Made by a program: the position numbers and the translations under genes | Assembly (NCBI GenBank): GCA_045628045.1 | Contig: JAZQOV010000002.1 | Span: forward strand, 1-64,000 | DNA from: Bacilli bacterium | GTDB lineage: Bacteria; Bacillota_I; Bacilli_A; RFN20; CAG-826 | Length of the DNA: 64,000 nt | Direction of reading: 5' to 3' | Shown here: positions 1-64,000 of the stretch, one piece after another | Numbering within the stretch: position 1 is the first letter of the stretch | How the letters are laid out: the number at the start of each line of letters is the position of its first letter | The notes under the pieces: model-generated | What the model was told of the DNA's origin: nothing | Seen by the model: only the letters and a program-made list of their open reading frames with translations | Databases searched by the model: none

Positions 1-2
1 AA

Positions 3-176
3 GATCTCATCGTTGATGTTCAAGAATTCGCAGAAAAACTTTCATACGAAATCGATGATCTCTTTGTATCATTCCTTGAAGATGCTTCACCATATGCATC
101 AGTCGCAGCATTTGCTCTTGGAGGAGTTTACTTCGGTGGTCTCCTTATGAGCACAGTTGCATCATTTATTTTCTAA
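3..176 (+). CDS. 3' end of a CDS entering the window (hydrophobic C-terminus), partial
   Basis: Open frame DLIVDVQEF...GGLLMSTVASFIF ending TAA at 174-176 and followed by a terminator. Confidence 0.65.
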   Translation, partial: DLIVDVQEFAEKLSYEIDDLFVSFLEDASPYASVAAFALGGVYFGGLLMSTVASFIF

Positions 177-194
177 TAAATATTTCTTAAAAAT

Positions 195-225
195 AAGAGG
201 CCTTATAATTAAGGTCTCTTTTTTT
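195..225 (+). terminator. Intrinsic terminator
   Basis: AAGAGGCCTTA-TAAT-TAAGGTCTCTT stem followed by a T-run. Confidence 0.8.
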
Positions 226-276
226 ATGATGTTGTTAAATAACAAAATATTGTTATAATAACGTTGGAGGTAACTT

Positions 277-1197
277 ATGTCTAAATTTAGAAGTTTAAAA
301 ATTGTAGATAATTTCTACCAAAACAATTTATTTTTTCCAATGCCGACTGTCGCTATATCAACTTTAGCAGAAGATGGATCTACAACAATTGGAAGTTATT
401 CGCTTGTATTCCCTTATTACATTGCAGGTAAAGATTATTATGCGATGATTTTAGAGTGCCGTAATTCCTCTAACACTGCACAAAATATTTTAAGAACTGG
501 TAAATGTGCTCTTAATTTTATTAAAGATGATAAGAAATACTTTAAAGAAGTCGTTCGTTTAGGATTCCCTGGTAAAACACCACAAGAGAAGATGAAAGAT
601 TGCGATTTCGAGCTTATTAAAGGTGAAGCTGAAGGAATTAGACCTCTAATCTTGAAAGATGCCTACCAAGTTATTGAATGTACTTGGGATGATTCCTTAG
701 AAGATGCATATAAATGCAAGAAACAGATTGGAGAATTAGAAGGCGTGGAAGGACCATACAATAATTTCAATGGAATTACATCTAAATTTGGTTGCCATTT
801 TATTCTAAAAATGGATAAAGTCCTTATGGAAGAGAAATACGCTGATAATTTGAAGAATGGTTTAAAGAAGAATTCATTCCCTAAAGTTCCAGTAGACTAC
901 GGTTACCATGATTCTAAGAATTTCTGGTACATGAGATTTGGTGCAAGAAAGCCACAATCTGAAGCAATTGCAACTTCTAACGCCGGAAGCGTTGAAAGTG
1001 TTATGTATTGTGCAGAAAGACTTGATACAAAAGTCAAATTTACAAAAGAAGCTTGTGAACTTTACACAAAGATTCCAAGACCATTTATGAAAGCAGCTCT
1101 TCTACAAATTGCTGAGATTGCGGAAGAAAACGGTATCGAAGTAATTGATAAGGAAGCAGCTTTAAAAATTGCTGAAATTAAGAAAAACAAAAAATAA
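277..1197 (+). CDS. Flavin reductase-like (FMN split-barrel) protein with a C-terminal PCP_red-like helical domain
   Basis: GGAGG RBS; N-terminal FPMPTVAISTLAEDG...SNTAQNILRTGKCALNF; C-terminal FTKEACELYTKIPRPF...AEENGIEVID. Confidence 0.65.
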   Translation: MSKFRSLKIVDNFYQNNLFFPMPTVAISTLAEDGSTTIGSYSLVFPYYIAGKDYYAMILECRNSSNTAQNILRTGKCALNFIKDDKKYFKEVVRLGFPGKTPQEKMKDCDFELIKGEAEGIRPLILKDAYQVIECTWDDSLEDAYKCKKQIGELEGVEGPYNNFNGITSKFGCHFILKMDKVLMEEKYADNLKNGLKKNSFPKVPVDYGYHDSKNFWYMRFGARKPQSEAIATSNAGSVESVMYCAERLDTKVKFTKEACELYTKIPRPFMKAALLQIAEIAEENGIEVIDKEAALKIAEIKKNKK

Positions 1198-1199
1198 AA

Positions 1200-1871
1200 A
1201 TGAAAAAATATATTGATGATTTTATTTATGGAATTTACGCTGGAATTGCGATAGGTTTTGGAGGTTTATTAAACATTGTCTCCAAGACTTATTTTGGAGC
1301 TGCCGGAAAGATTGTTGGGTCCCTTCTTTTCCCAATCGGTTTAACATTAGTTTGCTTTTTATCGTTAAACCTATTTACTGGGAAAATCGGGTACTTATTT
1401 GATAAAAAAGGCGAGAAATTCCCATTATTTTTATTAATTATTTATCTTGGAAATATTGTTGGTTCGTTAATTCTAGGGTTCTCAATGCGCGCAATTTTCT
1501 TAAGCAATGCTGACATTCTAAAAACTGTTGAAAGTATTGGAACTATAAAAACAAACATTCCAGATTTTATGGCTGGGTTTAAATTGTTGTGTGGCTCAGT
1601 TTTATGTGGGGCGCTTGTTTACATTGCAGTCTTTTGTTATAAGTCATTTAAGAATGTTATTTTAAAAATTATTGGAATCTTTATCCCAATAGCAGTATTT
1701 GTCTATTTTGGTTTTGATCACTGCGTCGCAAATATGTCTTATTTCGCATTCGCGATGAAATACCTAAATGGTTTTACATATTTAAATATCGCACTTGCAA
1801 CGCTAGGAAACTCGCTAGGCGCTATAGCGATAGACGCGTTTGTAAATGTGATAAAGAAATTCAAAAAATAA
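1200..1871 (+). CDS. Formate/nitrite transporter (FNT) family channel
   Basis: LFPIGL..V, LFTG, FDHCVANM and LGNSLGA FNT motifs; about 6 TM helices. Confidence 0.85.
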   Translation: MKKYIDDFIYGIYAGIAIGFGGLLNIVSKTYFGAAGKIVGSLLFPIGLTLVCFLSLNLFTGKIGYLFDKKGEKFPLFLLIIYLGNIVGSLILGFSMRAIFLSNADILKTVESIGTIKTNIPDFMAGFKLLCGSVLCGALVYIAVFCYKSFKNVILKIIGIFIPIAVFVYFGFDHCVANMSYFAFAMKYLNGFTYLNIALATLGNSLGAIAIDAFVNVIKKFKK

Positions 1872-1876
1872 ACAGG

Positions 1877-2518
1877 CTATGCCTGTTTTTGTATTCCAAT
1901 ATTGTGAAACAAGCACACCAGGAATGCTATAAGTGTTGAACCGGCTAACATTATCGGAAGCATTACGTACCACATTCCGTTTTGGTTGAACCCATAGAAA
2001 TCTGGCCAGCACTTAACGAGTAATACACAAACAATATAGACAATTCCATAAATAATGGTTGGGATAATTCCAAAAAGGAAATATTTAAGCTTGAATCTAT
2101 ATGATTTTTCAATAAACACAAATAAGAATAAAGCCACTAATGGAGTTATCATGTGCATAAATAAATTTCCACCTTCAAGCAACATAGCAAGTCCATAGAT
2201 TCTCCAAAGGAATAACATCACAACAAGGAACGTTAATGTGACCGCACACGTTGCGGCAAATTTAACTAAAGTAAACCATAATGGCATTGTATTCTTTTTA
2301 AATCTAATATTATTAATATTAAAGAATATAGCAGCACTTGCGACGAAAGACATAAGTAAATTGCTATCAATTGTGAAATATCTAAAAAGGAATTTACCAC
2401 CACCAAAAGCCATTACGTCACTCGCAACATCATAGATTGAATAAACGGTTGCTCCAATAATAAAAAGATTAAGAATAATTGCTATTACATTTTTAGTGAC
2501 AAATTTCTTTGTATTCAT
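1877..2518 (-). CDS. Pr6Pr / FAR-17a-AIG1-like integral membrane protein
   Basis: FRYFTIDSN, MHMITP and W.DFYGF motifs; about 6 TM helices. Confidence 0.6.
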   Translation of the reverse strand: MNTKKFVTKNVIAIILNLFIIGATVYSIYDVASDVMAFGGGKFLFRYFTIDSNLLMSFVASAAIFFNINNIRFKKNTMPLWFTLVKFAATCAVTLTFLVVMLFLWRIYGLAMLLEGGNLFMHMITPLVALFLFVFIEKSYRFKLKYFLFGIIPTIIYGIVYIVCVLLVKCWPDFYGFNQNGMWYVMLPIMLAGSTLIAFLVCLFHNIGIQKQA

Positions 2519-2602
2519 ATTAGTTTTAGTGTAATACCAAAATCACATCTTTTAAAGATTAATTTATTCAGTAATTGCGATATAATGTAATTGGTTAGAA
2601 AA

Positions 2603-3247
2603 ATGAGTTACTTATATTTAGCATTGTTTGGATTTTCAACTATAGTTCATCTTTATGCTTCTTTTAAGAAAAATAGAAGGTTAAGAAATGCAACAAAACC
2701 AATCATTTTGCTTTCTCTTCTAATGTATTATTTACACGCTTCAACAAGTCCATCACTTTATGTTGTTTTAGCAATCATCTTATCTTGGATCGGCGATACT
2801 CTTTTAATTCCACGTGGAGTTCCTTGGTTTGCTGCTGGTGGTATTTCTTTTATAGGATCTCATGTGTTTTTCATCCTCGCTTATACGGAAAAAGCATATG
2901 TTTTTGCGCATCCTTGGTACATTTACGTCATATTTGGTGCAGTAATGCTCCTCATTGTTAGCTTTGTATTTTTAAAGATTTATAAATTCCTACCAAAAGT
3001 TCTTATTGGGCCAATTGCGTTATATCTTCTTGTTAATGGCACAATGAATTGTTTCGCAATATTTAGATTTATTGCTTTAACAAATGTTGCATCATTAATT
3101 ACGATGATCGGAGCCATCCTGTTCTTTATTAGTGATTCATTATTGTTCGTAGTTCGATTTAATAAAAATAAAATTAAATCTCACTTCCTTGTTATGCTTG
3201 CTTATTGCACTGCAGAGTTACTTATTGTGCAAGGTTTTATCTTGTAA
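2603..3247 (+). CDS. Lysoplasmalogenase, YhhN/TMEM86 family
   Basis: TKP, SWIGDTLL, F.AGG.SF..SH and FFISDSLL motifs; ATG at 2603 preferred to TTG at 2591. Confidence 0.85.
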   Translation: MSYLYLALFGFSTIVHLYASFKKNRRLRNATKPIILLSLLMYYLHASTSPSLYVVLAIILSWIGDTLLIPRGVPWFAAGGISFIGSHVFFILAYTEKAYVFAHPWYIYVIFGAVMLLIVSFVFLKIYKFLPKVLIGPIALYLLVNGTMNCFAIFRFIALTNVASLITMIGAILFFISDSLLFVVRFNKNKIKSHFLVMLAYCTAELLIVQGFIL

Positions 3248-3252
3248 TTTTT

Positions 3253-4125
3253 ATGAACAAAAAAGTTTATCGAATTCCATACTTAAATCATTTTACTCGT
3301 GCTTATACTTTTGGTGATATTTTTAACAAGACTCCACTTATTATTTTACATGGTGGTCCAGGTGGATGTGTTGAACGCTATGAGCCACTTGAAAAACTCG
3401 CAGATCTTGGTATTCCATTAATCTTTTATGATCAATTAGGATGTGGTTATTCACGAGTTCCTAAAAATCATAAAATCTCTTGGAATTTAGGTATATTTCT
3501 CGATGAATTCGATAATTTAATACACTCTTTAGGAATTAAGAAATACAACGTTTTAGGACACTCGTGGGGTGGAATTCTTGCGCTTGAATATGTTTGCAAT
3601 AGACCTCATAAAGGACTTGAAAAATTAGTGCTTTTCTCGACACTTCCTTCTACTAAAATTTGGAACGATGAGCACATGAGAATGATTAACGATTTCTCGC
3701 CTGAAGAAAAGGCTGCTCTTATAGCGGAAAAAGAAGGCAAAAAATATGATGTGAATATTTATAAAACTGCTATCAAGAAATTCTATAAAAATCATGTCGG
3801 AAAGAAGTCAACAAAACTTTATAATTTTAAGACAAAAAGATTCCCTAAAACTAATAGAGAAATCTATGAACTTATGTGGGGCAAATCAGAACTATTTGGA
3901 ACCGGAACTTTAGCGAATTGGTCTGTTGAAGATAAGCTTGATAGAGTTGATGTTTCTACTTTAATTTTGTCGGGTCAATTTGACGAATCTTCACCAAAAA
4001 TGAATGAGATAATGAATAACAAAATTCCTAATTCTGAATGGGTGTTATTAAAAAAGTCTCATCACATTGGTTATGTAGAAGAGACTGATCTTGTTATTAA
4101 GAAATTAGTGGGTTTTCTCAAGTAA
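3253..4125 (+). CDS. Proline iminopeptidase family alpha/beta hydrolase
   Basis: LHGGPGG, YDQLGCGYS and GHSWGG nucleophile elbow; ATG at 3253. Confidence 0.85.
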   Translation: MNKKVYRIPYLNHFTRAYTFGDIFNKTPLIILHGGPGGCVERYEPLEKLADLGIPLIFYDQLGCGYSRVPKNHKISWNLGIFLDEFDNLIHSLGIKKYNVLGHSWGGILALEYVCNRPHKGLEKLVLFSTLPSTKIWNDEHMRMINDFSPEEKAALIAEKEGKKYDVNIYKTAIKKFYKNHVGKKSTKLYNFKTKRFPKTNREIYELMWGKSELFGTGTLANWSVEDKLDRVDVSTLILSGQFDESSPKMNEIMNNKIPNSEWVLLKKSHHIGYVEETDLVIKKLVGFLK

Positions 4126-5103
4126 TTTCCTTAATTTCTGCTTTATTTTCTTATTTGCAAATGATGCTTCAATTGAGTTTAATGCGAACTCATGAGCATC
4201 TTTTTCTTTAAATCCTAATTTTGCTAAAGTTTTATATTCTTGTTTAAGTGTTGTGTTGGAAACAGTCATATCATCAGTGTTGATTGTGACCCTTATTCCT
4301 TCTTTCACAAATTGTTTGATTGGTAATTCTTCATATTTGGAAATTGTTTTTGTATCTAGGTTTGACTTAGGACAAATTTCTAAAGCTATATTTTTGTCTT
4401 TTAAAAGTTTGATTGTTGCTTTGTCTTCACTTGAATGAATTCCGTGTCCGATTCTTGTTGCTCCATATTTGATTGCAGACACAACTGATTCGTGACCACT
4501 TGCTTCACCTGCATGAATTGTTAATGGAATATTATTTTCCTTAATGAGTTTAAATTCATCCTCAAACATTTCATTTGGGAATAAACTTTCTGCGCCAGCG
4601 AGGTCCATTGCGACCACGCCTTTATTGAGATATTTTTTAGCAACTTTTATTGTTTCTAAATTCTTCTCTTTTAAATCTTTCCCTCTCATCATACAAAGGA
4701 TTAAATTTGCAAAAACCCCGTATTTTCTCGAGTATTTACAAGCTTTTATCAATGTTTTTACAACTTCATCTTGAGTTAACCCTTGAGCTGTTGATAGCTG
4801 TGGAGCCATTCTAATTTCAACATATTTAAGGCCGTCATTTGCAAGCCTTTCGAGTAAATCTAAAGTGCATTCTCTAAGACCTTGTTTTGTTTGTAAAACT
4901 AAGTTTGGAATGTCAAAGCGTTCGAGATATTCATTAAGTGATTTACAGTTTTTAGGAACTTGCAAATACTTGTTTAATTCTTTTTCTGTTTTAGCAGGAA
5001 GTTTAATATTTTCTTTCTTGGCAACAGACAAAACTGCCTTTGCAGAAAGTGACCCATCCAAATGTAAATGGAGATCAATAATTGCGTATTTTTCTAAGTT
5101 CAT
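4105..5103 (-). CDS. add: Adenosine deaminase
   Basis: DLHLHLDGS, TIHAGE, RIGHG, EICPKSN and NTDD motifs. Confidence 0.93.
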   Translation of the reverse strand: MNLEKYAIIDLHLHLDGSLSAKAVLSVAKKENIKLPAKTEKELNKYLQVPKNCKSLNEYLERFDIPNLVLQTKQGLRECTLDLLERLANDGLKYVEIRMAPQLSTAQGLTQDEVVKTLIKACKYSRKYGVFANLILCMMRGKDLKEKNLETIKVAKKYLNKGVVAMDLAGAESLFPNEMFEDEFKLIKENNIPLTIHAGEASGHESVVSAIKYGATRIGHGIHSSEDKATIKLLKDKNIALEICPKSNLDTKTISKYEELPIKQFVKEGIRVTINTDDMTVSNTTLKQEYKTLAKLGFKEKDAHEFALNSIEASFANKKIKQKLRKLLEKTH

Positions 5104-5177
5104 AACATAGATTATAATCGTTTTTGTGGAAAAATAATAATTTTACATTAAAATATTATTCGCTGAGAGGAATCATT

Positions 5178-6509
5178 ATGAAAGAAATTAAAATTAGTGA
5201 TTTAAGAAAAATCGAGAAAGAATATCTCTCTGATAAAGCCTGCGCAGTAGCTAGACACGCTTTATCAAATACCGATATTTCTCTTGTCGCATTAACAAAA
5301 GATTTGGATAGTGAAAAAGACTTCCAATTCGACATTGATTTAAAGACCATGTCAGTTACAGACCAAAAAGCATCCGGTAGATGCTGGATCTTCGCTGCAT
5401 GTAACTTCATGAGAGAAAGCATTGCTAAAAAAATTAATGTTAAGAAGTTTGAGTTATCCCAAAGCTATTTAGCTTTCTATGACAAATTAGAAAAACTTAA
5501 CTTCACAATGAATGCATTGATCGAAACAATCGACAAAGATTATGATGATCGTACCGTTCAATACTTAGTATCAACAGGTATTGGTGATGGTGGTCAATGG
5601 GATATGATCATTAACTTGGTTAAAAAGTATGGTATTTGCCCTAAAAATGTCTATGGTGAGACTGCAACATCAAGTGCTACTAGAATGCTTAATCTTCTTT
5701 TAAATACTGAACTCCGTAAATTTGCATCTGAAGCAAGAGAAGTTAAGGCAAAGAAAGGCATGAAGGCCGTCGAAGAACTTAAAGAAAGCTATATTAAACG
5801 TTTCTACAAGGCATTAATTTCATGTTATGGAGTGCCACCAACCAAATTTGATTTCAAATATGTTGATGATAAAGATAAATTCAAAGTTATCAAAGATATG
5901 ACTCCATATGAGTTCTATGAAAAGTATGTTGGGGACAAACTTGATGATTATGTTTCTGTAATCAATGCTCCAACAAAAACAAAACCATTTGGTAAATCAT
6001 ATACCGTCAAATATTTAGGAAATGTTGAGGGTGGAAAAATTGTTAAACACATCAACCTTCCTATGGATAGAATGAAAGAACTCATCATTTCTCAACTTAA
6101 AGATGGTGAAGTTGTTTGGTTCGGAAGTGATGTTGGTTTCTATAGAGAAAACTTATCCGGATCTTGGGATGATGAGATGTTTGATTTCAAATCCTTACTT
6201 GATTTAGACTTCAAGATGGATAAAGGTGAGTCTTTAGACTTCCGTGCAAGTGCAATGGGCCACGCAATGTGCGTTACAGGCGTTGCATTTGATGAAAATA
6301 ACAAAGCCAAGAAATGGAAAATTGAAAACTCTTGGGGTGCTGAAAGAGCCCACAAAGGTTATTACCTGATGTCAGGAAGTTTCTTTGACCAATATGTTTA
6401 TCAAGCAGTTGTTAATAAGAAATATTTAACAAAAGAAGAGCTTGCTGCATATAATGCAGAACCAGTTATGTTACAACCATGGGATCCAATGGGATCACTT
6501 GCAAAATAA
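5178..6509 (+). CDS. pepC: Aminopeptidase C (bleomycin hydrolase, C1B)
   Basis: QKASGRCWIF, DGGQW, HAM, WKIENSWG and C-terminal PWDPMGSLA; GAGGA RBS before ATG 5178. Confidence 0.93.
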   Translation: MKEIKISDLRKIEKEYLSDKACAVARHALSNTDISLVALTKDLDSEKDFQFDIDLKTMSVTDQKASGRCWIFAACNFMRESIAKKINVKKFELSQSYLAFYDKLEKLNFTMNALIETIDKDYDDRTVQYLVSTGIGDGGQWDMIINLVKKYGICPKNVYGETATSSATRMLNLLLNTELRKFASEAREVKAKKGMKAVEELKESYIKRFYKALISCYGVPPTKFDFKYVDDKDKFKVIKDMTPYEFYEKYVGDKLDDYVSVINAPTKTKPFGKSYTVKYLGNVEGGKIVKHINLPMDRMKELIISQLKDGEVVWFGSDVGFYRENLSGSWDDEMFDFKSLLDLDFKMDKGESLDFRASAMGHAMCVTGVAFDENNKAKKWKIENSWGAERAHKGYYLMSGSFFDQYVYQAVVNKKYLTKEELAAYNAEPVMLQPWDPMGSLAK

Positions 6510-6521
6510 AGGAGAAAAAAT

Positions 6522-7271
6522 ATGTACAAATTAGTCATGATTAGACACGGTGAATCAGAATGGAATAAGCTAAACTTATTTACAGGTTGGACCGATGTCG
6601 AATTAAGCGAAAAAGGTGTTATGGAAGCACATCGTGCTGGTAAAACACTTAAAGAAGAAGGCTATGATTTCGATTTAGTCTTCACATCAATGCTCAAAAG
6701 AGCAATTCACACAATGAACAACGTTCTTTTTGAACTTGATCGTGAATGGTTACCAGTTATTAAAACCTGGAGACTTAATGAACGTCATTACGGTGCTCTT
6801 CAAGGTTTAAATAAAGCTGAAACTGCTGAAAAATATGGTGAAGAACAAGTTAAGGTTTGGAGAAGAAGCTATGATTGCCCACCTCCAGCACTTGAAGAAA
6901 AAGATGACAGGAATCCAGCTAACCAAGCACAATTTAGAGACGTTCCAAGAAAGGATCTTCCACTTACAGAATCTCTTGAACTTACAGTTGCTCGTGCGGT
7001 TCCATTCTTTGAAGAATCAATTAAGCCAGAAATGCTCAAAGGCAAACGCTGCTTAATCGTTGCACACGGTAATTCACTTCGTGCTTTATACAAATATTTC
7101 ACAAATTGTCCAAAAGAAGAAATCGTTGGAGTTAACATCCCAACTGGTGTTCCTCTAGTTTTTGAATTTGATGACAATATGAAAGCAACCAAACATTATT
7201 ACTTAATGGATGAAGCCGCACTTAAGGCCGAAATGGAAGCTGTCGCAAATCAAGGCAAAGCAAAGAAATAA
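6522..7271 (+). CDS. gpmA: 2,3-bisphosphoglycerate-dependent phosphoglycerate mutase
   Basis: [19 protein letters not shown] and AHGNSLRA motifs. Confidence 0.97.
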
Positions 7272-7289
7272 TCTCAATAATAAATTTTT

Positions 7290-8135
7290 ATGAGAAAAAA
7301 ATTGTTTTTACCATTAATAACAACAATTCTTCTTTCGAGCTGCCAATCAAAAATCGATTTTGAAAAAGCTAAAGCCTTTATTATAAATAATCGCCCAGAG
7401 GAAATATGGGTTAAACACTACAACTCTTTAACTCATGAACCAGATCAAGTAGGCAGATATTTTGATTTTTCTGCAATTGGAAGAAAGGCTTCTGTTGTTA
7501 TAAAACAAAAATTTAATGCAAATATAGTTTTCGATGATGTTATAGAGACTAGAAAAGTTTCATATGATATTGATGAAGGATACATAATTATTGAGACTAC
7601 ACGTTCAAATAATTATTATTCAATCGAATATTGGTCTAGATATGATTCAGAAACTCTTTATAACGTTATGGTCATTGAAGAAAATTTAAAAGAACCAATT
7701 GTGTCAGACAGCAAACAAAGCGCATATTTTTGCGAATATTTTGGTTATTATGTTAGCAGCTTCTTGAGTTATGATTTAATTTTTGGAAGGTTCATGCTCA
7801 AGAGTATTTACAATTATTTGGATCAAGATTCTAAAAAATTCAATGAAGAATTTGCATCTTATTCGTTCAATATAAAAGATGGAAATCTTTATGGTCATCA
7901 AATTAGCAATTTTTATTGTGAAAACGGTTTTTTAACTTACCATGATCAATCAGAAAATACGGATTATTTAAAAGTTAAAATGGTTTGTGATTTTGTTACT
8001 TCTGATAACGGATTTATTAAAGAAGCTGAAACAAAATATATTGTTGATAAGAAAGAATATTTTGTTAATTCGTTGGAATATGTTGAATTTGATCCAACAC
8101 ATAAAGATATTATTAATCAGTATATAAACAAATAA
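7290..8135 (+). CDS. Hypothetical lipoprotein
   Basis: MRKK + hydrophobic stretch + LSSC lipobox; no family recognised. Confidence 0.65.
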   Translation: MRKKLFLPLITTILLSSCQSKIDFEKAKAFIINNRPEEIWVKHYNSLTHEPDQVGRYFDFSAIGRKASVVIKQKFNANIVFDDVIETRKVSYDIDEGYIIIETTRSNNYYSIEYWSRYDSETLYNVMVIEENLKEPIVSDSKQSAYFCEYFGYYVSSFLSYDLIFGRFMLKSIYNYLDQDSKKFNEEFASYSFNIKDGNLYGHQISNFYCENGFLTYHDQSENTDYLKVKMVCDFVTSDNGFIKEAETKYIVDKKEYFVNSLEYVEFDPTHKDIINQYINK

Positions 8136-8151
8136 TCTTTGATTATTTAAT

Positions 8152-8174
8152 AAAAGGCGAGAGATCGCCTTTTT
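8152..8174 (+). terminator. Intrinsic terminator
   Basis: AAAAGGCGA-GAGA-TCGCCTTTTT. Confidence 0.85.
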
Positions 8175-8273
8175 CTTTCTTCAAATTTATAAAATACTCA
8201 AAAATGATTTAAAAGTTATTACTGTAGTATCAATTTTCATTGAAAACTCGTGTCAAAATGCTAAAATTGAGTT

Positions 8274-8939
8274 ATGAATTTATATCACGGTTCTAAAATA
8301 AGCAATCTAATCCCAAAAGAGAACGGGTCAGGAGTCTTTAATGACTATGGTTCTGGGTTTTATTTATCACTAAGTAAAGACGCTGCTGGATCTTGGGCTT
8401 GCAAGCATGATGAACTTGGATTTATTTATAAATATTTCATTTCAAATAGATATTTTCAAAATCTTAAGATTCTTGATTTAACAAACAAGGAAAAATATTC
8501 AGTATTAAATTGGATTGCAATTCTTGTTCATTTTAAAAAGATAGATGAGTCTTTCTTAAAAGAAAACGAAGAAGCTTTGAAGTGGCTTGAGCATTATTTT
8601 ATTGATGTTTCAAATTATGATGTTGTTATTGGTTTTAGGGCAGACGATTCATATTTTGATTTTCCAAAAGCATTTATTTCAAATAATTTAGCCTTTGAGG
8701 ATTTAGAGTATGTTTATAAACTTGGTGATCTTGGTGTTCAATATTTCTTTCGCTCAAAAAGAGCAATAAATTTGCTTAAACTAATTGAATGTGTTAAATG
8801 CGATAACAAACACTTAGGAACACATGTAAAGGTCGTTAATGATGCCACGAATACATATAAGAAATTAATACATGAACCTAAGGTGAGTTCTAAAACATAT
8901 ATCTTTGATATAATTAGGAAAGAAAATGGAAATAATTAA
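8274..8939 (+). CDS. DUF3990 domain protein (predicted ADP-ribosyltransferase-like fold)
   Basis: MNLYHGS...NDYGSGFYL...A..WA and YDVVIGFRADDSYF motifs. Confidence 0.75.
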   Translation: MNLYHGSKISNLIPKENGSGVFNDYGSGFYLSLSKDAAGSWACKHDELGFIYKYFISNRYFQNLKILDLTNKEKYSVLNWIAILVHFKKIDESFLKENEEALKWLEHYFIDVSNYDVVIGFRADDSYFDFPKAFISNNLAFEDLEYVYKLGDLGVQYFFRSKRAINLLKLIECVKCDNKHLGTHVKVVNDATNTYKKLIHEPKVSSKTYIFDIIRKENGNN

Positions 8940-9549
8940 TCTTTATCATTATTTAGATATGTTTGCCAATGTGCTGTCATTTGGACATGAACTTGGTTAT
9001 TCTTTTGACGTTTTGGAGAAAAGAATTTCAAAGCACAAGAAATTTTTAGCAATTGAACTTGATAATAATTCTCCTAATCTTTATCTAGATAGAAAAGATG
9101 TATTAAAAGAAATATTCTTCGATTCTCCAAAGGAGGTAGATGAATTAATTAGATATAACGAATGTGAATGGGTTGCTGATATGTATCTTCATTTGGAAGC
9201 TGAAACAGGATTTACTTTTGAACTTTTATTCTTGTACATTCCTTTAGAAAGAGCGTATGAAATGTTTCCTATTTATCATGAAATGGATTTTGCTCAATCA
9301 GTTGATTACTTTAATGAAATATTTAAGAAAACAACTCCTTTGGAGTTATTAATGAAAAAGAAATCACTTAATGGCAAGAAAATTTCTGAAATTTGTGGCA
9401 TCTCTTATTCAACTATTATGTCGATTAAAAACGGTCAAAGAGACATTAAAAACTTGAATTCGTTAGCGTTATTAAAATTAACAAACCTCTTTAATGTGCG
9501 TTCAGAGACTTTGCTTGCTGTAAATATTAATGATTTATTTAATAAATAG
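8926..9549 (+). CDS. DUF3990-associated protein with C-terminal XRE-type HTH
   Basis: Overlaps DUF3990 stop; EWVADMY...YHEMD segment, then HTH (KKISEICGISYSTIMSIKNGQRDI). Confidence 0.7.
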   Translation: MEIINLYHYLDMFANVLSFGHELGYSFDVLEKRISKHKKFLAIELDNNSPNLYLDRKDVLKEIFFDSPKEVDELIRYNECEWVADMYLHLEAETGFTFELLFLYIPLERAYEMFPIYHEMDFAQSVDYFNEIFKKTTPLELLMKKKSLNGKKISEICGISYSTIMSIKNGQRDIKNLNSLALLKLTNLFNVRSETLLAVNINDLFNK

Positions 9550-9566
9550 GTATACAATATAACCCG

Positions 9567-9905
9567 ATGAAAAAAGAAACTTATGATAGATTAATCAAAT
9601 TTAGAGACGACAGAGATTGGTCTCAATTTCATACTGGTGAAAATTTAGCAAAGTCCATTATGATTGAAGCAGGAGAACTTCTTGAAGTTTTCCAATGGAC
9701 TAACAAAGAAAAATCAATTGACAAAGTCAAAGAAGAACTTGCAGATGTTTTTATGTACGCAATGCTTATGGCAGATCGTTATCATTTAGACATTGATGAA
9801 ATTATCAATGAAAAACTTGATTCAAATGAGAAAAAATATCCTGCAGAATTAGTTCGTGGTTCTTCCAAAAAATATAACGAATATAAGACACAATGGAAAA
9901 AATAA
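9567..9905 (+). CDS. MazG-like nucleotide pyrophosphohydrolase (dCTPase type)
   Basis: RDWSQFH..NLAKSI.IEAGELLEVFQW...EELADV...NEKKYP. Confidence 0.88.
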   Translation: MKKETYDRLIKFRDDRDWSQFHTGENLAKSIMIEAGELLEVFQWTNKEKSIDKVKEELADVFMYAMLMADRYHLDIDEIINEKLDSNEKKYPAELVRGSSKKYNEYKTQWKK

Positions 9906-10780
9906 TATTCTCACTTTCAACTAGCACTGAGCTTGCTAAAAAGATTGCCAAGACTTCAAATATTGAACTCGGAAAGAGTGAAGTTACGAAGTTTTCTGAT
10001 GGCGAAATTATGGCAAGATGTTTAAGTGATGTTCAAGGCAAAATTTGTTATATTGTTCAATCCACAATTGCTCCTTCCGCAGAGACAATTTTTGAAGTCT
10101 TAATTTTTACAGATTCTCTTAAAAATGCTGGTGCAAAAGAGATTGTTTTAATTGCCCCTTATTATGGCTACTCAAGACAAGATAGAGTCGCAAGACCAGG
10201 AGAACCAATTACTGCAAAATTAGTGGCAAAAATGCTGGAAATCTCCGGGATTTCCCGCTTAATTTCCGCAGATTTACACACTCAACAAATACAAGGATTT
10301 TTCTCAATTCAAGTTGCAAATATTGAAACAAGTTCACTCTTCGGAAAGTATTTTGCAAAACGTTTTGATGAATTAAAAATTGACCACAAAAATGTTTGCG
10401 TTGTTTCACCTGATCATGGGTCTGCAAATAGAGGCAGAGATGTCTCTTCAGAATTAAATGGCGCATCACTTGCGGTTGTTGATAAAAGAAGACCTGCTCC
10501 AAATATGAGTGAAGTCATTAATGTTGTTGGTGATGTTAAAGACAAAACCTGTTTAATAGTTGATGACATTATTGATACGGGCGGAACAATAAATAATGCC
10601 GTTGAGGTTTTATTTGAAAAAGGCGCAAAAGAAGTTTTTGTCGCTGCAACTCATGCGATTATGTCTAAATATGAGTTAGATTCAAGAATTAAAGAATTTG
10701 TGACAACAGATTCTGTTGAAAAGAAAACTAAAGGAGCAAAAGTGTTATCTATTGCAGAATTAATTTCTGCAGCTCTTTAA
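9893..10780 (+). CDS. prs: Ribose-phosphate pyrophosphokinase
   Basis: FSDGE, PYYGYSRQDR, DLHT.QIQGFF, VSPDHG and VDDIIDTGGT motifs. Confidence 0.93.
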   Translation: MEKIIFSLSTSTELAKKIAKTSNIELGKSEVTKFSDGEIMARCLSDVQGKICYIVQSTIAPSAETIFEVLIFTDSLKNAGAKEIVLIAPYYGYSRQDRVARPGEPITAKLVAKMLEISGISRLISADLHTQQIQGFFSIQVANIETSSLFGKYFAKRFDELKIDHKNVCVVSPDHGSANRGRDVSSELNGASLAVVDKRRPAPNMSEVINVVGDVKDKTCLIVDDIIDTGGTINNAVEVLFEKGAKEVFVAATHAIMSKYELDSRIKEFVTTDSVEKKTKGAKVLSIAELISAAL

Positions 10781-10787
10781 TATATTA

Positions 10788-10822
10788 AAGTGTTGCCTTG
10801 ATAAACCACTTATAAAACAAGG
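10788..10822 (+). ncRNA. Candidate preQ1 class I riboswitch (H-type pseudoknot)
   Basis: P1 AAGTG/CACTT, loop TTGCCTTGATAAAC, A-rich tail ATAAAA, P2 CCTTG/CAAGG; directly upstream of queT. Confidence 0.6.
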
Positions 10823-12464
<1,642 letters not shown>

Positions 12465-12466
12465 TT

Positions 12467-13495
12467 ATGGATATTGAGTTATTTAATTACGATCTTCCAG
12501 AAGAGTTAATTGCTCAAACTCCTGCTAAAGTTAGAGATGAGTGTAGACTACTTTGTATTAATAAGAAAAACAATACTTATGAAGATAAAATCTTCAGAGA
12601 TATTATTGATTATCTAAAACCTGGCGATGTTATTGTCAGAAATAACACTAAGGTTATGCCTGCAAGAATTTTTGGAGTGAAAGAAGGAACAGGCGCAAAA
12701 GTCGAAATTCTTTTGCTAAAGCAAATTGAAGGCGATACTTGGGAATGTTTAGCAGGTAATGCGAAACCTATAAAGGTTGGCTCAGTTATTTCTTTTAGCG
12801 ATGGCAAATTAAAAGCAGAATGCCTTGAAGTAAAAGATGAAGGAATTCGTATCATGAATTTCAAATATCACGGTATTTTCCTTGAAATTATGAATGAAAT
12901 TGGCGCAATGCCTCTTCCTCCTTATATTAAGAAAAAATGTGAAGACAATTCACAATATCAAACAGTGTTTGCTAAAGTTTATGGATCTGCTGCAGCACCT
13001 ACTGCAGGTTTCCATTTCACCGAAGAATTAATTAAAAGATGTGAAGAAAAAGGCATTAATTTTTTAGATGTTACTTTAAATATTGGTTTAGGGACATTTA
13101 AACCAGTTAAAGAAAAAACATGTGAAGCTCACAAAATGCACGTTGAACATTATGAAATGTCTCAAGAGGTTGCAGATGAGCTTAACAAAGCTCGTAAAGA
13201 AGGCCGTAGAATTATTGCACTTGGCACAACCTCTACAAGAACTCTTGAATCCGTTATGAGAAAATATGGCGAATTCCGTGCAGATAAAGACGATACAGAC
13301 ATTTATATTATGCCTGGTTATAAATACCAAGCAATTGATGCTTTAATCACAAATTTCCATCTTCCAAAATCAACCCTAATTATGCTTGTCTCAGCATTCA
13401 TGGGAAGAGAGTGGACTTTGGAGTGCTACAAACACGCTGTTGAAGAAAAATATAGATTCTTCTCCTTTGGAGATGCAATGTTTATTCATGACTAA
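12467..13495 (+). CDS. queA: SAM:tRNA ribosyltransferase-isomerase
   Basis: LPEELIAQ.P, PLPPYI, AAPTAGFHF, TNFHLPKSTL and YRFFSFGDAM motifs. Confidence 0.97.
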   Translation: MDIELFNYDLPEELIAQTPAKVRDECRLLCINKKNNTYEDKIFRDIIDYLKPGDVIVRNNTKVMPARIFGVKEGTGAKVEILLLKQIEGDTWECLAGNAKPIKVGSVISFSDGKLKAECLEVKDEGIRIMNFKYHGIFLEIMNEIGAMPLPPYIKKKCEDNSQYQTVFAKVYGSAAAPTAGFHFTEELIKRCEEKGINFLDVTLNIGLGTFKPVKEKTCEAHKMHVEHYEMSQEVADELNKARKEGRRIIALGTTSTRTLESVMRKYGEFRADKDDTDIYIMPGYKYQAIDALITNFHLPKSTLIMLVSAFMGREWTLECYKHAVEEKYRFFSFGDAMFIHD

Positions 13496-14141
13496 CAAAA
13501 TTAATTACTACAAACAATCCGTCGAGGAAATAAATAAGTTGCCAAAAGGTAAAAAACCAACTCTTCTTTTGCATGCTTGTTGCGGTCCTTGTTCAACATT
13601 TCCTTTAACTTTTTTATGCCCTCATTTTGACGTCACAATTTTCTTTAATAACTCAAATATTTATCCTTCAGAAGAATATTACAGACGTCTTAATGAACTT
13701 AAGAAATTTCTTGAATTTTTCAAGAAAGACTATGGTTATGATGTAAAAATTATCGAAACAAAATACGACAATGATAAATACAATTTAGACTTAGAGAAAT
13801 ACGCTGATCAACCAGAAGGTACAACACGCTGTTTTATTTGCTATGAAAAACGAATGGATGAAGCCTTCAATTTTGCGAATGAAAATGGTTATGATTATTT
13901 CACTACAGTAATGACCATTTCACGTCAAAAAGATTCCCAAAAATTGAACGAAATTGGTGCAAAATTGCAGAAAAAATACGCAAAAACCATATATTTTCAC
14001 TCAGATTTTAAGAAAAATAAAGGTATCGATATTGCTCGTGAAATGCGCATTCATTATGACCTTTACCAGCAGCTCTACTGTGGATGTAAGTACACTTTTA
14101 GTAAAGGCCTTGCAAAACAAAAATTACTGGAAAATCAATAA
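13488..14141 (+). CDS. queH: Epoxyqueuosine reductase QueH (DUF208)
   Basis: LLLHACCGPCS, NSNIYP..EY..R, C.ICY..R and YQQLYCGC motifs; ATG at 13488. Confidence 0.92.
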   Translation: MTNKINYYKQSVEEINKLPKGKKPTLLLHACCGPCSTFPLTFLCPHFDVTIFFNNSNIYPSEEYYRRLNELKKFLEFFKKDYGYDVKIIETKYDNDKYNLDLEKYADQPEGTTRCFICYEKRMDEAFNFANENGYDYFTTVMTISRQKDSQKLNEIGAKLQKKYAKTIYFHSDFKKNKGIDIAREMRIHYDLYQQLYCGCKYTFSKGLAKQKLLENQ

Positions 14142-14191
14142 TTAGTGAATTAAAAATCTTAAATTTTATTTACTTTTTTATTTATACCATT

Positions 14192-14215
14192 TATAATTTG
14201 GTTAACCAACTTGGT
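14192..14215 (+). promoter_or_regulatory. TA promoter -10 with overlapping palindromic operator
   Basis: TATAAT at 14192-14197 followed by TTGGTTAACCAA palindrome (14198-14209) and ACCAACTTGGT. Confidence 0.55.
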
Positions 14216-14235
14216 CAAGTGCGAAAGGAGCAACT

Positions 14236-14478
14236 ATGGAAACCGCAAGTATTTACGAAGCAAAAACCCAATTAAGCAAGTACATTTCGATTATTGAAAA
14301 TAAAAAAGAAGAATCTGTAATTATTACAAAAAATGGTGTACCAGTAGCAGAGCTAATCCCTTTTAGAAATAGAAAAGAAAGAAGAATTGGAATCGCTAAA
14401 GGCCTCTGGAGAGATGTTAGCGAAGAAGAGTTCAATAATTTTGACATGCTCGCAATTATGCAAGGAGCTAAGGAATGA
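14236..14478 (+). CDS. Type II antitoxin, Phd/YefM family
   Basis: SIYEAKTQLSKYI...VIITKNGVPVAEL. Confidence 0.88.
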   Translation: METASIYEAKTQLSKYISIIENKKEESVIITKNGVPVAELIPFRNRKERRIGIAKGLWRDVSEEEFNNFDMLAIMQGAKE

Positions 14479-14876
14479 ATTTATTGTTAGATACACATAC
14501 GCTAATTTGGGCGCTTGAGGATAATCCAAAATTAACACTTCCTGCAAGAGAACTCATCACAGACATCCAAAATACTTTGTTTGTTTCTACAGCTTCCCTG
14601 TGGGAAATAGCGATTAAAAAATCTGCTAAAAAAGATTTTCCATATGATGCAGAAACCATTATTAGTCTTTGCTCTAGAATTGGAGTTAGGTTTTTAGCTA
14701 TCGGATTAGAGGAAATCAAAAATTTCAATAAATTAGAAGTAAAAGAAAACGAAATTGTTAATAATGATCCTTTCGATAAAATCTTAATTGCACAGGCAAA
14801 AGTTAATAAGATGTCATTGCTCACACATGACCATTTGATTGCAAAATATAACGAAGATTGCATCATTAAATTCTAA
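14475..14876 (+). CDS. vapC: Type II toxin, VapC PIN-domain RNase
   Basis: LLLDTH.LIW, S.ASLWEIAIK, DPFD..LIAQA and LLT.D; ATGA overlap with the antitoxin. Confidence 0.9.
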   Translation: MNLLLDTHTLIWALEDNPKLTLPARELITDIQNTLFVSTASLWEIAIKKSAKKDFPYDAETIISLCSRIGVRFLAIGLEEIKNFNKLEVKENEIVNNDPFDKILIAQAKVNKMSLLTHDHLIAKYNEDCIIKF

Positions 14877-14900
14877 AAATTCTCAATTTATTTTTGGCAG

Positions 14901-14929
14901 AAAAGCGGCACTTTAAAAGCCGTTTTTTT
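14901..14929 (+). terminator. Intrinsic terminator
   Basis: AAAAGCGGC...GCCGTTTTTTT. Confidence 0.7.
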
Positions 14930-15107
14930 GATAAATGAAATTGCAAATTTTTGTTAGAAAGAACAATTATAAAATAATTGCGTCAATGAAAATTTGGTGA
15001 AAAATTGATGCCAAAAATTTCAAAAATCACATAAAAAAATGATGAAAAATGAGGGGTTTTAACCCTATTTTCTTTACCTTTATTTTATTAATTTTATTAA
15101 ATTTTAC

Positions 15108-15136
15108 TTGCGCGATATTATATATAAGCGTATATT
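15108..15136 (+). promoter_or_regulatory. SigA-type promoter of the S10 operon
   Basis: TTGCGC-17 bp-TATATT. Confidence 0.6.
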
Positions 15137-15161
15137 ATTACACGTTAGCGTTTGCGTTGAT

Positions 15162-15230
15162 ATGCGAGGTTGCTGACACACCAACAGGCGTTGTCATGAG
15201 AGGGGTGTCAGGGAATTCGCATGGAGCAGT
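15162..15230 (+). promoter_or_regulatory. Structured rpsJ (S10) leader RNA
   Basis: ATGCGA/TCGCAT and CTGACAC/GTGTCAG stems around GAGGTTGCTGACACACC, as in Firmicutes rpsJ leaders. Confidence 0.7.
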
Positions 15231-15269
15231 TCGTTAAAAGCCTGAAAGATTATTGAAGGAGGAAAATTC

Positions 15270-15581
15270 ATGGCAAAAGTTAAAACCATTAGGGTTCGTT
15301 TGCAAGCCTATGATCACAAGATTCTCGACCTTGCTGTTGAGAAGATTATAGAAGCAGCGAAAAAGACTGGGGCTGGTGTTGTTGGTCCTATTCCACTCCC
15401 TACCGAGAAACAGGTTTACACCATCTTACGTGCTGTCCATAAGTACAAAGATGCTCGTGAACAGTTTGAAATCAGAACACACAAGAGATTGATCGATATC
15501 ACCAATCCAACAAAGGAAACAGTCGATACATTACGTAAACTCGACTTAGCCTCAGGTGTTGATATTGACATCAAACTATAA
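15270..15581 (+). CDS. rpsJ: 30S ribosomal protein S10
   Basis: [17 protein letters not shown] and RTHKRLIDI motifs. Confidence 0.98.
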
Positions 15582-15595
15582 GGAGGTAAGACAAG

Positions 15596-16561
15596 ATGAA
15601 ACAAATCATTGGTCGCAAAATGGGCATGACAGAAGTCTTCGCCAAAGACGGAACAATGTACGCAGTTACAGTTGTCGAAGTACTTCCTAATGTCGTTACA
15701 CAAGTAAAGACAGTTGAAAAGGATGGCTATGCAGCTCTCCAAGTCGGATTCGAAGAAAAGAAAGAATCCAAAGTTAACAAAGCTGAAAAAGGACACTTTG
15801 CAAAAGCTGGCGTTCCAGCAATGAAGGTCCTTGCAGAAGTTAAAGGCGATGAAATGGCTAACTACAAAGTTGGCGATAAAATCACCGCAGATATCTTCAA
15901 AGCAGGAGATATCGTTGATGTAGTCGGAACCTCAAAAGGTCATGGTTACACAGGCGCAATTAAACGCTGGAACATGACAATCGGTCCAAAAGGACACGGT
16001 CACTCATGGCACAGAACACAAGGTTCAATGGCCAACTTAGGTCTTATCCAACGTACAATTCCTGGCAAACACATGTCCGGACACATGGGTAACGAATCTG
16101 CAACAATCCTCAACCAATTAGTTGTCGAAACAAATGCAGAAAAGAATTACATCTTAGTTAAAGGCTCAGTTCCAGGCGCAAAGAAATCAATCGTTTTGAT
16201 TCGTAGTGCTGTCAGAACTCAACTTGGCAAGAAATCATCAGTTGGTGAACTTGTTGATGTTGAAAGAGACTTAAAGGCAGCTGAAGAAGCACGTATCGCA
16301 GCTGAAAAAGCCGCAGCAGAAGCTAAAGCCGCCGAAGAAGCAGCAAAGAAAGCAGCTGAAGAAGCCGCTAAGAAAGCTGCAGAAGAAGCAAAAGCCGCTG
16401 AAGAAGCAGCTAAGGCAGCAGCCGAAGCAGCTCCAGCAGAAGCTCCAGCCGTAGAAGCACCAGTTGCAGAAGCAGCTCCAGCAGAAGCTCCAGCAGAAGC
16501 AGCTCCAGCAGAAGCAGCTCCAGCAGTCGAAGAAGCTCAACCAGCTAAGGAAGGAGAATAA
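15596..16561 (+). CDS. rplC: 50S ribosomal protein L3 with ~114 aa Ala/Glu/Lys/Pro C-terminal extension
   Basis: GRKMGMT, DGYAALQVG, VDVVGTSKG and KGSVPG motifs; operon position. Confidence 0.97.
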   Translation: MKQIIGRKMGMTEVFAKDGTMYAVTVVEVLPNVVTQVKTVEKDGYAALQVGFEEKKESKVNKAEKGHFAKAGVPAMKVLAEVKGDEMANYKVGDKITADIFKAGDIVDVVGTSKGHGYTGAIKRWNMTIGPKGHGHSWHRTQGSMANLGLIQRTIPGKHMSGHMGNESATILNQLVVETNAEKNYILVKGSVPGAKKSIVLIRSAVRTQLGKKSSVGELVDVERDLKAAEEARIAAEKAAAEAKAAEEAAKKAAEEAAKKAAEEAKAAEEAAKAAAEAAPAEAPAVEAPVAEAAPAEAPAEAAPAEAAPAVEEAQPAKEGE

Positions 16562-16563
16562 TT

Positions 16564-17208
16564 ATGGCAGACAAGAAAATCTCATTAAAAGTTCTCTCAC
16601 TCGCAGGTGAAGAAGTCTCAACCGTTTCAGTATCAGGTTATGTCTTTGGTGAAAAGGAAGCTACACAAGCTCTCCACGATGCAGTCGTTGTTTATCAAGC
16701 AAATATGAGACAAGACACTGCAAAAACCAAAAAACGTGATGAAGTAAGCGGTGGTGGTAAAAAACCATGGAGACAAAAAGGCACAGGTCGTGCCCGTGCA
16801 GGTTCTACACGCTCCCCAATCTGGGTTGGTGGTGGAACAGTATTTGGCCCAACAGGTGTCCAAAACCACACAATTAAACAAAACCGCAAGGAACATAACT
16901 TAGCACTCCGCTCAGCATGGTCCTCAAAGGTTAAAGATCTTATTGTTGTTAACGAACTCAAAGTCGGTAAAAAGACAAAAGAATTCGTCAAGATTCTTAA
17001 AGATCTTAAAGCCACTGGCAAAGTTCTTGTTGTTACAAGATGTGATGCAGACAATGAAAACATCCTTATGTCAGCAGGCAACATCGCAAGTGTCGTTGTG
17101 ACATGTGCATGTAATGTATCCGTCTATGACCTCATATATTTTGACAAGATCGTCATGGAAAAGGCTACAGTCGAGTTAATCGACAAGAAATTAGGGGAGG
17201 CAAAATAG
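16564..17208 (+). CDS. rplD: 50S ribosomal protein L4
   Basis: GGGKKPWRQKGTGRARAGSTRSP. Confidence 0.98.
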   Translation: MADKKISLKVLSLAGEEVSTVSVSGYVFGEKEATQALHDAVVVYQANMRQDTAKTKKRDEVSGGGKKPWRQKGTGRARAGSTRSPIWVGGGTVFGPTGVQNHTIKQNRKEHNLALRSAWSSKVKDLIVVNELKVGKKTKEFVKILKDLKATGKVLVVTRCDADNENILMSAGNIASVVVTCACNVSVYDLIYFDKIVMEKATVELIDKKLGEAK

Positions 17209-17211
17209 TTT

Positions 17212-17535
17212 ATGGCAGACAAGAAAGTCGTAGCTAGCAAAGCTAGCGTCCATGATTTCGATGTAATTGTTGAACCAGTTATTACCGAAAAAACCATGTC
17301 CCTCATGCAAGAACAAAACAAGGTAACCGTTCGCGTAAGTGGCAAAGCTAATCGCGCAGACGTAAAGAAAGCCTTTGAAAAGGTATTTGGTGTAAAAGTT
17401 ACCCAAGTTAACATCGTTAACGTTCCTGCAAAAGAAACCACAAGAGGTGGCCGTTACAAAGGAACAATCTCTGGTTTCAAGAAAGCAGTCGTTACTGTCT
17501 CAGAAGGACAAGCAATCGACTTATTCAAAGAGTAG
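17212..17535 (+). CDS. rplW: 50S ribosomal protein L23
   Basis: PVITEK, FGVKV..VN and KKAVVT motifs. Confidence 0.97.
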   Translation: MADKKVVASKASVHDFDVIVEPVITEKTMSLMQEQNKVTVRVSGKANRADVKKAFEKVFGVKVTQVNIVNVPAKETTRGGRYKGTISGFKKAVVTVSEGQAIDLFKE

Positions 17536-17572
17536 TTTGAAATAGAACTTACACATTATAGGAGGAAAAAAT

Positions 17573-18406
17573 ATGTCAATTAGAACATATAGTCCAACAT
17601 CTGCATCTCGTAGATCCATGACTAATTTGACCTTTGACGAAATCACCAAATCAACTCCTGAAAAAAGCTTAACTGTTAAGCTTAGCAAGACTGGCGGACG
17701 TAATAACCAAGGCGTCATTACATGCCGTCATATCGGTGGTGGTCATAAGCGTCGTTATAGAGTCATTGATTTCAAGAGAAATAAAGACGGAATCGTTGGC
17801 ACAATCAAAGCGGTTGAATATGATCCAAACCGTAACGCAAATATCCTTCTCGTTGTCTACGCAGATGGCGAAAAGAGATACATTCTTGCCCCACAAGGCT
17901 TAAACGTTGGAGACAAAATCGTCTCTGGCGAAAATGTTGATATCAAAGTTGGAAATGCTCTTCCACTTATGAACATCCCAGAAGGTACATTCGTTCATAA
18001 CGTTGAGCTTAATCCAAAGAAAGGCGGACAAATGTGTCGTGCCGCAGGAACCAGTGCCCAAGTACTTGGTGCCGAAGGCAAATACGTCATCTTACGTCTT
18101 GCCTCTGGTGAAGTTCGTAAAGTTCTTAAAGAATGCCGCGCAACAATCGGTGTTGTCGGAAACGAAGACTTCATCCTTGTAAACAAAGGTAAAGCCGGAA
18201 AAACACGCTGGGCTGGTACAAGACCAACCGTACGTGGTTCCGTTATGAACCCTAACGATCACCCACACGGTGGTGGTGAAGGTAAGTGTCCTGTCGGACG
18301 TGATGCACCAAGAACCCCATGGGGTAAACGTGCTCTCGGTGTCAAGACAAGACGCATGAAACAACATTCTACAAAATTAATTATTCGTAGAATAAACGAC
18401 AAATAA
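17573..18406 (+). CDS. rplB: 50S ribosomal protein L2
   Basis: GGRNNQG, EYDPNR and [17 protein letters not shown] motifs. Confidence 0.99.
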
Positions 18407-18424
18407 TGAAAGGAGAAATTGAAA

Positions 18425-18715
18425 ATGTCACGTAGTTTGAAAAAAGGCCCATTCGCAGATGCTTACTTACTCAAGAAAGTTGACGCTTTAAATGCAGCCA
18501 ATAAAAAAGAAGTCATTAAGACTTGGTCACGTCGTTCAACAATTTTCCCATCATTTGTCGAACACACATTCGCTGTCTATAATGGCCGCGAACACATTAC
18601 CGTTTATGTTACTGAAGACATGGTCGGACACAAACTCGGTGAGTTTGCACCAACCAGAACCTTCAAAGGACACCACGGTAACAATGCTGAAGATAAGGCA
18701 GCAGCTGCACAATAG
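18425..18715 (+). CDS. rpsS: 30S ribosomal protein S19
   Basis: [17 protein letters not shown] and [11 protein letters not shown] motifs. Confidence 0.98.
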
Positions 18716-18726
18716 GAGGAGTTAAA

Positions 18727-19257
18727 ATGGCAGAAACAAAGAAAACAGTAACTGCAAAGAAGACAACTTCTACCGCAGCTAAAGCTCCTGCAAAGAAAGC
18801 TCCTGCTAAAGCAGCAGCTCCAAAAGCAGAAGAAAAGAAAGTCGAAGCTCCAGCAAAAGAAGTTAAAGCTGAAAAGGCAGTTAAAGCTTCTAAGAAAGAA
18901 GAAAAACCAGCCAAACCAGCAGTCACTTCTGCTAAAGCAGTCGCACACGACGTCCGCGTTACACCACGTAAAGCACGTCTTGTACTTGATGTTATTAGAG
19001 GAAAAGATGTTAACGTTGCACTTGGTTTATTAGCCAACATCAACAAAGCAGCTTCCCCAATCATCACAAAAGTTGTTAAGTCAGCAGCATCAAATGCAAT
19101 TAATAACTTCGGTATGCATGAAGAAAAACTCTACATTGCTGAATGTTATGCAGGAGATGGTGTTAAGATGAAACGTTTCCTTCCAAGAGCTAAAGGAAGT
19201 GCTTCAGGACTTGTTAAAAGAGCATCACACATCACAGTTGTGGTGAAAGAAAGATAA
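18727..19257 (+). CDS. rplV: 50S ribosomal protein L22 with ~66 aa Ala/Lys/Pro N-terminal extension
   Basis: VRVTPRKARLV, RFLPRAKG and SHITVVV motifs. Confidence 0.97.
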   Translation: MAETKKTVTAKKTTSTAAKAPAKKAPAKAAAPKAEEKKVEAPAKEVKAEKAVKASKKEEKPAKPAVTSAKAVAHDVRVTPRKARLVLDVIRGKDVNVALGLLANINKAASPIITKVVKSAASNAINNFGMHEEKLYIAECYAGDGVKMKRFLPRAKGSASGLVKRASHITVVVKER

Positions 19258-19271
19258 GGAGGAATTACCAA

Positions 19272-19946
19272 ATGGGTCAAAAAGTTAGTCCAGTAGGAAT
19301 GCGTGTTGGTATTAACCGCGATTGGCATTCTAGATGGTTCGCAAATAACCAAGACTTCCACAAATTCCTTCTCGAAGATGTCAAAGTCAGAAAATATCTT
19401 ACAAAAGAATTAAAAGAAGCTCTCGTCTCACATATTGAAATTGAAAGACGTAAAAACGATAAAGGATACGAAGTCGTTGTAATGATGTTCGTTGCAAGAC
19501 CAGGTGTCGTTATCGGACAAGACGGAGCCAACATTAACCGTCTTAAAACAGTCGTTGGCAAAATGCTCAAAGGTTCACAAGTTAGACTTGATGTCGTTGA
19601 AGTCAAAAATCCTGACTTAGACGCACAACTCGTTGCTCAATGGATTGCAACCGAACTTGAAAACCGTGCATCATTTAGATCTGCTCAAAAGAAAGCTATT
19701 CAACGCGTTCGTAAAGCAGGTGCTAAAGGATGTAAGACTTTAATCTCTGGCCGTCTTGGCGGTGCTGATATCGCACGTGGCGAAGGTTATAAAGAAGGAA
19801 CAATTGCTCTTTCAACTCTTCGTACTGATGTCGATTTCGCAAAAGCCGAAGCAGTCACAGCTTATGGTCGTTTAGGTGTCAAAGTTTGGATTTCTAAACC
19901 AGAACCAAAGAAAGCAGCAGCTGAAACCATGAAGGAGGCAAGATAA
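19272..19946 (+). CDS. rpsC: 30S ribosomal protein S3
   Basis: [28 protein letters not shown] and GVKVWI motifs. Confidence 0.98.
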
Positions 19947-19947
19947 T

Positions 19948-20364
19948 ATGTTACAACCAAAACGTGTTAAATATCGTCGTCCACATGGTATTAAATATGA
20001 AGGCCTTTCAAAAGGTGGCAATGAAGTCGCATTTGGTGAATTTGGTCTTCAAGCAGTAACAGGCGCATGGATTACAGATAGACAAATCGAGGCAGCTCGT
20101 ATTGTCTTAAGCCGTTACACAAAGAAGGAAGGTAAAGTTTACATTCGTATCTTCCCACACTTAGCAAAAACTAAGAAACCAGCCGAAGTCCGTATGGGTT
20201 CCGGTAAAGGTAACCCAGAAAACTGGGTAGCAGTCGTCAAAACAAACAGAGTTATGTTTGAAATGGGCGGCGTGCCAGAAGCAGATGCTCGTGAAGCACT
20301 TCGTTTAGCAGCTTATAAGCTCCCAAATAAGTGCAGAGTCATCGCTAAAAAGGAGGGCAAATAA
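19948..20364 (+). CDS. rplP: 50S ribosomal protein L16
   Basis: [10 protein letters not shown] and [12 protein letters not shown] motifs. Confidence 0.99.
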
Positions 20365-20366
20365 AC

Positions 20367-20564
20367 ATGAAAGTCGCAGAATTCCGCGAAATGAGTGCTC
20401 AAGAACTTAATGATAAGATCTATGCCCTCAAAGAAGAATTATTCAATCTCCGTCGTAGAAAAGCCGTTGGCCAACTCGAACACGGTGAAGAAGTAAGAAG
20501 AGTTCGTAAAGATATCGCAAGAGCTTATATGGTTCAACGCGAAAGAGAACTCGGTGTCAAATAA
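20367..20564 (+). CDS. rpmC: 50S ribosomal protein L29
   Basis: LKEELFNLR...GQLE...VRKDIAR. Confidence 0.96.
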   Translation: MKVAEFREMSAQELNDKIYALKEELFNLRRRKAVGQLEHGEEVRRVRKDIARAYMVQRERELGVK

Positions 20565-20577
20565 GGAGGATTAGACA

Positions 20578-21069
20578 ATGGAAAGAAATCGTAGAACATC
20601 ACTTCAAGGTGTTGTTGTCTCAGATAAGATGGCCAAGACAATTGTTGTCGAAGTCGAAACTCACAAAAGACACGCAAAATACGCAAAGCGCGTTAAATAT
20701 TCTTCTAAATATTACGCGCACGATGAAAAGGGCGAGGCACATGTTGGTGATGTAGTCACAATCATGGGTTGCCGTCCACTCTCAGCAACTAAGAGATTCC
20801 GCTTAGTTTCAATTGATAAGAAAGCTGTTGTCGCAGTTAAGGCTGCAGTCGAAGCTGAAAAAGCAATGGAAGCTCAAGTAGAAGAAGTTACTGAAAAAGC
20901 AAAAGTAGTCGAAGAAGCAAAAGTTGAAGCTCCAGTAGCTGAAGAAGCTCCAAAAGCAGAAGAAGTTAAAGAAGCTCCAGCAAAGAAAGCTCCTGCAAAG
21001 AAAACCGCAGCTAAAAAACCAGCTGCAAAGAAAGCTCCAGCCAAAAAGGCAGAAGCTAAAGCTGAATAA
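20578..21069 (+). CDS. rpsQ: 30S ribosomal protein S17 with ~80 aa Ala/Glu/Lys/Pro C-terminal extension
   Basis: [17 protein letters not shown] and RPLSATKRF motifs. Confidence 0.97.
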
Positions 21070-21086
21070 TACGGAGGGTTATAAAG

Positions 21087-21461
21087 ATGATTCAAAGAGA
21101 AACTAACTTGGTCGTCGCTGATAACTCAGGCGCACGTTCAGTCAGAGTCTTCAATATTAAAGGAGGCTCATTCAGAAAATCTTGTAGCATTGGTGACGTT
21201 GTTACCTGTGCAGTTAAAGATGCCATTCCAAATGGCCGTGTAAAGAAATCAGACATTGTTAAGGGCATTATTGTTCGTACAAAACATGCTGTTAACAGAG
21301 CTGATGGTTCCCAAATTGCCTTTGATGACAACGCAGTTGTTATCATTGATAACGATGGAAACCCAGTCGGAACACGTGTCTTTGGTCCAGTGGCAAGAGA
21401 ACTTCGTGAAAAGGGCGAAGGTGCAATGAAAATTGTCTCCCTTGCTCCAGAAGTATTATAA
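21087..21461 (+). CDS. rplN: 50S ribosomal protein L14
   Basis: [14 protein letters not shown] and [13 protein letters not shown] motifs. Confidence 0.99.
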
Positions 21462-21475
21462 GGAGGACTTACATC

Positions 21476-21787
21476 ATGAAAATTGTAAAAGGTGATAAAG
21501 TCGTCGTTATCGCAGGCAAGGACAAAGGCAAAGAAGGTACTGTTCAAGCAGTTTACCCAAAAGTCAACAAAGTTGTCGTTGAAGGTGTTAACGTTCATAA
21601 GAAACATCACAAGCCAACTCAACAAAACCCAGAAGGTTCAATTGTTGATATGTATGTCCCAATCGACGCAAGCAATGTTGCTATCGTTGATCCAAAAACA
21701 CATAAGGCAAGCCGCGTTGGCTACAGCGTAGACAAAGACGGCAAGAAAGTCAGAGTCGCAAAAAAGAGTGGCTCAAAGCTTAACTAG
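21476..21787 (+). CDS. rplX: 50S ribosomal protein L24
   Basis: [20 protein letters not shown] motif. Confidence 0.98.
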
Positions 21788-21798
21788 GAGAAAAGAAA

Positions 21799-22500
21799 AT
21801 GGCAGAAACCAAGAAACCTGCAGCAAAGTCTGCAGCAGTCAAGAAGACTGCTACTAAAGCTCCAGTAACAAAGGCCGCTGCTCCAAAAGCAGCAGCACCT
21901 GCTACTAAAGCTCCAGCAGCTCCTAAGAAAGTTTCCAGAGGAAACAAGAAACCAGCTGCTACAACTCGCTTACAAGATAAGTACAACAACGAAATCAAGA
22001 AAGCACTCATGGAGAAGTTCCATTACTCCTCAATCATGGAATGCCCAAGACTTGAAAAAGTTGTTATCAACATCGGTGTTGGCGATGCTCTTACAGATCA
22101 CAAGGCTCTCGAAGCCTCTGTAAAAGAACTCGGTCAAATTACTGGACAACATCCAGTTACAACCAAAGCAAAGAAATCAATTGCTTCATTCAAACTCCGT
22201 GAAGGACAAGAAATCGGTTGTAAAGTTACATTACGTGGTATGCGTATGTATGAATTCATGGACCGTTTAGTCTCAATCGCACTTCCACGTGTTAGAGACT
22301 TCCGTGGTGTAAGTAAGAACTCCTTTGATGGCCATGGTAACTATACCTTAGGTATCAAGGAACAACTTATCTTCCCAGAAATTGACTACGATAAGGTCAG
22401 CAAAATTAGAGGAATGGACATCGTAATCGTCACAACTGCAAAGAAAGACGATGAAGCTTATGCTTTACTTGAAGCATTAGGAATGCCATTCCACAAATAA
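21799..22500 (+). CDS. rplE: 50S ribosomal protein L5 with ~55 aa Ala/Lys/Pro N-terminal extension
   Basis: [20 protein letters not shown] and LPRVRDFRG motifs. Confidence 0.98.
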
Positions 22501-22518
22501 TAAGGAGGACGAATCAAA

Positions 22519-22704
22519 ATGGCAAAAACCAGTATGAAGGTCAAATGTGCAAGACCTCAAAAATTCAAAGTTCGTGAATATACTCGTTGTGAACGTTGTG
22601 GACGTCCTCACTCAGTTTATTCAAAATTCCATTTATGCCGTGTTTGCTTAAGAGAATTAGCATACAAAGGTGAAATTCCAGGCATGAAGAAATCAAGTTG
22701 GTAA
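22519..22704 (+). CDS. rpsN: 30S ribosomal protein S14, type Z (zinc-binding)
   Basis: 61 aa; RCERCGR...LCRVCLRE. Confidence 0.97.
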
Positions 22705-22724
22705 TGTAAGGAGGAAAAATACAT

Positions 22725-23117
22725 ATGATGACAGATCCAATTGCAGATATGCTCACCCGTATTCGTAACGCAAACGCATTACGCTATGCCTCCGTGAACA
22801 TGCCATCTAGCAAAATGAAAGTTGAAATCGCAAAGATTCTTCTTGAAGAAGGATTCATCTCCGAATTCAAAGTTGAAGGCGATGTCAAAAAAGAATTAAA
22901 AATCACACTTAAGTATGGTGCAAATGGCCAAAGAGTTATCTCTGGCTTAAAGAAAATTTCTAAACCAGGCTTACGCATTACTGCAGCAAGCGACAAACTT
23001 CCAAAAGTTTTAAATGGTTTAGGAATCGCCATCATCTCTACAAGCAAAGGAGTCGTAAGCGACAAAGCAGCACGCGCATTAGGCGTTGGCGGTGAAGTCT
23101 TAGCTTACGTTTGGTAA
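22725..23117 (+). CDS. rpsH: 30S ribosomal protein S8
   Basis: [20 protein letters not shown] and GGEVL motifs. Confidence 0.99.
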
Positions 23118-23122
23118 TCGTT

Positions 23123-23683
23123 ATGTCACGTATTGGTTTAAAGGTTATCAATCTCCCAGCAGGAGTCACCGTTACACAAGCTAATGGTATCGCAACAGTC
23201 ACTGGTCCAAAAGGATCACTCACAGTTGCAGTTCCAAGTGTTATCACCGTTAAGGTTGAAGGAACAGAAATTCATTGCTCAAGAGCAAATGAAGAAAAAC
23301 ACACAAAACAATTACACGGTACAGTTCGTGCTAACTTAGCAGATGCTGTTATCGGTGTTACAACAGGTTTCAAGAAAGAACTTGAAATCGTTGGTATTGG
23401 TTATAGAGCATCCATGAGAGGAAGCGACATCGTTATGAACGTTGGTTATTCTCATGAAATCGTTATTAAACCAGAACCAACTGTTAAAATCTCATGCACT
23501 GATGCAAATAACATCGTTGTTGAAGGTTTATCAAAACAAGCAGTTGGTCAAACAGCAGCACTTATTCGTGGTACAAGAGAACCAGAACCATACAATGGTA
23601 AAGGTGTCATGTACAAAGGCGAACACATTATCCGTAAGGAAGGTAAACGTGCTGCAGCTGCAGCTGGACCAGCAGCTAAATAG
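23123..23683 (+). CDS. rplF: 50S ribosomal protein L6
   Basis: MSRIG, GPKG, GYRA and PEPYNGKG motifs. Confidence 0.98.
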   Translation: MSRIGLKVINLPAGVTVTQANGIATVTGPKGSLTVAVPSVITVKVEGTEIHCSRANEEKHTKQLHGTVRANLADAVIGVTTGFKKELEIVGIGYRASMRGSDIVMNVGYSHEIVIKPEPTVKISCTDANNIVVEGLSKQAVGQTAALIRGTREPEPYNGKGVMYKGEHIIRKEGKRAAAAAGPAAK

Positions 23684-23699
23684 TTAAGGAGGATTAGTT

Positions 23700-24056
23700 A
23701 TGATAGCAAAAGAATCTAAAAATTCTATCCGTGTTAGAAAACACGCACGTGTCAGAGCTAAGATCTCTGGTACTAAAGAATGTCCACGCTTATGCGTTTT
23801 CCGTTCAAACAAGCACATTGAAGCACAAATTATTGATGATGTCGCAGGTAAAACACTTTGCGCAGCATCAAGTGTTGCAATGAAACTTGAAAATGGCAGC
23901 AACGTAGAAGCAGCTAAGAAAGTCGGCGCTGCAATCGCAGAAGCCGCAAAAGCTAAAAAGATTAAAGAAGTCGTCTTTGACCGTGGTGGTTATGTCTACC
24001 ATGGTAGAGTTGCAGCTTTAGCAGATGCAGCTCGTGAAGGCGGACTTAAGTTCTAA
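23700..24056 (+). CDS. rplR: 50S ribosomal protein L18
   Basis: PRL.VFRSN and [12 protein letters not shown] motifs. Confidence 0.98.
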
Positions 24057-24067
24057 GGAGAAAAACT

Positions 24068-24712
24068 ATGGAAGAAGAATTAAAACAAGAAGCTACTCCA
24101 GTAGTAGCAGATAAAGCACCAGAAGTTGCTCCTAAAGAAGATCGTCCACATGGTGATCGCCCACACGGAAACCGTCCACATGGTGATAGACCACATGGAA
24201 AAGGCCCACATGGTGATCATGGACGTCGCCCAAGAGCAGAAGAACCAAAAGAATACGAAGAAACCGTTGTCGAAATTAACAGAATTGCTAAGACCGTCAA
24301 AGGTGGTCGTAGAATGCGTTTCGCTGCTTTAGTCGTTATCGGAAACAAAAAAGGTAAATATGGATTCGGAACAGGTAAGGCTGCTGAAGTTCCAGATGCA
24401 ATTAAGAAAGCTCTTGAAGCTGCAAAAAGAAATACTTTCGAACTCCACATCGTCAAAGGTGGAACACTTGCTCATGAAATCATTGGTAAGTTTGGAGCAT
24501 GCCAAGTATTCTTAAAACCAGCTCCAGAAGGTACTGGTATTATTGCCGGTGGCCCAGTCAGAGCTATCTTAGAGCTTGCAGGTGTCCGTAACGTCACATC
24601 CAAAGTTTATGGATCACGTGCACCAATTAACATTATTCGTGCAACTACAAATGGTTTAACAAATCTTAAATCATATAAACAAGTCCAAGCACTTCGTGCT
24701 AAAGCCGAATAA
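24068..24712 (+). CDS. rpsE: 30S ribosomal protein S5 with N-terminal extension containing His-rich repeats
   Basis: [11 protein letters not shown] and [16 protein letters not shown] motifs. Confidence 0.98.
24140..24223 (+). repeat. 15-bp tandem repeat (x5 plus partial) encoding (D/N)RPHG in rpsE
   Basis: gatcgtccacatggt / gatcgcccacacgga / aaccgtccacatggt / gatagaccacatgga / aaaggcccacatggt. Confidence 0.85.
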
Positions 24713-24726
24713 GGAGGAATTTAGTC

Positions 24727-25167
24727 ATGAAACTTAATGAACTCAAAAATGTTAAAGGCGCAAAAACCGAAAGCTTCAAAAAAGGAAGAGGCCTTGGTTC
24801 AGGAAACGGTAAAAACTGTGGTACTGGTAACAAAGGTCAAAAATCTAGATCTGGTGGCTTAAAAGCTCCTGGATTCGAAGGTGGTCAAACTCCTTTATAT
24901 AGAAGACTTCCAAAATTTGGTTTTACCAATAACGCTCACAAGGAATACGCAATTGTTAACGTATCCCAATTAAATTCTTTCAAAGAAGGTACAGTGGTTA
25001 CCCCAGCTTTATTGATTGAAGCTGGCCTCGTTAAGAAAGAATTTGATGGCGTTAAAGTACTCGGAAATGGAGAATTAACTGTTAAACTTACAGTCAAAGC
25101 CAATAAATTCTCAAAGACAGCTAAAGCTGCAATTGAAAAAGTTGGCGGCAAAGCCGAGGAGATCTAA
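24727..25167 (+). CDS. rplO: 50S ribosomal protein L15
   Basis: GRG.GSG.GK and [15 protein letters not shown] motifs. Confidence 0.98.
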
Positions 25168-25169
25168 GC

Positions 25170-27196
<2,027 letters not shown>

Positions 27197-27199
27197 ATC

Positions 27200-27949
27200 T
27201 TGATTATTATCAAATCGCCTCGCGAAATTGAGTTAATGAAAAAAGCTGGACGAGTTGTCGCCTTGGTCTTCGAAGGCATTAAAGACAAAATCGTTCCAGG
27301 CATTTCAACTCAAGATGTCGCAGATATGTGTGAAGACATCATCCGTAAGGAAGGTGCCTATCCTACATTTCTAAATTACTCTGGCTATCCAGGCGCAGTC
27401 TGTGTCTCAATTAACGATGAAATCGTCCATGGTATTCCTTCTAAGAAGAGAATACTAAAAGATGGTGACATCGTCTCCGTAGATGTAGGCGCAACGCTAA
27501 ATGGATACGTTGGAGACGCGTGTAGAACCTATCCTGTAGGAATCTGCCGCGAAAACGCATTACGCCTAATCAAAGTTACCGAAGAAAGTTTCTTTGAAGG
27601 CGTAAAGCACGCCCGTCCAGGTGTTCATCTAGGCGAGATTAGCCACGCGATTCAAACTTATTGTGAATCAAATGGTTATTCTATGGTTAGAGAATACACA
27701 GGACATGGAGTTGGTGCTTCATTACATGAAGACCCATACATTCCAAATTATGGACCAGTTGATTCAGGTCCAATCCTCAAAGAGGGAATGTGCCTTGCAA
27801 TCGAGCCTATGGTTTGCGAGGGACACTTCGCAGTTCGCATCATGAAGGATGGTTGGACTGCAAAAACAAGAGATGGCAAATTATCTAGCCATTACGAAAA
27901 TTCCATAGTCATCACTAAAGATGGTTATGAAATCCTAACCAAAATTTAA
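27200..27949 (+). CDS. map: Type I methionyl aminopeptidase
   Basis: SINDEIVHGIP, GHGVG..LHEDP, AIEPM and SSHYE motifs; TTG start. Confidence 0.97.
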   Translation: MIIIKSPREIELMKKAGRVVALVFEGIKDKIVPGISTQDVADMCEDIIRKEGAYPTFLNYSGYPGAVCVSINDEIVHGIPSKKRILKDGDIVSVDVGATLNGYVGDACRTYPVGICRENALRLIKVTEESFFEGVKHARPGVHLGEISHAIQTYCESNGYSMVREYTGHGVGASLHEDPYIPNYGPVDSGPILKEGMCLAIEPMVCEGHFAVRIMKDGWTAKTRDGKLSSHYENSIVITKDGYEILTKI

Positions 27950-27964
27950 GGAGGAACAATCTTA

Positions 27965-28186
27965 ATGGCAAAAGATGGAGTCATCGAGGTGGAAGCGACA
28001 GTCGTTGAAACATTGCCTAACACTATGTTTAGGGTAAAGCTTGAAAACGGCATTGAAATTCTAGCCCACGTTTCTGGTAAAATCCGCATGCATTACATCC
28101 GCATCTTACCAGGCGATAGAGTTACAGTCGAAATGTCACCTTACGATCTAACACGTGGGCGTATCACATATCGATACAAAAACTAA
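27965..28186 (+). CDS. infA: Translation initiation factor IF-1
   Basis: LPN.MFRV and [16 protein letters not shown] motifs. Confidence 0.99.
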
Positions 28187-28221
28187 AAGTAGCAAAGGCT
28201 ACAGAAGGAGAAATTACTTAA

Positions 28222-28335
28222 ATGAAAGTAAGACCATCAGTAAAACCTATTTGCGAAAAGTGCAGAGTTATCAAACGTCATGGCAAAGTCATGGTCATTT
28301 GTGAAAACCCAAAGCACAAACAACGCCAAGGTTAA
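28222..28335 (+). CDS. rpmJ: 50S ribosomal protein L36 (below the ORF-track length cutoff)
   Basis: Translated by hand: [37 protein letters not shown]; AAGGAG RBS. Confidence 0.98.
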
Positions 28336-28354
28336 TTATTAGGAGGAAAAATTC

Positions 28355-28732
28355 ATGGCACGTATTGTCGGGGTTGATATCCCTAATGAAAAAAGAGTCG
28401 TTGCATCACTTCAATACATTTATGGCATTGGTGAAACAACCGCTCACAAAATTTGTAAAGGTGCAAAAGTAAGTGAAGATATTCGCGTTAAAGATCTCAC
28501 CGAAGAACAATTAGCAGCTTTACGTAATGAAATCTCAAAATTCAAAGTTGAAGGTGATCTCAGAAGAGAAGTCGCCCTTAACATTAAACGTTTAGGCGAA
28601 ATCGGTTGCTACCGTGGAATGAGACATAGACACGGTCTTCCAGTTCGTGGACAACGTACAAGAACAAACGCACGTACCCGTAAAGGTAAACGTAAAACAA
28701 TTGCGAATAAGAAAGTCGCATCACAAGGATAA
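28355..28732 (+). CDS. rpsM: 30S ribosomal protein S13
   Basis: MARI.GVD, IYGIG and [17 protein letters not shown] motifs. Confidence 0.99.
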
Positions 28733-28750
28733 TGAAAGGAGTTATGTAAA

Positions 28751-29140
28751 ATGGCTACAAAAACAACCACACGTAAAAGAAAAGTCAAACGTTCATTTAC
28801 TAAAGGTGTCGCACATATTCATAGCACCTTTAATAACACAATCGTCACAATTGCTGACGAAGCAGGTAACGTCATTTCTTGGTCAAGTGCAGGCGCATTA
28901 GGCTTCAAGGGTGCTAAAAAATCAACACCATTTGCAGCTCAACTCGCAGGCGAAGCAGCAGCAAAAGTTGCTTATGATCAAGGTTTACGTTCAGTCGATG
29001 TTGATGTCAAAGGTCCAGGTTCAGGACGTGAAGGTGCAGTTCGTGCACTCGCAAACGCTGGCTTAACCGTTACATCAATCACAGATTCAACACCAGTACC
29101 ACATAATGGATGCCGCCCACCAAAGCGCCCACGTGGTTAG
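28751..29140 (+). CDS. rpsK: 30S ribosomal protein S11
   Basis: [17 protein letters not shown] and PHNGCRPPK motifs. Confidence 0.99.
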
Positions 29141-29159
29141 TAATTAGGAGGAAATCAAA

Positions 29160-30146
29160 ATGGCAAATCTTGCAAAACCATTTGAACGTTCAGCATTCAA
29201 AGTTGCTCAAATTGATGCTTCCGATAATTATGGTAAATTCGTTATTGAACCTCTAGAAAGAGGTTATGGATTAACAATCGGTAACTCTCTTCGTAGAATC
29301 CTTCTTTCAAGCCTCCCAGGCGCAAGCGTCTGTGGCGTTGAAATTGAAGGTGCCCAACATGAATTCAGTGCCCTTAAAGGCATTGAAGAAGATGTCACTT
29401 CAATTATTCTTAATTTAAGAGACATTATTTGGACTATCGAAGACGAAGAAAAAGAAGACAAGAAAGTTACAATTTCTGTCAAAGGACCAAAAGTCGTTAA
29501 GGCAAGTGATTTAGAACTTCCAGCCTTCGTTAAGATCGTTAATCCAGATGTCGAAATTGCTCATGTTACAGCAAGTGGCACACTCACTATGAACGTTTAT
29601 GTTCGTAGAGGACGTGGCTACATGACCGCTGAAAATAACAAACAAATTAAAGGCAAAATCGATGTCACACAACTTGGTTATATTGTTACTGACTCAAATT
29701 ACTCACCAGTCACACGTGCAGCCTACGCTGTAGAGCCAGCCCGTGTTGGTCATGATTCAAGATTTGATAAGTTAACACTTGAAGTTTGGACAAATGGATC
29801 TATTCTTCCACAAAAAGCAGTTGCTTTAGCAGCAGAAATGCTTGTCACAAACTTAATGCCATTCGTCGAACTTGAAAAAGCTGTTGAAGAAATCAACATG
29901 ATCAAGGAAGAAGAAAAGGTTGAAGAAAACAAGTTTGAAGTTATGCCAATTGAAGAACTTGATCTCTCTGTTCGTAGCTACAACTGCTTAAAGAGAGCCG
30001 CAATTTCAACAGTTGCAGAACTTACTCAAAAAACAGAAGAAGAAATGATGAAGGTTAGAAACCTTGGTAAGAAATCCCTTAAAGAAGTTAAGGAAAAACT
30101 TGCTGAGAATGGCCTCTCATTCCGTGAAATTGCACCAGGAGAATAA
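29160..30146 (+). CDS. rpoA: RNA polymerase alpha subunit
   Basis: EPLERGYG.TIGNSLRRILLSS and LSVRSYNCLKRA motifs. Confidence 0.99.
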   Translation: MANLAKPFERSAFKVAQIDASDNYGKFVIEPLERGYGLTIGNSLRRILLSSLPGASVCGVEIEGAQHEFSALKGIEEDVTSIILNLRDIIWTIEDEEKEDKKVTISVKGPKVVKASDLELPAFVKIVNPDVEIAHVTASGTLTMNVYVRRGRGYMTAENNKQIKGKIDVTQLGYIVTDSNYSPVTRAAYAVEPARVGHDSRFDKLTLEVWTNGSILPQKAVALAAEMLVTNLMPFVELEKAVEEINMIKEEEKVEENKFEVMPIEELDLSVRSYNCLKRAAISTVAELTQKTEEEMMKVRNLGKKSLKEVKEKLAENGLSFREIAPGE

Positions 30147-30148
30147 TT

Positions 30149-30529
30149 ATGGCAGCACAAGGTAGAAAAAACGTACATGGTAAGACTGGCGTCAGATTCA
30201 AAGCAGCCTATACCAAACAAAAATATGAAAATATGCTTCGTAATGTCGTCACTGACTTAGTCATGCACGATAGAGTAACCGTAACTTCTGGCGTTGCTAA
30301 AGATCTCAAATCCTTAGCAGACCACTTAGTTACCTTAGGTAAACGTGGCGATTTACATGCTCGTAGACAAGCCGCAGCAGTCTTAAGAAGCGGTGAAGCA
30401 GTTACTAAATTATTTAGTGAACTTGCTCCAGCAATGAAAGACCGCAAAGGCGGATACACTCGCGCAATTAAAGCTGGTGTACGTCTCGGCGACAATGCTC
30501 GAAAGATCATTGTTGAATTTGTTAAATAA
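30149..30529 (+). CDS. rplQ: 50S ribosomal protein L17 (divergent N-terminus)
   Basis: LVTLGKRGDLHARRQAA, R.GGYTR and R.GDNA motifs. Confidence 0.96.
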   Translation: MAAQGRKNVHGKTGVRFKAAYTKQKYENMLRNVVTDLVMHDRVTVTSGVAKDLKSLADHLVTLGKRGDLHARRQAAAVLRSGEAVTKLFSELAPAMKDRKGGYTRAIKAGVRLGDNARKIIVEFVK

Positions 30530-30544
30530 TTAACAATTTCTAAA

Positions 30545-30575
30545 AACAAGGGGGAACTTCGGTTCCTCTTTTTTC
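30545..30575 (+). terminator. rplQ operon terminator (repeat copy 1)
   Basis: AAGGGGGAAC-TTCG-GTTCCTCTT plus T-run. Confidence 0.88.
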
Positions 30576-30732
30576 TTTTTTAAAATTGCTTTTTTATAAT
30601 TGTTGAATAACATAGTTAATTTTCTATTATTAAAAATTTATTAACACAAATTGCTTTTTTACTCGTATTTAGTAAGTAGAGAGGAGCAAAATTTTTGAAT
30701 TGAAATAATTACAAAATAATTATATAATCATT

Positions 30733-31017
30733 ATGCTTAAATTTGAATGGAATGAAATAAAAAATATACTCAACAAAAAGAAACACGGCTTATCCTTTGA
30801 TGATGCTCTTTATATGTTTTATGATGACAATGCATTATTGCTGTATGACAAAAACCATAGTAATGACGAAGATAGATTCTTCCAAATTGGAATGATTAGA
30901 TCTTTAAATATAGTTTGTGTTGTATTTTGTGTAAGAGAAGAAGAAACAATTAGAATAATATCTGCTAGATTTGCAACAAATAAGGAGAAAAATGAATATG
31001 AAAGAAAAAGAGTTTAA
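30733..31017 (+). CDS. brnT: BrnT family type II toxin
   Basis: FEWNE.KN..N.KKHGLSF, HS..EDRF..IG and IRIISAR motifs. Confidence 0.92.
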   Translation: MLKFEWNEIKNILNKKKHGLSFDDALYMFYDDNALLLYDKNHSNDEDRFFQIGMIRSLNIVCVVFCVREEETIRIISARFATNKEKNEYERKRV

Positions 31018-31243
31018 TGAAATGGAATACGATATTCCGGAAGAAATCGATTTTAAGGACGCTGTTAAGAGTCCATATTCAAAGTTATTAAAACAACAAA
31101 TAACCATTAATCTTTCAAAAGAAGTCATTGATTACTTTAAGAGTGAATCTAAAGAAGTTGGTATTCCTTATCAAACTTTAATTAATCTATATTTAATGGA
31201 ATGTGCAAAAAAGAATTTAAAATTAAACATAAATTGGAAATAG
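30992..31243 (+). CDS. BrnA-type (CopG/RHH-like) antitoxin
   Basis: EIDF..A.KSPY...KQQITINL....IDYFK......GIPYQTLIN; overlaps brnT; start could be 30998. Confidence 0.85.
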   Translation: MNMKEKEFNEMEYDIPEEIDFKDAVKSPYSKLLKQQITINLSKEVIDYFKSESKEVGIPYQTLINLYLMECAKKNLKLNINWK

Positions 31244-31315
31244 TTCACTAATATAAAAATACATGTGAAAAATTATTCACTTACAGAAAATGAGAAATTT
31301 CATATAATAGTGCTG

Positions 31316-31888
31316 ATGAAAAAATTCCAGGATCAATTACGTGAATTAAGAATGAAATCTGGCCTTTCTCAATCAGAATTGGCGAATAAAATTTTTGTGT
31401 CACGCACGCTCATAACAAAATATGAATGTGGCAAAGCAAAACCATCAAAAGAAAATATTGAAAAATTAGCATTGTTTTTCAATGTAAAACTGAGCTATTT
31501 TGAAGATGTTATTATTCAGAACGATAAAATATCTAAAAAGATAAATCTTGTTTTTTGTTCAATTATTTTCCTATTATTTTTGTCATTTTTATTGTTCGTA
31601 AGTCTTCCTTATATTTCCTACAATACTTTTAATTCTCATAAAATTTCTAATCCAACTTTATTTTGGTCAGGATTAGAAATAACCTTGTATTATAAAAATT
31701 ATTTTATTTTAATCACCCTTGCCACTCTGTTAAGCAGTGTTGTTTTGTCTATACTAAGCTTAGTAAAACCAGATAAAATTTGGTATAGATATATAAACTA
31801 CGCTTTGTTCATTATAAATATTCTTTTAGTGATTTTTTCAGTCATGTGTGTTATTAGTTATTCAGAAAGCGGATATTTTTTACAATAG
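31316..31888 (+). CDS. XRE-family HTH regulator with C-terminal transmembrane helices
   Basis: LRELRMKSGLSQSELA...YECG...P HTH followed by about 3 hydrophobic segments. Confidence 0.8.
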   Translation: MKKFQDQLRELRMKSGLSQSELANKIFVSRTLITKYECGKAKPSKENIEKLALFFNVKLSYFEDVIIQNDKISKKINLVFCSIIFLLFLSFLLFVSLPYISYNTFNSHKISNPTLFWSGLEITLYYKNYFILITLATLLSSVVLSILSLVKPDKIWYRYINYALFIINILLVIFSVMCVISYSESGYFLQ

Positions 31889-31896
31889 GAGATTGC

Positions 31897-32481
31897 ATGA
31901 AATTTAGATTAGGTAGATTTATGTTATTGTGTCCTCTACTTCGCTCTTGCGAGAATATTTTTTATGCAAAATATGGGCCATTAACATCTAAGATAAATCA
32001 TTATGAAACTTATAATGAACTAATTTCTCATTTTTATGGTGTTTTAGATAAAAATATCCACGAAAACCGCGATTTTTATATTCCAAATTTATTATTTGAC
32101 AATCATAAAATAGATTATTTTGTAGGTGGAATCGATTATTCTTATTTACATTTAAAAGATTATGAAAAGCACAAAGAAGAAAATTCCGACTATCTTTCTC
32201 TAAAAGGAGTTTTTTATGAATTGAGAAATGATAGTGATTTAATAGTTACATTGGTATTTAAAAACTGCATTAATTTTGAAAAAGATAAAATCTATTGGAC
32301 AGACGAAAAACTATATTACAATGGGACATACGAAAAAAATGCTCTAGTAAGTACTTCTAATTACCTTCTTTATGGAAGTGAACAAATCCTTTGCTTAAAA
32401 TTTAATACTGAATCCGTTACTGAAGAAACTGTTGAGTTCTACAAGAATCAGATTTATTCTCAAATAGCCAACAATTTCTAA
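31897..32481 (+). CDS. Hypothetical protein, possibly a lipoprotein
   Basis: AGGAG RBS; degenerate LLRSC lipobox-like signal; no family recognised. Confidence 0.55.
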   Translation: MKFRLGRFMLLCPLLRSCENIFYAKYGPLTSKINHYETYNELISHFYGVLDKNIHENRDFYIPNLLFDNHKIDYFVGGIDYSYLHLKDYEKHKEENSDYLSLKGVFYELRNDSDLIVTLVFKNCINFEKDKIYWTDEKLYYNGTYEKNALVSTSNYLLYGSEQILCLKFNTESVTEETVEFYKNQIYSQIANNF

Positions 32482-32510
32482 AATAAAGGAGAACTTTCTC
32501 TTTTCTTTAA
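32470..32510 (+). repeat. Decayed copy (copy 2) of the rplQ 3' UTR/terminator
   Basis: AACAATTTCTAAAA identical to 30532-30545, then AAGGAGAACTT..TCTCTTTT with an internal deletion. Confidence 0.65.
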
Positions 32511-32600
32511 TTATAAATCGTACGAAATTTTTAAATTTATCGTACAAAATATTTGAAATTATCATACTTTTTCTTTATAATATTTTTGAGGTATATAAAT

Positions 32601-32825
32601 ATGTGCACAATTACAGCGACAGAACTAAAAGAAAATCTTGGTAAATATTTACTTAAAGCAACCAAAGAAGAAATTTTAATAACTAAAAATGGAAAGCCAT
32701 TTATTAGACTTTGCAGTGTAAAATCTGAAACTTTAGATGATTTTTTCAAAGATATGGAAAACTTAATTAACCCAGATGACGTTGACTTAAAGGACCCTAA
32801 AATTGCAGGGATGTTAGGTTTATAA
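32601..32825 (+). CDS. Type II antitoxin, Phd/YefM family
   Basis: ITATELKENLGKYL....KEEILITKNGK; GAGGT RBS before ATG 32601. Confidence 0.88.
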   Translation: MCTITATELKENLGKYLLKATKEEILITKNGKPFIRLCSVKSETLDDFFKDMENLINPDDVDLKDPKIAGMLGL

Positions 32826-33226
32826 TGAGATTGCTATTAGATACAAATATTATTTTAGATTTGATTTATACTAGAAAAGAATCAAGCAAAGATGTTTTTA
32901 GAGTTGCCAAAAATAATTTAGACGAAATTTACATTTGTTCGTATACCTTAAAAGATATTGCATATTTTCTCAAGAAGACAATGCATGACAATAACAAAGT
33001 AAATAATGCTCTTATCAAAATATATTCAAATATTTCTAAAATTGTGGGAGTAAACTCTGATGATGCTATTGAAGCATTATACTTAGATGGAGATTATGAA
33101 GATAATGTTATGATAGAAGTGTCAAAAACAGCAATGTGTGATGCAATAATCACAAACAATAAAAAGCACTTTATTAATAAAGAGGTTGTAATCTTAACTC
33201 CAGAAGAATATTTAAAGGTGCGTTAA
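32825..33226 (+). CDS. PIN-domain toxin (VapC-like)
   Basis: LLLDTNIILD, DYED, CDAIIT.N.KHF and TPEE motifs; TAATG coupling. Confidence 0.88.
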   Translation: MRLLLDTNIILDLIYTRKESSKDVFRVAKNNLDEIYICSYTLKDIAYFLKKTMHDNNKVNNALIKIYSNISKIVGVNSDDAIEALYLDGDYEDNVMIEVSKTAMCDAIITNNKKHFINKEVVILTPEEYLKVR

Positions 33227-33270
33227 TGAGATTAGATAAGTATTTAGCAAATTCAGGAGTTGGTTCACGC
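33226..33270 (+). pseudogene. 5' remnant (15 codons) of a diverged rsuA allele
   Basis: MRLDKYLANSGVGSR vs MRLDKYLANSGIGSR at 34227; 38 of the first 41 nt identical, then homology stops. Confidence 0.85.
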
Positions 33271-33298
33271 TTAGAAACAAATAATTTAAAATATGCAG

Positions 33299-33331
33299 AA
33301 CAAAGGGGAACTTTGGTTCCTCTTTCCTTTT
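33299..33331 (+). terminator. Copy 3 of the rplQ terminator
   Basis: AACAAAGGGGAACTTTGGTTCCTCTTT, 25/27 identical to 30545-30571. Confidence 0.8.
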
Positions 33332-33339
33332 TAAAAAAG

Positions 33340-33361
33340 TGTATGGACAAATGTATGGACA
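33340..33361 (+). promoter_or_regulatory. Direct-repeat operator upstream of the MNT-HEPN operon
   Basis: TGTATGGACA x2 (33340-33349, 33352-33361) just upstream of TATAAT. Confidence 0.55.
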
Positions 33362-33389
33362 TTTTTTATAATTTAACTGAGGAAAAATT

Positions 33390-33884
33390 ATGGAAAGAGA
33401 TTCAAAGTTTATGTTTAGAATTAATTCTGAACTTAAAAAGACTGTTTCAGATATGCTGGAAAAAGAAGGATACACGTTTAGCGATTTTTTAAATGCTGCC
33501 TGTATGGACTTAGCAAAAAGAAAATTTATTCCAATATACATTAGAGGTAATCTACCTAACCATTACGCAAAACAATCTGAAATTACTATTGCACTAATTA
33601 AAAAGGCTTTAGAATGTGCAATAAAAAAATATGGAAAAGGGAAAGTAAAAAAAGGCTATCTTTTTGGATCCGTTTCTAGAGGAGAACAAAAAGCAAACTC
33701 AGATATTGATTTAAGATTAGAATTAGACAAAGGGCTCACTTTGACAGATTTAGAAAATATGAGGATTGATATTTCTTCTTCGACAGGAAAAGAAATAGAT
33801 ATGATTACAGCACCTATCAGCGATTTAGATCCAACTTTTTATCAAATAATTAAAAAAGACGAGATATGCATTTATGAAAGATAG
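33390..33884 (+). CDS. RelB/RHH-like domain fused to minimal nucleotidyltransferase (MntA-like antitoxin)
   Basis: FRINSELK....ML...G.T.SD N-terminus; YLFGS.SRGE....SDIDL MNT motif. Confidence 0.8.
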   Translation: MERDSKFMFRINSELKKTVSDMLEKEGYTFSDFLNAACMDLAKRKFIPIYIRGNLPNHYAKQSEITIALIKKALECAIKKYGKGKVKKGYLFGSVSRGEQKANSDIDLRLELDKGLTLTDLENMRIDISSSTGKEIDMITAPISDLDPTFYQIIKKDEICIYER

Positions 33885-34203
33885 AGACGGATTACTAGTA
33901 ACGCTTATTAATAATCATTACAAAGAGCTTTTAGATGAACTCGAATCAATTCGCGATAATTATGAAGAATATTGTAATAATTCGATTGTACGAAAAGCTA
34001 TTTGGCTAGATGTAATGCAAATTGGAGAGAATGTTAATCAATTAACAGATCAATTTGCAGAAAAGATAAATTTAAACGATTTGAAAGGCATCATTTCGAT
34101 AAGAAATTTTATTGTTCATGGTTATGTTTATACTGATAAAGATGTTATTTGGAACACAATACATGAAGATTTACCAAAATTAATTCGAAAAATTAATAAA
34201 TAG
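33874..34203 (+). CDS. HEPN (DUF86, HepT-like) RNase toxin
   Basis: QIGENV, RNFIVHGY (Rx4H) and IWNTI..DLP motifs. Confidence 0.88.
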   Translation: MKDRDGLLVTLINNHYKELLDELESIRDNYEEYCNNSIVRKAIWLDVMQIGENVNQLTDQFAEKINLNDLKGIISIRNFIVHGYVYTDKDVIWNTIHEDLPKLIRKINK

Positions 34204-34226
34204 AGATTAACAATAGAAATTGTAAA

Positions 34227-34925
34227 ATGAGATTAGATAAATATTTAGCAAATTCTGGAATTGGTTCTAGAAGCGAAGTTAAACGCTTTATTAAAGATAA
34301 ATTAGTCAAAGTAAATGGCGAAGTTATTAAAAGCGAATCTTTTAACGTTGATGAGAATAAAGATATAGTCCTCTTTAATGAAAAAGAGGTCAAATACCAA
34401 GAGTTTTATTATTTTGTGTTAAATAAGCCGACTGGCTATGTTTCCGCGGTTATAGATAACGTTTATCCTCCAGTTATGGATTTACTTCCAGAATATTCAT
34501 TCGTAGATTTATTTCCGGTTGGAAGATTAGATGTTGATACAACAGGCACGTTATTAATCACAAATGATGGTGATCTTACTCACAAATTACTTAGCCCAAA
34601 GTATCATGTTGATAAAACCTACTTTGTAGAAGTTGATAAAAAATTAGATAAAACCTTGGTAGGTAAATTTAAACAAGGCATTTTACTTGATGGTGAACTT
34701 ACTTTGCCTGCAGATTTGCTTATTTTGTCTGATACAACATGTGAACTCACAATTCATCAGGGTAAATTTCATCAAGTTAAGCGCATGTTTAAGAAATTTG
34801 GATATGAAGTTACTAAACTTGATCGAAAATCATTCGCTTTCCTTAATCATGAAGACCTTGAATTAGGTAAATATAGAGAGTTAACTCAAGACGAAATAAA
34901 CAAGCTTAAAGAATTTGTGAAATAA
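34227..34925 (+). CDS. rsuA: rRNA pseudouridine synthase, RsuA family
   Basis: S4 domain MRLDKYL; NKP.GYVS, PVGRLDVDTTG and GKFHQVKRMF motifs. Confidence 0.92.
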   Translation: MRLDKYLANSGIGSRSEVKRFIKDKLVKVNGEVIKSESFNVDENKDIVLFNEKEVKYQEFYYFVLNKPTGYVSAVIDNVYPPVMDLLPEYSFVDLFPVGRLDVDTTGTLLITNDGDLTHKLLSPKYHVDKTYFVEVDKKLDKTLVGKFKQGILLDGELTLPADLLILSDTTCELTIHQGKFHQVKRMFKKFGYEVTKLDRKSFAFLNHEDLELGKYRELTQDEINKLKEFVK

Positions 34926-34963
34926 TTTATTGAAATTTGAAATAATTTATTTAATATAAAGTT

Positions 34964-36640
34964 ATGGCAATAAATGATTTATTAGAACCAGAACTACTTT
35001 ATACTAGTGAGTTAAAACAAAAACATAACGATAATGTCGTTAGTTATTTTGATAATCTTGTGAAAATTTCTGGTGTCGATCCAGAAGAAAATAAAAAGAC
35101 ATGCAAAGCATATTATGATGCTTGTGCAGATTTAGAAAAGCTCAATAAGAAATCAAGGAATCTTAATCTTCTTAAAGTATTATTTATAATTCTTTGTTTC
35201 GTAATTGTGGGTATTTTCTTACTTATTTTCGTATATAAACCAAAAAGAAAAGCATTAGATGAGAAAATTAAAGAACAGCAAAATCTTGTGAATTCTTTGC
35301 TCGCAAAGGCAAATCAAGAGATGGCTCCTCTTAATGCATTATTTGAGTCTTCAATTCCATCAAAGATTATGGAGACAACAACTCCACTTATTGATATGGA
35401 TCGTATTTTCGATGTTAAGAAATACGAAGTTTTACGTGACAAATATGGAATGTGGGATAACTCAGATGAAGATTCATCTACTTTAGATTTACAATCCGGA
35501 AATATCCTCGGTAATCCTTTCGTTGTTTTTAAAGAATTAAATAAGAAAATGATGATGGAACGTTACGAAGGAACTCTTAGCATTTCTTACTATGTAGGTT
35601 CAGGCCAAAATAGAAGATTAATGGTTGAGACATTACACGCTTTTGTTGAAAAACCAAAACCAGTTTATAGTACAAACACCTACTTGCTTTATGGTAATGA
35701 TGCAGCACCAAATTTAACATTCTCTAGAAATGCTTCAGAGATTAATAAACTAGATGAAAAAGGTATTGAAAAATACGTAAGACATCATGAGAAAGATTTG
35801 GAAAAAATGGCGGAAAAAGCCACGAAAAAGGGTGGAAATTACACTCCTTTAGGAAATTCTGAGTTTGAATTATTCTTTGGTGGATTAGATAGAAATAATG
35901 AAATCGAGTATCGACTTTTGTTCACTCCGCTTGCACAAAAATCGATGCTTCAAATTCTCAAATCAAAAGTCGGATTTGGTGATGACTTTAGATTTGTGAA
36001 AGATAAAGGTCTTAACCTTATCACAAGCACTCACTCACAAGGAGATGTCTTGTTCGTAAATGCTAGTGATTTTATGGGTTTTGATTTTGAAAAAGTTAAA
36101 GAGTTCTTTATTACATTCAATAACAATTATTTCAAAGCTTTGTTCTTTGACTTTGCACCTTTACTTGCAATTCCTTTATATCAACAACATAAATCACAAG
36201 AATACATTTATAAAAATAATGTTGGCTCAAACTTTAACTGTTTTGAACACGAAGTTGTCGCAAATAGGTTTGATATTTCAAGATTTAAACCGAAAAATGC
36301 GGGAACAAATGTGATTTTGAAAACTTCTGTAGTTTCAAAAGAAAAAGAAAGTGATATTGTTAATGTTAGTGCACATGCATTTGAAAAGTTTTCACGCACT
36401 GACTATGTTCCAAAACTAGGTGGTGATGGAAAGATGCATAGCGTACCTGTGCATTGGGTTGAATACGTCCCTGTCTCACGTGATGAACAAATTCGTATTT
36501 CTGACCTTGGACTTGATGATGAAGTTAAGTTCAATAAATACGGTCAAAGAGATGTTATTTACGCTAAAGGCCTTGTCTCTATAGAGAAGGACATTAACGT
36601 GGATATAGAAAAAATTAAGTCTTTTATGAAAAAAGACTAG
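34964..36640 (+). CDS. Conserved membrane-anchored protein upstream of lemA
   Basis: One N-terminal hydrophobic segment with coiled coil; SGNILGNPF, EYRLLFTPLAQ and GGDG..H.VPV.W motifs resemble the Mollicutes LemA-neighbour protein. Confidence 0.6.
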   Translation: MAINDLLEPELLYTSELKQKHNDNVVSYFDNLVKISGVDPEENKKTCKAYYDACADLEKLNKKSRNLNLLKVLFIILCFVIVGIFLLIFVYKPKRKALDEKIKEQQNLVNSLLAKANQEMAPLNALFESSIPSKIMETTTPLIDMDRIFDVKKYEVLRDKYGMWDNSDEDSSTLDLQSGNILGNPFVVFKELNKKMMMERYEGTLSISYYVGSGQNRRLMVETLHAFVEKPKPVYSTNTYLLYGNDAAPNLTFSRNASEINKLDEKGIEKYVRHHEKDLEKMAEKATKKGGNYTPLGNSEFELFFGGLDRNNEIEYRLLFTPLAQKSMLQILKSKVGFGDDFRFVKDKGLNLITSTHSQGDVLFVNASDFMGFDFEKVKEFFITFNNNYFKALFFDFAPLLAIPLYQQHKSQEYIYKNNVGSNFNCFEHEVVANRFDISRFKPKNAGTNVILKTSVVSKEKESDIVNVSAHAFEKFSRTDYVPKLGGDGKMHSVPVHWVEYVPVSRDEQIRISDLGLDDEVKFNKYGQRDVIYAKGLVSIEKDINVDIEKIKSFMKKD

Positions 36641-36653
36641 AAGGAGAAAAACT

Positions 36654-37310
36654 ATGGCTAATGAATTAGACGAAATGACAGGCCCAGTTAACGAAGAAGG
36701 TAAAGAAGCTGGCGTCATCAACAAACAACTCCCAATTAAAGTTGGAGCAGGATCAAAAGTATTCGAAGTATTACTTTGGGTTTTAGGTATCATTCCAGGT
36801 GTTATTTTCTTATTTAAGAAAATCTCTGCTGGTAAATATCTTTCACAACTTCAACAAAAGATTCAACAAGCAGCCTCACAAATTGATAACTATATGGAAC
36901 AAAGAGTTGTCATTCTTCAAAACGCTGCAAAACTCGTTGAAAAGGGAATTGATTTAGATAAATCAACATTTACTGAAATTGCTAAAATGAGAAGCGGTGG
37001 ATCAGAAACATTCACTGAACAAAATAGAGCAATTGAAGAAGTTGCAAAGAAGATTAATGTTGCAGTAGAAGCTTATCCAGATCTTAAAGCTCACCAAGAA
37101 CTTGAAGATGCAATGCAACAAAATAGTTACACTCAAAGAGAAATTACAGCAGCACGTGAACACTATAACGATGTTGTTAATCAATGGAACGCAGCTGTTT
37201 ATGAGTGGCCAACAAAACAAATCGTTGCAGCAAAACGTGGATACACAACCCGTGTTCCATTCACTGCTTCTAAAGAAGTTAAGGATAAAGCAAGAAGCGT
37301 TATTTTCTAA
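36654..37310 (+). CDS. lemA: LemA family protein
   Basis: SQIDN..EQR, VEAYPDLKA and I.AARE.YND.V..WN motifs. Confidence 0.88.
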   Translation: MANELDEMTGPVNEEGKEAGVINKQLPIKVGAGSKVFEVLLWVLGIIPGVIFLFKKISAGKYLSQLQQKIQQAASQIDNYMEQRVVILQNAAKLVEKGIDLDKSTFTEIAKMRSGGSETFTEQNRAIEEVAKKINVAVEAYPDLKAHQELEDAMQQNSYTQREITAAREHYNDVVNQWNAAVYEWPTKQIVAAKRGYTTRVPFTASKEVKDKARSVIF

Positions 37311-37315
37311 TTTTT

Positions 37316-38218
37316 ATGCAGTTAGTTATTATGGCTGCCGGAATGGGTTCACGTTTCGGTGGATTAAAACAAATTGAACCAATGGATGAAGCTGGTAACT
37401 TCCTTTTAGACTATTCAATCTATGATGCTAAAAGAGCAGGGTTCTCTTCAGTTGTGTTCATAATTAAAAAGGAATTCGAAGAAATATTCAGGAATTCCAT
37501 AGGAAAACGTGTCGAAAAACTTATTAAAGTTGATTATGCGTTCCAAGATTTAAACGATCTTCCTGAAGGCTTTAAATGCCCAGAAGGTAGAGAAAAACCT
37601 TGGGGCACTGCACACGCAATCTATGCCGCAAGAAATCTTATTCATGAAGACTTCATCATTATTAATGGTGATGACTTTTATGGAAGAGATGCCTTTATGG
37701 TCGCAGCAAACTACATTAATTCTCTTCCTAAAGGAAGCGAAGGTAAATACGCAAACGTTGTCTTTAATGTCGCAAATACAATGACAGAAAATGGCTCCGT
37801 TAAACGTGGTGTTTGCTTTGCAACTAGCTCAGGTGAACTTGATAAACTTGTAGAATCACAAATTTCACGTAATGCAAAAGGTGAAATCGAATGTGTTCCA
37901 CTTGAGGGCGGAGAAATGTTTATTGCCGCAGAAGACCAACCTGTTTCAATGAACTTATTTGTTTTTAACAAAGACCTCATTTCCCACCTTATTAAGAAAT
38001 TCCCACTTTGGCTTAAAGAACATGGTAAAGAATTAAAATCCGAATTCTTAATTCCAACAGTGGTAGATGAACTTGTTCATGAAGGCAAAGCAAGTCTTAG
38101 ACTTCTTCCTACAAGTTCAAAATGGTTTGGAGTTACTTATAAGGAAGATAAACCAGACGTTGTTAAAGCTCTTAAATCCTTAGTGGACAAAGGCGAATAT
38201 AAAGTCGGTTTATATTAA
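37316..38218 (+). CDS. Sugar-phosphate nucleotidyltransferase
   Basis: MAAGMGSRFGGLKQ, REKPWGTAHA, INGDDFYG and WFGVTY.ED motifs. Confidence 0.88.
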   Translation: MQLVIMAAGMGSRFGGLKQIEPMDEAGNFLLDYSIYDAKRAGFSSVVFIIKKEFEEIFRNSIGKRVEKLIKVDYAFQDLNDLPEGFKCPEGREKPWGTAHAIYAARNLIHEDFIIINGDDFYGRDAFMVAANYINSLPKGSEGKYANVVFNVANTMTENGSVKRGVCFATSSGELDKLVESQISRNAKGEIECVPLEGGEMFIAAEDQPVSMNLFVFNKDLISHLIKKFPLWLKEHGKELKSEFLIPTVVDELVHEGKASLRLLPTSSKWFGVTYKEDKPDVVKALKSLVDKGEYKVGLY

Positions 38219-38232
38219 AAACAAAAATCAAA

Positions 38233-38270
38233 AATAAGTGGTTAGATTATTCTAGCCACTTTTATTTTTT
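38233..38270 (+). terminator. Intrinsic terminator
   Basis: AAGTGGTTAG...CTAGCCACTT plus T-rich tail. Confidence 0.7.
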
Positions 38271-38294
38271 ATTAATTAACGTATAATTACAGCG

Positions 38295-39980
38295 ATGGAA
38301 AAATTAGTTAAAAACGAATATCAAAATTGGGTTAAGTTTGCAAAAGATGACAAAGATCTTGTAAAAGAACTTAACGAAATGTCTAAAAATGAAGACGCCA
38401 TAAATGACGCCTTTTATAGAGAACTTTCCTTTGGAACCGCAGGACTTAGAGGAGTTATTGGTGCTGGCACAAATAGAATGAATATTTACATTGTCAGAAG
38501 AACTTCTCAAGGACTCGCGAACTATGTTTTAAAACATTTCAAAGGTAAGAAAAGAGCAATTGCAATTAGCCATGATTCACGTATTAAAAGTGATTTATTT
38601 GCTAAGGCAAGTGCAGAAGTTTTTGCAGCAAACGGAATTAAAGTCTTTATTTATAAAGAATTAATGCCTACACCATGTTTATCTTACGCTGTTAGAGAAC
38701 TTAAATGCGGTGCTGGTGTCATGGTTACTGCATCTCATAACCCATCAAAATATAATGGCTACAAAGTTTATAATGAAGATGGCTGCCAAATCACAGAAGT
38801 AGCAGCAGAAGAAATTCAAAATGAAATCAAGAAAATTGATCCATTTAAGGATGTAAAACTTCTTTCGTTCGAAGAAGGATTAAAGTCAAAACGAATTTCT
38901 TTTATCAAAGGTAAACTTGTCACAAAATTCATTAACCGCGTCAAAAAAGAATCTGTTCTTGGAAAAACAAAAGTTAATAAAGACGTTAAGATTATTTACA
39001 CACCACTTCATGGAACAGGTTTAAAACCAGTAACAAGAATTTTGGAAGAATCTGGCTTTAATAACGTCATTTTAGTTAAAGAACAAGCTCTTCCTGATGG
39101 AGAATTCACTACCTGCCCATTCCCAAATCCTGAACTTCATGAAGCTATGGCACTTGGAATGGAATACGCAAAAAGAGAAAATGCTGAGCTTCTTTTAGCA
39201 ACTGATCCAGACGCCGATAGAGTTGGAATTGCCGTTAAAAACGGCAAGGATTTCCAAATTTTAAGCGGAAATCAAACCGGAATTTTGCTTTTAAATTTTA
39301 TTTGTGAACTCAGAAAAGAAAATAAAAAGATGCCCAAGAATGCTTATGCTGTTAAATCTTTAGTGAGCACAGCTTTAGCAGATAAAATCGCAAAATATCA
39401 CAAAGTAAAAATGCATTCTGTTTTAACAGGATTTAAATACATTGGTGAATTAATTAAAACAAACGAAGGAAAGAATCACGCTAAATACATTTTTGGTTTT
39501 GAAGAATCATGTGGTTATCTTTCTGGAGGCTATGTAAGAGATAAGGATGCTGTTAATGCTTCCTTCTTAATTGCAGAAATGTTTGCATATTACAAAACTA
39601 AAGGAATTTCTCTTTTAGAGAAACTTGAAAGCCTTTATAAGAAATTTGGTTATTATTTAGACAAGGTTGAATCGTTCTATTTTGAGGGTCAATCTGGCTT
39701 CGCAAAAATGAGTGAAATCATGAAATCATTTAGAAAAGATGTTTCCTCAATTGCAGGGTTCAAAGTTTCAAAAATTATTGATTATCAAAAAGGAGTTAAT
39801 GGACTTCCAAAAGCTGACATTATTGAGTTTAAACTTGAGAATGGATCTAATGTAATTATTCGTCCTTCTGGCACGGAACCAAAGCTTAAGCTTTATTGTT
39901 CAATTACGGCCCCAAGCATGAATAAGGCTGTTAAAATTTACGATCAAATATTTAAAGAACTAAGTGTTAAATTTAAATAG
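38295..39980 (+). CDS. pgm: Phosphoglucomutase/phosphomannomutase
   Basis: FGTAGLRG, TASHNP, DPDADR, FEES.G and RPSGTEPK motifs. Confidence 0.93.
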   Translation: MEKLVKNEYQNWVKFAKDDKDLVKELNEMSKNEDAINDAFYRELSFGTAGLRGVIGAGTNRMNIYIVRRTSQGLANYVLKHFKGKKRAIAISHDSRIKSDLFAKASAEVFAANGIKVFIYKELMPTPCLSYAVRELKCGAGVMVTASHNPSKYNGYKVYNEDGCQITEVAAEEIQNEIKKIDPFKDVKLLSFEEGLKSKRISFIKGKLVTKFINRVKKESVLGKTKVNKDVKIIYTPLHGTGLKPVTRILEESGFNNVILVKEQALPDGEFTTCPFPNPELHEAMALGMEYAKRENAELLLATDPDADRVGIAVKNGKDFQILSGNQTGILLLNFICELRKENKKMPKNAYAVKSLVSTALADKIAKYHKVKMHSVLTGFKYIGELIKTNEGKNHAKYIFGFEESCGYLSGGYVRDKDAVNASFLIAEMFAYYKTKGISLLEKLESLYKKFGYYLDKVESFYFEGQSGFAKMSEIMKSFRKDVSSIAGFKVSKIIDYQKGVNGLPKADIIEFKLENGSNVIIRPSGTEPKLKLYCSITAPSMNKAVKIYDQIFKELSVKFK

Positions 39981-39986
39981 AAAATG

Positions 39987-40015
39987 AAAAATTGCCGGAA
40001 AATCCGGCATTTTTT
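39987..40015 (+). terminator. Intrinsic terminator
   Basis: TGCCGGA-AAA-TCCGGCA plus T-run. Confidence 0.8.
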
Positions 40016-40140
40016 ATATGAATTTTCGGATTTTTTACTTTTTGAAGTACAAAAATCTTATAATGGTTCTCGATAATTTTTCCGATAATCTTTATTTTTT
40101 AAGATTATCTAAGTAAAATATACTCGAAAGGATTTTTCAT

Positions 40141-41370
40141 ATGGATTCAAAATATGTAAAAGAAGAATGTGGTTTTTCGTCATTAACGGTGACTGAAGAA
40201 GCATCACGTTGCTTACTCTGTCATGACGCACCATGTTCAAAAGCTTGTCCAGCTGGAACCAGCCCGGACAAATTTATTCGTTCAGTTAGATTCCGTAATT
40301 TCAAAGGTGCTGCCGAAACCATTCGTATTAATAACGTTTTAGGTTCAATTTGTGCACGTGTTTGTCCAACGGAAAAATACTGTCAAAAAGGTTGTTCACG
40401 TAGTGGCATTGATCGCCCAATCGATATTGGTCGTATTCAACGCTATGTTACAGACTTCGAAGAAGCTGCAGGAATGAAGATTCTTGAAAAGGCAAAAGCT
40501 AATGGTAAATCCGTTGGGGTTGTCGGTTCAGGCCCATCTGCACTTCAAGCAGCAGCATCCCTTGCATTAATGGGATACGCTGTTGAAGTTTATGAAAAGG
40601 AAAAAGTTCTAGGCGGTATGCTTAGATACATTCCAGAATACCGTTTACCAAATCACATTGTTGATACCGAAATTAAACGTATCGAAGGTTTGGGAGTTAA
40701 ATTCCACACCGGAGTTGAAGTTGGTAAAAAGGTTTCAATGGAAGATCTCAAGAAGAAACATGGTGCTGTACTTTTAGCACCAGGTTATTCTTATGGTAAA
40801 TCTCTTCCAATGTTTGAAGGCAACAAGAAAGTTGTCTTAGCTGTTGATTTCTTAAAAGAAGTTAAGGCAAAAGCAGGCAAAGTCAAAGTCCCAGCAAACG
40901 TTTTAGTTGTTGGTGGTGGTGACGTTGCAATGGACGTTGTTACAACTCTTAAACTTTTAGGTGTTGAAAACGTTACTGATGTTGTTTACGAAGAATTCAA
41001 AGAATTCCGCGCAAGTAAGAAAGAACTCGAAGGAGCACAAAAACTTGGTGTTACCATCATCGATGGTTACAAGCCAGTTGCTGCAAAAGAAGGTAAAGTT
41101 TCATTTGAACACCGCGTTATTAAAGCAAAGGTTGAAGTTGAAGCCGATTTAATTATTCTCGCAGTTGGTCAAATGCCAGTTGTTGAAGGCCTTGGCATTG
41201 AACTTGTCAAAGGCGAAGTTAACGAAGGCAAACCATACGTTACCAAAGACAAAAAAGTCTTTGTCGCTGGTGATATCGCACATACAAACTTTGATAAAAC
41301 AGTCGTTGGTGGTGTTCGTACTGGTAAAGAAGCTGCTTTCTATATCGATGCAGCATTAGGAGGTAAATAA
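40141..41370 (+). CDS. preT: NAD-dependent dihydropyrimidine dehydrogenase subunit PreT
   Basis: [13 protein letters not shown]...CP, ICARVCP....CQ.GC and VGGGDVAMD motifs; adjacent to preA. Confidence 0.9.
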
Positions 41371-41371
41371 A

Positions 41372-42619
41372 ATGGTCAAGAAAGATTTATCAATTACCTT
41401 TTTAGGAGTTAAATTCCCAAACCCATTCTGCTTATCTTCTTCACCAGTTGGTAACTGCTATGACATGTGTAAGAAAGCTTATGAAACTGGTTGGGGTGGC
41501 GTTGTCTTTAAGACAATTGGTCCAAAATCATACTTCATTGATGAAGTTTCACCACGTTTCGATAAGTTAAACAAGGAAAATACTCCATTTGTTGGTTTCA
41601 AAAACATGGAACAAATCGCAGAACATTCTCTTGAAGAGAACTTACGCGATTTAAAGAGACTTAAAAAAGAATTCCCAAATCAAGTTCTTATCGCATCCAT
41701 TATGGGTAACGACGAAGCAACATGGGAAGACCTTGCTCGTAAAGTCACAGAATGTGGCGCAGATATGATTGAAATGAACCTTTCATGTCCACAAATGACT
41801 TCACACGCAATGGGTTCTGACGTTGGTTCTAACCCAGAACTTTGTAAGAAATATTGTCAAGCCGTTAAACGTGGAAGTAAACTTCCAATGATGGCAAAAA
41901 TGACACCAAACATTACTGATATGGTGCCAGTTGCCAAAGCATGTCTTGAAGGTGGCGCAGATGGTATTGCTGCAATCAATACAATCAAATCAATTTGTAA
42001 TATCGACTTAGAAAAGAAAGTTGGTTTACCAATTGTCGATGGAAAATCCGCAATTTCAGGTTACTCTGGAAAAGCAGTTAAACCAGTTGCACTTCGTTTC
42101 TTACAACAAATGAGACAAGCTGATGGCTTACATGATCTTGAAATCTCCGGTATCGGTGGTATTGAGACATGGGAAGACGCTGCAGAATTCATTCTTGTTG
42201 GTGCAAAAACACTTCAAGTTACCACTGCAATTATGCAATATGGTTACCGTGTTGTTGAAGATATGAAAAATGGTCTTCAACACTACATGGAAGAACAAGG
42301 TGTTGATCACTTAGAAGACCTTGTAGGTCTTGCAAACAAGAATATCATTCCAGCAGAGAACTTAAATCGTGACTATATCGTCCGTCCAAATATTGATTTA
42401 GACAAATGTATTAAATGTGGTCGTTGCTACATTTCTTGCTATGATGGTGGTCACCAAGCAATCGAATGGAATGAAGAAAAACGTGAACCAAGCTGCAACA
42501 CTGATAAATGTGTTGGTTGCTTACTCTGTGGCCACGTTTGTCCAGTTCATGCAATTACACCAGGTAAGATCACAATCAAACCAGGTCGTAAATGCAACGC
42601 TAAGGATATTAAGCTTTAA
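41372..42619 (+). CDS. preA: NAD-dependent dihydropyrimidine dehydrogenase subunit PreA
   Basis: [30 protein letters not shown] and two C-terminal 4Fe-4S motifs. Confidence 0.93.
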
Positions 42620-42628
42620 TTTATAATT

Positions 42629-42663
42629 AAAAGTGGATCGTGATGTTTCATGCATCCACTTTT
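42629..42663 (+). terminator. Intrinsic terminator
   Basis: AAAAGTGGAT...ATCCACTTTT. Confidence 0.7.
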
Positions 42664-42765
42664 ATTATACTTTTTTAAAAATTAACGAAAATTAGCTAAA
42701 AAATGTTAAAAATTTTTAAAAATTTGTAAAAAATCGCTTAATTTTATTAAAAAGTCGTTTTTCGC

Positions 42766-42794
42766 TTGCGTACTCGCATGTAAACGTTTACAAT
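42766..42794 (+). promoter_or_regulatory. gdhA promoter overlapped by a cre-like (LacI/CcpA) palindrome
   Basis: TTGCGT-17 bp-TACAAT; perfect palindrome TGTAAACGTTTACA at 42779-42792. Confidence 0.65.
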
Positions 42795-42888
42795 AATGCT
42801 GTTCTCATTATGAAAATGTTTAAATTTCGTAATTAAAATAATCCTCCATTAGGGGGATTTTTTAGTTTTTCGAAGGAAAGGAAACATA

Positions 42889-44238
42889 ATGTACAAGAGT
42901 AAATATTTGAACAAAGTTCTTCGCGAAGTTAAAGCAAAGAACAAAGGACAAAAGGAATTTATCGGTGCTGTCGAAGAATTCTTCGACTCAATGGATTTCG
43001 TTGTCGACAAAGAACCAAAAATTGAAAAGTTCTCAATCATCGAAAGAATTGTTGAACCTGAAAGAGTTGTCTCATTCAGAGTTCCATGGGTTGATGACAA
43101 AGGCAAAATCAGAGTTAACACTGGTTATCGTGTTCAATTCAACTCCGCAATTGGTCCTTACAAAGGCGGTATGAGATTTGATAAGTCAGTTAACCTTTCA
43201 ATTCTTAAATTTTTAGGATTTGAACAAACATTCAAAAACTCATTAACAGGCCTCCCAATGGGTGGTGGTAAAGGTGGAGCAGACTTTGATCCACGCGGAA
43301 AATCCGATGGTGAAGTTATGAGATTCTGTCAATCACTTATGACCGAACTCTTCCGTCACATTGGTCCAAACACAGACGTTCCTGCTGGCGATTTAGGCGT
43401 TGGCGCACGTGAAATTGGTTTCATGTTTGGCTACTACAAGAAACTTAGAGATGAATGGTCAGGAACATTCACTGGCAAGAATTTCTCTTATGGTGGATCA
43501 CTTGGTCGTCCAGAAGCTACAGGTTATGGACTTCTCTACTTTGTAGAAGAAATGTTAAAAGAATTTGAAAAGACCTCAATTAAAGGCAAGAAAGTTATGA
43601 TTTCAGGTTCAGGCAAGGTCGGCGGTATGGCTGCTGAAAAATGTCATGAACTCGGCGGTGTTTTAGTTGCTATGTCTGATATTGAAGGTTACGTCTATGA
43701 TCCAAACGGACTCGATGTTCCATATATTAACGCTAAAGCTAAAGCAAAAGGCATGTTCTCAAAAGATTATGCTGCTGATCACAAAGGCGTTAAATTCGTT
43801 GCAGGCCCACGTAACATGTGGCACAACGTAAAATGTGACATTGCACTCCCATGTGCTACACAAGGTGAAATTCACATTGAAGAAGCTAAGGCAATTAAGG
43901 CTAATGGCGTTAAGATGCTTGTCGAAGGCGCAAATATGCCATGTGACGTAGAAGCAATTCGTTTCTTTAACACAAATGGCGTATTATTTGCCCCTGGAAA
44001 AGCCGCAAACGCTGGCGGTGTCGCAGTTTCTGGCTTAGAAATGTCACAAAATGCTCTTCACTTAAGCTGGACATTCGAAGAAGTCGATGCAAGACTCAAA
44101 CAAATCATGAAAGACATTTTCAAGAAATGTCATGATACAGCAGTCAAATATGGTCAACCAACCAATATTGCATTAGGTGCAAATATTGCAGGATTTGAAA
44201 AAGTCATGGATGCCATGATTGCACAAGGAGTTTGCTAA
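42889..44238 (+). CDS. gdhA: Glutamate dehydrogenase (GdhA type)
   Basis: GPYKGG.RF, LPMGGGKGG.DF, DVPAGD.GVG, RPEATGYG and KAANAGGV motifs. Confidence 0.96.
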   Translation: MYKSKYLNKVLREVKAKNKGQKEFIGAVEEFFDSMDFVVDKEPKIEKFSIIERIVEPERVVSFRVPWVDDKGKIRVNTGYRVQFNSAIGPYKGGMRFDKSVNLSILKFLGFEQTFKNSLTGLPMGGGKGGADFDPRGKSDGEVMRFCQSLMTELFRHIGPNTDVPAGDLGVGAREIGFMFGYYKKLRDEWSGTFTGKNFSYGGSLGRPEATGYGLLYFVEEMLKEFEKTSIKGKKVMISGSGKVGGMAAEKCHELGGVLVAMSDIEGYVYDPNGLDVPYINAKAKAKGMFSKDYAADHKGVKFVAGPRNMWHNVKCDIALPCATQGEIHIEEAKAIKANGVKMLVEGANMPCDVEAIRFFNTNGVLFAPGKAANAGGVAVSGLEMSQNALHLSWTFEEVDARLKQIMKDIFKKCHDTAVKYGQPTNIALGANIAGFEKVMDAMIAQGVC

Positions 44239-45455
44239 TGGCCTTTTCGACCATTAAAGCTCCTCACATTCTTCTCCCAAAAGCGGGTGTAGACATGAAC
44301 GCATGGGCAGTTATTGCCTGCGACCAATTTACATCTCAAATGGATTATTGGGATGATGTCGAAAAGTTGGTGGGTAAAAAACCATCAACTCTTCGCATGA
44401 TGTTCCCAGAAGCATATCTTGGAAAGGTTGACGATGTTAAATTTATTAACAAAGTTAATAAGACAATCCAAGAATACTTAGATACCAACGTTTTAGTGGA
44501 TCAAGGCGAATGTTTCATTCTTGTTGATCGTAAAACCTCAGTTGTCGAAAGACGTTTAGGTCTTATGATTGCAATTGACCTTGAAGATTACACTTATGAA
44601 AAAGGTGTTAAATCTCTCATACGTGCATCAGAAGCTACTATTGTAGACCGCATTCCTCCAAGACTTAAAATTAGAGAAAATGCTCCAGTAGAACTTCCAC
44701 ATATTCTATTCTTATTTGATGACAAGAAACGCAAAATCATTGAGAAGTTATATGCCAAACGCGATAAATTAGAAAAAGTCTATGACTTTGAACTAAATAA
44801 AGATGGCGGGCATATTAAAGGATATAAAATCACTAAAACAGAACCAATCATTAAGAAATTCGAAAAACTTCTTAAGAAGAATGGTAATGGATTATTATTC
44901 ATTGTTGGTGATGGAAACCATAGCTTAGCAACTGCTAAAGCACATTGGGATAAGATTAAAGTTTCACTTAGTGAAGCTGAAAGAAAAACTCATCCAGCAA
45001 GATACGCTCTTGTTGAAGCATTAAATATTTACGATGAAGGTTTGATTTTCGAACCTATTCATCGTGTTGTATTTGATGTTGGTGATTCATTCTTACCTGG
45101 ACTTCGTAAAGCCCTTGGTGGCGAATACGAATCATATACTTATTCCACCAACGGTGGAAAAGAAAAACTTATGATGCCAAAAGTTGGCCCAGAAGCATAC
45201 GAAAAAGTTCAAGCGTATGTTGATGGCTACCTTAAAGCACATAAGGAAGCAAGCGTCGATTACATTCATGATGAGGATCAAACAATCGAAGTTGCTAAGA
45301 AACATCCAGGAAGTGTTGCATTAATTATGCCAGCACTTACCAAAGGCGATATATTCGATTACATCGCAAAAGACAAAGTCTTACCGAGAAAGGCATTCTC
45401 GATGGGACACGCTACAGAAAAACGTTATTATCTCGAATCACAGAGAATTAAATAA
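44238..45455 (+). CDS. DUF1015 family protein (ParB/Srx-like fold)
   Basis: WAVIACDQFTSQ, RASE.T...RIPPR, VGDGNHSLATAK, FEPIHR and LPRK.FSMG motifs; TAATG-coupled to gdhA. Confidence 0.85.
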   Translation: MAFSTIKAPHILLPKAGVDMNAWAVIACDQFTSQMDYWDDVEKLVGKKPSTLRMMFPEAYLGKVDDVKFINKVNKTIQEYLDTNVLVDQGECFILVDRKTSVVERRLGLMIAIDLEDYTYEKGVKSLIRASEATIVDRIPPRLKIRENAPVELPHILFLFDDKKRKIIEKLYAKRDKLEKVYDFELNKDGGHIKGYKITKTEPIIKKFEKLLKKNGNGLLFIVGDGNHSLATAKAHWDKIKVSLSEAERKTHPARYALVEALNIYDEGLIFEPIHRVVFDVGDSFLPGLRKALGGEYESYTYSTNGGKEKLMMPKVGPEAYEKVQAYVDGYLKAHKEASVDYIHDEDQTIEVAKKHPGSVALIMPALTKGDIFDYIAKDKVLPRKAFSMGHATEKRYYLESQRIK

Positions 45456-45473
45456 CAGAAAGGAAGTAAATCA

Positions 45474-46556
45474 ATGAGTAGAATTTACAACTTCTCCGCA
45501 GGACCAGCTATGTTACCAGAGGAAGTCCTCAAAACAGCAGCAGCGGAAATGCTTGATTGCCACGATTCAGGCATGTCGGTCATGGAAATGTCACACCGTT
45601 CCAAAACTTACCAAGCAATTATTGACGAAGCTGAAGCAGATCTTCGTAAATTAATTGGTATTCCAGAAAACTATAAAGTTTTATTCCTTCAAGGCGGTGC
45701 TACACTTCAATTTGCCATGATTCCAATGAACTTCATGGTTAAAGGAAAAGCAGATTACATTAACACTGGTGTTTGGACAAAGAAAGCCATCAAAGATGCA
45801 AAACTCTATGGTGAAGTTAACGTTGTCGCATCAGGCGAAGAAGGTGGATTTAAGAAAATCCCAGATCTCAAAGGTGTTAAGTTTGACAAAGATGCAGACT
45901 ATGTCTACATCTGTGACAACAATACAATCTTTGGTTCAAAATACAAAGAATATCCAGAAACAGGTGATATTCCATTAATCGCAGATATGTCATCATGCTT
46001 CTTATCAGAACCAATCGATGTTAAGAAGTTCGGCATGATTTATGCAGGTGCACAAAAGAACGTTGGCCCAGCTGGCGTTACAATTTGTATCATCAGAGAT
46101 GATCTTCTTGCACGTACACCAAAGATTCCACTTGCAGCATATTTAGACTATAGAATTCATGCTGAAAATGGTTCTATGTACAACACTCCTCCAACCTATG
46201 GTATTTACATTTGTGGTTTAGTCTTCAAATGGTTACTTAAGACTGGCGGACTTGAAGCAAGACAAAAACTCAACGAAGAAAAGGCAGCATTGCTTTATGA
46301 ATACCTTGATTCTTCAAAACTCTTTACTCCATACGTTGATAAAGCATCACGTTCATTAATGAACGTTACATTCAGAACTCCAAGCGATGAAATGGATGCT
46401 GAATTCCTCGAAGGTGCAAAGAAATACAGATTTACAAACCTTAAAGGACACCGTTTAACTGGTGGTCTTCGTGCATCAATCTATAACGCTATGCCAATCG
46501 AGGGTGTTAAAGCTCTTATTGCATACATGAAAGAATTCGAAGAGGCACACAAATAA
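45474..46556 (+). CDS. serC: Phosphoserine aminotransferase
   Basis: NFSAGPA.LP, EMSHRS, FLQGGA, YAGAQKN.GPAG, NTPP and GLRASIYNA motifs. Confidence 0.97.
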   Translation: MSRIYNFSAGPAMLPEEVLKTAAAEMLDCHDSGMSVMEMSHRSKTYQAIIDEAEADLRKLIGIPENYKVLFLQGGATLQFAMIPMNFMVKGKADYINTGVWTKKAIKDAKLYGEVNVVASGEEGGFKKIPDLKGVKFDKDADYVYICDNNTIFGSKYKEYPETGDIPLIADMSSCFLSEPIDVKKFGMIYAGAQKNVGPAGVTICIIRDDLLARTPKIPLAAYLDYRIHAENGSMYNTPPTYGIYICGLVFKWLLKTGGLEARQKLNEEKAALLYEYLDSSKLFTPYVDKASRSLMNVTFRTPSDEMDAEFLEGAKKYRFTNLKGHRLTGGLRASIYNAMPIEGVKALIAYMKEFEEAHK

Positions 46557-47683
46557 TGAAGGTTTTATGTCTAAATAAAATCAGCCCAGTTGGAATGAAG
46601 GTTTTACCTTCATCCTACACTGTGACTGAAGATATGAATGAAGCAGGTGCAATTCTTGTTAGAAGTGCAAACATGCTTGAAACTGTTCTTCCAGCTGGCG
46701 TTTTAGCAGTTGCTCGTGCAGGTGCAGGTGTCAACAACATCCCACTTGAAGCATACGCAAAAGCAGGTGTTGTTGTTTTCAATACACCAGGCGCAAATGC
46801 TAACGCAGTTAAAGAACTCACAATTGCAGCAATGCTTCTTGCAGCTCGTGATATTCGTGGCTCAATGGAATGGGTCAAGGAAAACAAGGGTGATGAACTT
46901 ATCAATAAGTCCATGGAAAAAGCAAAAGGCGCATTCGCAGGAACCGAAATCATGGGCAAAACCCTTGGTATTATTGGTTTAGGCGCAATTGGCGCTTTAG
47001 TTGCTGGTGCTGCTGGTGCACTTGGAATGCATGTTATTGCAGTTGAACCAAGCGCAGCAACAGTCGAAAGAAACAAACACCTCTGTCCAGCAGATTTAGA
47101 AGTTGTTTCATATGATGAGCTTTATGCTCGTGCTGATTATATTTCAGTTCACGTCCCACTATTAGACGCAACTAAAGGAATGATCAACAAAGCAGCATTT
47201 GGCAAAATGAAAGACGGCGTTATCCTTGTTAACTGTGCACGTGATGCAATTGTTAATGATGATGACCTTAAAGAAGCCATTGCAGCAGGAAAAGTTCGTA
47301 GATACGTTACAGACTTCCCTAACTTCAAGACTGCTAATATGGAAGGTGTCGTTGCAATTTCACACTTAGGTGCTTCAACTGAAGAAGCTGAAGACAACTG
47401 TGCAGCAATGGCAGCAAAACAAGTTGTCGACTATGTCGAAAACGGTAATATTATCAATTCAGTCAACTACCCAAGAATTGATCTTGGTGCAAAAACAGGT
47501 ACTCGTGTTGTCGTTTTATTCGAAGGCGACCACGTTGCAGAAATTACTGGAATGCTCAAAGCAACTAAACTTGCTTCAGGCATGAAAGGTAACTTCGGTG
47601 CTGTTGTAGCAGAAGTTGCTTCAGTCGATGAAGCTGCTCTTAAAGCTGTAGCAGGCGTTACAAGAGTTGTTGTTATTAAATAA
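46556..47683 (+). CDS. serA: D-3-phosphoglycerate dehydrogenase
   Basis: ARAGAGVNNIP, NTPGANANAVKE, GLGAIG and HLGAST.EAE motifs. Confidence 0.93.
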   Translation: MKVLCLNKISPVGMKVLPSSYTVTEDMNEAGAILVRSANMLETVLPAGVLAVARAGAGVNNIPLEAYAKAGVVVFNTPGANANAVKELTIAAMLLAARDIRGSMEWVKENKGDELINKSMEKAKGAFAGTEIMGKTLGIIGLGAIGALVAGAAGALGMHVIAVEPSAATVERNKHLCPADLEVVSYDELYARADYISVHVPLLDATKGMINKAAFGKMKDGVILVNCARDAIVNDDDLKEAIAAGKVRRYVTDFPNFKTANMEGVVAISHLGASTEEAEDNCAAMAAKQVVDYVENGNIINSVNYPRIDLGAKTGTRVVVLFEGDHVAEITGMLKATKLASGMKGNFGAVVAEVASVDEAALKAVAGVTRVVVIK

Positions 47684-47701
47684 TTAACTCAATGACAAAT
47701 T

Positions 47702-47727
47702 AAGCATCGCTTCGGCGGTGCTTTTTT
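47702..47727 (+). terminator. Intrinsic terminator
   Basis: AAGCATCGC-TTCG-GCGGTGCTT-TTTT. Confidence 0.88.
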
Positions 47728-47769
47728 GTTATTTATTATTATCGCTATACATAGTATAATGTTAAAGCA

Positions 47770-48948
47770 ATGGAAGAAATTATTATTAATAAAATTGATA
47801 ATAAACTTGTAATTAAACTCTCCGGAAAAATTGAGTCAACTTTTGCTGAGGCTCATGGAGAAGAAATTTTCTCTAAAATAACTCAACAAGATGATGTAAC
47901 TATTGATCTAGAAGATGTTTCATATGTTTCAAGTGCAGGGCTTCGCATTATTTTAAAGTGTGCAAAGCTCGCTAAGACAATTGAAGTAATCAACGTTGAT
48001 GTTGATGTTTATGAAGTCTTTTCAATAAGTGGTTTTACTGAAATGATTAAGATTAAACGCGCTAAACGTGTTTTATCTATTGAAGGAAAAGAAGTTATTG
48101 GACAAGGCGCTAATGGCAAAGTTTATCGTTACGACATTGATACCATTATTAAAGTTTATAGAGAAGGCACAAACATGGATGACATTGAGAACGAAATCGC
48201 AATGTCTAAGAAAGCTTTTATACTTGGAGTTCCTACAGCAATTCCGTTTGATATTGTTCGTATTAAAGAAGGCGGCTATGGCTGCGTTTACGAGCTTCTA
48301 AAAAGTGATGTTATGAGCAATTTAATCGTGAAAAACCCGGGAAAAACCGGCAAATTCACTGAATTATTTGCTTCTGCATTATCTGCTTTTTTACATACTG
48401 AAACTTATGACGAAACTCTCCCAAAGAAAACTGAATATGTAAATGAATGGATTGAATATTTTGAAGAAAATAAAATTTATTCTCCAGATGTAATTTCAAA
48501 GATTAAAAAATTAATTTCTACAATTGCTGATGGACATACTTTAGTTCATGGTGATTTTCATATAAAGAATATTATGTTTCAAAATGATGAACCAATCATA
48601 ATTGATATGGACACATTAGGCGTTGGTCATCCACTCTTTGAAATTGCTTATTCTTATTATGCAATGGTTGCTTATGATGAATTAACACCAGAAAAAACAT
48701 TAGATTTCTTTGGTATCGATTATGAAATTACAAAGAAAATTTATGAAGATACTTTCAACATAGTTTTCAAAGATAAAAGCGAAGAAGAACGCAAAGATAT
48801 CCAGGAAAAAGCATCGTTTTTGGCACATTTGCGCATTTCTTACCGCGCAAATCACCATGTTCCATCTGACCATCATAAAGCACAACATGCAGTGCAATAT
48901 GTTCTAGATAACATTGATAAATTTACAACATTGGATTTTAAAATTTAA
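47770..48948 (+). CDS. STAS domain fused to an APH/choline-kinase-like phosphotransferase
   Basis: IDL..V.YVSSAGLR STAS motif; IGQGANGKVY, HGDFH.KNI and IIDMD kinase motifs. Confidence 0.82.
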   Translation: MEEIIINKIDNKLVIKLSGKIESTFAEAHGEEIFSKITQQDDVTIDLEDVSYVSSAGLRIILKCAKLAKTIEVINVDVDVYEVFSISGFTEMIKIKRAKRVLSIEGKEVIGQGANGKVYRYDIDTIIKVYREGTNMDDIENEIAMSKKAFILGVPTAIPFDIVRIKEGGYGCVYELLKSDVMSNLIVKNPGKTGKFTELFASALSAFLHTETYDETLPKKTEYVNEWIEYFEENKIYSPDVISKIKKLISTIADGHTLVHGDFHIKNIMFQNDEPIIIDMDTLGVGHPLFEIAYSYYAMVAYDELTPEKTLDFFGIDYEITKKIYEDTFNIVFKDKSEEERKDIQEKASFLAHLRISYRANHHVPSDHHKAQHAVQYVLDNIDKFTTLDFKI

Positions 48949-48950
48949 TT

Positions 48951-49715
48951 ATGAAAAAGACTAAATTAGTTTTGCTATTAGCATTGTCATCACTTCTTAC
49001 TGGATGTTCATTTTTGGAATCTTTCATTAACAAAACAGGATCCGAAACAAATCATCAGCAACAAAATGAAGAAACTCATCATGAGGATGGTGGAAACACC
49101 CAAACTGATGATGATGGCGGAAACACCCAAACTGATGATGGCGGTGGAACAACACACATCGATGATGGCGGAACAAGTGATTATCACCCTACAAATAACG
49201 CGCTTTCTTTAGAAGATTACACCAGTTTTGAGTTTCATGATGGTCATGAACCTGAATATAATGATGCTTGGAATTTCTATTATGGTGATTCTCATAATCC
49301 AAACGGATGTTTATGGGAGAATCCAAATGAAAGCGTAGATTATTCAGGTATTGAATTTAAAAAGAATTGTTTTATTGTTTCTCCAAAATTTAATTCTTGG
49401 AACAAACTTGAGATTCGTTTTAATTTTTGGTTCACACTTCATACATCTGATAAATACAGTGCAGTGAATGGTCAACCTCAATTTAAATTAGAGATGTATA
49501 ACTCGAGCGATAAACTTATTTCGGTTACAGATATTGTGATTGAGAAGTCAGATGTTCCTACTAATAATACAACTAGAGAAATTAGAACTTACATCTTTGA
49601 ACCAACTGCAACATTCTTTATTTTAAGATGGAATAATTACGTTCCAAATAAGCAAGGTGGTTATGGTCAAATCTTATGTGATGCCACATTAAAAGGATGG
49701 CCATACGATAGATAA
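48951..49715 (+). CDS. Lipoprotein with Asp/Gly/Thr repeat linker
   Basis: LLTGC lipobox; DGGNTQTDD repeats; aromatic-rich C-terminal domain. Confidence 0.75.
   Translation: MKKTKLVLLLALSSLLTGCSFLESFINKTGSETNHQQQNEETHHEDGGNTQTDDDGGNTQTDDGGGTTHIDDGGTSDYHPTNNALSLEDYTSFEFHDGHEPEYNDAWNFYYGDSHNPNGCLWENPNESVDYSGIEFKKNCFIVSPKFNSWNKLEIRFNFWFTLHTSDKYSAVNGQPQFKLEMYNSSDKLISVTDIVIEKSDVPTNNTTREIRTYIFEPTATFFILRWNNYVPNKQGGYGQILCDATLKGWPYDR
49086..49174 (+). repeat. 27-bp tandem repeat (about 3 copies) in the lipoprotein linker
   Basis: gatggtggaaacacccaaactgatgat / gatggcggaaacacccaaactgatgat / ggcggtggaacaacacacatcgatgat. Confidence 0.8.
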
Positions 49716-49733
49716 AAATATTCGATAAAATAA

Positions 49734-49763
49734 GAAAATACCGCGGAAATCCACGGTATTTTC
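49734..49763. terminator. Bidirectional terminator between convergent genes
   Basis: GAAAATACCG...CGGTATTTTC. Confidence 0.75.
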
Positions 49764-49778
49764 AATATTTATTGTTTA

Positions 49779-50696
49779 TTATTTAATTATTGTTCCGGCC
49801 TTGCCTTCGAATGCTTCTGGAGCTTTTGCAAGTGATGAAATTACTGCTGTTTTACCTGGAGCATTATTTAGGAATTTAACGCAAGCATTTACTTTTGGAT
49901 ACATACTTCCTTTTGCAAAGTAATCTGTCTTTAAGTAATCTTCCATTTCAGCTTTTGTAACCTTTTCAAGTTTCTTTTGATCTGGTTTATTGAAGTTAAT
50001 ATAAACATTATCGACTGCTGTTAAAATTACCAAATAATCTGCACCAACAAGTTCTGCAACTTTTGCTGATGCGTAATCTTTGTCGATAACTGCGGCAACG
50101 CCTTCTAATTTTCCTTTATTTTCAATTACAGGAATACCGCCTCCGCCTGCACAGATGACAATGTCACCTTTTTTGACAAGTGAAGAGATTGATTCTTTTT
50201 CAATAACATCGATTGGAAGTGGTGAAGCAACAACTCTTCTCCAGCCACGGCCTGCATCTTCTTTAATTGCGTATCCTTTTTCTTTTGCTAATTTTTTAGC
50301 TTCTTCTTCAGAATAGAATGCACCGACAGGTTTGGTTGGGTTTTGGAACATTGGATCGTTCTTATCAACAAGAACTTGTGACACAAGTGTCACAACATTT
50401 CTTTGAATTCCTTCTTCTTTTAATGCATTATAAATAGCATTTTGAATATGGAAACCAATGTAACCTTGGCTCATTGCGCCACATTCTGGGAATGGCATAT
50501 CTGGTGCGGAAGTTGATTCTGTAAATGCGAGGTTAATCATACCAACTTGTGGTCCGTTTCCGTGCACTAAGATAACTTCGTTACCAAGTTTGATGAGGTG
50601 GACAATTGATTTTGCAACCCCAACTAAAAGTTGCTTTTGTTCTTCGGCATTATTACCGAGAGCGTTTCCACCAAGTGAAACTACATATCTAGACAT
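49779..50696 (-). CDS. arcC: Carbamate kinase
   Basis: LGGNAL, HGNGPQVG, PTKPVG, GRGWRRVVASP, GGGGIPV, AVIDKD and GSM.PKV motifs. Confidence 0.96.
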   Translation of the reverse strand: MSRYVVSLGGNALGNNAEEQKQLLVGVAKSIVHLIKLGNEVILVHGNGPQVGMINLAFTESTSAPDMPFPECGAMSQGYIGFHIQNAIYNALKEEGIQRNVVTLVSQVLVDKNDPMFQNPTKPVGAFYSEEEAKKLAKEKGYAIKEDAGRGWRRVVASPLPIDVIEKESISSLVKKGDIVICAGGGGIPVIENKGKLEGVAAVIDKDYASAKVAELVGADYLVILTAVDNVYINFNKPDQKKLEKVTKAEMEDYLKTDYFAKGSMYPKVNACVKFLNNAPGKTAVISSLAKAPEAFEGKAGTIIK

Positions 50697-50808
50697 AAAA
50701 ATCTCCTTGAAACACTATAATTATAGCGGTTTCATAGCAAATCATGTATAAAATTACATAATATTTGCAAAGATTGTGATACAATAATTGACATATTGGA
50801 GTACAAAT

Positions 50809-51288
50809 ATGAAAACTAGATCAAATATTACATGGGATGAATACTTTATGTCTATGGCTGTTTTAAGCAGCCAAAGAAGTAAAGATCCACACACAAAAGT
50901 TGGAGCTTGTATTGTAGACGAAGATCACAAGATTGTTTCAAACGGATACAATGGAATGCCAATTGGATGCGATGAAGAAAAGCTTTCTTGGGAAAGAGGC
51001 GAAGGTTTAGATTCTAAATATCTTTATGTTTGCCATGCAGAATTTAATGCTATTTTAAACACAAGAGATGGTTCACACCTTAAAGGTTGTACTCTTTATG
51101 TAACACTTTTCCCTTGCAATGAATGCACAAAAGCAATCATTCAAAAAGGAATTAAAGAAGTTGTCTATATGGACAACAAATATGCCGATACTACCGAAAC
51201 TAAAGCATCTGCAAAAATGCTTAAACTTGCTGGTATAAAAACTAGAAAGTACGAAGGTAGATTAATTAACTTTACTTTTAGTAAATAG
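50809..51288 (+). CDS. dCMP deaminase (ComEB family)
   Basis: WDEYFM, RSKDP.TKVGA, GYNG, HAE.NA and PC.EC motifs. Confidence 0.93.
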   Translation: MKTRSNITWDEYFMSMAVLSSQRSKDPHTKVGACIVDEDHKIVSNGYNGMPIGCDEEKLSWERGEGLDSKYLYVCHAEFNAILNTRDGSHLKGCTLYVTLFPCNECTKAIIQKGIKEVVYMDNKYADTTETKASAKMLKLAGIKTRKYEGRLINFTFSK

Positions 51289-51293
51289 TCAAA

Positions 51294-52109
51294 ATGAAAT
51301 TAATTGAAATAAATAACCTAACTTTTAGTTACGACAAAAAAGTAAACGTCCTCGATGATGTTTCTTTTGACATAGAATCAGGTAAATATATTTCAATTAT
51401 CGGCCATAACGGTAGTGGAAAATCTACTTTTGCTAAATTAGTCATAGGTTTGCTTGAACCAAACGAAGGAACAATTAAGGTCCTTGGCAAACAAGTTGAT
51501 TCAAAGAATATTCGCGAGATTAGAAAACACATTGGAATTGTTTTCCAAAATCCAGATAATCAATTTGTTGGAACAACAGTAAGGGATGATATTGCCTTTG
51601 GTTTAGAGAATAGATGCATTCCTCGTGAGAATATGGATGAAATTATTGAGAAATTTTCCAAAAAAGTTCATATGGAAAAATTCTTAGACAAAGAACCAGA
51701 AAATTTGTCTGGTGGTCAAAAACAAAGAGTCGCCATTGCTGGTGTTTTAGCTCTTTCTCCAAACATAATTATTTTTGATGAAGCAACTTCTATGCTTGAT
51801 CCTGTTGGAAAAAGAGAAGTGCGTGAATGCATTAACGAGCTTCGTAAAGAAAATCCAGGTCTTACCATTCTTTCAATCACACACGATTTAGAAGAAGCGT
51901 TCTCTAGCGACGAAGTTATTGTGCTCTCAAAAGGCAAAGTATTAATTCATGAAAAACCTGAAAAAGTACTGGAAAACGCCAGTATTTTTGCGGAAGCAGG
52001 CTTAGATTTACCATTTAAAAATAGACTTATTGCTGAATTAAAATCTCAAGGTATTGAAGTAAAAAATACCGAAAGTATTGAAAGGATTGTTGAAGAATTA
52101 TGCCAATAA
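51294..52109 (+). CDS. ecfA1: ECF transporter ATPase EcfA1
   Basis: GHNGSGKST, FQNPDNQFVG, LSGGQKQRVAIAG and DEATSMLDP motifs. Confidence 0.93.
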   Translation: MKLIEINNLTFSYDKKVNVLDDVSFDIESGKYISIIGHNGSGKSTFAKLVIGLLEPNEGTIKVLGKQVDSKNIREIRKHIGIVFQNPDNQFVGTTVRDDIAFGLENRCIPRENMDEIIEKFSKKVHMEKFLDKEPENLSGGQKQRVAIAGVLALSPNIIIFDEATSMLDPVGKREVRECINELRKENPGLTILSITHDLEEAFSSDEVIVLSKGKVLIHEKPEKVLENASIFAEAGLDLPFKNRLIAELKSQGIEVKNTESIERIVEELCQ

Positions 52110-52948
52110 AATTTAACAATGTTTTCTATACATATTTAGAGAATTCGCCATTCAGAAACGAAGCTCTCAAAGGAGTCAATTTAGATATCAAGGATGGCTC
52201 TTTTACTTGTGTGGTAGGACGTACTGGTTGTGGCAAGTCAACACTTATTCAACAACTCAATGCACTTCTTGTTCCAAGCAAAGGAAGTGTCAATGTTAAT
52301 AATTTTGTTATCGAGAAGAAACATAAGTCATTAAAACGAATTCATGAATTGAGAAAAGAAGTTGGAATCGTTTTCCAATTTTCTGAATATCAACTTTTTG
52401 AAGAAACGGTTGAAGAAGATGTTGCTTTTGGTCCAATGAATTTTGGTGTAAAAAAAGAAAAAGCACTAGAAATCGCGCATAAATGTCTAAAAACTGTCGG
52501 AATAGATGAAGATTGTTTTAAGAAATCACCATTTGAAATAAGCGGTGGGCAAAAACGTCGTGTTGCTATAGCGGGCATTTTGGCGCTTGAACCAAAAATT
52601 CTCGTTTTAGATGAACCGACAGCAGGCCTTGATCCTAAGGGAACAAGAGAAATGTTGTCCTTATTCAAGTCACTTAATGAAAAAGGAACAACAATAATTG
52701 TAGTTACTCACGATATTAATATCGTTTTTGAATATGCAGATGACGTAATTGTTATGGATGATGGCAAGGTTGCTCTTCACACAACCCCAAGCAATTTATT
52801 TAAAGAAGAAGTAGAAAAGTATTCTTTAGAAACTCCATTAATTCAAAAAACAGTTAATATGTGCCTTCAAAAGGGAATGAAAATTGATCCAACAAAGATT
52901 AAAAACATTCATGACTTGGCACTTGAAATAGCGAGGATTAGAAAATGA
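52100..52948 (+). CDS. ecfA2: ECF transporter ATPase EcfA2
   Basis: GRTGCGKST, FQF.EYQLFEETV, SPFEISGGQ.RR and DEPTAGLDP motifs. Confidence 0.93.
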   Translation: MPIKFNNVFYTYLENSPFRNEALKGVNLDIKDGSFTCVVGRTGCGKSTLIQQLNALLVPSKGSVNVNNFVIEKKHKSLKRIHELRKEVGIVFQFSEYQLFEETVEEDVAFGPMNFGVKKEKALEIAHKCLKTVGIDEDCFKKSPFEISGGQKRRVAIAGILALEPKILVLDEPTAGLDPKGTREMLSLFKSLNEKGTTIIVVTHDINIVFEYADDVIVMDDGKVALHTTPSNLFKEEVEKYSLETPLIQKTVNMCLQKGMKIDPTKIKNIHDLALEIARIRK

Positions 52949-53877
52949 ATTCGATAGCACTCGGTCGTTATGTTCCTCGTGATTCCTTCATTCATAGAAT
53001 GGATCCAAGAAATAAGATTATCTGTCTTATTGCTTTAATGGTGGCTATTTTTATTTCTTACAATACATTTGAATTAACCTTCATTATTGGTGGAATTTTG
53101 GCTGTTTTTATCATTTCACTTCTTTTAATTGCTCGAGTTTCAATTCTTGATGTGTTTAAGTCATTAAGAGTTTTGTGGTTCTTTGTAATTTTATTACTAA
53201 TTATTAACATTTTTACTCCTCCAGCAGGCTCAACTATGGAGGCCTTTAACATTGGAAAACTCACCATTTACTGGGAGGCAATTTTCCAAAGTTTAAAGAT
53301 TATTTTAAGACTTGTCTTAATGATTATGCTCACAATGCTTTTAACCGCAACTACAAAGCCACTTGATTTAACTTATGGTCTTGAGTGGTTTATGACTCCA
53401 TTAAAGGTTATTAAATTCCCAGCTCATGAAGTTGCAATGACAATTTCAATTGCATTACGTTTTATTCCAACTCTTCTTGATGAAACTGACCGAATTATGA
53501 AAGCTCAGTCTTCTCGTGGAGTTGACTTTAAAAATGGAAAATTATCAAACAGATTAAAAGCAATTGTTTCCTTAATAATTCCGCTATTTATTTCTTCGTT
53601 CCAACGAAGTGAAGAACTTGCTGATTCAATGGAAGCAAGAGGTTATGATCCAAAAGCAACTAGAACAAGATATAGAGTTCTAAGATTTAAAGTTATCGAT
53701 ATCTTTGGTTTTATATTATGTGGTGCACTTTGTGCTCTCACTATTATAATTTCATCATATGGATGGAATTTAGGCACCATTAACTTTATTCCTTGGTTTG
53801 TTTTAGGGCTTCTTATAATTTTCATTTATATTATCGTGACTGCAGCACTTGACGCTATTATAAGGAGACATTCATGA
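52945..53877 (+). CDS. ecfT: ECF transporter transmembrane component EcfT
   Basis: IH.MDPR.K, IALRFIPTL..E, AQ.SRG and MEARGY motifs. Confidence 0.93.
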   Translation: MNSIALGRYVPRDSFIHRMDPRNKIICLIALMVAIFISYNTFELTFIIGGILAVFIISLLLIARVSILDVFKSLRVLWFFVILLLIINIFTPPAGSTMEAFNIGKLTIYWEAIFQSLKIILRLVLMIMLTMLLTATTKPLDLTYGLEWFMTPLKVIKFPAHEVAMTISIALRFIPTLLDETDRIMKAQSSRGVDFKNGKLSNRLKAIVSLIIPLFISSFQRSEELADSMEARGYDPKATRTRYRVLRFKVIDIFGFILCGALCALTIIISSYGWNLGTINFIPWFVLGLLIIFIYIIVTAALDAIIRRHS

Positions 53878-54611
53878 GATACTTAGCAATTACTTCTTAT
53901 AAAGGCACTAATTTCTGTGGTTGGCAAAAACAAACTGTTTCTAAACTCCCTTCTATAGAAGAAACTATTGAGTGTGTTTTAAGTAAAATTTTGTCCGAAA
54001 AAATTAAAATTTATGGTTCAGGTAGAACTGATGCCGGAGTTCATGCATTAGGTCAAACATTTCATTTTGACACTGAAAAAGAGCTCGATATTTACAAAAT
54101 GTCTCATTCATTAAATGAACTTCTTCCTGAAGATATAAGAATTTTGTCTTTTTCAAAAGTTTCTGACGATTTTCACGCAAGATTTAATGCGAACAAGAAA
54201 ACATACATTTATAAAATTAGAAACTCAAAGGTCAGTGATCCATTCAAAAATGACCTTGAATACACCTTATCTCAAAAGCTTGATGTAGAAGAAATGAAAG
54301 AAGCTTCAGAACTATTTTTGGGTGAACATAATTTCATGAATTTTACATCAAAAGAAGAAGATGATTCTAACTTTGTTAGAAATATCTTTGATTTGTCTAT
54401 TTCTGAGGAAAAAGAAAATATCACTATTTCAATGACTGGTAATGGATTTATGAGATACATGGTTCGCATGATTGTGGGTAATTTAATTCAAGTTGGTTTA
54501 GGCAAATTATCCACTGAAGATTTAAACAAAAATCTTAACGATAAAATTAGAAAACCATCTTCATATAAAGCCCCGGCTTATGGCCTTTATCTGAAGGAAG
54601 TTTTGTATTAA
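53874..54611 (+). CDS. truA: tRNA pseudouridine(38-40) synthase
   Basis: GSGRTDAGVHA.GQ, FHARF, GF..YMVR and GL.L motifs. Confidence 0.96.
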   Translation: MRYLAITSYKGTNFCGWQKQTVSKLPSIEETIECVLSKILSEKIKIYGSGRTDAGVHALGQTFHFDTEKELDIYKMSHSLNELLPEDIRILSFSKVSDDFHARFNANKKTYIYKIRNSKVSDPFKNDLEYTLSQKLDVEEMKEASELFLGEHNFMNFTSKEEDDSNFVRNIFDLSISEEKENITISMTGNGFMRYMVRMIVGNLIQVGLGKLSTEDLNKNLNDKIRKPSSYKAPAYGLYLKEVLY

Positions 54612-54682
54612 AAGTTAATTATTGATTTCACTTATTATATAAGAAGCGTATAATAGAGGACGCCGAAAAGGAGATTATTACT

Positions 54683-55387
54683 ATGGGTAGACATCATGAA
54701 GTTCGTGCCGCAGCTATGGCAAAAACTGGTGCAATGAAGTCAGCACTTTATGCTCGTGCTTCTAAAGAAGCATATATGGCAGCTCGCACCGGAGATCCAG
54801 ATCCAAAAACAAACTTAGCATTAAGAGCGGTTTACGATAAATATCGTGGAAAATCAGTTCCAAGAGATGTTTTTGATAGAGCAATTAAAAAAGCACAAGG
54901 CGGAGACGCTGTTGCATTCGTTGAAGGTTGTTATGAATATTATGGACCAGGAAATTCATTCCTTGTCGTTAATACATTAACTGACAATCCAAATAGAGCA
55001 CTTGTTGAAGTTAGAACCGCAATTGTTCGTAAAGGTGGACACCAAGGTTCAGTTCTTTATAACTTCACTCAATTAGGCGTTCTTTCATTCAAAGGAACAA
55101 ACCGTGATGAAGTTGAAGAAACTTTAATTCTTGGCGATGTTGATGTTCAATCAGTTGAAGCTGAAGAAGACATGATTTATGTCACAGTTTCTCCAGCAGC
55201 ATTTGCCAAAGCAAAAGAAGTTCTTGCTGGTATGGGAATTACTGAATTTGAAGAAGCAGAAGTTCGTCTTGAACCAAATGAATGGATTGACCTTGATGGA
55301 GAATCCAAACAAAAGTTTGAAGAACTTATCGATGCACTTGAAGAATGTGAGGATGTTCAAAGCGTTGCTCACAACGTTAATCTCTAA
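54683..55387 (+). CDS. YebC/PmpR family protein
   Basis: P..N..LR, YE.YGPG, LTDN.NR and LE..EDVQ.V.HN motifs. Confidence 0.9.
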   Translation: MGRHHEVRAAAMAKTGAMKSALYARASKEAYMAARTGDPDPKTNLALRAVYDKYRGKSVPRDVFDRAIKKAQGGDAVAFVEGCYEYYGPGNSFLVVNTLTDNPNRALVEVRTAIVRKGGHQGSVLYNFTQLGVLSFKGTNRDEVEETLILGDVDVQSVEAEEDMIYVTVSPAAFAKAKEVLAGMGITEFEEAEVRLEPNEWIDLDGESKQKFEELIDALEECEDVQSVAHNVNL

Positions 55388-55431
55388 TAGAGAGTATTGA
55401 ATATTTTTAAATAAGTAGTATATTATAGGTA

Positions 55432-55483
55432 GGCGTTAGATAAATCCTAACAAAAAGGAATCGACTGGTACTCGATTCCTTTT
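55432..55483 (+). ncRNA. Candidate ~50-nt antisense-type small RNA
   Basis: TTGAAT (55397) ...TATATT/TATTAT promoter, short GTTAG/CTAAC hairpin, ends at the bidirectional terminator; no ORF. Confidence 0.35.
55453..55483. terminator. Bidirectional intrinsic terminator
   Basis: AAAAGGAATCGA-CTGGTAC-TCGATTCCTTTT. Confidence 0.85.
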
Positions 55484-55528
55484 CTCATTTTTGAAAGTAG
55501 AGGGCGTCAATAAATCCTTGTTACAAGA

Positions 55529-55646
55529 TTAATTTTTAAACATTATTAATAGTAGCAGTATAATAATGATTAATGCGATCAAATATTCTATCTAATAGAA
55601 TATCCTTTCTGCACAACGCCCACACTTTCATGCGTCGTAGTGCCAC
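55529..55646 (-). pseudogene. Type I toxin-like small hydrophobic peptide, apparently disrupted by a 1-nt insertion
   Basis: Frame IEYLIALIIIILLLLIMFKN* (55591-55529) behind AGAAAGGA-7 nt-TT(A)G; upstream AGGAGG-6 nt-GTG ORF is out of frame by one base. Confidence 0.5.
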
Positions 55647-55808
55647 GCCATACCTCCTAAAAATTTAGCTCATATTTCTGTGAGCAACTATATTATAAGG
55701 TATTATTTTTATAATTTCTATGAAATTTTAAAAATAATACCCTAGAGAGTATGAATTTTGAAAAAAGCATAAAAAAGATAGGTAAAACCTATTTTAATTA
55801 GAAAGTCT

Positions 55809-55837
55809 TTGACTAGATTTATACATTTTAGTATAAT
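55809..55837 (+). promoter_or_regulatory. SigA promoter of rplM-rpsI
   Basis: TTGACT-17 bp-TATAAT. Confidence 0.8.
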
Positions 55838-55848
55838 CTAACTCGCAC

Positions 55849-55886
55849 CTTGAAAATCAATAGTCCCGGTAAGATTATTGTTCGAG
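55849..55886 (+). promoter_or_regulatory. L13 leader-like RNA hairpin
   Basis: CTTGAA/TTCGAG and CAATAGTC/GATTATTG stems with a CCGG-containing loop upstream of rplM. Confidence 0.6.
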
Positions 55887-55904
55887 TTAAAGGAGGAAAG
55901 CAAA

Positions 55905-56348
55905 ATGCAACGTCAAACAACGATCGCAAAACCAGAAAAGATCGAACGTAAGTGGTATGTCATTGATGCAACCGGCATTCCTTATGGTCGTCTTGCTTCC
56001 TTTGTTGCAGTTAAATTAATGGGTAAGGACAAACCAATCTATACTCCAAACGTAGATTGTGGTGATTATGTCATTATCATTAACTGTGAAAAAGTAGCTA
56101 TGTCTGGCACAAATAAAGCTAAAAACAAAAAATATTACAACGCTTCAGGATACACAGGTGGTCTCCGCGTGAGAACTGCTGGTGAAATGATTGAAAGATA
56201 TCCAGAAGAAATGATTACCCGTTCAGTTTGGGGAATGCTCCCAAAAGGACCACTTGGTAGATCAATGGCCAAGAAACTCTTTGTCTACAAAGGCGCTGAA
56301 CATAAACACGAAGCTCAGAAACCTGAAGTTCTCGTGTGGAAGAAATAA
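55905..56348 (+). CDS. rplM: 50S ribosomal protein L13
   Basis: [23 protein letters not shown] and GMLPK motifs; AGGAGG before ATG 55905. Confidence 0.98.
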
Positions 56349-56359
56349 GGAGAATTACT

Positions 56360-56752
56360 ATGGCAGACGCAAAGAAATATTACGGAACTGGTAGACGCAA
56401 ATCATCAGTTGCTCGTGTCTATGTCACAGCAGGTAAAGGCAAAATCATCGTCAATGGTGAAGATGTTAAAACCTATATGCCATATGCCACATTAGTCATG
56501 GATTTATCACAACCTCTTGAGGTTGTTGGTAAAGCTGACAAATATGACGTTGAAGCTTTTGTTAAAGGCGGTGGATTCACTGGTCAAGCTGGCGCAATTC
56601 GTCTTGGTATCGCACGTGCTTTACTTGAAGCAGGTGAAGATAGAAAGGCACTTAAAGTCGCTGGTTTAGTCACAAGAGATGCTCGTGCTAAAGAACGTAA
56701 AAAATACGGTCTCAAAGCAGCTCGTCGTGCTCCACAATTCTCAAAACGTTAA
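56360..56752 (+). CDS. rpsI: 30S ribosomal protein S9
   Basis: [21 protein letters not shown] and ERKKYGL..ARR.PQFSKR motifs. Confidence 0.99.
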
Positions 56753-56763
56753 TCATCGTTTAC

Positions 56764-56795
56764 AAGAAGAGCTCCAGAAATGGTGCTCTTTTTTT
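56764..56795 (+). terminator. Intrinsic terminator
   Basis: AAGAGC.CCA-GAAA-TGG.GCTCTT plus T-run. Confidence 0.8.
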
Positions 56796-56897
56796 GTTTG
56801 GTTATTAAAATATAAAAAAGTTTATTAATAAACTTTTTTACTTTTCAAAATCCTTTTAATATGATAAACTATAAAATGTAAAGGTACTTTATATTTT

Positions 56898-58001
56898 ATG
56901 ATTAGAGAAATAACCGAAAAAGAAATTAAAGCTTTTATCAACTTTGGAGATGCTTTATACAAAGGTGATAAAAACTATATTCCTTATATTAATAAGGATT
57001 TAAAAAAGACACTTAAAAGACTAGTCTTCTTCAGAAAAACATATTTCGCAGTATGTCATTTCGATAAGAATAACAAGGTTGATGGTCGAGTGTTATTAAC
57101 AATTGGAAAAAGCAAACAACTTAAATCAGATAAGTGCGGATATTTTTCGCATATTGAGTTTGTTGAGAATTATGATGTTTTTAAGGAATTAATGGATTTC
57201 TCCCTTAATTTATTAAAGGAAAAAGGTGCTGATTGCACATGTGGAACTTTTTTCCATCATGATCCAGACAACAGAAGAGGCATTTTAATTGATAACTTCG
57301 ATACATTCCCAATGCTTTTTACATCTTATAATAAACCTTATTACAAAGATTACTTTGAAAAGTATGGATTTAAGAAATTAATCGATGCTCTTGAATATGA
57401 ATATTCTTTTAAAGAAGATAAGATGAAAGCCGTTAAAGAAAAAGGTGAACAAGCTTTAATTGATAATGACATTCATATTGATAAAGCAGACTTAAAGCAG
57501 CTTGATAGAGAAATTGAAGCGGTTCATGACATTATGGTGACCGCATCAACTTCAATAAATTTTGAAGAAGTTATTTCTAAAGAACAGATTAAAAAAATCT
57601 TTTATTCTTTTAAATCATTCCTTAATCCAGATTATGTATTTTTTGCAAGAACAAATAAAGATAATAGACCAATTGGTTTTACTTTCGCATTACCTAATTA
57701 CAATGAGGTAATTAAGAAAATGAACGGGAAAACCAATATATTTTCACTAATTAAGTTCGCTATTTATAAAAAACGCATTACAGGTTTAAGGGCAATGCTT
57801 CAATACATAATTCCTGAATATCAACACAAAGGAATTTCAAAAGCTTTATATAATGAAACAAGAAAATCAATTGAGAAAAATCACATTACTCGTGTAGGGC
57901 TTGGAACCATTATGGAAAACAATGATAAATCAAATGGACTTGTTGTTTCTGCTGGAGGAGTTAGATCGAAAACCTACCGCATCTACTATAAAGAATTATG
58001 A
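56898..58001 (+). CDS. YghO-like tandem GNAT acyltransferase (bacterial ceramide synthase-like family)
   Basis: LY..D.NY.P, GRV, GYF..IE, GIL.D.FD......YN.PYY...FE..GF.K..D, PEYQ.KG and K.YRIY.K motifs. Confidence 0.7.
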   Translation: MIREITEKEIKAFINFGDALYKGDKNYIPYINKDLKKTLKRLVFFRKTYFAVCHFDKNNKVDGRVLLTIGKSKQLKSDKCGYFSHIEFVENYDVFKELMDFSLNLLKEKGADCTCGTFFHHDPDNRRGILIDNFDTFPMLFTSYNKPYYKDYFEKYGFKKLIDALEYEYSFKEDKMKAVKEKGEQALIDNDIHIDKADLKQLDREIEAVHDIMVTASTSINFEEVISKEQIKKIFYSFKSFLNPDYVFFARTNKDNRPIGFTFALPNYNEVIKKMNGKTNIFSLIKFAIYKKRITGLRAMLQYIIPEYQHKGISKALYNETRKSIEKNHITRVGLGTIMENNDKSNGLVVSAGGVRSKTYRIYYKEL

Positions 58002-59173
58002 TTTTAACAATTATTGAAATTATTCTAGCTTTAGTTGTGCCGTTTCTTACTATTAAATTTAGTAATAACTGGTTAACAAAGAAATTAGGCGTAGTTGGCA
58101 CTAATTACCTTTTAGGTATTGTTTACGCTTTAATTATTTTTGCATTCACAAAAACAAATATAATTACTCAAAGAGATACTTCTGGGAATGAAATTCTTTC
58201 ATATCTAGCGGTTTCTTTTTCAATTCCGTTCTTACTTTATAATACAAATTTTAGAGATGTTCTTAAGCTTTCAAAAAAGAGTTTAATTTCATTTGGATTA
58301 CTAATCTTCTCTGTTATTTGTGTCACCACAATTACCTATTTTGCATTCTCTAAAAACATTGCCTCTGGAAATGTATTAAGTGGAATGGCTGTTGGACTTT
58401 ACACCGGCGGAACTCCAAATCTCAATTCAGTTGCTTATTCATTTGGATTAGATAAAGACACAATTTTAATGAGCAATATTAGCGACATTATCTTTGGCGG
58501 ATTGTTTTATGTATTTTTGATTTTGCTCGCAAAACCTTTAATAAAACATTTCTTAAAAGGCGATGTTGAAAAAGACAAAGAATTTGTTTGTGAAAAACAA
58601 GAAGAAACGGCATTTTCCTTTAAAAATCATGGTGTTTTCCGCAATATTTTATTAACTTTAGGCGCTGTAGCAATATCAGCCGGAGTTGGTGTTTTGATCT
58701 GGGTTATTACCGGAAAAGTTGATGGAACATTAACCAATTATTTAGTCCCGGCTTTAATGCTTGGAACCACAGTTATTGGTCTTGTACTTTCATTTAATAA
58801 AAATATAAGAGAAGTAAAAGGCAACAACAAAATGGGTGAATATTGTTCTTGTGTTTTTAGTTTTGCAATTTCATCAATTATTGATTTTAATAAACTTTCT
58901 AGTCTTGCATTAAATATTTTTATTCATTTTGCAATCATTACCCTTGCTACATTTTTACTTCATTTATTACTATGCAAAATTTTCAAAATCAATGCTGATA
59001 TTATGATTACAACATGCACAGCAGGCATTTATGGACCAGCATTTATTCCTAGCGTTACTAAAAGTATTGGCGCACAATATATGTTAGCTACAGGATTAAT
59101 CCTAGGATCACTAGGTTATGCAATCGGTACCTTTTTAGGCATTGGAATTGGCCAATTATTTACGTTATTTTAG
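57998..59173 (+). CDS. DUF819 family membrane protein
   Basis: About 12 TM helices; GLYTGGTPNL..V, TAGIYGP.F and G.LGYAIGTFLG motifs. Confidence 0.75.
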   Translation: MILTIIEIILALVVPFLTIKFSNNWLTKKLGVVGTNYLLGIVYALIIFAFTKTNIITQRDTSGNEILSYLAVSFSIPFLLYNTNFRDVLKLSKKSLISFGLLIFSVICVTTITYFAFSKNIASGNVLSGMAVGLYTGGTPNLNSVAYSFGLDKDTILMSNISDIIFGGLFYVFLILLAKPLIKHFLKGDVEKDKEFVCEKQEETAFSFKNHGVFRNILLTLGAVAISAGVGVLIWVITGKVDGTLTNYLVPALMLGTTVIGLVLSFNKNIREVKGNNKMGEYCSCVFSFAISSIIDFNKLSSLALNIFIHFAIITLATFLLHLLLCKIFKINADIMITTCTAGIYGPAFIPSVTKSIGAQYMLATGLILGSLGYAIGTFLGIGIGQLFTLF

Positions 59174-59185
59174 GGGGTTTTTGCT

Positions 59186-60814
59186 ATGAAACTTGTTGAT
59201 TACGTATTTGAATCCGAGAAGAAATATCTAAAAAATATCGCATATTCCTTCATGGGAAAGAAAACGACTTATGAAACCATGGCAAAGCGAATTGATGATG
59301 TCGCTTTGTGCTTACTAAATCTTGGTTTAAAAGATGGAGATATTGTTTGTATTGCAATGCCTAACACACCACAAGCAATCTTAACAATTTATGCTTGTAA
59401 CAAAATTGGTGTTACTGTAAACATGATTCATCCACTTTCATCTGAAAATGAATTCTTAACATTTGTTAATAAGGTAAAAGCCTCAACAATTTTAATCATT
59501 GATCAATTTGTTAATAAAATTGAAGCAATTAGAGAAAAGACAAATCTTAAAAACATCATCGTTGCAAGCGTGCGTGATGAATTATCTTTTGTGAAGAAAG
59601 TTGGTTATGATTTAACACTTGCAAAGAAGACCCCAAAATTTGATGCTTCTAAAGTATTAATGTGGACTGACTTTATTAAAAATAAAGCCAATGTTGATTT
59701 AAGTGAACTTAAAACCAAAAACGAAATAGCTTTGATTCTTCACTCTGGAGGAACAACAGGTAAAGTCAAAGGTGTTTGTTTATCTAATACTGCAGTTAAT
59801 GCATCTGCAGAGCAAATGCTTAAGGCTAACCCAATGATTGATAATTCAGATAGATTCTTATCCGTTATGCCAATTTTCCATGGTAATGGCCTAGTTATTG
59901 GTGTTCACTCAATGCTTATGCTTGGCGCACGCTGCGTTCTTATTCCAAGATTTACTCCTGAAACATACGCAAAAGACTTAATTAAAAATAAATGTAACTA
60001 CATGTCTGGAGTTCCTGCATTATTTGAAAGATTAATGGGCGTAGAAATAATGAAAAAAGCCGATTTATCATTCCTTAAAGGTGCATTCTCTGGTGCAGAT
60101 TATTTATCTGTAGAATTAGAAAGAAAAATTAATGTGTTCCTTAAGGAACATAATGCAAAGGTTCCAGTAAGACAAGGCTATGGAATGACTGAAGGCGTTG
60201 TTGCAACCACACTTAATCCGGTTGATAAACAAAAAGAAGGCTCAATTGGTGTAGCTCTTCCAGGTGTTGAAGTTAAAATTGTTAAACCAGGTACTGAAGA
60301 AGAAGTTAAAACTAATGAAGTTGGTGAAATTGTCTTCTCTTCAATCACTAACATGTCTTATTACTATAATGATCCTGAAGAAACTGACATCTCTATGAAG
60401 AAACATAAAGATGGAAAATATTGGATTCATTCAGGGGATCTTGGCTCAGTGGATGAAGATGGATTTTTCTTCTTTAAAGGAAGAATTAAGAGAATGATTG
60501 TAACAAATGGTTACAACGTCTTCCCAAATGAACTCGAAAATATTATTGAATCATTTGAAATGGTGGACAGAAGTTGCGTTCTCGCTCTTCCTTACTCTGA
60601 TGGCACAGACAGAATTCAAACTTTCATTACTTTAAAGAAAGGCTTTGCGCCAAGTGAAGAATTAAAAGCAGAAATCAAATCATTGTGTGCTAAAAATATC
60701 GCAAAATATGCACTTCCAAAGAAAATAACATTTATTGATAAAATGCCAACAACCAAAGTTGGCAAAGTTGATTTCAATGCTTTGCTTAAAGGCGAATTTA
60801 ATGAAGCAAAATAA
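59186..60814 (+). CDS. Long-chain acyl-CoA synthetase (ANL adenylate-forming)
   Basis: HSGGTTGKVKG, QGYGMTE, SGDLG..DEDGF.F.KGR.K and P.TKVGK motifs. Confidence 0.9.
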   Translation: MKLVDYVFESEKKYLKNIAYSFMGKKTTYETMAKRIDDVALCLLNLGLKDGDIVCIAMPNTPQAILTIYACNKIGVTVNMIHPLSSENEFLTFVNKVKASTILIIDQFVNKIEAIREKTNLKNIIVASVRDELSFVKKVGYDLTLAKKTPKFDASKVLMWTDFIKNKANVDLSELKTKNEIALILHSGGTTGKVKGVCLSNTAVNASAEQMLKANPMIDNSDRFLSVMPIFHGNGLVIGVHSMLMLGARCVLIPRFTPETYAKDLIKNKCNYMSGVPALFERLMGVEIMKKADLSFLKGAFSGADYLSVELERKINVFLKEHNAKVPVRQGYGMTEGVVATTLNPVDKQKEGSIGVALPGVEVKIVKPGTEEEVKTNEVGEIVFSSITNMSYYYNDPEETDISMKKHKDGKYWIHSGDLGSVDEDGFFFFKGRIKRMIVTNGYNVFPNELENIIESFEMVDRSCVLALPYSDGTDRIQTFITLKKGFAPSEELKAEIKSLCAKNIAKYALPKKITFIDKMPTTKVGKVDFNALLKGEFNEAK

Positions 60815-60861
60815 ATTAAAAAATAGGTTGAATTAGGTTATATATTATTTATAATATCAAT

Positions 60862-61587
60862 ATGTTTCCACTTGGCCCATTAGTAAATTCATTTGCAGTC
60901 CTTATTGCAGGTTTTTTAGGAGGCTTAGTAGGCTCTAGATTAAAAGAAAGAGTTGCTACAGCCTTAAGTGTTTTAATGGGCTTTGTTGCACTTGCAATAG
61001 GTATTATCTTAACAATTCAAGTTCAAACTCTTCCTGCGGTTGTGCTTTCTTTAGTTTTAGGCACACTCATTGGTTCACTTTTAAAACTTGATGATAGAGT
61101 TTCCTCTTTATTCGCGAAGATCAACAAAAAATTCTTTAAACAAGATCAGGACGAAGAAAAATCATCCATGTTTAATACAGTTTTAGTACTTTGTTGTGTT
61201 AGTGGAACTGGCATATTTGGTGCAATAAATGAAGGTTTAGGGAATGGGACTACGATGCTTATTTGCAAAGCAATTATGGATTTTGTAACTGTCTTTATCT
61301 TTGCATCTTATATTGGAAAATCATGCGCTTTAATTTCTATTCCTCAAGTAGTTATCCTTTTGCTTCTATTCTTTTTAGCAACATTTGTGAAACCGGTTGT
61401 AGATAATCCAATCCTAAAAGGTGATTTTTCTGCAGTTGGAGGAATAATTGAATTAATTATTGGTTTTAGAATTTTAAAGCTCACAAAAATGAAGGTTATT
61501 GATACGCTTCCTTCAATTATTCTTATCTTTTTAGTAACATGGATTTGGAATCTAGCATTACCAGGTCACATTAACTTATTTGCCTAA
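60862..61587 (+). CDS. DUF554 family membrane protein
   Basis: G..VN...V..G, CV....I.GA..EGL, K.I.DF and VGG......G motifs. Confidence 0.85.
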   Translation: MFPLGPLVNSFAVLIAGFLGGLVGSRLKERVATALSVLMGFVALAIGIILTIQVQTLPAVVLSLVLGTLIGSLLKLDDRVSSLFAKINKKFFKQDQDEEKSSMFNTVLVLCCVSGTGIFGAINEGLGNGTTMLICKAIMDFVTVFIFASYIGKSCALISIPQVVILLLLFFLATFVKPVVDNPILKGDFSAVGGIIELIIGFRILKLTKMKVIDTLPSIILIFLVTWIWNLALPGHINLFA

Positions 61588-61613
61588 AAATAATTGATAT
61601 TAATTATTTATTA

Positions 61614-61642
61614 TTGAAAATATATCCTTACTAGTGTATATT
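61614..61642 (+). promoter_or_regulatory. SigA promoter of the tRNA operon
   Basis: TTGAAA-17 bp-TATATT followed by a GGCGC-AAAA-GCGCC leader hairpin. Confidence 0.7.
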
Positions 61643-61665
61643 ATTAAGGCGCAAAAGCGCCAAAT

Positions 61666-61742
<77 letters not shown>

Positions 61743-61798
61743 TTTGTTGATAATCAGCCCTTATGAGGGCTGTTATTATAGGGGGAAACACCCTAGAA

Positions 61799-61874
61799 GG
61801 GCACTTAGCTCAGTTGGGAGAGCGTTTCCTTCACACGGAAGAGGTCACAAGTTCGAACCTTGTAGCGCCCACCA
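61799..61874 (+). tRNA. tRNA-Val(CAC)
   Basis: Anticodon loop TTCACAC, GTTCGAA T-loop, CCA; one A-C mismatch in the acceptor stem. Confidence 0.93.
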
Positions 61875-61877
61875 GAT

Positions 61878-61953
61878 GCCTTCTTAGCTCAATTGGTAGA
61901 GCAACCGCCTTGTAAGCGGTAGGTTATTGGTTCAAGTCCGATAGAAGGCACCA
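61878..61953 (+). tRNA. tRNA-Thr(TGT)
   Basis: Anticodon loop CTTGTAA, acceptor stem GCCTTCT/AGAAGGC, CCA. Confidence 0.97.
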
Positions 61954-61964
61954 TTTCTTAATTT

Positions 61965-62049
61965 GGAGATATGGCGAAACTGGCAGACGCGTTAGACTTA
62001 GGATCTAATGGGGCAACCCGTGCAGGTTCAATTCCTGTTATCTCCACCA
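61965..62049 (+). tRNA. tRNA-Leu(TAG)
   Basis: Anticodon loop CTTAGGA, long variable arm, CCA. Confidence 0.96.
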
Positions 62050-62052
62050 ATG

Positions 62053-62077
62053 AAAAAGCTCAAAAATGAGCTTTTTT
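62053..62077 (+). terminator. tRNA operon terminator
   Basis: AAAAAGCTCA-AAAA-TGAGCTTTTTT. Confidence 0.88.
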
Positions 62078-62159
62078 CTTTACTTAAATACTTGGTATTT
62101 ACTACCTGTTATGAAAAACGGGAATCAGCGTGCAAAAAGTGTGTCATAATGTTGGTGAT

Positions 62160-62939
62160 ATGAAAATCACTAATATTAAAAGAGAAAAAAAGCAGCATTT
62201 AATTACATTAGAGAACGGCAATTCTTTTAAAATTTTTAGTGCAATCAAAGATGAATTTAATTTATATATTAATAAAGATATAGATGAAAATTTGATTGAA
62301 GAAATTAAAAAAGAGAATGAAATTCAAAAATATTTTGATGCTGCAATTAAAAAACTGAAAAATGGGGACTGTTCTCCAAACAAATTAAAAGAATTTCTTA
62401 TAAAGAAAGGCGCGAAAAAAGGTGAAGCAAATAAAGTAATCGCAAAATTATCAAAATATTCTTTGTTAAATGAAGATGAATTAATCAAAAATGTTATTTC
62501 TTTCTGCGATTCAAAACATTATGGATATAACAGAATTATTTCGATGCTAATAGCTCGTGATGTTTCAAGGAAAAAGATTGATGAAGTTAAATACGATTTA
62601 AAAAGAGAACGAAATGAAGCACAAAAACAACATAGTGTTTTGGTGAAACGATACAAAAATAAGAATAACGCAAATTTAAAAAGAAGCGTTTATGCATCGT
62701 TAATTCGTCTTGGATTTAATGAAGAAATTGCATCTTTTTACTCGGCAAAGACTTTTAATTCAACAATAAATGAATTAAATATGTTAAAATTAGATTATCA
62801 AAGATTTTTTTCGAGTTATTCTCGAAAATTACAAGGGAAAGATTTAACTGAAAAAATATTCGACAAATTAATGTCTCGAGGTTACATGTTTCAAGACATT
62901 AAATTAGTGATGGAGGAACTTAATAATGAAATGGGTTAA
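62160..62939 (+). CDS. recX: RecX family regulator
   Basis: Bacilli-type long RecX layout with three helical repeats (L...LL.ED, G..RI...L, L.RLGF, LMSRGY); ATG 62160. Confidence 0.75.
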   Translation: MKITNIKREKKQHLITLENGNSFKIFSAIKDEFNLYINKDIDENLIEEIKKENEIQKYFDAAIKKLKNGDCSPNKLKEFLIKKGAKKGEANKVIAKLSKYSLLNEDELIKNVISFCDSKHYGYNRIISMLIARDVSRKKIDEVKYDLKRERNEAQKQHSVLVKRYKNKNNANLKRSVYASLIRLGFNEEIASFYSAKTFNSTINELNMLKLDYQRFFSSYSRKLQGKDLTEKIFDKLMSRGYMFQDIKLVMEELNNEMG

Positions 62940-63864
62940 TGAATTTGTAGATGGTGATCACATTATTGGACAACTTTTAGTTGTAAGTGCAGTAAAAGGC
63001 ACAACAGATAAAGGTTTAAATTACTTAAACGTAACATTCCAAGATAAAACCGGTTCTATTGAAGCTAAAAAATGGGATGCCACAAGTGAAGACTTAAAAG
63101 TTTTGGTGCCAGGCAGCGTTGTAGTGGTGGATGGAATTGTAAATTTATATAAAAACCAACCACAACTTAAGATTGTTGAGGTCTCTAAAACTGAACCAGG
63201 CGAAGTTAATATGACAAATTTCGCAAGAGTTTCACCAATTCCATTAGAAAAGCTTAAAGCAAAGCTTGAAGGCTACTTAAATAGCTTTACTGATAAAGAT
63301 GTTGAAAAAGTTGCTAGAGCTGTTATTAGCCATTTTTATGAGAAATACACAATTTATCCTGGTGCTGTAAAAGTTCACCATGAATTTGGATCAGGTATTT
63401 TACATCACTCACTTTTTATGGCAGATGTCGCAGATGCAATTGCCAAGATTTACACTCAAGTTGATAGAGATATTCTTGTTGCAGGTGCTCTTCTTCACGA
63501 CATTGGTAAAACAATTGAATACGAAAATCCAATTGCACCAGTGCAAACTACCGAAGGTAAGCTTATTGGTCACATTGCAATCGGTTACTCAGAATTTAAG
63601 AAAGTAGTGGAATCTCTTAACATTACTTCAGAAGTCCCACTTCTTCTTGAACACATGATTCTTGCACACCATGGTACACTTGAGTTTGGTTCTCCAGTAA
63701 TGCCATCAACTCGTGAAGCTTTGCTTCTTGCAGAGATTGATATGCTCGATTCACGTCAAATGATCTTGGATAAATCACTTGCAACAATTAATGAAGGTGA
63801 ATTCACTCAGCGTTTATGGATGATGGACGATACAGCCTTCTATAAACCAAAATCAAGAAAATAA
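62926..63864 (+). CDS. yhaM: 3'-5' exoribonuclease YhaM/Cbf1 (OB + HD domains)
   Basis: DKTG.IEAK.W OB fold; HH...G...H, LLHDIGK, GHI and ILAHHG.LEFGSP motifs. Confidence 0.9.
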   Translation: MKWVNEFVDGDHIIGQLLVVSAVKGTTDKGLNYLNVTFQDKTGSIEAKKWDATSEDLKVLVPGSVVVVDGIVNLYKNQPQLKIVEVSKTEPGEVNMTNFARVSPIPLEKLKAKLEGYLNSFTDKDVEKVARAVISHFYEKYTIYPGAVKVHHEFGSGILHHSLFMADVADAIAKIYTQVDRDILVAGALLHDIGKTIEYENPIAPVQTTEGKLIGHIAIGYSEFKKVVESLNITSEVPLLLEHMILAHHGTLEFGSPVMPSTREALLLAEIDMLDSRQMILDKSLATINEGEFTQRLWMMDDTAFYKPKSRK

Positions 63865-63871
63865 GCAAAAT

Positions 63872-63909
63872 AAAAATGGAGCAGTTTGCTAGAACCGCTC
63901 CATTTTTTT
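63872..63909. terminator. Bidirectional terminator
   Basis: AAAAATGGAGC...GCTCCATTTTT. Confidence 0.8.
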
Positions 63910-63910
63910 A

Positions 63911-64000
63911 TTAAATAGCTTTTTTAATTTCATCTGCTAAAGCAGGAAGAGATAATTTAGATAAGTCTGGATTCTCTTTCATCTCAATTCTGAATCCTTC
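63911..64000 (-). CDS. 3' end of a CDS entering from beyond the window, partial
   Basis: Open frame EGFRIEMKENPDLSKLSLPALADEIKKAI* converging on the shared terminator. Confidence 0.55.
   Translation of the reverse strand, partial: EGFRIEMKENPDLSKLSLPALADEIKKAI

Follow-up and report, generated by a model that had tools for sequence, protein, structure and literature searches.

Just 45% of the hotspots of gene transfer encode an integrase (PMC5635113). In the minimal mobile elements and MGE-free hotspots described in the same work, alternative small gene sets occupy one syntenic site flanked by conserved genes, with no integrase there, and double crossover at the flanking genes swaps the cassettes, which accounts for the replacement, but not for the growth, of integrase-free hotspots. 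A second relevant process, homology-facilitated illegitimate recombination, is known from laboratory transformation (a 2002 study; Meier and Wackernagel 2003, as described in PMC6382021) and, according to that source, had not been described for B. subtilis. Tandem arrays that hold toxin-antitoxin (TA) cassettes and differ in order from strain to strain are familiar from integrons and CALINs (PMC8618304), and integrase-less tandem units that repeat the end of a target gene arise by accretion of streptococcal ICEs, IMEs and CIMEs at gene 3' ends, for which PMC5704250 describes a fixed att core and an integrase.

The locus analyzed here lies in a window of 64,000 nucleotides (the whole stretch of DNA that was analyzed) from an uncultured gut bacterium with a genome of 1.07 Mb (14 contigs, 96% complete). 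It is a hotspot that varies among strains, with self-promoted gene cassettes in tandem between rplQ and rsuA, namely three TA modules: BrnT/BrnA with an XRE-TM protein and an orphan gene, Phd/PIN, and RelB-like-MNT/HEPN. The modules are delimited by copies of the rplQ terminator (one with 25/27 identical bases, one decayed) and by a 15-codon rsuA stub. The features are as follows, with window coordinates:

30149..30529, plus strand, rplQ (ribosomal protein L17), open reading frame; upstream core gene and anchor
30524..30582, plus strand, T1: rplQ stop, 3' UTR and intrinsic terminator, stem 30548-30571 (terminator call, folding)
30700..30728, plus strand, promoter-like site of module 1 (11/12 consensus match)
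30733..31017, plus strand, BrnT, predicted toxin (Pfam PF04365, 82.8 bits, cut-off 34.5)
30998..31243, plus strand, BrnA, predicted antitoxin (Pfam PF14384, 31.9 bits, cut-off 26.1)
31316..31888, plus strand, XRE helix-turn-helix protein with hydrophobic C-terminal half (Pfam HTH_3; membrane segments by eye)
31897..32481, plus strand, orphan gene, 194 aa, without Pfam family (joints in runs X3 and X13)
32462..32471, plus strand, joint J1: orphan end versus rplQ stop region, 7/10 identity
32470..32510, plus strand, T2: decayed terminator copy (14-mer of the rplQ UTR; loop and right arm shortened)
32553..32581, plus strand, promoter-like site of module 2 (operator-like repeats upstream, conserved in L060, L054 and G016)
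32601..32825, plus strand, Phd/YefM, predicted antitoxin (Pfam PF02604, 32.7 bits, cut-off 29.8)
32825..33226, plus strand, PIN (PIN_3), predicted toxin (Pfam PF13470, 59.9 bits, cut-off 27)
33226..33270, plus strand, rsuA scar (5'-terminal 44-45 bases of another rsuA allele); joint J2 at ~33269
33270..33337, plus strand, 9 bases, AAATAA, spacer and T3, stem 33302-33325 (repeat match, terminator call)
33344..33372, plus strand, promoter-like site of module 3 (two direct operator-like repeats)
33390..33884, plus strand, RelB-like-MNT fusion, predicted antitoxin (Pfam Polbeta 45 bits, RelB 22.9 bits; NCBIfam MntA below cut-off)
33874..34203, plus strand, HEPN (HepT-like), predicted toxin (Pfam PF01934, 51.8 bits)
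34227..34925, plus strand, intact rsuA-family pseudouridine synthase (profile matches); downstream flank, accessory in the genus
34964..36640, plus strand, MAG1210-family gene (profile match and genus locus comparison)

This additive stack with duplicated terminators and stubs makes the locus an additive variant of minimal mobile elements and MGE-free hotspots, not an integron. As in the systems of PMC5635113, a single syntenic site holds different small gene sets, an integrase is lacking at that site and the host has transformation genes. In contrast to the double crossover described there, cassettes have accumulated and changed order here, duplicated terminators and stubs serve as the points of exchange, and one flank, rsuA, is itself accessory. 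The integron-like array without integrase put forward in the original prediction is indeed tandem and variable, but the likeness is one of outcome only: compared with the integrons of PMC8618304, there is no IntI and there are no attC-type paired cores, and the repeats are functional terminators or gene ends of variable length. The three tyrosine recombinases of the genome scored best as XerD, XerC and XerC (144, 114 and 104 bits with TIGR02249, cut-off 265). The paired cores of attC sites read RYYYAAC and GTTRRRY; in a pattern test, the two never occurred together around T1, T2, J2/T3 or the start of rsuA, and an Rfam search gave nothing above gathering scores. Each open reading frame between rplQ and rsuA was either assigned or without family, with no integrase or transposase in the Pfam search of the window.

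All six TA proteins passed the Pfam cut-offs, which bears out the predicted family assignments of the three modules, with scores below cut-off for the narrower NCBIfam MntA, HepT and BrnA models. In the MNT fusion, the N-terminal domain is RelB-like by Pfam. BrnT/BrnA, Phd/PIN and MNT/HEPN are thus paired TA genes, with predicted toxicity and neutralization. The PIN protein of the window carries H in place of the D of G016, L060 and L054 and is missing 3 residues, so this toxin may be weakened. The 194-aa orphan had neither a Pfam family nor an Atlas hit of at least 0.9. Taken over the whole region, promoter-like sites were not in excess over shuffles.

A terminator copy had been claimed in front of each module. 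T1 (30545-30571) and T3 (33299-33325) are identical at 25/27 positions, both are called intrinsic terminators (-11.5 and -11.8 kcal/mol), and T3 is the sole other site within 7 mismatches of T1 across the 1.07-Mb genome; the T1 hairpin also follows rplQ in G021, G017, G008 and G033. T2 shares with T1 an exact 14-mer found nowhere else in the genome, but it is decayed, its hairpin is weak (-6.3) and the terminator scan missed it. In run X11, an intact form of T2 is all that separates rplQ from the Phd promoter. The rplQ-like stop said to precede T3 holds for AAATAA, spacer and hairpin; in a comparison with 33 loci, no rplQ end matched the 9 bases before AAATAA (15-mer identity 4-7), so the rplQ-like part of this copy is limited to the stop-like hexamer, the spacer and the hairpin. 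None of 1000 composition-matched random sequences reached 14/14, 25/27 or 38/42 matches (maxima 13, 18 and 28), and the repeats and the scar exceed chance.

The PIN gene is TAATG-coupled to 15 rsuA codons (33226-33270) that differ from intact rsuA at 6/45 bases, with 4 codons changed synonymously and 1 non-synonymously (V12I), much as predicted. At J2, where this scar ends, no clear microhomology was seen. The scar continues as intact rsuA in record 20 of run X2 and in a loose end of X11. That minor X2 record matches 32989-33269 (6/281 differences) and then runs collinearly into rsuA (30/190 differences); its rsuA behind Phd/PIN is intact, ~84% identical and has the window scar as its 5' end. 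The scar very probably represents the rsuA of another strain, as proposed, rather than a local duplication. The natural 3' end of the orphan gene consists of 20 bases running into the rsuA start and is replaced at 32471 in the window: in runs X3 and X13 the orphan runs directly into rsuA through the identical 20 bases (sides 29 and 68, respectively). The crossover at J1 holds 2 exactly matching bases and lies 20 bases from rsuA and 4 from the rplQ stop.

In further strains and in closely related species, modules are missing, swapped or in another order, and thus the expected cassette variation among relatives was found; the comparison covered strains, metagenome loci and 31 genus loci. Single-cassette versions, which had been anticipated, are represented by rplQ-T-Phd/PIN-rsuA (L060), by rplQ-T-GH2-rsuA (G021 and L056) and by X3 and X13. 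The claim that relatives generally carry rplQ-terminator-cassette-rsuA has to be narrowed: an rplQ orthologue was found in 55/61 related genomes, and an rsuA match in only 3/37 genus genomes (E<=1e-25), and this layout is therefore confined to a small clade. In X12, 31276-33327 is absent (side 255, depth 31), and in the major X2 haplotype an extra segment is enclosed by a repeat of ~120 bases from the 3' end of rplQ. Among the joints listed, there were three different hybrid terminators, T1-left/T2-right and T3-left/T1-right in X11 (on separate contigs) and T2-left/T3-right in X2, which indicates that the repeats are reused; with exchange points located within them, the terminator copies are more than passive scars. 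No circle-type joint was among the joints listed from the assembled contigs. These joints come from short-read metagenome contigs with 85-88% likeness, several at depth 3-8 or with sides <30 bases, and the haplotypes appear compatible with gain or loss of module 2 alike. Toxin genes have been lost, HEPN in X2, X12 and X13 (a deletion of 234 bases containing the R-x4-H motif), brnT in X3 and PIN in L098.

Across the genus, a repeated rplQ UTR/terminator was found in 3/31 loci (G000, G007 and G015) and was lacking in the other 28, 5 of which have <2.5 kb of downstream DNA; in 8/31 loci the MAG1210-family gene directly follows rplQ. The scar architecture with variable boundaries recurs in other species of the genus and at a second locus, where 3'-end scars of a GGGtGRT gene are present in 3/8 genomes having the gene. 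In G017, the terminator of the GGGtGRT scar is of the resident type, as in the sister G033, and the intact gene drops from 99% to 89% identity over its last 100 bases and ends in a foreign terminator. Thus, the newcomer adjoins the core gene in this sole polarizable case, a likeness to the integrons of PMC8618304, and the mosaic 3' end is a hint of possibly raised homologous recombination in flanking core genes.

We consider it probable, at roughly 60%, that host homologous recombination, and not an integrase, added the cassettes, through rare illegitimate joints beside a homologous anchor, with probable reuse of the repeats and retention of toxins. At the birth of a stack, the DNA of a relative with a different cassette would pair through one long flank, and the other end would be closed by microhomology or an illegitimate joint (J1, J2), so that neither cassette is lost and a second copy of a gene end or terminator stays behind. 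A RecA-dependent anchor with a short microhomology joint, as in the transformation work described in PMC6382021, would give J1; in contrast to the laboratory case, the footprints here are natural and part of the anchor region is duplicated. The duplicate would then probably provide a second, short arm of homology (27-150 bases), by which a cassette could be added before the recipient's own or looped out. Replacing or looping out an active TA pair would kill the cell, so that toxins would tend to resist loss and addition would be favored over replacement; after a toxin deletion, the cassette would be lost more easily. Delivery, the least certain step, would probably occur by natural transformation: comEA-comEC open frames, dprA and recA, the competence genes that had been sought, are present. 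The pilus ATPase is Tad/VirB11-like (64 versus a ComGA cut-off of 300), and a ComEC domain was found in just 20/37 genus genomes; G016, G021 and G017, all with cassettes or scars, were among those in which none was found. As for the homology-anchored stacking of the original prediction, what it led one to expect is seen in the strains, and the birth, spread and retention steps are inferred from sequence.

Several other explanations would also produce repeated gene ends. Unequal crossing-over between co-resident or merodiploid alleles, brought in by transduction, vesicles or conjugation, with neither reuse of repeats nor a part for toxins, would fit a host of putative competence, as well as the non-toxin cargo that is stacked too, but we judge it unlikely in view of the three hybrid terminators, the TA genes in all three window modules and in two of three C13 units, and a search in which neither the MNT nor the PIN protein had close viral relatives. 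Similarly unlikely is site-specific accretion, with integrase-less CIME-like remnants stacked at the rplQ 3' end by a trans-acting or lost recombinase. Such accretion yields tandem units repeating a gene's 3' end (PMC5704250), the G017 newcomer brings its own gene end, and the third tyrosine recombinase of the genome, on C6, looks non-housekeeping. Against a fixed core, the left boundaries vary by >100 bases (about 0 and -122 at rplQ; -106, -101, -88 and -26 at GGGtGRT) and J2 lies in the downstream gene, rsuA, not in rplQ; the genome has no resolvase-family match, and no recombinase was recognized by eye among the open reading frames downstream of rplQ in the genus loci listed.

An IS3-family element inserting into terminator loops could move or delete cassettes by composite transposition, adjacent deletion or IS-IS recombination, and the T2/T3 hybrid terminator of X2, where module 2 is missing, does have IS ends in its loop. 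The genome's own IS3-family copy likewise occupies a terminator loop and shows a 3-base duplication; such IS ends are also where four contig ends break off, a 23-base remnant is found in the rplQ terminator of G007, and the damage to T2 falls precisely on its loop. This explanation appears quite improbable as the source of the stack, which has no IS end in the window: genes rather than loops harbor J1, J2, the rplQ duplication of X2 and the GGGtGRT scars, the X11 hybrid terminators are without IS footprint, and the T2 damage also fits slippage between two TTC repeats. An assembly that mixed strains, or a local duplication that then decayed, is largely refuted. The genome is in 14 contigs and some runs contain more than one strain, with different cassettes, but in the independent strain X1 a single 6861-nt contig contains the entire stack with even depth and 125 differences and 1 gap from the window (30044-36600), and the scar continues as intact foreign rsuA.

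Under the preferred reading, addition by host recombination, the ingredients are all already known, and the locus preserves the footprints of growth in natural strains, i.e., joints, a donor allele, hybrid terminators and toxin deletions. It predicts that a short terminator arm next to a resident TA pair would favor addition over replacement, and it bears on how small genomes gather TA and defense genes without mobile elements. A genome-wide, recombinase-free form for these uncultured Bacilli, in which an illegitimate joint makes an additive element out of a replacement-type cassette, its duplicate is a reusable arm, transformation adds, shuffles and removes cassettes behind core genes and TA addiction ratchets the arrays longer, is a tentative extension that we hold to be rather doubtful; if true, integron-like behavior would arise from housekeeping recombination alone. 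Stacked cargo also includes lipoproteins and ATPases, indicating that addiction is not required. Relatives of the MNT gene occur at other loci in 7 genus genomes, so that cassettes reach a site first by some other route, and repeats like those of module 3 are also found upstream of the relatives of its antitoxin gene at those other loci.

The genome carrying the window (G000; 1.07 Mb in 14 contigs, 96% complete, the window being the first 64 kb of contig C2) was compared with 36 other genomes of its genus. The nearest named rplQ records were from uncultured Bacilli at 54-66% identity, and none of the named genomes brought up by an rplQ scan belongs to this genus. The metagenome runs holding the stretch were mostly from animal guts. 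All parts of the predicted stack of toxin-antitoxin cassettes between rplQ and rsuA were found in place, and the Pfam families were confirmed (BrnT/BrnA, XRE domain, Phd/PIN_3, RelB-like plus nucleotidyltransferase, HepT-like, RsuA):

30545-30571, rplQ terminator (T1), ahead of module 1 (BrnT/BrnA, XRE-TM and an orphan gene)
32470-32510, decayed terminator copy (T2), ahead of module 2 (Phd/PIN)
about 32471, joint J1, at the end of the orphan gene
33226-33270, rsuA stub, at the end of module 2
about 33269, joint J2, at the end of the stub
33299-33325, terminator copy (T3), ahead of module 3 (RelB-like-MNT/HEPN)
34227-34925, intact rsuA

As originally noted, T1 and T3 are identical at 25 of 27 bases. 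Over its 45 bases, the stub departs from the intact gene at 6, with 4 codons synonymous and 1 non-synonymous; the valine of the stub is also present in relatives. T3 is the sole G000 site within 7 mismatches of T1, the 14-mer common to T1 and T2 has no other occurrence in G000, and the repeat and stub matches were reached by none of 1000 composition-matched random sequences. The best three promoter-like sites of the region (11/12) lie one ahead of each module; such sites overall were not in excess (28 versus 31.8 in shuffles). A weak point lies in the 9 bases ahead of the AAATAA of T3, which fit none of the rplQ ends at 33 loci; for the 32 bases before T3, no match in 3.7 Mb of compared DNA exceeded 23/32, so that their source was not found. 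An Rfam scan of 30000-35100 gave 5 matches, all far under gathering scores. The orphan gene had no Atlas hit at 0.9 or above, BrnT had no match at E<=1e-10 in the 36 other genus genomes, and no relatives of MNT (10 candidates) or PIN (7 candidates) were found in viral contigs. The PIN toxin has an H near its C-terminus (33160-33175) where three relatives have D and is missing 3 residues near the N-terminus; judging from these residues, it may be weakened.

Strain haplotypes were read from 7 of the 16 listed runs, in 4 studies. A single contig of run X1 (depth 40) covers 30044-36600 and departs from the window at 125 positions, plus 1 gap; thus, an independent strain carries the entire stack. 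In X12, position 31275 is joined to 33328, without XRE, orphan, T2, Phd/PIN, scar and T3 (flank length of the joint, hereafter side, 255 bases; depth 31). In X13 and X3, the orphan continues at 32471 through an identical 20 bases into the start of rsuA (sides 68 and 29), which indicates that its natural end was cut at J1; there, 7 of 10 bases of the orphan are identical to the rplQ stop region. A low-depth genome in X2 carries a Phd/PIN 97-98% identical to that of the window, and its record 20 runs through the scar into an intact rsuA approximately 84% identical to the window's, as does a loose end in X11. The stub is therefore an rsuA allele of another strain, as had been proposed. An X3 joint of 30535 to 33303 (side 23) was set aside since its letters fit the rplQ UTR of G017 and G033, and thus another species; so were two more joints in X3, leading to 34963 (side 26) and 35377 (side 22), and zero depth over module 3 (X3) and module 2 (X5) was excluded from the evidence.

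The single-cassette versions expected among relatives exist. The metagenome loci L060 and L056 read rplQ-T-Phd/PIN-rsuA and rplQ-T-GH2-rsuA, respectively, the latter layout recurring in genome G021, and two further loci read GH2-T-Phd/PIN-rsuA (L054) and GH2-T-Phd-rsuA, without PIN (L098). These are 4 of 45 metagenome rsuA loci; one further close locus had no upstream DNA, and the remaining 40 were <70% identical, the 9 with a listed neighbourhood lying in unrelated contexts. Genome G016 carries two unassigned ORFs, a lipoprotein-like gene, a terminator, Phd/PIN and rsuA. Labelling these ORFs AbiEi/AbiEii, by look alone, was abandoned, as Pfam and NCBIfam gave no family. Also in G016, a 66-aa ORF (L031:1299-1496) without a Pfam or NCBIfam family has a tail resembling, by eye, a PIN C-terminus and is apparently a fusion remnant. 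The rsuA-family gene was matched in only 3 of the 37 genus genomes (G000, G021, G016), always behind rplQ; hence, the modifying enzyme is accessory cargo itself. In 8 of 31 genus loci, rplQ is directly followed by a MAG1210 gene. Three other genomes (G031, G036, G006; L048, L050, L189) carry a seven-gene cluster in the first 7 kb at the rplQ site, with genes labelled HypA/HypB-like from their look.

Terminators also appear as exchange points, in haplotypes that, like those of toxin loss, are all short-read contigs, part of them at low depth. In X11, the left part of T1 leads into the Phd promoter (side 42, depth 8) and that of T3 into the module-1 promoter (side 47, depth 3.4), which would place module 2 ahead of module 1 if both contigs belong to one genome. 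In the major X2 strain, the left part of T2 and the right part of T3 flank IS ends, module 2 being absent at that depth, and approximately 120 bases of the rplQ 3' end are repeated around an uncharacterised segment of at most 1.9 kb; judging by gap counts, the copy lying downstream is likely the species' usual allele. Toxins are lost in several haplotypes: HEPN lacks 234 bases, in frame and between 6-base repeats, in X2, X12 and X13; brnT is deleted in X3 (side 39, depth 7.5); and PIN is missing from L098.

The pattern extends beyond this locus. Of 31 genus loci, 5 of them with <2.5 kb of DNA downstream, 3 have a repeated rplQ UTR/terminator (G000, G007, G015). Another 20 loci, belonging to other genera or to named records, gave no such repeat; weak AT-rich hits in L112, L199 and L206 were set aside. 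On contig C13 of G000 (L216:117-2523), the 3' end and terminator of the GGGtGRT gene occur three times (copies 93-95% identical), followed by an AAA_14/DUF4143 ATPase, Phd/ParE and a second Phd-led pair. Eight genus genomes have the GGGtGRT gene, and 3 of them carry scars of it, with left edges at -106, -101, -88 and -26. The scar and terminator in G017 resemble the resident version in its sister G033 (95% over the next 2.9 kb), and identity between the intact G017 gene and that of G033 falls from 99% to 89% in the last 100 bases, with a different terminator at the end. In G017, a newcomer was thus inserted beside the core gene, with the old end displaced downstream.

We consider it probable (roughly 0.6) that cassettes are added via an illegitimate joint beside a homologous anchor, that the duplicate is reused and that toxins favour addition. 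The structures are observed, and from them we infer every mechanistic step. A fragment from a relative would pair through one long flank, its other end being joined illegitimately; this joint would retain both cassettes and duplicate a gene end or terminator. The duplicate could then act as a short second arm in ordinary recombination, yielding addition, reordering or loop-out, and active toxins would favour addition and slow down loss. Of these steps, delivery by transformation is the least secure. The competence genes sought are present in G000, with comEA and comEC as adjacent open frames, and dprA and recA too; a Tad/VirB11-like ATPase scored under the ComGA cut-off. Of the 37 genus genomes, 20 gave a ComEC domain; G016, G021 and G017 did not (completeness 62, 97 and 93%, respectively). 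We regard by-product unequal crossing-over, with other delivery and toxins without a role, as unlikely. The boldest reading, that such accretion is a genome-wide recombinase-free system with a toxin ratchet, is tentative and somewhat less likely than not.

Site-specific accretion by a recombinase acting in trans would yield tandem units that repeat the 3' end of a gene; we rate it as unlikely. The three tyrosine recombinases of G000 are XerC/XerD-like and far under the integron-integrase cut-off; no resolvase was found in G000, and a motif pattern test detected no paired attC cores flanking the repeats. The third tyrosine recombinase (L104:1093-1998, contig C6), XerC-like and under the cut-off, is unlinked to the stack and has defence-like neighbours. 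Rearrangement driven by an IS3-family element, presumably of the IS150 group, draws on its insertion into intrinsic terminator loops with 3-4-base duplications, as at L105:1292-2523 (C3:125504-126734), on its ends in X2 at window positions 32496/33315 and at four contig ends (C1, C3, C11, C14), and on a 23-base IS end remnant in the G007 rplQ terminator (L038); no IS end was found in the stack of the window, and we rate this account as unlikely. A chimeric assembly or local duplication is highly improbable: the entire stack lies on one X1 contig, and the stub is a foreign allele.

Among known systems, the stack resembles an integron (PMC8618304) in outcome, with neither IntI nor paired attC cores found; the label 'integron-like' thus holds for the outcome only. 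It matches the description of minimal mobile elements, or hotspots free of mobile genetic elements (PMC1797815, PMC5635113), with the difference that cassettes are added here and replaced there. J1 may reflect the homology-facilitated illegitimate recombination of PMC6382021, and CIME accretion (PMC5704250) has a fixed att core, which the stack lacks. In true integrons, transformation has been linked to cassette shuffling, according to PMC12614218. The literature searched, which covered few subscription journals, contained no description of stacked toxin-antitoxin cassettes with terminator or gene-end scars between them. The stack is real, strain-variable and unusually legible, and represents a variant of a known hotspot type.

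Other repeat arrays were observed in G000. Along L217:3618-11591 (C2:123617-131590), a 65-base imperfect hairpin, the source gene of which was sought and not found, occurs six times, each directly 3' of a gene end and 4 of the 6 with a second hairpin, separating MNT/HEPN, an AbiEii pair, RhuM, XRE and a cation efflux gene. A second family (4 copies, terminator plus promoter-like stretch; L217:13670-19000, to C2:142026) separates AAA_21, AbiH and other defence-like genes. Contig C4 (2077 bases) has an exact 56-base terminal repeat (1-56 and 2022-2077) and is either a small circular element or an assembly overlap. Relatives of RelB-like-MNT occupy other loci in 7 genus genomes (L235-L241), several directly behind the terminator of another gene and with similar operator-like repeats. 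On contig C6, a 195-base repeat (57303-57496 and 63145-63338, 93%) takes in an ABC ATPase-like gene's promoter together with its initial 61 bases and is, in the manner of the window's rsuA stub, a 5' scar.

Follow-up and report, generated by a model that had tools for sequence, protein, structure and literature searches.

A conserved gene pair encoding a YghO-type acyltransferase and a DUF819 carrier as a candidate sphingoid-base salvage module in Bacillota

A tandem-GNAT acyltransferase and a DUF819 membrane protein are encoded by a conserved pair of genes whose likely role is the salvage of sphingolipid backbones, and we put at about one half the probability that the pair imports a scavenged long-chain base and N-acylates it. 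The existence of a sphingolipid salvage pathway in bacteria is called unclear in the available excerpt of one account (PMC11324152), and another (PMC11087976) states that neither a flippase nor a lipid transporter acting on bacterial sphingolipids had been identified. According to an excerpt of a further study (PMC7910519), sphinganine from the diet is taken up by gut bacteria, even by those that make no sphingolipids. The GNAT-DUF819 pair provides two specific, small and clonable candidates for uptake and re-acylation, and a testable role for one DUF819 subfamily. If this reading is right, ceramide chemistry would extend to Bacillota lineages, and a sphingolipid salvage route would operate in a bacterium without detected genes for cell-wall, fatty-acid or sphingoid-base synthesis. 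Since sphingolipids are host signaling lipids, salvagers in animal guts could alter sphingolipid pools.

Gene Organization of the Locus

The window, that is, the whole stretch of 64,000 nucleotides of contig JAZQOV010000002.1 that was analysed, belongs to a Bacilli genome that is 96% complete (G000, here the window genome). ORF calling agrees with an earlier note on this DNA, which had described three coupled genes: ORF1 and ORF2 overlap by ATGA at 57998-58001, and ORF2 and ORF3 are separated by 12 nt (59174-59185). The features are as follows.

About 56764..56793, plus strand: terminator-like hairpin and U run closing rplM-rpsI, upstream of the three genes (fold −14.9 kcal/mol)
56837..56865, plus strand: promoter-like site TTTACT-17-TATGAT, weak (9/12 matches; consensus scan at chance level)
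56898..58001, plus strand: ORF1, 367 aa, tandem-GNAT acyltransferase in the DUF819-linked clade of the YghO/bacterial ceramide synthase family (sequence, fold, tree)
57998..59173, plus strand: ORF2, 391 aa, DUF819 membrane protein with a CitS-like (CPA/AT) secondary-carrier fold (Pfam, model, tree)
59186..60814, plus strand: ORF3, 542 aa, FadD-like acyl-CoA ligase, a local third gene (AMP-binding domains, NCBIfam best models)

Because a hairpin with a U run follows rpsI, the three genes probably do not belong to the rplM-rpsI unit but form one of their own; the hairpin was found by folding and is absent from the output of a consensus scan. The promoter scan of the region gave 18 sites against 24.4 expected from shuffles, which is not above chance. 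A DUF554 gene (60862-61587) was considered as a member of the module and rejected, being present in 0 of 80 related loci.

The Conserved Unit Is a GNAT-DUF819 Pair

DUF819 accompanies the GNAT in 77 of the 80 related loci, directly downstream in 75, and the GNATs of these loci represent 55 clusters at 70% identity. The association also holds in reverse, as all 14 DUF819 proteins of the clade adjoin a GNAT in a 250-genome sample of the phylum that includes the window genome. The ligase, in contrast, accompanies the GNAT in only 3 of the 80 loci and is the third gene in only 2, so that the triad is rejected as a conserved system, an outcome that the earlier note had named as counting against its proposal; the conserved unit is the GNAT-DUF819 pair. 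The third-gene ligase is common only to the two closest loci, L003 and L004 (61-63% identity), and two loci repeat the three-gene order, with identities of 46-63%.

ORF3 matches both AMP-binding domains, and among NCBIfam models it scores best against long-chain fatty acid-CoA ligases, in keeping with its original description as a fatty acyl-CoA ligase, although every score lies under the cut-off (best model PRK05605, 323 bits versus 766). The ligase that usually clusters with bacterial ceramide synthase (bCerS) is of the fatty acyl-AMP/AasR type, whereas ORF3 is FadD-like; it was unmatched by two FAAL queries, and the sole ACP of the window genome lies on another contig. Among 50 pair-carrying genomes, 14 had no match to an AMP-binding enzyme at E ≤ 1e-15.

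ORF1 Is a Tandem GNAT of the YghO Family

A full-length alignment relates the GNAT to YghO of E. coli BL21 (24% identity, E 2e-24), and the yghO gene adjoins annotated spt, ACP, epimerase and fatty acyl-AMP ligase genes. Characterized ceramide synthases were represented by proxies, namely BL21 YghO together with six GNATs encoded in sphingolipid-type clusters of plasmid records, with an Spt-like gene within the retrieved stretch for 5 of the 7; the window GNAT matches these seven at E 1e-16 to 1e-31. PF00583 covers residues 235-348, and the protein is predicted to be soluble, with no membrane helix. Its AlphaFold2 model (pLDDT 91.9) has a tandem GNAT fold as judged by structure matches, the best being MshD (1ozp; Z 19.7, rmsd 3.1 over 276), tied with glucosamine N-acetyltransferases (Z 19.3-19.5; 10-14% identity), including the clostridial enzyme 5kf1 (Z 19.3, rmsd 4.5 over 291). 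PDB sequence searches and NCBIfam returned no family, and the ESM Atlas gave generic acetyltransferase clusters only. The designation as a YghO-type double GNAT is therefore borne out by the full-length YghO match and the tandem fold.

Across all clades, at least 80% of the 61 family members compared share the same residue at about 27 positions, among them R64, G116, G128, G157, P266, G277, E340, N342 and R361. The window GNAT keeps most of them, with G133 changed to Asn and E334 to Gly as exceptions. Its C-terminal domain retains N342 and a Q-x-x-G motif (Q309, G312), which we take to be of the CoA-binding type, and distinctive residues near the C-terminal active region are Y303, T337 and, in the window, G334. 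Glu334 is present in 74 of 81 members of the DUF819-linked clade and in 44 of 44 rows of the other groups; the exceptions, in which it is replaced, are the window GNAT, the five loci closest to it (L003-L007) and L053. The subclade with the ligase may therefore have shifted in specificity.

Trees were built from hand-chosen subsets of 64, 69 (DUF819) and 61 (GNAT) rows. The earlier note had proposed a grouping with bCerS rather than with FemABX-type transferases, and this stands at the level of the sequence family; within that family, however, the DUF819-linked GNATs form their own clade (100/100) in an unrooted tree with proxies, apart from both the spt-cluster clade and a clade containing Bacteroidales proteins, and they are 20-25% identical to spt-cluster GNATs. 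The window genome has a second member of the GNAT family (contig C7, 38121-39248), directly after a DegV gene and 38-40% identical to Bacteroidales proteins.

The DUF819 Subfamily Is Linked to GNAT and S1P-Lyase-Like Genes

ORF2 is a DUF819 protein (PF05684, E 1.8e-24, 87 bits versus a cut-off of 27) whose best fold match is CitS (TM 0.47-0.58, E about 1e-4). Carriers with the CitS fold are known to handle small carboxylates rather than lipids. The model contains 10 long helices and two broken helix pairs, read as re-entrant hairpins, which agrees with the 10H-2RH topology that an excerpt of PMC8396727 assigns to DUF819; the initial count of about 12 transmembrane helices is thus approximately right, although two of them appear to be hairpins.

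The ORF2 subfamily scores about 80-150 bits on the Pfam model, versus 290-370 bits for the dipeptidase-adjacent type, and it is linked to YghO-type GNATs or to genes resembling sphingosine-1-phosphate (S1P) lyase. Among 80 loci of its nearest outside relatives, an S1P-lyase-like gene is present in 16 and a YghO-type GNAT in 4, and 60 have neither partner, many of the contigs being short; one DUF819-linked lyase matched PDB 3mad at E 4e-125. In the 69-row tree, from which L244 was left out (lyase 3 kb away), all 26 GNAT-linked and 17 lyase-linked rows fall into one clade (100/99) that includes 0 of 8 peptidase-linked rows, the peptidase labels of L300-L302 resting on resemblance to the Pfam-checked L299. 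Canonical DUF819 genes adjoin M19, M20 and M15 peptidases, and ORF2 neither groups with this cell-wall dipeptide type nor neighbors dipeptidases or epimerases. Together with Spt co-occurrence (below), the S1P-lyase-like neighbors lend independent comparative support to the suggestion that this subfamily serves long-chain-base metabolism. Excerpts of the DUF819 literature contained no tie to GNATs or sphingolipids.

Sphingolipid-Type Genes in Pair-Carrying Genomes

Serine palmitoyltransferase (Spt) had been noted as missing from the window, and a search of the 96%-complete genome with four Spt-type queries and an Spt-like profile likewise found none. With CerR queries the sole match was weak, a dehydratase-type gene (E 1e-5 to 1e-9), and KdsR queries gave one partial match, a FabG-like SDR (E 2e-8). 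For a de novo route, Spt and the reductase were not found in this genome, nor was an AasR-type ligase or ACP in the cluster; FAS II and peptidoglycan genes were also not found, with no match for murC-G, mraY, ddl, ftsI or ftsW.

Elsewhere, 21 of 50 pair-carrying genomes have an Spt-like gene, with a KdsR-like gene usually following it. The best matches of the Spt-like proteins are the Bacteroidota Spt model NF047600 (522-541 bits, below the cut-off of 640) and, in the PDB, serine palmitoyltransferase 3a2b (E 2e-125). An SDR with KdsR as best model (NF049977, 229-236 bits, below the cut-off of 400) adjoins the Spt-like gene in 28 of 31 distinct loci. Among the 250 genomes of the phylum sample, 9 of 14 pair carriers have an Spt-like gene versus 20 of 236 others. 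As the co-occurring genomes cluster in few families, these co-occurrence counts are not independent. Spt is not enriched within one Clostridia order of 301 genomes (3 of 14 pair-clade carriers versus 90 of 287 others), which fits salvage yet gives no link.

The paired GNAT is the only family match (E ≤ 1e-6) in 7 of 15 genomes with both an Spt-like gene and the pair, including two single-contig genomes that are 98-99% complete (G484, G581), whereas a distant paralog takes its place in 17 of the 20 Spt-like genomes that lack the pair. Pair carriers without Spt are real: they comprise four genomes that are 99% complete (G501, G507, G516, G587) and the window genome. These three comparative lines, Spt co-occurrence, the sole GNAT and the S1P-lyase-linked carrier, point to sphingoid bases as the probable substrate.

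Proposed Mechanism and Alternatives

The analysis shows the anatomy, family, fold, conservation and co-occurrence of the genes, whereas the substrate, transport direction, acyl donor and product of the pair are inferred. We predict that the DUF819 carrier takes up a long-chain base of the sphinganine or sphingosine type, which the bCerS-family GNAT would N-acylate to (dihydro)ceramide. In the window genome, where no fatty-acid synthase or Spt was found, scavenged fatty acids would be activated to acyl-CoA by the FadD-like ligase; relatives that have no ligase would use acyl-ACP as donor. In relatives with an Spt-KdsR operon, the same GNAT would act as ceramide synthase, in the eukaryote-like order of Spt, KdsR and acylation. 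Excerpts of published work report that Bacteroides CerS homologues acylate sphinganine (bioRxiv 2023.05.23.541633) and that gut microbiota convert fed sphinganine to dihydroceramides (PMC7910519). Tentatively, and at less than even odds, we extend the proposal: the DUF819 subfamily would be the first dedicated bacterial sphingoid-base transporter, feeding either S1P lyase for breakdown or a new ceramide-synthase clade for salvage, and ceramide membranes would be made by wall-less Bacilli and gut Clostridia, in some of them de novo by way of the Spt-KdsR operon and in others, such as the window genome, entirely from scavenged bases and fatty acids of host, plant or Bacteroides origin.

The alternative that survives best, although we consider it somewhat unlikely, is uptake by the carrier of a smaller amine or amino alcohol, from which the GNAT would make an N-acyl amide other than ceramide, at least in the subclade of the window. 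The replacement of Glu334 in the window and L003-L007 is consistent with such a change, as are the small-solute CitS-like fold of the carrier, the small amino sugars and thiol precursors acetylated by the best structural matches, and the C7 paralog, which is nearer to Bacteroidales CerS. Furthermore, a stand-alone Spt-like gene is present in 0 of the 5 L003-L007 genomes, one of which has a ligase-ACP-synthase fusion. A smaller amine would leave unexplained, however, why the paired GNAT is the sole family member in 7 of 15 Spt-like genomes and why the carrier subfamily is repeatedly linked to S1P-lyase-like genes.

The substrate could instead be a sphingoid base, with DUF819 exporting or flipping the base or ceramide, or with the pair acylating antibacterial free sphingosine mainly for detoxification rather than membrane building. 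Free sphingoid bases are toxic to bacteria. Genomes that apparently make their own base would not need an importer, and the pair occurs in such genomes too (9 of 14; sister pairs 3 of 3); a bacterial sphingolipid flippase had moreover not been identified as of PMC11087976. We consider this alternative unlikely; import is favored by the pairing of the carrier with a catabolic lyase in genomes without Spt (2 of 2) and by the persistence of the pair in the 99%-complete genomes without Spt.

It is improbable that the window copy is a laterally acquired, partly redundant cassette with the ligase as an unrelated passenger, the DegV-linked C7 paralog carrying out the needed acylation. The GNAT clade is absent from all 36 other genomes of the genus, four congeners have none of the genes in the 0.7-1.5 kb following rpsI, the nearest relatives are Clostridia-labelled loci, and the ligase is rarely the third gene; yet the three ORFs are intact and tightly coupled, their order recurs at identities down to 46%, and their third-position GC (0.21-0.24) is like that of the neighbors truA and ecfT. 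A FemABX-type aminoacyl-tRNA transferase or cell-wall peptide recycling module, suggested by FemX and FemA among the fold matches (Z 14.3-15.8) and by the peptidase neighbors of canonical DUF819, is largely excluded, given that tandem GNATs of the acyl-CoA type reach higher scores (Z 19-20), the protein belongs to the YghO sequence family and has no FemAB Pfam or PDB sequence match, ORF2 lies outside the peptidase-linked groups, and the window genome has no match for the peptidoglycan genes listed above.

Comparison with Known Systems

The window GNAT shares with bCerS/CerS (Caulobacter CC_1154 = CCNA_01212, B. fragilis BF9343_4218, E. coli YghO) the sequence family, tandem-GNAT length and conserved positions, as tested through the proxies. 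Identity to these proxies is 20-26%, and the window GNAT differs in its separate clade and in its coupling to DUF819 rather than to spt, cerR, acp or aasR, and Spt and CerR were not detected in its genome. MshD and the clostridial glucosamine N-acetyltransferase share only the fold (10-13% identity, no sequence match).

Acholeplasma axanthum was reportedly found long ago to contain ceramides. Among the papers listed on Acholeplasma sphingolipids and on Spt in Firmicutes and Tenericutes, none pointed to a GNAT-DUF819 module, and our search found no literature on BT_3032 with ceramide. Many pair-carrying genomes encode best matches to Spt and KdsR of the Bacteroides-type route (Spt, KdsR BT_0972, CerS), both of which are missing from the window genome; the two genes are adjacent in nearly all Spt-like loci of Bacilli- and Clostridia-type hosts, whereas BT_0972 does not cluster with spt according to an excerpt of PMC9278070.

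ORF2 resembles the CitS-related CPA/AT carriers of DUF819 (PF05684) in its Pfam score above the cut-off and its best fold, and its subfamily is linked to GNAT or S1P-lyase-like genes, unlike the dipeptidase-adjacent type. The proposed logic, re-acylation of a recovered long-chain base, is that of eukaryotic sphingolipid salvage as described in the available excerpt of PMC11324152, although the enzyme and carrier families used there are unrelated to the GNAT-DUF819 pair.

The conserved unit is a GNAT-DUF819 gene pair

All three ORFs of the earlier note were re-found as described there, with an ATGA overlap between the first two and a 12-nt gap before the third.

56898-58001 (+), ORF1, GNAT
57998-59173 (+), ORF2, DUF819 carrier
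59186-60814 (+), ORF3, acyl-CoA ligase

They are preceded by rplM-rpsI, with a terminator-like hairpin between, and followed by a DUF554 gene and then a tRNA cluster. ORF1 gives a weak Pfam GNAT match in its C-terminal half, is predicted to fold as a tandem GNAT and aligns along its entire length with E. coli BL21 YghO. The neighbours of BL21 yghO are annotated as spt, ACP, epimerase and fatty acyl-AMP ligase, the arrangement that PMC11324152 gives for the Caulobacter ceramide genes. ORF2 is a DUF819 protein with a predicted CitS-like fold, and ORF3 is FadD-like. The DUF554 membrane protein (60862-61587) starts 47 nt past the ligase across a terminator-free gap; it was rejected as a conserved neighbour of the pair (0/80 loci). 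Elsewhere in the window, 47770-48948 encodes an APH/choline-kinase-like domain fused with a STAS domain, and 48951-49715, which has no Pfam match, reads as a lipoprotein-like ORF in which a short acidic stretch (DDGG..TQT) is repeated.

Neighbourhoods were surveyed in the best 80 of 281 GTDB places holding a relative. DUF819 is present in 77 of the 80 loci, being the next gene downstream in 75, lying 3 kb downstream in one and upstream in one; two of the remaining three lack it despite a 6 kb flank, and in one the contig stops at the GNAT. The triad proposed by the earlier note is not conserved, the ligase occurring in only 3/80 loci, six of which 80 end <1.5 kb from the GNAT and are unable to show a third gene; it is the third gene only in L003 and L004, the two closest loci. 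Judged from gene neighbourhoods, the unit of interest is the conserved GNAT-DUF819 pair and the ligase is a local addition, as the absence of an AMP-binding enzyme match in 14 of 50 pair-carrying genomes (completeness not given) also indicates.

Records of these loci are titled Clostridia, Erysipelotrichales, Izemoplasmatales and Acholeplasmataceae. The link is seen from the carrier's side too: a DUF819 above cut-off occurs in 15 of 250 scored genomes from the window's phylum; 14 of these belong to the pair clade, all with an adjacent GNAT, and the fifteenth, of canonical type, adjoins an M19 dipeptidase. The pair clade occurs in 4 of 100 relatives of the window's genome (G000) and 0/36 congeners, which suggests a patchy and probably lateral spread. 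In 15 loci within L054-L081, several of them Izemoplasmatales-titled, a conserved 651-aa gene resembling, by eye, Firmicute fructose-1,6-bisphosphatase lies 3' of the pair, probably reflecting lineage synteny.

The host genome

In tblastn searches of G000 (1.07 Mb, 96.07% complete, 0.05% contaminated) with E. coli proteins, plsX, a FabG-like SDR, tmk, rsmH and ftsZ were present, and fabH, fabD, fabF, murC-G, mraY, ddl, ftsI and ftsW were not found. The genome also encodes one ACP, three PlsC-family acyltransferases, DegV and a second acyl-CoA ligase. With this gene content, G000 looks like a wall-less fatty-acid scavenger. The genome search for spt and cerR suggested by the earlier note found neither in G000: E. 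coli, Streptomyces and Bacilli-type queries as well as a profile all failed to detect Spt, and searches for Kbl, BioF, CerR, KdsR and S1P lyase were likewise negative. Another contig (C7) carries the following genes.

G000:C7:38121-39248 (= L001:10122-11249), second YghO/bCerS-family GNAT, directly 3' of a DegV fatty-acid-binding gene
G000:C7:65681-66544, ORF with a GGDG motif, judged by eye a putative diacylglycerol/sphingosine-kinase-family lipid kinase
L001:3606-7517, three consecutive genes (class III aminotransferase, class II aldolase-like, FGGY-kinase-like), 2.6 kb upstream of the DegV-GNAT genes

Orthologues of the C7 paralog in related Bacilli, which cluster with Bacteroidales proteins, adjoin genes for DegV, PlsX or PlsC-like proteins; in genomes holding them, often no Spt was found.

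Position of the GNAT in its family

By sequence, the window GNAT is a member of the YghO/bCerS (bacterial ceramide synthase) family. In an unrooted tree of 61 rows, in which proxies stand for characterised enzymes, the DUF819-linked core GNATs form a single clade (100/100), joined (100/99) with a Clostridia sister set and five GNATs adjoining sister-type DUF819. Two groups stand separate from these: GNATs from the spt clusters of Proteobacteria and Actinobacteria (100/97), and a clade (100/100) of Bacteroidales proteins with Bacilli paralogs encoded beside DegV, PlsX or PlsC-like genes. The C7 paralog falls in the Bacteroidales-containing clade and is 38-40% identical to the Bacteroidales proteins, versus 25-26% for the window GNAT. 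A DUF819-linked GNAT (L271) also arises from within that clade, so the carrier has been paired with this GNAT family at least twice.

Near-invariant positions of the C-terminal domain are Q309-x-x-G312, E340, N342 and R361. Position 334 is Glu in 74/81 pair-clade members and 44/44 rows of other groups, but the window GNAT has Gly there and its five closest loci have Ser or Thr; within the family, the ligase-bearing subclade is therefore the least typical. The sister subfamily L178-L191, with no DUF819 within 6 kb and 19/22 genomes Spt-positive, is likely a stand-alone ceramide synthase of these Clostridia.

Co-occurrence with Spt-KdsR

The E. coli Spt query was run against 50 of the 80 pair-carrying genomes. 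An upper tier (21 genomes, 37-44% identity) best matches the Bacteroidota Spt model and the solved Spt 3a2b, and the adjoining SDR best fits the KdsR model in 28/31 distinct loci, both proteins scoring under curated cut-offs; lower-tier matches (32-35%) mostly adjoin threonine-dehydrogenase-like genes. Bacteroidota-type Spt-like and KdsR-like genes form a two-gene operon in Bacillota at L133-L153 and L166-L177, and Spt-like genes occur in 93/301 genomes of one Clostridia order and 29/251 in the window's phylum. The genome of triad carrier L004 also holds a fusion, with comparable frames of ~1090 aa in at least eight genomes.

L165:6366-9545 (-), AMP-binding + ACP + alpha-oxoamine synthase fusion, 1059 aa, then a KdsR-like SDR

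Since the sampled genomes are kin, the following counts are descriptive rather than a test: Spt-like genes occur in 9/14 pair carriers versus 20/236 others in the phylum sample, and in 3/5 versus 12/96 among G000 relatives; pair-clade carriers are not enriched in the Clostridia order (3/14 versus 90/287 others), where sister GNATs go with Spt in 19/22 and Spt-like genes are found in 76/140 genomes with any family member versus 17/161 without.

An Spt-like gene and the pair occur together in 15 of 40 genomes. Seven of these have no family match (E<=1e-6) besides the paired GNAT; one has two same-clade copies and seven have a further paralog. Among 20 pair-less Spt-like genomes, 17 have one distant paralog and three none. 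Provided that ceramide is the end product of the Spt-KdsR operon, those seven genomes show no candidate synthase besides the paired GNAT. Four genomes, each 99% complete, have no family member outside the pair and gave no Spt-like match; there and in G000, an outside base would be needed.

A carrier subfamily shared with S1P-lyase-like genes

A profile of 56 GNAT-linked DUF819 proteins was searched against 50%-identity representatives, and 50 of the more distant matches were aligned and served as the query for 80 of 566 metagenome loci. These sister-carrier loci contain an S1P-lyase-like gene in 16 cases and a YghO-type GNAT in four, neither partner being visible in 60/80. Seventeen full-length DUF819 proteins came from an unbiased Pfam search across 251 Clostridia-side genomes: the eight near the pair clade adjoin a GNAT (four, counting the search centre itself), a lyase (two) or neither (two), and the nine distant ones adjoin peptidases (seven) or nothing recognised (two). 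In the DUF819 tree, GNAT- and lyase-linked carriers are mixed within one clade (100/99), with 0/8 peptidase-linked rows inside. A subfamily common to a sphingoid-base-phosphate lyase and a sphingoid-base-acylating family is most simply read as a long-chain-base carrier. Two Roseobacter-group DUF819 genes of the same large clade (L278, L279) adjoin a D-arabinono-1,4-lactone-oxidase-like gene and cytochrome c, a layout that may resemble SphBC, the pair by which Pseudomonas detoxifies sphingosine; in L279 a DSD1-family PLP enzyme, presumably like SphD, is present as well.

Proposed mechanism and comparison with known systems

An ion-coupled DUF819 carrier would bring in free or phosphorylated long-chain base, the phosphate form requiring a phosphatase or a ceramide-phosphate product. 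The GNAT would probably sit at the inner membrane face, the location shown for bCerS (PMC11087976), and transfer the acyl chain in its C-terminal domain (Q309-x-x-G312, E340, N342, R361), with the ORF3 ligase supplying acyl-CoA in G000. In a cell that has no wall the product may make the membrane stiffer, or its formation may neutralise a toxic base. Three results count against this reading: the loss of Glu334 in the window GNAT and its closest loci, the C7 paralog's higher identity to the Bacteroidales proteins, and the 60/80 sister-carrier loci with neither partner.

The ORF anatomy and coupling of the earlier note stand, and its interpretation as salvage-type ceramide or N-acyl amide synthesis is partly supported, for the GNAT-DUF819 pair in place of the triad. 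Literature searches on DUF819, on BT_3032 and ceramide, on Acholeplasma sphingolipids and on Firmicutes/Tenericutes Spt yielded no description of this pair. It likely functions in the manner of a ceramide synthase, with a dedicated importer as feeder, and stands outside the de novo bacterial ceramide pathway.
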